A stretch of DNA of 20,875 bases from Octopus sinensis (taxonomy: Eukaryota). Below, piece by piece: positions 1 through 20,875 of the stretch. A program made the position numbers and the translations under genes. Location of the stretch: assembly GCF_006345805.1 (NCBI RefSeq), contig NW_021823888.1, positions 1 to 20,875 of the forward strand, given 5' to 3'. The notes below the pieces were generated by a model that saw only the letters and a program-made list of their open reading frames with translations, was not told the DNA's origin and did no database searches. Within the stretch, counting starts at the first letter, position 1; every line of letters begins with the position of its first letter.

Positions 1-503
1 TGTGTTTAGAGCCCCTTGTGGGTAATAAAGAAATAAGTAGGTGGTTTGGGGTAAGACACACACGAAAGTGCACACACACAAAGTGAATCGACCAGTTTAT
101 AGTAACGGTAGAAGTATGCAAATAAAGCTCCTATTTCATTATGCCGGTTACCGTCTACTAATACTGAGTAGTAAGACAGTTTTTCGGGGTTGCATCATGG
201 TTATACCGATATAATGTAGGACAAATACAACAATAACAATAATTCTAGGATGGAATTAATGAATACTTAATACGTTCCTTCGTGCGTTTCCACAAATCAC
301 ACGACTTTTAACTTCAGAGTGCGTATCCTTGGGATGAGTGCAGTATAGTTCGTATTATCCCTGGGCATCCGGTTCATCATCATCATTGATTCAGTTCATC
401 AGGTGATAATGCATTAGTGGATGAATCACAGGGGGATATTTATCCCTTCTTGCTAGTATGAAGGCCAATCTATTTATTTTGTTATTATGTGCGTGTGTGT
501 GTG

Positions 504-505
<2 letters not shown>

Positions 506-543
<38 letters not shown>

Positions 544-648
544 TATATTATAATATATATATATATACATTACATACATATGTGTAAATATACATACATA
601 TATATATTATACATATAGTATAGATATATATACATATAATATATATAT

Positions 649-679
<31 letters not shown>

Positions 680-803
680 TACATATATATATGTATATGT
701 ATATATGTGTGTGTGCGTGCGTATATATATATATATATATCTATATATACATATATGTGTGTGTGTGTCTATATGCACTATATATATATACATATAGATG
801 TAC

Positions 804-835
<32 letters not shown>

Positions 836-1001
836 GTATATGTATATATGTGTGTTTGTATATAGATATTGTGCACTTTACAAAATATTACTTTTATTCC
901 AGTTATATATCTACACATACACACACAGTGTGTGTATGCGTATGTGTGTGTGTATGTGTGCGCGCACGTGTGAGTGTGTGAGCATGTGTGTATGCATATA
1001 A
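506..1001. repeat. Compound (TA)n/(TAGA)n/(TG)n microsatellite tract
   Basis: Runs are directly visible and explain the YI/CV-rich ORFs here. Confidence 0.95.
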
Positions 1002-1427
1002 CTAATTTAGTATAACAGCTTAATAGAAAAGAAAAAACAGGATGCGATTACGTAATGGATAAGTAAACGTAGCCCACGAAATTGTCCAATAGGAAACAAG
1101 ATTCATGAAAAGAAAGATAAGAAATACACAGAAGAGGAGCTGAAAAGCGATATTCAGATAACGAACAAGTAGGACGGCGGCCATTGAAATATATAAAAAA
1201 AACATGAAAGACCCAACGAGTTGGCGAATGAAACTATAAAAACGATCTTATAAAATAACATTTGAAACCAATCAATGAAAACGATAGACATAGATACACG
1301 AATGAAGCGACTCTTGTGTGTATGAAACTAACCTAAACACCGAAAAAAAATAACGGTTCTTGCTTGAAGATTGCAGAGATTGAACTGTTTTGACGTATAT
1401 GTATACAAGTGTTTGTATGTGTGGGGG

Positions 1428-1468
1428 TATATATATATATATATAGTATATTATATATATATATATAG

Positions 1469-1506
<38 letters not shown>

Positions 1507-1850
1507 TGTTATGGTGTTATGTGTGTGTGTGTGTGTGTATGTGTGTGTGTGTGTGTGTGTATACACACGAATCTATACATATTTCCACGAACAATCCACA
1601 CTCATGCATACATTTCAATGTATATATTTATGCTATATATATATATACACCATATATTGGTGTATGTATATATATATATATATATATATATAATGTGTGT
1701 GTGTGTGTGTGTGTATGTGTGTGTGTGTGTGTATGTGTGTGTGTGTATGTATATATGTATGTATGTACATGTATGTACATATATACATATATATGTGTGT
1801 GTGTGTGTTTGTGCACGTATGTGTATATGTATGTATGTATGTATAAATAT
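1428..1850. repeat. Compound (TA)n/(TG)n/(TATG)n microsatellite tract
   Basis: Directly visible. Confidence 0.95.
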
Positions 1851-2194
1851 GACAAATGAGTGTATATATCACGGAAAATCAATACACTAGAGATTTACTA
1901 CATACGTTAAGACTCACTCAGTTTCAAATATCAATTTTTTTACAGAATATATAGATTAATTAATCCAATTAATATTGTATTAATCTCAACATCCTTGTGA
2001 ATGTTTGTGTACGTTTGTATGCGTAAGAGGGTGTATTTCTATGCATATGTATGTAGAATCAGACATAACATCTCTCGCTTCATTCTCTTCATCGCATTCT
2101 TATTCTCTTTTTCTCTCTGAGGTTCTGAGGTTTACGCCTCATAGTCTCTCCACATATATAACCACAATCCCTCTCACTCTCTTTCCTTCAATAT

Positions 2195-2312
2195 TTCTAT
2201 CTATCTGTCTGTCTATCTATCCATCTATCTATCTGACTATCTATCTGTCTATCTATCTGTCAGTCTGTCTTTTCATCTGTCTATGTCTGTCTGCCTATCA
2301 ATCTATCTATCT
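2195..2312. repeat. Degenerate (TATC/TGTC)n microsatellite
   Basis: Directly visible. Confidence 0.9.
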
Positions 2313-2791
2313 AGCGAACGTTTTAAAAAAAGATGGGTGAATGTAGCAAGGATGGCACGTATGAATGACGAAGCCACCTTGAGCATAATCCTATGAACCC
2401 AGAAATTGAAAACAGAGGGTTACCCACTTGCAAACAAATGTGGTAACATTTAACAATATTAACCAAGGTTACCGTGGTCTTTTTCGTAGGCTTTTCTTCC
2501 CACGGATAAACCTTACTTGCTTTCCCCTTTACACCATACATCATGACACTGTGATACACGATCCCCATTGATCGTTTTTTTCCTCTCCCCCTTTTTTCCT
2601 CTTTTTTCTTCTTTTTTCATTTTTCTTTTTCTTTTTTCCCTTCTTTTTTCCTTTCCTTTTTTCTTTTTTTTCCCTTTTACGATCCCTTTTGATCGAAAAC
2701 CTACGCCACCTTTTTTTTCTCCCCCAAAAGAAAAGCTCTACCTTGTAACTTGTCCCATCTGTGTGCAGCCCTGTGTGGCCAATAAAGAAAC

Positions 2792-2955
2792 TTATCTGTC
2801 TGTCTGTCGATCTATCTATCTATCTTATCTATCTATCTATCTATCTATCTACTACTATCTATCTACTATCTATTATCTATCAATCTACCTATCTATCTAT
2901 CTATTATCTATCTATTACTATTATCTATCTATCTATCTATCATCTTATCTATCTC

Positions 2956-2989
<34 letters not shown>

Positions 2990-3090
2990 GTCTCTCTATC
3001 TATATGTTTTTATATCTCTGTATCTATCTGTTTATCTGTCTATCTATCTATCTGTCTATTTATCTGTCTACCTGTCTGTTTGTCTGTCAG

Positions 3091-3145
<55 letters not shown>

Positions 3146-3147
3146 CT
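2792..3147. repeat. Long (TATC)n microsatellite, preceded by a pyrimidine tract at 2575-2680
   Basis: Directly visible; source of the 'SIYL' ORFs. Confidence 0.95.
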
Positions 3148-3269
3148 CATATACACACACACACAAACACACATAGCAGAATTCATTGCATCACTGCAAC
3201 CGATGTACTGAGTGCTTCAGTACGGACTAGTATGCCTGTTATTCGAAATAGACTATACCGTTAAGCATT

Positions 3270-3434
3270 TCGTAAGCACACTGGACGAAAGGCTTAGCAG
3301 TATATCGTCTGTTGATACATTCTGAGTTCAAATTCCGCCGAGGGCCTACTTTGACTTTCTTCAACACTGGGGTCGATGTAATCGACTAACCCCTTACTTC
3401 CAAATTTAAGGTCTTCTGCCTATAATAGAAAAGA

Positions 3435-3492
<58 letters not shown>
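3270..3492 (+). mobile_element. SINE family A, internally deleted copy with (ATT)n tail
   Basis: TTCTGAGTTCAAATTCCGCCGAGG (B-box-like) ... CTGGGGTCGATGTAATCGACT is shared with copies at 11212-11424, 12828-13010 and 18628-18846. (ATT)n runs 3437-3492. Confidence 0.8.
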
Positions 3493-3495
<3 letters not shown>

Positions 3496-3524
3496 CAAAC
3501 TTCTGTACATATATTAATACATAT

Positions 3525-3642
3525 TATACACACACACATACACACAGATTATATATAGGTGTTGTGTGTGTATTATATATTATATATATAATATATATAT
3601 AAATGTACATATATAAATATACATATATATTATATAATATGT

Positions 3643-3685
<43 letters not shown>

Positions 3686-3718
3686 TAATGTACATATAAT
3701 ATTACAATATATATATAC

Positions 3719-3776
<58 letters not shown>

Positions 3777-3900
3777 CATACATATACATATATATATGTG
3801 TATATGTATGAATGTATATATATAATATAGTATATCTATATATATATATATATATTATTAAATTGATGGGTATATGTATGTATGTATGTATGTATGTAGT
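3525..3900. repeat. (TA)n-rich/(TATG)n microsatellite tract
   Basis: Directly visible. Confidence 0.95.
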
Positions 3901-4153
3901 ATTATGTTGTTTGTTTGTTTGTATCATTGCTATTATGTAAATGTATTAAGAAAACGAAAAAAATAGTTTTACCATTCTATAGAAGACCGTTGTACTACAG
4001 TCTGACAATTTTTGATATCTTGGAATCTGAAGCAGCTGGCTGGGGATACAAGTTCGACCGAAAGAACTGGCTTTTACAAGCAAAAATAAATATTGAAAAA
4101 AAAACGCACATGGGCAAATTTGGACATACGACAGTTTAACATATAGCAATGAA

Positions 4154-4154
<1 letters not shown>

Positions 4155-4198
<44 letters not shown>

Positions 4199-4323
4199 AT
4201 ATATATATAATATATATTATATATAGTAAAGATTATTTGTCAACAGAATGTAGCGGTTCTATAAAGGCGATTCAAAACAAGTTGCTTTGATGTATATAAA
4301 TATATATACATATGCATGTATAA

Positions 4324-4356
<33 letters not shown>

Positions 4357-4357
4357 T

Positions 4358-4427
<70 letters not shown>
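4155..4427. repeat. (TA)n tracts and a pure (TAGA)n array (4358-4427)
   Basis: Directly visible. Confidence 0.95.
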
Positions 4428-4718
4428 TACATGCGCACATTTGAGAGCATACAGTTACCCGCGTGTGACATCACATCATCGAATATAATTATATCATTGT
4501 AATTATACCATAATAATTGCAATCATACAGAAGGAAGATTCATATTGTCAGAGACGTTATTTATATAAAAGATATTGGTGTATCACAACCAATATGGTCG
4601 TGGTCTAATACAGGGAGGTGTAACAGGTTGACGCCGTAGTAGGATGCTGAGAGGGGTTGCTATGTAAGAGAAATAAAGCTGATCTAAGAGGAAAGAACGA
4701 ACAGGTAGAAGGAGGAGG

Positions 4719-5134
4719 GGATCTTTTCGGTTTGAACGGCAGTTTTAACATAATTTCTAGGTAACTAAAAAATTTTAAACTTCGTATACAGGTAGAATGT
4801 GTTTATAAAACATCTTTTTCTCTTGGCTTTATTGAGAAAATTCTATAGTTTGTAAGATATTTGTTGTTTTTTTTCTTCAATTTCTGCAATTTCAACCAAT
4901 CAATGACATCTATTGAGGTGAACACATTCTGTGCCGTATGAATATGTCCCTCGTTTAATAAACAGATTGGGTTTATTTACATTTGGGAAAAAAGATACCC
5001 TTCCCCCACCCCTAACCCTAACCCTAACCCTAAAAGAGATTGAAATGCAATAGATCGATACTAGGGTCATAATTATGGGTGACAATTTCATATGACACCG
5101 CTAGGAAAAACTGCCGTTCAAACCGAAAAGATCC
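4719..5134. mobile_element. Non-autonomous DNA transposon (MITE), 416 bp, 28-bp TIRs, 8-bp TSD
   Basis: TIR GGATCTTTTCGGTTTGAACGGCAGTTTT (4719-4746) has a perfect reverse complement at 5107-5134. GGAGGAGG flanks both sides (4711-4718, 5135-5142). GG termini with an 8-bp TSD suggest Merlin-like (inference). Confidence 0.92.
5010..5033 (-). repeat. Interstitial telomere-type repeat (TTAGGG)4 inside the MITE
   Basis: (CCCTAA)4 on the + strand. Confidence 0.9.
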
Positions 5135-5538
5135 GGAGGAGGTGATACTTTGGGGAGGAGTTTTGCGGTTTATCGATGGGGAAAACAAGGGTTTTCTTTT
5201 CATCGCTCAATTCTACCATCTTTTACTCTTAGCCTTTGGTTTCCCATGAAGAGACTGCTAAACCCTAACGCCAAGTATCACCTCTTCATTCTTTCGTCCT
5301 AGTTCAGCTTTACTTCACTTAGCATAGCACCCACTCTCATCACCCTACTACGGTGTCACCCTGTTACGTCTTATTGTGTATCTGATATGTATCATGTATT
5401 TTATGTATGAATATGTATTTATTATTCTTATTTATATGAATTGTTAATTATGATCATATGGATCGGCAGATTATAGCTAGTTGAAAACATTGTGATGTAA
5501 ACACACGCATGTAGTTTGATTTTACTAGTAAACTGTGC

Positions 5539-5590
5539 AATGTTGCCTGATGAAATGTTGTTTCGACATGATATAAATGTATGTAACATT
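5539..5590 (+). ncRNA. Degenerate type I hammerhead-like motif
   Basis: AATGTTGC-CTGATGA-A-ATGTTG-ttt-CGACAT-GATA-taaatgtat-GTAACATT. Stem I (8 bp) and stem II (6 bp) form, but GAAA reads GATA and stem III is broken. AATAAA follows at 5602. Confidence 0.4.
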
Positions 5591-5915
5591 ATGCATTGTT
5601 GAATAAATTATCATTCTAGGAAACACGCGTGACAAAAATTGAAGCTGTTCTTCTTCTTCTTTTGCGACATGTATGTGTATATGCAGCTATATATCAATGT
5701 ATGTATGTATCTATGTATGTATGTATCTATGTATGTATGTATATATGTATGTGTGTATATATGTATATATGGATGAATGAATTATCCTTTGTTTACCGTT
5801 AACATGGAAAATTCAATAAACAGTTACCAGGGTAGCAAAATTCACGCAAGTAACACGGATGAAGCGACCTATTCAAAAGTAGAAACTCCGGGTTAATGTG
5901 TAGTAATTTGTGTAG

Positions 5916-6021
5916 TATAAGTAAATAAATGGAGTTGAACGCAGATGTTGTCTTCGAAACATATGTCGAAAGTAAAAGAATTTTAATAACATCTGCGTTC
6001 AACTCCATTTATTTACTTATA
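5916..6021. repeat. Perfect 34-bp inverted repeat with 38-nt spacer (hairpin or tiny MITE, TA at both ends)
   Basis: TATAAGTAAATAAATGGAGTTGAACGCAGATGTT (5916-5949) is the exact reverse complement of 5988-6021. Confidence 0.95.
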
Positions 6022-6121
6022 TATATATATCACATTTGTTTCTGTTGTTTTATATATAAATGTGTTTTTTTTTCATGTGTGTATATGTGTGATCCGTCCT
6101 TCTGTCTATACCAGATAACTT

Positions 6122-6145
6122 TTACTGATTTCTTTGTTTCAGAAG
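6122..6145 (+). other. 3' splice site of the Hmx homeobox exon
   Basis: Branch-point-like TACTGAT (6123-6129), pyrimidine tract TTCTTTGTTT, then CAG (6140-6142) followed by AAG. GC content and coding character start here. Phase-1 intron. Confidence 0.75.
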
Positions 6146-6816
6146 GCCCGTCCGCTGTCAGTCCTGGTATGCCACCTAGTCCTTTGGACCCCAGCCACCC
6201 TCATCTACCTCTGCCTGAAAAACTCTCGCCGCCAGATTGCAGTCGACTCTCGCCAACGGTGGACGAAGCGTCACCAGATGTATCAGACTCACCCAAATCG
6301 TCACCGATCGATCGGGATTTGGTGGGTGACGGTACAGCCGATGGCGATAGACACAAAGATGACAAATCTAACAGCAACCCAAACAGTTGCGATGACGATC
6401 GAAAAAACAGACGGAAGAAGAAAACGAGAACCGTGTTTTCACGCAGTCAGGTCTATCAGTTGGAATCAACGTTTGATGTGAAACGGTATCTGTCGAGCTC
6501 AGAAAGGGCTGGTCTGGCCGCTTCGCTACGGCTGACGGAAACCCAGGTGAAGATATGGTTTCAAAACCGCAGAAACAAATGGAAGCGGCAATTAGCTGCG
6601 GAGCTAGAAGCCGCAAATATAGCTCATGCGGCACACCGAATGGTGCGTGTCCCTGTTCTTTATCACGATGGTGGTGCTGTCACTGTGTCTACGGGACCAG
6701 AATCTTCCAATTCCTACAGTAGCTCTTTGGCGTCATTAAGAGATCCTCGTTGCATCACACATAGCTACACACCTGTATCGCCTTCACTGCGACAGTCGTT
6801 ATCAGGAATGGTATAA
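6143..6816 (+). CDS. Hmx: Terminal coding exon of an NK5/Hmx (H6-family) homeobox transcription factor; 5' partial
   Basis: Homeodomain at 6415-6594 ([60 protein letters not shown]) is followed by the Hmx-diagnostic AAELEAAN and VRVPVLYH motifs. Stop TAA at 6814-6816. The ORF part 5929-6142 is intronic read-through. Confidence 0.96.
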
Positions 6817-7241
6817 CGAATCTATCCCACAGACTATTTCATACATACAGTCTTATACACACTCACACACACATGTGCATATATTCAATATATATATAAA
6901 TATATATACATATATACACACCTAAATTTTACAAAACTGAATAACAAAAGATTTTATATATAACATATATATGAACGATATATATCTATTATACTGTATG
7001 TATATAGATATAGTCATATTATTAGTATATATAATATAGTGTATGTATATGTACATATATAAAAAATATATATACATATATGAAACATATTTATAATATA
7101 TTACATATATACATATACAATATATATATATGCATATATATGCAAATGCACATACATATACAGACTCATATATATATATACATTCTATACGTTCATGCAA
7201 TGAAGCAACTGTGCAAAAAGTATCAAAGAAAAAAAAACAGC

Positions 7242-7350
7242 AATGTAAAAAGAAGGCGTGGTTGTAAAAGTTTTGTCATTAATATTAATGTGGAAATTAA
7301 TATTAATGTAAAAAAAAGGTGTGGTTATAAAGTTTTTGTCATAAATAATA
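7242..7350 (+). repeat. Imperfect tandem duplication (period 63) with a third, inverted copy at 8210-8263
   Basis: AATGTAAAAAGAAGGCGTGGTTGTAAAAGTTTTGTCATTAAT (7242) vs AATGTAAAAAAAAGGTGTGGTTATAAAGTTTTTGTCATAAAT (7305). Confidence 0.75.
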
Positions 7351-7870
7351 CGAAATGGTGATGGTATGAAAAAATGATTATGGAAAAAAGACGATACTGA
7401 TATCAGTATTTCACAAGCTGATTACAATATCAGCAAAGACGGTAAACAATGATTAATATCAGTTATAATAATAATAATATAATAATAATAATATTAATAA
7501 TGGTAAGCTGAAAAAGAATATCAGTTTTTATCGGACTAGGAGCAAAAATGCTCCAATATTTTAAAAAGAACGGATTTATGAACAGTGAATGGCGTAAATC
7601 AAGCCCCAACCTAACCTTTTCCCCCTCGGGACAATTCTGTCAATTATTTGTTCCATTTATACGTTTTATTTCTTGCCGCATCGAACGATAGCAGCAAAAT
7701 AGAAAGAAAAAAAAACATTTATTTATTAAGGCGGCAGGATTTGAAAAAACAGGAATCTGAGGCACCAAACTCCGAGAATGAGTTTGAATGAAAAGGAATT
7801 ACATATTTTAAAAAAAGTGCTAATAATATATGAGAAAAAAATTCAACACTCTACTGTTTGTGCCAGCACG

Positions 7871-7904
<34 letters not shown>

Positions 7905-9220
7905 TAAAGCTTGTAAGAAGTCGTTTATAATATTGACATTAATAATGATAATTATGAAAAAAGACTAACGCTAATAATGACTGATAATTTCTTATGAAAT
8001 TACAAGCACCCCTTTATCAGAGTTGGAAGGGGAAATTGGTGTAGGCCCAGATGAATTGGCACCGCTTTATTGCTGATGGTTTTATTTATAGACATTAAAA
8101 GGCGGATTATACCAGCAAATTTGAAAATAGAAAGAAAAACTTTGCCTGCCTTGGAAAGATATATGACATTCTAAAGTGTTTTTAGTGAGGGTCACGTAAG
8201 ACCTGGCTATTTACAACACCTCTTTTTTACATGCCAATGTTTCATATCAATGTTAATGACAAATAAAGAACAATTAACCACTGTATATAGAAAATAGTGC
8301 AACAAAGATAGTGCAACAACAACAATAATAATAATGATATTAAAATTAATTATAATAATAATAATAATAATTTCAATTATTGTTATCATAATAAATGGAC
8401 TTTTAAGAAATGACTTTTTAAAACTAAACATACCGACAGAAAGCGTATTTAAATGGACTCAAACTAATTCAAATGAAAACAGAAAGAAGCGCGCACGTAT
8501 ATATATATATATGTATATATATAGCACAAATTATATGTATATTCATATTTTACATATTTATATATATAAATATGTATGTATATATAAATATTTATATAAT
8601 ATACAATATATATATATATATATGTGTGTATTGTATTGTATGTATGTATATATATATATTGTATGTATGTATGTTCATGCGTGGTTTAGAATTGAAATTT
8701 TTTTTACTACCTTCTCTCTGTTCTTTGAAACGGTAAATTTTTGAAAAGTTTTTGGAAAGGAAACAAAACAAATAAATAAATAAATACAAATATAAATAAG
8801 CATCTAAAAAGGAAAAAAGTCGAAAGTGAGAGGAAATTGATAAAGAATTTGAAATAATTCTAACAATTTGACTGAACAAAAACAAACAAAAAGAACAATA
8901 ATAAATATAATAAAAAAGAATATGATAAAAAAAAACTATAAAATAAATAACAATAAAACTACATTTCTAAATCTAAAATACTAAAGGTTTTTCTATTTTT
9001 GTACAAAATTCTCTTAAAGGCTTTTATTGAAATTCTTTATTTCAGGAGAGATTTTATTGTGTTTTTGTTTGATGGTTTTTTGTGTACTTTTATTTGCTTT
9101 ATTTTTTCACTGTTTTGATATTCATGTAAAAGATTTCTAATTTCTTTTGTTCCTTGTACCGTTTGTGAAACGAAATGTATATACATACACAATCGATATG
9201 TACGTCCATGCATACATACA

Positions 9221-9380
9221 TTATAAATACGATATGTAAGTGGAAGAGTAAAAATATGCAAGACATTTCTCAAATTCAATATGTGAATTCGCTTTTGTTT
9301 TCTACATTCCAAAGATGGAGCTTTGTGTCTGTTAGAAGCCTAAGAGGGAGATTTCAGATAATTTAAAGTAGAAGAAAACA
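9221..9380 (+). mobile_element. 3' end fragment A of an RLE-type (R4/Dong-like) non-LTR retrotransposon
   Basis: Reads L*IRYVSGRVKICKTFLKFNM*, and its 3'UTR resembles 10625-10730. Preceded by CATACATACA. Confidence 0.7.
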
Positions 9381-9411
9381 AAAATGCATGCTGTATGTCC
9401 TCGAAAAGCAT

Positions 9412-9710
9412 AAAGAAAAGGGATAACTATGGACAACAACTTCGAACCCTTCACTTCATATGACCAGATTATAAATTCACATTTATACCGGCAATTATCG
9501 GTACATTTGATTTTGTAAGTGAATTTTTAAATGACAATCTGGATAAGCTAGTGATTCCAGAAAAAAAATCAATCAGCTAATTTGCTCATTACATATACAT
9601 TTTTTTAGTAGAATTGTAAAAATCTGCAAGAAGTGTTTCAAATTTAAAAAATGAATTGATGGGGACCCGGCTCCATAAATATTTGAGCAGAGCCAGTTCC
9701 ACTCTCTTGT
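9412..9710 (+). mobile_element. 3' end fragment B of an RLE-type retrotransposon (pseudogenised)
   Basis: DNYGQQLRTLHFI*PDYKFTFIPAIIGTFDFV...(frameshift)...SRIVKICKKCFKFKK* is homologous to the 10039-10254 ORF. Confidence 0.75.
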
Positions 9711-9845
9711 CCTTCAAACTTCGTCTGGTGTAACAATTACGAAGAGATCCGTAGTTTTCAGCATGCAGGATTGTATAGAGTTACCTTCTCTTAGATAAGC
9801 GACTGAAGAGCTAAGGGTTAAATCTACCCTCGTCTGCTGGAATAT
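9710..9845 (-). mobile_element. Fragment resembling the 5' region of RTE-clade elements
   Basis: Minus strand GGGTAGAT...TTATCTAAGAGAAGGTAACTCT resembles the minus strand of 11790-11850 (TCACCTAGGAGAAGGCTACTTC). The RTE assignment is from recall. Confidence 0.4.
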
Positions 9846-9848
9846 ACG

Positions 9849-9916
9849 TACATACATACATACATACATACATACATACATACATAATACATACATACAT
9901 ACATACATACATACAT
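9849..9916. repeat. (TACA)n microsatellite
   Basis: Directly visible. Confidence 0.95.
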
Positions 9917-9983
9917 AAAGGAGCCTTGATTCTAGGTTAGAAACCGGCTCTTTCTCTATTGGCAAGACATCTTGAAATAAAAC
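9917..9983 (+). mobile_element. 3'UTR-only fragment C of an RLE-type retrotransposon
   Basis: AAGGAGCCTTGATTCTAGGTTAGAAACCGGCTCTTTCTCTATTGGCAAGACATCTTGAAATAAAAC closely matches 10376-10441. Confidence 0.8.
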
Positions 9984-9991
9984 GGACATAC

Positions 9992-10451
9992 AAAAATCTG
10001 AAAATCACACTGACAAAGAGAATACCTACGCGGAACTATTGAGAAATCTGCAATTACTCTGTCAAGATTACAAATTCATGTTTATACCTGTAATTATTGG
10101 GACACTGGAATATGTAACACACTTCCTAAATACCAGTCTTGAGAAATTAGGTTTCTCAAAACCAGAAACGAGAAAGCTGAATCGAAGACCACAGATCCAA
10201 GCCATCTGTGGAACTGTAAAATTCGGTAAAAATTTCCAGAAGTTTATCATTTAGATATGAGTATATCTAGATATGCAAATATATGCATGAGAAGACGTGC
10301 ATAAAACAAAACATACAAATCTGCACGTATACATACATACAAAAATAACCTGTTGTTGATGTTGAAATTCCAATGAAGGTGCCTTTGATCTAGGTTAGAA
10401 ACTGGCTCTTTTTCTATTGGCAAGAAATCTTGAAATAAAACTGAATAATGA
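9992..10451 (+). mobile_element. 3' end fragment D of an RLE-type (R4/Dong-like) retrotransposon
   Basis: DKENTYAELLRNLQLLCQDYKFMFIPVIIGTLEYV...LEKLG...QIQAICGTVK fits the K..Y..L / P(V/I)(V/I)IG.LG / GT..I C-terminal tail of restriction-like endonuclease ORFs. Stop at 10252-10254, then 3'UTR. Confidence 0.82.
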
Positions 10452-10456
10452 CATAA

Positions 10457-10730
10457 ATACCAGTAATAATTGGTGCACTTAGTTTTATGAGTAAATAACT
10501 AACAAACATTCTGAATAAGTTTGAATTTTCAGAAAAGAAATCAACCAACCCGCACATTACAAATACATTCTGTAAGTAGGACAGTAAAAATATGCAAGGC
10601 TTTTTCTGAAGTTTAAAATGTGACATTGCTTTCGTTATCTACATTCCAATGATGGAGCTTTGCAACGTTGTTAGAAATCAGCTCCTTCTTCAGGGGAAGA
10701 ACTTAGATAATTAAAAACAGAAGAAAACAC
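10457..10730 (+). mobile_element. 3' end fragment E of an RLE-type retrotransposon
   Basis: IPVIIGALSF...(frameshift) LQIHSVSRTVKICKAF...LKFKM*, with a 3'UTR like fragment A. Followed by (CA)n. Confidence 0.78.
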
Positions 10731-11061
10731 CCCCCCCACACACACACACACAGTCACTAAAAAAAGCAGTGGTGTATTTGGTAAAGAGGCGATTCTTTGA
10801 ATATAAGCTGAATAACTTCTCGAATATCAATGTCACAGGAAATATCCAGTTATTCTTCTGATCCTATCCACTAAAAGTGACCATTTATTCAAAATCGTTG
10901 TTCTATATATCTGAATAGTAAATCTGCCATGCAGGAATGTATTACAAAGAAAAAACAAGGCTGGAAACGGTAACACCAAATCTGCTTTTGAAGAACCGAA
11001 TCGAAATATCAAAGAGAGGAAAAATAAATTATTTTTAGTTGTAGTCGTAGAAGAAATCTAG

Positions 11062-11200
11062 ATGGCGAGTGGCTAGAATGGCTAGCGGTATTTCTTCCGG
11101 CGTTTTACGACCTGAGTTCAATTCCCACCGAAGTCAACTTTGCTTTTCATTCCTTCGAGGTCATTAAACAAAAGTCCAATCAAATACTTGAGTGGATATA
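11062..11200 (+). mobile_element. SINE family A, degraded copy
   Basis: CTGAGTTCAATTCCCACCGAAGTCAACTTTGCTTTTCATTCCTTCGAGGTC core. Confidence 0.7.
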
Positions 11201-11211
11201 TTACATTATCC

Positions 11212-11424
11212 TTTCTACTAGAGACACAAGGCCTGAAATTTTAGGGGAGGGAAGCTAGTTGATTACATCGACCCCAGTGCGTAACTGGTACTTATTTTAA
11301 CGACCTCGAAAGGATGAAACGCTAAGTCAACCTCAGCAGAATTTGAACACAGAAGGTAAAGACAGACGAAATACCACTAAGCATTTCACCGCGCGTGCTA
11401 ACGTTTCTGCCAGCTCGCCGCCTT
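11212..11424 (-). mobile_element. SINE family A, near full length
   Basis: Minus strand begins GGCGGCGAGCTGGCAGAAACGTTAGCACGC, contains TTTCATCCTTTCGAGGTCG...AAGTACCAG and ends CCTTGTGTCTCTAGTAGAAAG. Confidence 0.85.
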
Positions 11425-11432
11425 AAAAATAT

Positions 11433-11551
11433 ATTCTTTTCTACTCTAGGCACAAGGCCCGAAATTTGGGGAAGGGGGTCGATGAGATCGATCCCAGTAC
11501 GCGACTGGTATTTAATTTATCGACATCGAAAGGATGAAAGGCAAAGTCGAA
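11433..11551 (-). mobile_element. SINE family A, 5'-truncated copy
   Basis: Direct repeat of 11212-11330. Confidence 0.8.
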
Positions 11552-11789
11552 CCAGAATCACATATCCACGAATCTCCTTTTATCGCCAGACAATAAACCT
11601 GCCCTTTTCCTTAATGGCATGTCCTTGATTATAGAAATTATACCCCCTTCTTGCATGGAGGTGGTCTTAATTGGCGTTTGGTTATGATATATCTTCTAGA
11701 AGCAGGAATAATTTTTTTACAAATCGAGAATTCATGTTGTATGGTATTTAATGTACCTGCATTGCGGTAAACAGCACGCTGCCGGTATT

Positions 11790-11951
11790 ACAGTGAAGTA
11801 GCCTTCTCCTAGGTGAATTGCTTTACAGGGCTGGAGAGCTTCACGTGGCCTGGAGTCGTAGAATGTGTGTACACACTTACCCATAGTGTCACCCAGTGGG
11901 ATTGAACCCGGAAGTATGTCTTGGAAGCAAACATCGTACCACATAACCATG
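11790..11951 (-). mobile_element. Degraded tRNA-head/CORE-like SINE followed by an RTE-5'-like segment
   Basis: Minus strand: GGTTCAATCC B box, TGGGTAAGTGTGT (CORE-like), then GAAGCTCTCCAGCCCTG...CACCTAGGAGAAGG. Confidence 0.5.
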
Positions 11952-12112
11952 TTATTTAAACAAAATCACTCAGTGCGTTTTTATGCGTGTTTTAGACGTA
12001 GAAAGTGTGTAAAAGAGGGCAGTGGGCTGCTTGAGTGACACCACTCCCTGATTCGCTGCTACTGTTGATTCTCCAGCTCTTTTTCTTTCCCAGGTCCACT
12101 GTACTGAGATCA

Positions 12113-12377
12113 GTGGAGGCGCGTGGCTTAGTCGTTACGGCATTGAACTCATAATCGTAAGATTGTGGTTTCGATTCCTGGGCCGGGCGATGCATTGTGT
12201 TCTTAAGCAAAGCACTGCATTTCCCGTTGCTTCAGTCCACTCAGCTGGCAAAAAGGAGTAATCCTGCGAAGGACCGTATATATTCCCCTCCGGGTGGGGA
12301 ATTTCTACGTGATGGAAACTGGGAAATCGGCCCTTAAGAATCGGTTTGACGCGAGAAGGTAGCCTTTACTTTACTTT
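12113..12377 (+). mobile_element. tRNA-derived CORE-like SINE
   Basis: A box TGGCTTAGTCG, B box GTTTCGATTCC, TGTGTTCTTAAGCAAAGCACT core and (CTTTA) tail. The head is shared with 20007-20310 and the 3' part with 20490-20797. Confidence 0.85.
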
Positions 12378-12827
12378 CGTATTCAGATCTCGAAGTCGAA
12401 AGAGATGGGTTCGGATTCAGTGGAGTGATATTGAGTGCAGGTAGGAAGAAAAGCAAATCGGTGTCAAGAATCGATTACCACAGCCACATCAAGGCAGGCC
12501 AATATTTCTCAGGATCTTCGGACACGAAAATATTACCAACATCATTTGACTGCGTTATTTAAATGCATTCAACTGACCACGCTCAGTTGCTGTTTTTTTT
12601 TCTCCTGGATTATTTTTGTTTAAATAAATACATTTCCTACCAGCAAAAACCTTAAAGATAAACAAAAAACAATATTTGGGGACAGTTAAAAACAGAATAT
12701 TTAAATACAGGGTAATCCCTCTCAACTAGGAACAGAAAGACGTCAGCGAAAGACACCGCTATCAGAAGAGAGATGCTGTAAGTAAAAGGATTAGCCAGAA
12801 ATTTAATAGAAACTAATCAACAATTTA

Positions 12828-13010
12828 AAGCAGTGGAGTGAGAGATTCGTTAGCAGGTCAGAAAAAATGTGTATCGACATTTCTTCCAGCTCGTTACGTT
12901 CTGAGTTCAAATCCAGCCAGGGTCAACTTTGTCTTTTATTCCTTAGGTGTCAATTAAAATAAATTACCGGTCAAGTACTGCGGTCGATGTTATCGACTTC
13001 TCTCCTCTCA
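12828..13010 (+). mobile_element. SINE family A, diverged copy
   Basis: TTACGTTCTGAGTTCAAATCCAGCCAGGGTCAACTTTG ... GTACTGCGGTCGATGTTATCGACT. Confidence 0.75.
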
Positions 13011-13619
13011 TCTGACTTTGCTAACGCTGAACCCTGCAGTGGACGAGAGCCTTGTTCGGTGGAATTTCTTGTTATTTCTGTCATTTATACATCATGGAAA
13101 CCACCAGGACCGGATTTAAACCGGGGATGGGGGGGTCCGGGGAACTTCAAGATCGGTCGGCCCCTTATATTCAAGAATTAAAATCTTAGAAAATTACCAA
13201 ATTTAAATCTCAAAACCCCTCCGCTTCATGTAACTGGATTTGATGAGTTAACAGAGAAAGTTTAAATAAAAGACTGATACACTTTTCAGAATTCAAATTT
13301 CTTTTTTCACACATCCATTTGTGGTGTTTGACCTTTCCTTCACTGAGAAAAGCACAGTGAAGGAAGGAAAAGGGGTGAGATTTTTTTCCTTTTAATGCAA
13401 CTTACAAATGTTAGACATATTTTCTAAGCTTGAAGATGATCAAATTAGACATTAGTTTGGAAAAAAAATGATGTAGAATCCAACAGATGGTTAAACACCC
13501 AAAATTATCCTAATATTTTATTAGCCACCTTAATTACAATTGGGTCAAATTTGAGGAAAATTTTCTTGGAAAAAAGAAGTACCTGTTACCTATGTTTCAA
13601 ACTCTCAACTTCAACAACT

Positions 13620-13830
13620 ACTCTTTTACTTGTTTCAGTTATTTGACTGTGGCTATGCTGGAACACCGCCTTTAGTCGAGCAAGTCGAACCAAGGACTTA
13701 ATCTTTGGAAGCCGAGTACTTATTCTATTGGACTCTTTTTGCCGAACAACTAAGTTACGGGGACGTAAACACACCAGCATCGGTTATCAAATGATGTTGG
13801 GGGGACAAACACAGACACACAAACATATAT
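13620..13830 (-). mobile_element. Dispersed repeat (SINE-like) family B
   Basis: Reverse complement (...GATAACCGATGCTGGTGTGTTTACGTCCCCGTAAC...) matches 18410-18445 (GACAACCGATGTTGGTTTGTTTACGTCCCATAAC). Confidence 0.7.
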
Positions 13831-14056
13831 ATACACACACACAATAATATATATTATATACCACATATATTAATCATAATATATATATAATATTACGTAT
13901 ATATATATATATATATATATACGTATATTTATATATATATATAATATAAATAAATATAAGGTTGTTTTCGCCCTTGCTCCCTTAATGTGTATTATATATA
14001 GTATATATATATATTATTATATATATAGGAAAAAAAGCAACGAGAATGGATTAAAA

Positions 14057-14141
14057 TCTCGGTACAATTGTTTCGTACGAGGACATCTTAATAAGCTACA
14101 AAAAATGCAGTAAATACGAGGCTCGTACTCGTCAGCCGAAA
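14057..14141 (-). ncRNA. Type I hammerhead ribozyme (intact core, palindromic short stem III)
   Basis: Minus strand: TTTCGG-CTGACGA-GTACGAG-(40 nt)-CTCGTAC-GAAAC-AATT-GTA^CCGAGA. All CUGANGA, GAAA and NUH positions are present; stem II is 7 bp and stem I 6 bp. Confidence 0.85.
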
Positions 14142-14212
14142 AAACATCAGAGAATTCCCAAACATCAAAGGGGTAGGTACAAATGAGGGTGTAAGATTAC
14201 TGCATTAGAAGA

Positions 14213-14591
14213 AAGTTCGATTCCTGGAGATCGATGAAAGGTCTTGAACTTACAGAATTTGTGCATGTCTATATAGCTCATATTGAAATTGTTAATCAGG
14301 TTATGTGAAGAAATTTCGGATACAGTCATGCGAATTTCTGAAATCCGAGTAAGAAAGAAAGTGACTGTCATATCGTGTAGAGGAACAGATTGTTATTGAA
14401 ATTTACAAGAATCACAGATAAGTTCGATTCCTGGAGGTCCGATAAAAAGTCTTGAACTTACAGAATATGTGCATGTCCATATAGTTCATAGTGAATTATT
14501 AATCAAGTTATGTGAAGAAATTTTGGGTACAATCATGCGAAAATATCAGGGAATCCGAATGAGAAGCAAAATGACAGTCTTATTCTGTAGA
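14213..14591. repeat. Diverged direct repeat, ~170 bp x2 (period 207)
   Basis: AAGTTCGATTCCTGGAG...GTCTTGAACTTACAGAAT...TTATGTGAAGAAATTT at 14213-14381 and 14420-14591. Confidence 0.9.
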
Positions 14592-14751
14592 TTTTAATCC
14601 ATTCTTGTTGCTTTTTTCCTATTTGTAATCACCCCACTTGTCGTATGGTTAACACCATATAGATTTCCGGTGCTCATTAGAATTCACTTGAATCTCAATA
14701 CTTAAACCGAATATATATATAGTAATATATATATTTTTATTATATAGAAGG

Positions 14752-14802
14752 AGCTTCTACAGGACTAGTACTGTTTCATTCAAGAGAAATCTTCAGGAAG
14801 CT
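14752..14802 (-). ncRNA. Type I hammerhead-like motif at the left arm end
   Basis: Minus strand: AGCTTC-CTGAAGA-TTTC-tctt-GAAT-GAAACAG-tactagtc-CTGTA^GAAGCT. Stem I is 6 bp and stem III 4 bp; stem II is weak with a U.U at its base. Confidence 0.65.
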
Positions 14803-15142
14803 ATTTAACAAGATTGTATTAGCATTTATACATTTAGGCAGGTTTAAGGGAGTGGTGGTGGGGGACTTTTTGGGGGTAGGCATAGCGCAATATCATACTT
14901 GGGGGAGTGGTCAAGGTTCAGTGGTAAGTTAGATGAAAGAATAGATCAATAAAAAAAATAAAAAAATAAAAAAAAAAATAAAAATAAAAAATAAAAAATA
15001 GAAAAATAAAAAAATAAAATGTGTGCACATACATACATAAACACATATACATACACACACACATACGTACACATGTGTGCCTATACATACCTACACATAC
15101 ACACATACACATACATACACATATATATATATATATACATAC

Positions 15143-15198
<56 letters not shown>

Positions 15199-15509
15199 CA
15201 CAATCCAATACAGGCCCATTCCCTAATTTTAATTTTATTATCTTCATTTATTACTTTTGTATCTTGATCGCTAGAGCTAAGGATCCTGGCGAGGCAGCAT
15301 GTCCAAATTGTCTGTCTACTAGAAGGCAAGTACTCGTTCCCACACGCACACTCATTAGCAACGTACATACACCATTCGTACACTCATACACATACACGTA
15401 CGCACGCAGTTATTTCATACATCAAACATCTACATACGTTCACACGTTCACGATATACACATACGTACTCGTACCTACAGATTCATGTCTACACTTAGGA
15501 GGCTAGTCT

Positions 15510-15963
15510 CTATATACATACACCAATAAATATACTATATATATATATAGTATACATACATATATATACATATACACATACACACACACACACACATATA
15601 TATATACTCCTACATACAGATACATACCTATATATATAGATATAGATATATATAGACACACACATACATGTACACATATATAGATATATCATATACATAC
15701 ATATATATATAATATACATATATATATATACATATATACATACATACATACACACACACCATATATTACACACACATACATACACATAATATACATACAC
15801 AAACATATATACACACTATATTATATATATACATATATACACACATACATACACACAACTACATACATATACACACAAACACATACATACGTAAACATAC
15901 ATACATACCTCCATTCATCCATACTTACATGCACTTATACGCATACACACACCCCCATCTATA

Positions 15964-16003
<40 letters not shown>

Positions 16004-16637
16004 CACACTCACACATACATATACAAATATACGCCCACACATACATACATACATACACGTATACGCATACACGCACATACACATATACATGCGTACCCAT
16101 ACACGTGCCCACACGCACATGCATCCATATGTATACACACACACACATATATACACGTGTTCAAGCATACATACATACTCATACACGCACACATACTTAC
16201 ATATACATATATGCACACACTTCCACACATATATACATACACATATACATGCATACATACATATATGCATACATACACACACGCGCACTCATATATACAT
16301 ATACATATACACACATACACATATATACATATACTATATATTATAATATATATATATAGACATATATATATAATATATATATATATATATACACACAACA
16401 TCCACACACACATACATACATATACACATACACATATATACAACATATACACATACACATACATGCACACATACACACACTACACTACACCTACATACTA
16501 TATATATATATTATTATATATACACATATATCACACACATACACATATACACATACATATATACACACACATACTACATATACATACACACACACCATAC
16601 ATATATACACGGATACACAGACCCATCATATATATAG

Positions 16638-16672
<35 letters not shown>

Positions 16673-17075
16673 TATACACATGCATATACTTATATTCTAC
16701 ATACTCACATATAAACATATATATATACACACACACACATATATATACATGTACACACACATACACTATACATACCTATATACACATACACACATACACA
16801 TATATATATATACATACATATACACATATACATACATATATATACATACATACATATATATACATACACATGTATGTATATATATATATATATGTACATA
16901 CATACATATATATACATATACATGTGTTTGGTGTGTATATGTATGTAGTTGTGTGTATGTATGTGTGTATATATGTATATATATATATGTGTGTGTATAT
17001 GTTTGTGTATGTATATATATGTGTATGTATGTGTGTGTATATATGGGTGTGTGTGTATGTATGTATGTATATATG

Positions 17076-17106
<31 letters not shown>

Positions 17107-17144
17107 GTATGTATGTGTATATATAATATATATGTGTACATGTA

Positions 17145-17181
<37 letters not shown>

Positions 17182-17293
17182 GTATGTATCTGTATGTAGG
17201 ATATATATTGTGTGTGTGTGTGTGTATGTGTATATGTGTAGATATGTTGTATATTATATATATATATATGTATATTTATTGGGTATATATATA
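15510..17293. repeat. ~1.8-kb degenerate (TA)/(CA)/(TACA) low-complexity tract
   Basis: Directly visible; source of all His/Thr/Tyr/Ile ORFs here. Confidence 0.95.
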
Positions 17294-17605
17294 GACTAGC
17301 CTCCTAAAGTGTAGACATGAATCTGTAGGTACGAGTACGTATGTGTATATACGTGAACGTATGTAGATGTTTGTATGTATGATATATAACGGCGTGCGTA
17401 CGTTATGTGTATGAGTGTACGAATGGGTGTATGTACGTGCTAATGGTGTGCGTGTGGGAACGAGTACTTGCCTTCTTAGACAGACAATTTGGACATGCTG
17501 CCATCGCCAGGATCCTTAGCTCTAGCGATCAAAGATAACAAAAGTAATAAATGAAGATAATAAAATTAAAATTAGGGAATGGGCCTGTATTGGATTGTGT
17601 ATATA

Positions 17606-17658
<53 letters not shown>

Positions 17659-17818
17659 GTGTATGTATATATTATATATATATGTGTATGTATGTGTATG
17701 TGTGGTGTAGGTATGTATAGGCACACATGTGTACGTATGTGTGGTGTATGTATATGTGTTTTGTATGTATGTGCACACATTTTATTTTTTATTTTTCTAT
17801 TTTTATTTTTTTATTTTT

Positions 17819-17858
<40 letters not shown>

Positions 17859-18008
17859 TTATCATTCTTCATCTAACTTACCACTGGACTCCTTGACCAC
17901 TCCCCCAAGTATGATATTTTGCGCTATGCCTACCCCCAAAAAAGTCCCCCACCACCACTCCTTTAAACCTGCCTAAATGTATAAATGCTAATACAATTCT
18001 TGTTAAAT

Positions 18009-18057
18009 AGCTCCTGAAGATTTCTTTGAATGAAACAGTACTAGTCCTGTAGAAGCT
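18009..18057 (+). ncRNA. Type I hammerhead-like motif at the right arm end
   Basis: AGCTC-CTGAAGA-TTTC-ttt-GAAT-GAAACAG-tactagtc-CTGTA^GAAGCT, then AATAAA at 18068-18073. Confidence 0.6.
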
Positions 18058-18139
18058 CCTTCTATATAATAAATTAATTTTACTCTGCTATGTATTGAGT
18101 ACCTTACTTACTGTGGTTAACCCCGGATCAACCCGGACC

Positions 18140-18173
<34 letters not shown>

Positions 18174-18374
18174 TATATATATATATATATGCGCATACAT
18201 TAGATATAGAAATATGTATCCATATATATATATTTGTATATATACATAGATATATAAATATATATACAAATATGTAAATATATATATAGAGAGAGAGAGA
18301 CAGAGAGGGAGGGAATATTAAAAAATGTATATGTATGAATGTATGTATGTAAATGAATAATATATGCATATATC

Positions 18375-18576
18375 TGTGTGTGTGTGTGTATTAATCCACA
18401 ACCACCGCTTGACAACCGATGTTGGTTTGTTTACGTCCCATAACCAAGCTGTTTAACAAAATAATCAGTTAGAAGAATCACCAGACTTGACATCAATTTG
18501 TTCGGCTAAACTATTCAAGACGCTGCTACAGCGTCGCTGAATTTCAATGATTGAAATAAATAACAGAATAAAAGAT
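18375..18576 (+). mobile_element. Dispersed repeat family B, diverged copy
   Basis: Inverted similarity to 13620-13830. Confidence 0.65.
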
Positions 18577-18627
18577 TAGATATTATAGCATTACCAATAT
18601 CGTTATTAATATTACTAAATTCATTAC

Positions 18628-18846
18628 GGCAGCGAACTACTAGAATCGTTGGCACGTCGGACAAAATGCTTAACAGCACTTCGTCCGTCTTTACGTTCTG
18701 AGTTCAAATATCACCAAGGTCGGCTTTGACTTTAGTTCTTTCGAGGTCGATAAAATAAATACCAGTTGAGTACTGAGGTCGGTGTAATCGACTTGCCCTT
18801 CCTCGAAATTGCTGACCTTGTGCCAAAAGTTAAAATCAATATTACT
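18628..18846 (+). mobile_element. SINE family A, near full length
   Basis: GGCAGCGAACTACTAGAATCGTTGGCACG...TTACGTTCTGAGTTCAAAT...TTCGAGGTCGATAAAATAAATACCAG...CCTTGTGCC. Confidence 0.85.
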
Positions 18847-18857
18847 AAAGTCAATAG

Positions 18858-18962
18858 AAATTCCACCGAGGTCGACTTTGCCTTTCATCCTTTCGGGAAT
18901 TGATTAAATAAGTACCAGTTAACTATTGGGGTTGACGTAATCCACTAGCCCCACCTCTCTCG
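18858..18962 (+). mobile_element. SINE family A, truncated copy
   Basis: AATTCCACCGAGGTCGACTTTGCCTTTCATCCTTTCGGG...AAGTACCAG. Confidence 0.8.
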
Positions 18963-19286
18963 AACTTGGAAGTAGGGGAAATGAAGAAGATATTCTCTCG
19001 GGAATATAAGAGATTGTTGAGGTTGGCTTTGAAGTCTAAACTGAAAGGGTGGAATAAATTCCGAGCAATAAATTCATGGCCAGTTTGCTCTCCTGAGATA
19101 TGGAGCCTCGATGGAATTCCTTGGATAAGAAAGCAAGAAGACAATTGACAATAAACAGTGCGTTCCACCGCGAAAATAATGCTGATAAGTCACACCTTAC
19201 GAGAAAGAATGGAGGGCGGAGATTGAGAAATTGTAAGGATTGTATACAGGTAGAGGAAAACAATATTTTTTGGTACGTTTATATAT

Positions 19287-19586
19287 TTGTTTTGCAAGAT
19301 TTTCGATGTGAAATCGTGTGTTGAAACAGATATTGTTGTATTTAGGAATGGTCATTTTGCCAGTTTAGCCAATAAAAACACACGCACTATATATTTTGTT
19401 ATTTGGTGTTACTTTGCTTCAGCGTTATTTATTTTTTACATTAATCTTAATCTTAATCTTATTTCACCAGAGTTCTTTCGTCACACTCCTGTGACCGCAT
19501 CAGTGGTCCTTTGCTTTCTTCTTTCTTATTTGGCTTATAGAGAATGCGGAGCAAGCATTACTTGTATAGGTAAGGAAGCTAGGTCA
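19287..19586 (-). mobile_element. ~300-bp insertion (Penelope pLTR-like) flanked by TTTATATAT direct repeats
   Basis: TTTATATAT at 19278-19286 and 19587-19595. The segment interrupts the LINE frame (WYV.../YEKLRR) and contains a hammerhead-like motif. Confidence 0.6.
19466..19507 (-). ncRNA. Variant minimal type I hammerhead-like motif
   Basis: Minus strand: ACCA-CTGATGC-G-GTCAC-aggagt-GTGAC-GAAAG-AA-CTC^TGGT. It has an A9-to-C change and a very short stem III. Confidence 0.5.
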
Positions 19587-20006
19587 TTTATATATGAAAA
19601 ACTGCGAAGAGAAAATGAATAACAAAACAAAGACAGAAACAAAGAAACAAAGAAGGAAAATAACCGGAAAGATTGGAAGACGCACAGTGAAATCTTGAGA
19701 GAGATATAAAGGGACATAACTAAGGTGATTTTGATAGCAAAGAAAAAGCGACTACAAAAAGAGGCCTTGATGTGTTCAGTACCTGAACAAATATGGAGAA
19801 CTAAATACATCAAGCGCAAAATTGGTGAATCAGCAGAATCTGACATATGTAGAATGTGCGGTGAAACTGGAAATGCAGCCTGGCATATTTTAAGCGAATG
19901 GTGTAGATTGGACGAGAAGAAATAGAAAAGACATGACAATTTCGCCCGAATTGTCCCCTGTGAATTATGCCAGAAGTTTGGATTGGGAAGAGCGAGAAAA
20001 TTGTAT

Positions 20007-20310
20007 GAGAGAGAACACTCCGTCGGTGGCGACGATGAGGGTCCCAGCTGATACGATCAACGGAACAGCTTGCTCGGGAAATTAACGTGCATGTGGCTGA
20101 GCACTCCACAAACACGTGTACCCTTAACGTAGTTCTCGGGGAGATTCAGCGTGACACAGAGTGTCACAAGGCTGGCCCTTTGAAATACAGGTACAAGAGC
20201 AACGTAAAATAAAGTGTCTTGCTCGGGGACACAACGCGCCGCCGGGAATTGAACTCACGACCTTACGATCATGAGCCAAACGCCTCTAACCACTAAGCCA
20301 CGCGCCTTCA
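20007..20310 (-). mobile_element. tRNA-derived CORE-like SINE with 14-bp TSD
   Basis: Minus strand GAAGGCGCGTGGCTTAGTGGTTAGAGG...GAGTTCAATTCC...TGTGTCCCCGAGCAAGACACTT. TSD CGAGAAAATTGTAT at 19993-20006 and 20311-20324. Confidence 0.92.
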
Positions 20311-20489
20311 CGAGAAAATTGTATAAGCATGTGTGAAAGGGTGTGGTAGAAAACGATAGACTTAAGGTCGTTTGGGACTGCGTTATCCAGTGTAATCATA
20401 AGGTCGAAGATCGGAAACCCAATATTGTATTCGTAGACAAGGAAGAGAAGTCATGCTTGATCAAAGACATCGCTGACCCTGGTGACAGT

Positions 20490-20797
20490 TTGTTGTTTGT
20501 TCCATCTCGAGCCATGCCTGGCTCTTAAGGGTCGGTTTCCCGGTTTCTTGGCGTATAGGTTCCCCACCGGGACGTGACGCAGGGCCGTCGCAGGTGAGCT
20601 GCAAGATGCAGGAGGAAAGAATGAGAGAAAGTTGCGACGAAAGAGTCAACAGAGGTTTCGCCATTACCTTCTGCCGGAGCCGCGTGGAGTTTAAGTGTTT
20701 TCGCAAATAAACACACACATCGCCCTGTCTGAGATTCGAACCCGCGATCCCTCGACCGCGAGTCCACTGCTCTAACCACTAGGCCATGTGCCTCCAC
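20490..20797 (-). mobile_element. tRNA(Arg)-like-headed SINE with 11-bp TSD
   Basis: Minus strand GGAGGCACATGGCCTAGTGGTTAGAGCAGTGGACTCGCGGTC...GGTTCGAATC, with an (AAC)-like tail. TSD CTGGYGACAGT at 20479-20489 and 20798-20808. Confidence 0.92.
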
Positions 20798-20875
20798 CTG
20801 GCGACAGTAGAATCAACGAATATAGGCGAGGCGTAAAATAAACTGACGGGATGCGAAATTTAGAGGATAAATTCC

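Follow-up and report, generated by a model that had tools for sequence, protein, structure and literature searches.

Inverted repeats with a tail on one side only belong to the described architecture of Penelope-like elements (PLEs). Both their origin and the role of the accompanying hammerhead are stated as open in PMC8557442, an account that already describes the combination of inverted repeat, tail and hammerhead seen at the locus studied here. For the Hydra clade, section 11 of that account gives as diagnosis the DKT motif, a CxCX5C linker, CxxC/CxH motifs, the absence of CCHH, and RWK, and a short length (<3 kb) is worded as a general tendency rather than as a diagnostic motif. The question of the inverted repeats and the tail has so far been answered in part, and only in vitro. 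For the Poseidon element of Anolis carolinensis (PAc), both strands were nicked and extended, reverse transcription began at two internal sites bracketing the tail, a dimer was predicted, and hammerhead cleavage was dispensable for insertion (PMC11167929).

The window analyzed here, 20,875 nt from Octopus sinensis, is an entire unplaced contig (20.9 kb). Our analyses revealed that its inverted repeat belongs to a young, dispersed, protein-coding Penelope-like retrotransposon family with about 3,000 insertions, which almost certainly is of the Hydra type, as judged from sequence motifs. The structure in the window is very probably made of two 5'-truncated, back-to-back copies of a microsatellite-rich Hydra-type PLE 3' UTR, likely from one event in which both nicked (TA)n strands primed on a single RNA that had not been cleaved. 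Large inverted repeats of variable size, a tandem-derived pseudo-LTR and an optional short tail are shared with the Penelope elements of Drosophila virilis and Adineta vaga (PMC2377424, PMC3846280), and long spacers ahead of the 3' repeat are shared with Pen1_Av (PMC3846280). The D. virilis element differs in its TATA-less internal promoter and its intron (PMC2377424), and Pen1_Av differs in that its spacer is copy-specific captured host DNA, whereas the octopus family has inherited microsatellite common within subfamilies (PMC3846280). The metazoan non-LTR retrozymes are alike in their type-I hammerhead and their relation to PLEs, and the window copy resembles them in being non-coding (bioRxiv 10.64898/2026.07.22.740005, PMC7229834); they are, however, tandem non-coding monomers, while the window element is a truncated coding element (bioRxiv 10.64898/2026.07.22.740005).

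Two arms and their hammerheads at the window locus

By blastn, the window matches itself in inverted orientation at 14736-16003 and 18073-16801. The strictly paired part is 14736-15885 against 16923-18073, in which 1,097 of 1,187 columns are identical (92%), so that the arms of ~1.15 kb named in the original prediction were recovered. The arms differ by 17 substitutions and 48 gap events, thus mostly by indels. The long arm (14736..16922, minus strand) comprises the last ~2.2 kb of a Penelope-like 3' UTR and has the short, tail-less end, AATAAA followed by (TA)n, while the short arm (16923..18146, plus strand) comprises the last ~1.15 kb of the UTR, together with a hammerhead and the tail. They meet at the palindromic ACATGT of the inversion junction (16920-16925). 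The ~1,037 nt left unpaired (15886-16922, minus strand) are no separate interior, but the longer reach of the left arm, a microsatellite mosaic inherited position by position. The long arm is collinear with a second locus, L065 (2,084 matches, 50 mismatches, 113 gap columns), and corresponds to the final ~2.3 kb of the 3.2-kb UTR of the full-length copy L070. The arms had been taken for the inverted terminal repeats of one unit; they are instead two variably truncated copies.

The remaining outline was as originally described, with AATAAA at both arm ends, a tail on the right only and (TA)n flanks. The AATAAA of the short end (14736..14741, minus strand) is joined directly to (TA)n, and the same end occurs as a loose end in short-read contigs; that of the right arm lies at 18068-18073 (plus strand). 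The tail of 69-73 nt extends from 18074 to about 18142-18146 (plus strand), its last bases being common to the tail and the (TA)n target. Remnants of this target form the (TA)n-rich left flank (14711..14735) and the right flank (18147..18190), and a target-site duplication is indistinguishable inside (TA)n. Simple repeat makes up 67% of the element versus 18% of the window outside it, and all frames of at least 80 codons in the element are low-complexity sequence or read-through of the UTR. The description of the interior as mainly microsatellite with no credible ORF therefore holds.

Outward-facing hammerheads had also been claimed, and both cores are indeed present, but only the left one is intact by our descriptor. 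This type-I hammerhead (14752..14802, minus strand), with a predicted cleavage site between 14758 and 14757, reads from 14802 to 14752 as a 6-bp stem I, CUGAAGA, a 3-bp stem II, GAAA, a 4-bp stem III and GUA. It is the sole match in the window to a descriptor composed after the motif had been seen, and 300 dinucleotide shuffles gave 1 match. The right hammerhead (18009..18057, plus strand; predicted cleavage 18051/18052) has an intact core, but carries two single-base deletions, in a stem I strand and in loop II, and fails the descriptor. Across the family, 114 of 136 arms pass, with variation at N7 and in the loops. A TATAAA, a candidate TATA box, precedes the first base of the hammerhead by 28 nt in the left arm (14825..14830, minus strand) and by 29 nt in the right arm (17980..17985, plus strand), and the spacing is 29 nt in all four reference copies. 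No hammerhead was among the Rfam matches listed (150 of 199), which held only microRNA-like microsatellite noise. Moreover, the minimum-energy fold differs from the hammerhead (z -0.47 and -0.25) and favours a hairpin over the cut site. The hammerhead is retained, but it is probably inactive in the RNAs that serve as templates, given that the competing hairpin covers the cut site.

A coding parent of the Hydra type

In the 2.7-Gb genome, a first look with the right end of the window element gave 2,177 candidates, of which 40 were scored, at 98-100% identity. The unique island within the UTR (15200..15510, minus strand) gave 1,140, with 40 scored at 94-100%. These counts bear out a dispersed family with multicopy unique segments, and the original prediction of a Penelope-like element was right. 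Genome-wide, exact patterns found the hammerhead end 5,962 times and the tailed start 2,844 times, which indicates no fewer than about 3,000 insertions; a narrower tail pattern found 1,828 only, as it missed a third tail variant and homopolymer indels. The element is also present in the data of eight studies from three organisms, where short-read contigs join both its ends to (TA)n. Tailed ends adjoin (TA)n at all 30 loci compared, with the tail stopping at the same place in every one, and the short ends likewise adjoin (TA)n; one of the 11 ends displayed from the position-ordered sample described below adjoins (CA)n.

The window copy had been read as a non-autonomous element whose RT/GIY-YIG partner with the same terminus should be sought. 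Such a frame was found, but in the same element: at 39 loci retrieved to 9.9 kb, the longer arms extend beyond the window sequence into an RT/GIY-YIG frame, contiguous with the window-type 3' end, and the long arm of locus L039 contains an open RT/EN stretch of 481 aa. The RT part gave 197 first-look candidates versus 2,177 for the 3' end. Among 38 loci selected by RT, nine arms have the hammerhead and the 'tail' directly upstream of the start codon; because these read-through arms run from the tail into the ORF, the tail is the 5' leader. Seven units measured from hammerhead to hammerhead are 4,834-5,837 nt long, and one further unit (2,091 nt) is rearranged. The full order is hammerhead, leader ('tail'), a frame of ~710 codons (2,131-2,140 nt) for RT with C-terminal GIY-YIG, a 2.2-3.5-kb UTR, and hammerhead. 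None of the 10 copies holding the start codon has a fully open frame, the best being open for 679 codons; every part of the frame is, however, uninterrupted in one copy or another, and indels are frequent in the assembly. The ORF is also covered by contigs from runs presumed to be RNA, which are uninformative on strand, start and level.

The protein has the RT motifs DIEDYYASI, FDVSMGA and GLYRDDGL and an endonuclease with LVY...YIG and the R, H, E and N residues. It has 88 homologues at E <= 0.001, the best 54% identical, while Pfam and PDB sequence searches recognised neither the protein nor four of its homologues. Each diagnostic motif of the Hydra clade was compared. The CxCX5C linker is present as CNCPDKTTC or CNCHDKTTC, the change from DKG to DKT as SDKT in L075, and the CxxC and CxH motifs flanking the conserved E and N as CDLC..SE, LNK and CMH. 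The C-terminal endonuclease has no CCHH, with two Cys in that stretch in P0001, one in L075 and L088, and none conserved in the homologues. The N-terminal RWK position is RWR by alignment, and RWA and RWL occur in sister families of the same genome. Assignment to the Neptune clade, which has a CX2-5CxxC linker and CCHH, was rejected on these grounds, the linker being CxCX5C and CCHH being absent.

The family therefore shares with the Hydra clade (PMC8557442) a single RT frame with C-terminal GIY-YIG, together with DKT, CxCX5C, CxxC and CxH and the lack of CCHH; this frame is found in the long copies and is absent from the window copy. It further shares the canonical hammerhead layout (ctgaNgat...tgaa, acag...ctgt-a), as well as the (TA)n target, the partial tandems, the inverted 5' copy and the one-sided tail (PMC8557442). 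All of these are present here: the insertion preference for (TA)n, the partially tandem pseudo-LTR (9 read-through 5' repeats at 38 ORF loci), the inverted truncated copy and the one-sided tail. An apparent hammerhead in the pseudo-LTR of an EN+ PLE was likewise identified by its motif. The differences are a unit of 4.8-5.8 kb versus 2.1-2.7 kb in the complete Hydra families listed there, a tail of about 70 nt versus 30-40 bp (PMC8557442), RWR in place of RWK, an 8-nt loop III, and a UTR of 2.2-3.5 kb with a median of 69% simple repeat. The units exceed the <3 kb usual for the clade, but the coding part is of the usual size. Hydra-1_Obim of Octopus bimaculoides is 2,507 bp long (PMC8557442) and has another hammerhead and, by eye, a clearly different protein; the octopus family of the window is therefore another family. 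The homologue P0005 is 40% identical over 97% of the query and, by eye, close to the published Hydra-2_Amil; the Hydra reference proteins were compared by eye only, from supplement text. Our literature search found neither this family nor a microsatellite-rich Hydra UTR described, although the octopus repeat library of PMC13282606, which holds 30 recently active Penelope families, and Repbase/Dfam may list it. It is thus a new or uncatalogued family of a known clade, and the window copy is a Penelope insertion of an ordinary kind.

The insertion record and the proposed priming of both strands

A position-ordered sample was taken from the first 60 loci on contig C1, each of which requires one exact 35-nt match. 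Its 115 arms comprise 58 tailed, 56 short and 1 part-tailed arm; for 11 of the 115, the sequence retrieved contained no partner. In 51 of the 52 inverted pairs, one end is tailed and the other short, and the exceptional pair is three-armed, its outer ends again being one tailed and one short. In the earlier sets, the same rule held in 45 of 45 simple pairs, 39 of those loci having been selected by the tail. Genome-wide, the counts of 2,844 for tailed starts and 5,962 for hammerhead ends are in line with it. The end points of the insertions are fixed: counted downstream from the cleavage site, one side ends after about 20 nt and the other after about 95 nt, and both end sites are TA-like. The five bases upstream of the cut site are retained in 2,725 of the 2,844 tailed arms (96%), a loss close to the background error. 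These arms run through the cleavage site, and both ends are located 3' of it; the ends are therefore not products of cleavage, contrary to the ribozyme processing originally proposed. A circular RNA template, as proposed in PMC4209133, may also yield such read-through.

These observations are best accommodated by priming on both strands, an account that we regard as probable. The element's own enzyme would nick both strands of (TA)n, which is identical on either strand, and each nicked 3' end would prime at one of the two TA-like internal sites of an RNA uncut by its hammerhead. Both cDNAs would be antisense and therefore inverted relative to each other in the insertion, united through short microhomologies or in the form of a hairpin. 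Long arms with microsatellite UTR, as at the window locus, would result from priming in the 3' repeat. Priming in the 5' repeat would run to the 5' end of the RNA, predicted to be the first base of the hammerhead behind the TATA box, and would give tiny palindromes. Poseidon PAc is alike in having two internal starts bracketing the tail, both strands used, an AT-rich target and insertion independent of cleavage. It belongs to another clade, however, and its starts lie inside the ORF, in an AC-rich stem-loop non-homologous to the target (PMC11167929), while the octopus family has TA-like starts in the leader, ahead of the start codon. The rule of one tail per pair and the stop at the first hammerhead base were found in the octopus family, and not for PAc in the parts of PMC11167929 drawn on here.

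Tiny pairs dominate the record. Insertions in the position-ordered sample have a median size of 86 nt, and 33 of the 52 pairs span 52-95 nt between their cut sites, the next size being 229 nt. Among the 66 tiny arms, 24 reach the first bases of the hammerhead, 42 stop earlier and none goes beyond. Counted from the TATAAA, this first base comes after 29 nt, and the cut site follows 45 nt further downstream; such a position would suit the start of an RNA. This part of the account is weaker than that of the two primers. A self-complementary AGCT lies at the stop, so that this point may mark a hotspot of joining rather than an RNA end. The promoter of the D. virilis Penelope, internal and TATA-less (PMC2377424), counts against the TATA reading. 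In addition, some 5' repeats continue upstream beyond the hammerhead, by as much as 1.4 kb or more, and these need read-through, template jumping or a circular RNA.

The two arms of a pair appear to derive from the same template. In each of the 48 classifiable pairs, both arms are of the same subfamily, and in subfamily A the arms diverge by 0.36% within a locus versus 0.93% between loci. Locus variants in this subfamily occur in both arms in 38 cases and in one arm only in 32. An arm's own partner was strictly the closest in 3 of 36 pairs and tied in 21. In 13 of 34 pairs the arms have nearly the same length, versus 1.9 expected and a maximum of 8 in 20,000 permutations. Among the 33 asymmetric pairs, 21 carry the tail on the longer arm and 12, including the window locus, on the shorter arm. 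Pair L045, in which 8 bp only are paired and which represents two unrelated insertions, was excluded from the variant, length and asymmetry counts.

Variants common to both arms would also be expected if the second arm of this same family arose by fold-back, the first cDNA snapping back and being copied as DNA to the short end. The near-perfect hairpin junctions in 13 of 34 pairs and palindromic junctions such as ACATGT and AAGCTT speak for such a course. If fold-back began from a tailed first strand, however, the tailed arm should in no case be the shorter of the two; since it is so in 12 of 33 asymmetric pairs, including the window locus, this explanation fits poorly. Extension of both strands has, moreover, been obtained in vitro for Poseidon (PMC11167929), and we consider fold-back unlikely. 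As evidence for a single template, the common variants are ambiguous, since they could also stem from conversion between the arms, or from one arm having been copied from the other.

A separate, non-autonomous and ribozyme-processed element of the retrozyme kind, moved by a partner PLE, would account for the missing ORF of the window copy and for the fact that most copies are short and ORF-less, and animal retrozymes do derive from PLE repeats (bioRxiv 10.64898/2026.07.22.740005). The truncation points are, however, continuously variable and the long copies continue into the ORF, 96% of tailed arms pass the cleavage site, and the 137 family loci show neither a fixed 5' end at the length of the window copy nor tandem monomer arrays. 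The hallmarks of non-LTR retrozymes, namely fixed ends, tandem monomers and the lack of a contiguous ORF, were not found, and this explanation is very improbable. An assembly artefact, in which a long-read fold-back chimera duplicated one arm, would agree with arm differences that are mainly indels (48 gap events versus 17 substitutions) and with a locus known from the assembly alone, on an unplaced 20.9-kb contig, but can hardly be upheld: the two arms have unlike ends, each typical of the family, and unlike flanks, about 100 other pairs on chromosome-scale contigs follow the same rule, and short-read contigs from other runs join both ends to (TA)n.

Microsatellite carried in the 3' UTR

In 25 copies, the 3' UTR is 2,171-3,538 nt long, with a median of 69% simple repeat and a G-rich sense strand. 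The units of 4.8-5.8 kb are twice the published Hydra lengths because of this UTR of 2.2-3.5 kb, with ~69% simple repeat. The window mosaic (15886-16922) is 93.7% identical to L065 over 1,004 nt, with a score of 1,691; 20 block shuffles scored 619-697, and 12 other microsatellites scored 47-244. The microsatellite of the UTR is thus cargo inherited position by position, in agreement with the earlier proposal that the element sits in (TA)n and carries microsatellite. The family has two subfamilies with common unique islands and, by eye, different mosaics; the cargo therefore turns over fast.

The amount of microsatellite contributed by the window family alone is small. The mean simple repeat per insertion is 449 bp in the position-ordered sample, counting paired arms only, and an estimate from selected loci (a mean of 3.0 kb and 1.9 kb of simple repeat per insertion) is selection-biased. 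The total cargo is estimated at about 1.3 Mb, about 0.05% of the genome, versus 13% simple repeat in 190 kb of flanks elsewhere. The family therefore explains little of the microsatellite load of the genome, to which a contribution had been suggested. Other Hydra-type families of the same genome (L108-L121) are alike in their protein motifs, whole or partial (32-46% identity), and in their (TA)n ends, but have shorter UTRs with 6-30% simple repeat. In four of them, with 2-5 copies each, the UTRs measure ~0.2, 0.63, 1.0 and 1.7-2.0 kb, and the window family is the extreme of this gradient.

In this coding retrotransposon, UTR accounts for up to 60% of the RNA, kilobases of simple repeat included. 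Its cargo is annotated (masked) as 'simple repeat', and some microsatellite mosaics in this genome are therefore mobile-element DNA. Tentatively, the insertions may record a full cycle, in which a TATA-driven, uncut RNA begun at the hammerhead would be primed twice, once by each strand of (TA)n, through the TA-like sites. Most events would abort into palindromes of 50-95 nt, and the rest would export up to 3.5 kb of microsatellite, including fresh (TA)n. If true, this would be a retrotransposon seeding its own landing sites.

To conclude, about 3,000 young insertions display a near-invariant rule of one tail, arms from the same template, a hard 5' stop and hardly any ends at the cleavage site. 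The added interest of the family lies in its microsatellite cargo and in what these insertions, as a population, record of priming and stopping. With them, the two-primer model can be tested both in vivo and in vitro.

Neighbourhood of the element

The Penelope-like element (14736–18146) lies in a stretch that carries both coding sequence and other repeats. An exon at 6145–6816 (+) encodes a homeodomain (PF00046, E = 6.5e-22), which we take from its motif to be HMX/NK5-like, and its stop codon is about 8 kb upstream of the element. Immediately to the left of the element, a direct repeat of about 170 nt (14213–14381 and 14420–14591, 83% identity) is flanked on both sides by a 35-nt inverted repeat (14025–14059 and 14589–14622, 94% identity). 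The whole structure, at 14025–14622, resembles a short non-autonomous DNA transposon whose interior is built of tandem units. Short interspersed repeats, presumably of SINE types frequent in octopus genomes, occur in several copies at 11209–11550, 12843–12999, 13640–13810, 18400–18460 and 18624–18949, with 72–79% identity.

Further Hydra-type families in the genome

At least four additional Hydra-type families are present in the same genome, at loci L108–L121 on contigs C1, C2, C3, C5, C8, C12, C17 and C19 and on small contigs. Their open frames comprise 717, 727, 842 and 876–899 codons, and their 3' UTRs range from 0.2 to 2.0 kb; simple repeat makes up 26–28% of the UTR in the 842-codon family.

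Arm ends and hammerhead variation

At six loci (L033, L034, L040, L042, L046 and L063), the short end, where the arm terminates without a tail, carries an added TAAA unit or a brief A-run between AATAAA and (TA)n. These additions are absent from the element sequence and suggest slippage at priming. In three tiny palindromes (inverted pairs spanning 52–95 nt; L131, L134 and L146, contig C1), an arm reaches the first base of the hammerhead and stops there, and two additional C residues follow it in the cDNA direction; the extra CC could be a copied cap or a non-templated addition.

Loci L184 and L185 (contig C1) each contain two near-identical tiny palindromes, 1.5–1.8 kb apart, which probably arose by local duplication, either of the host DNA itself or in the assembly. 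Among the short copies (L134–L186), hammerhead stem II is variable, with paired changes in some, such as L154 and L180, and position N7 of the core alternates between A and T. These patterns are consistent with selection on the hammerhead fold.
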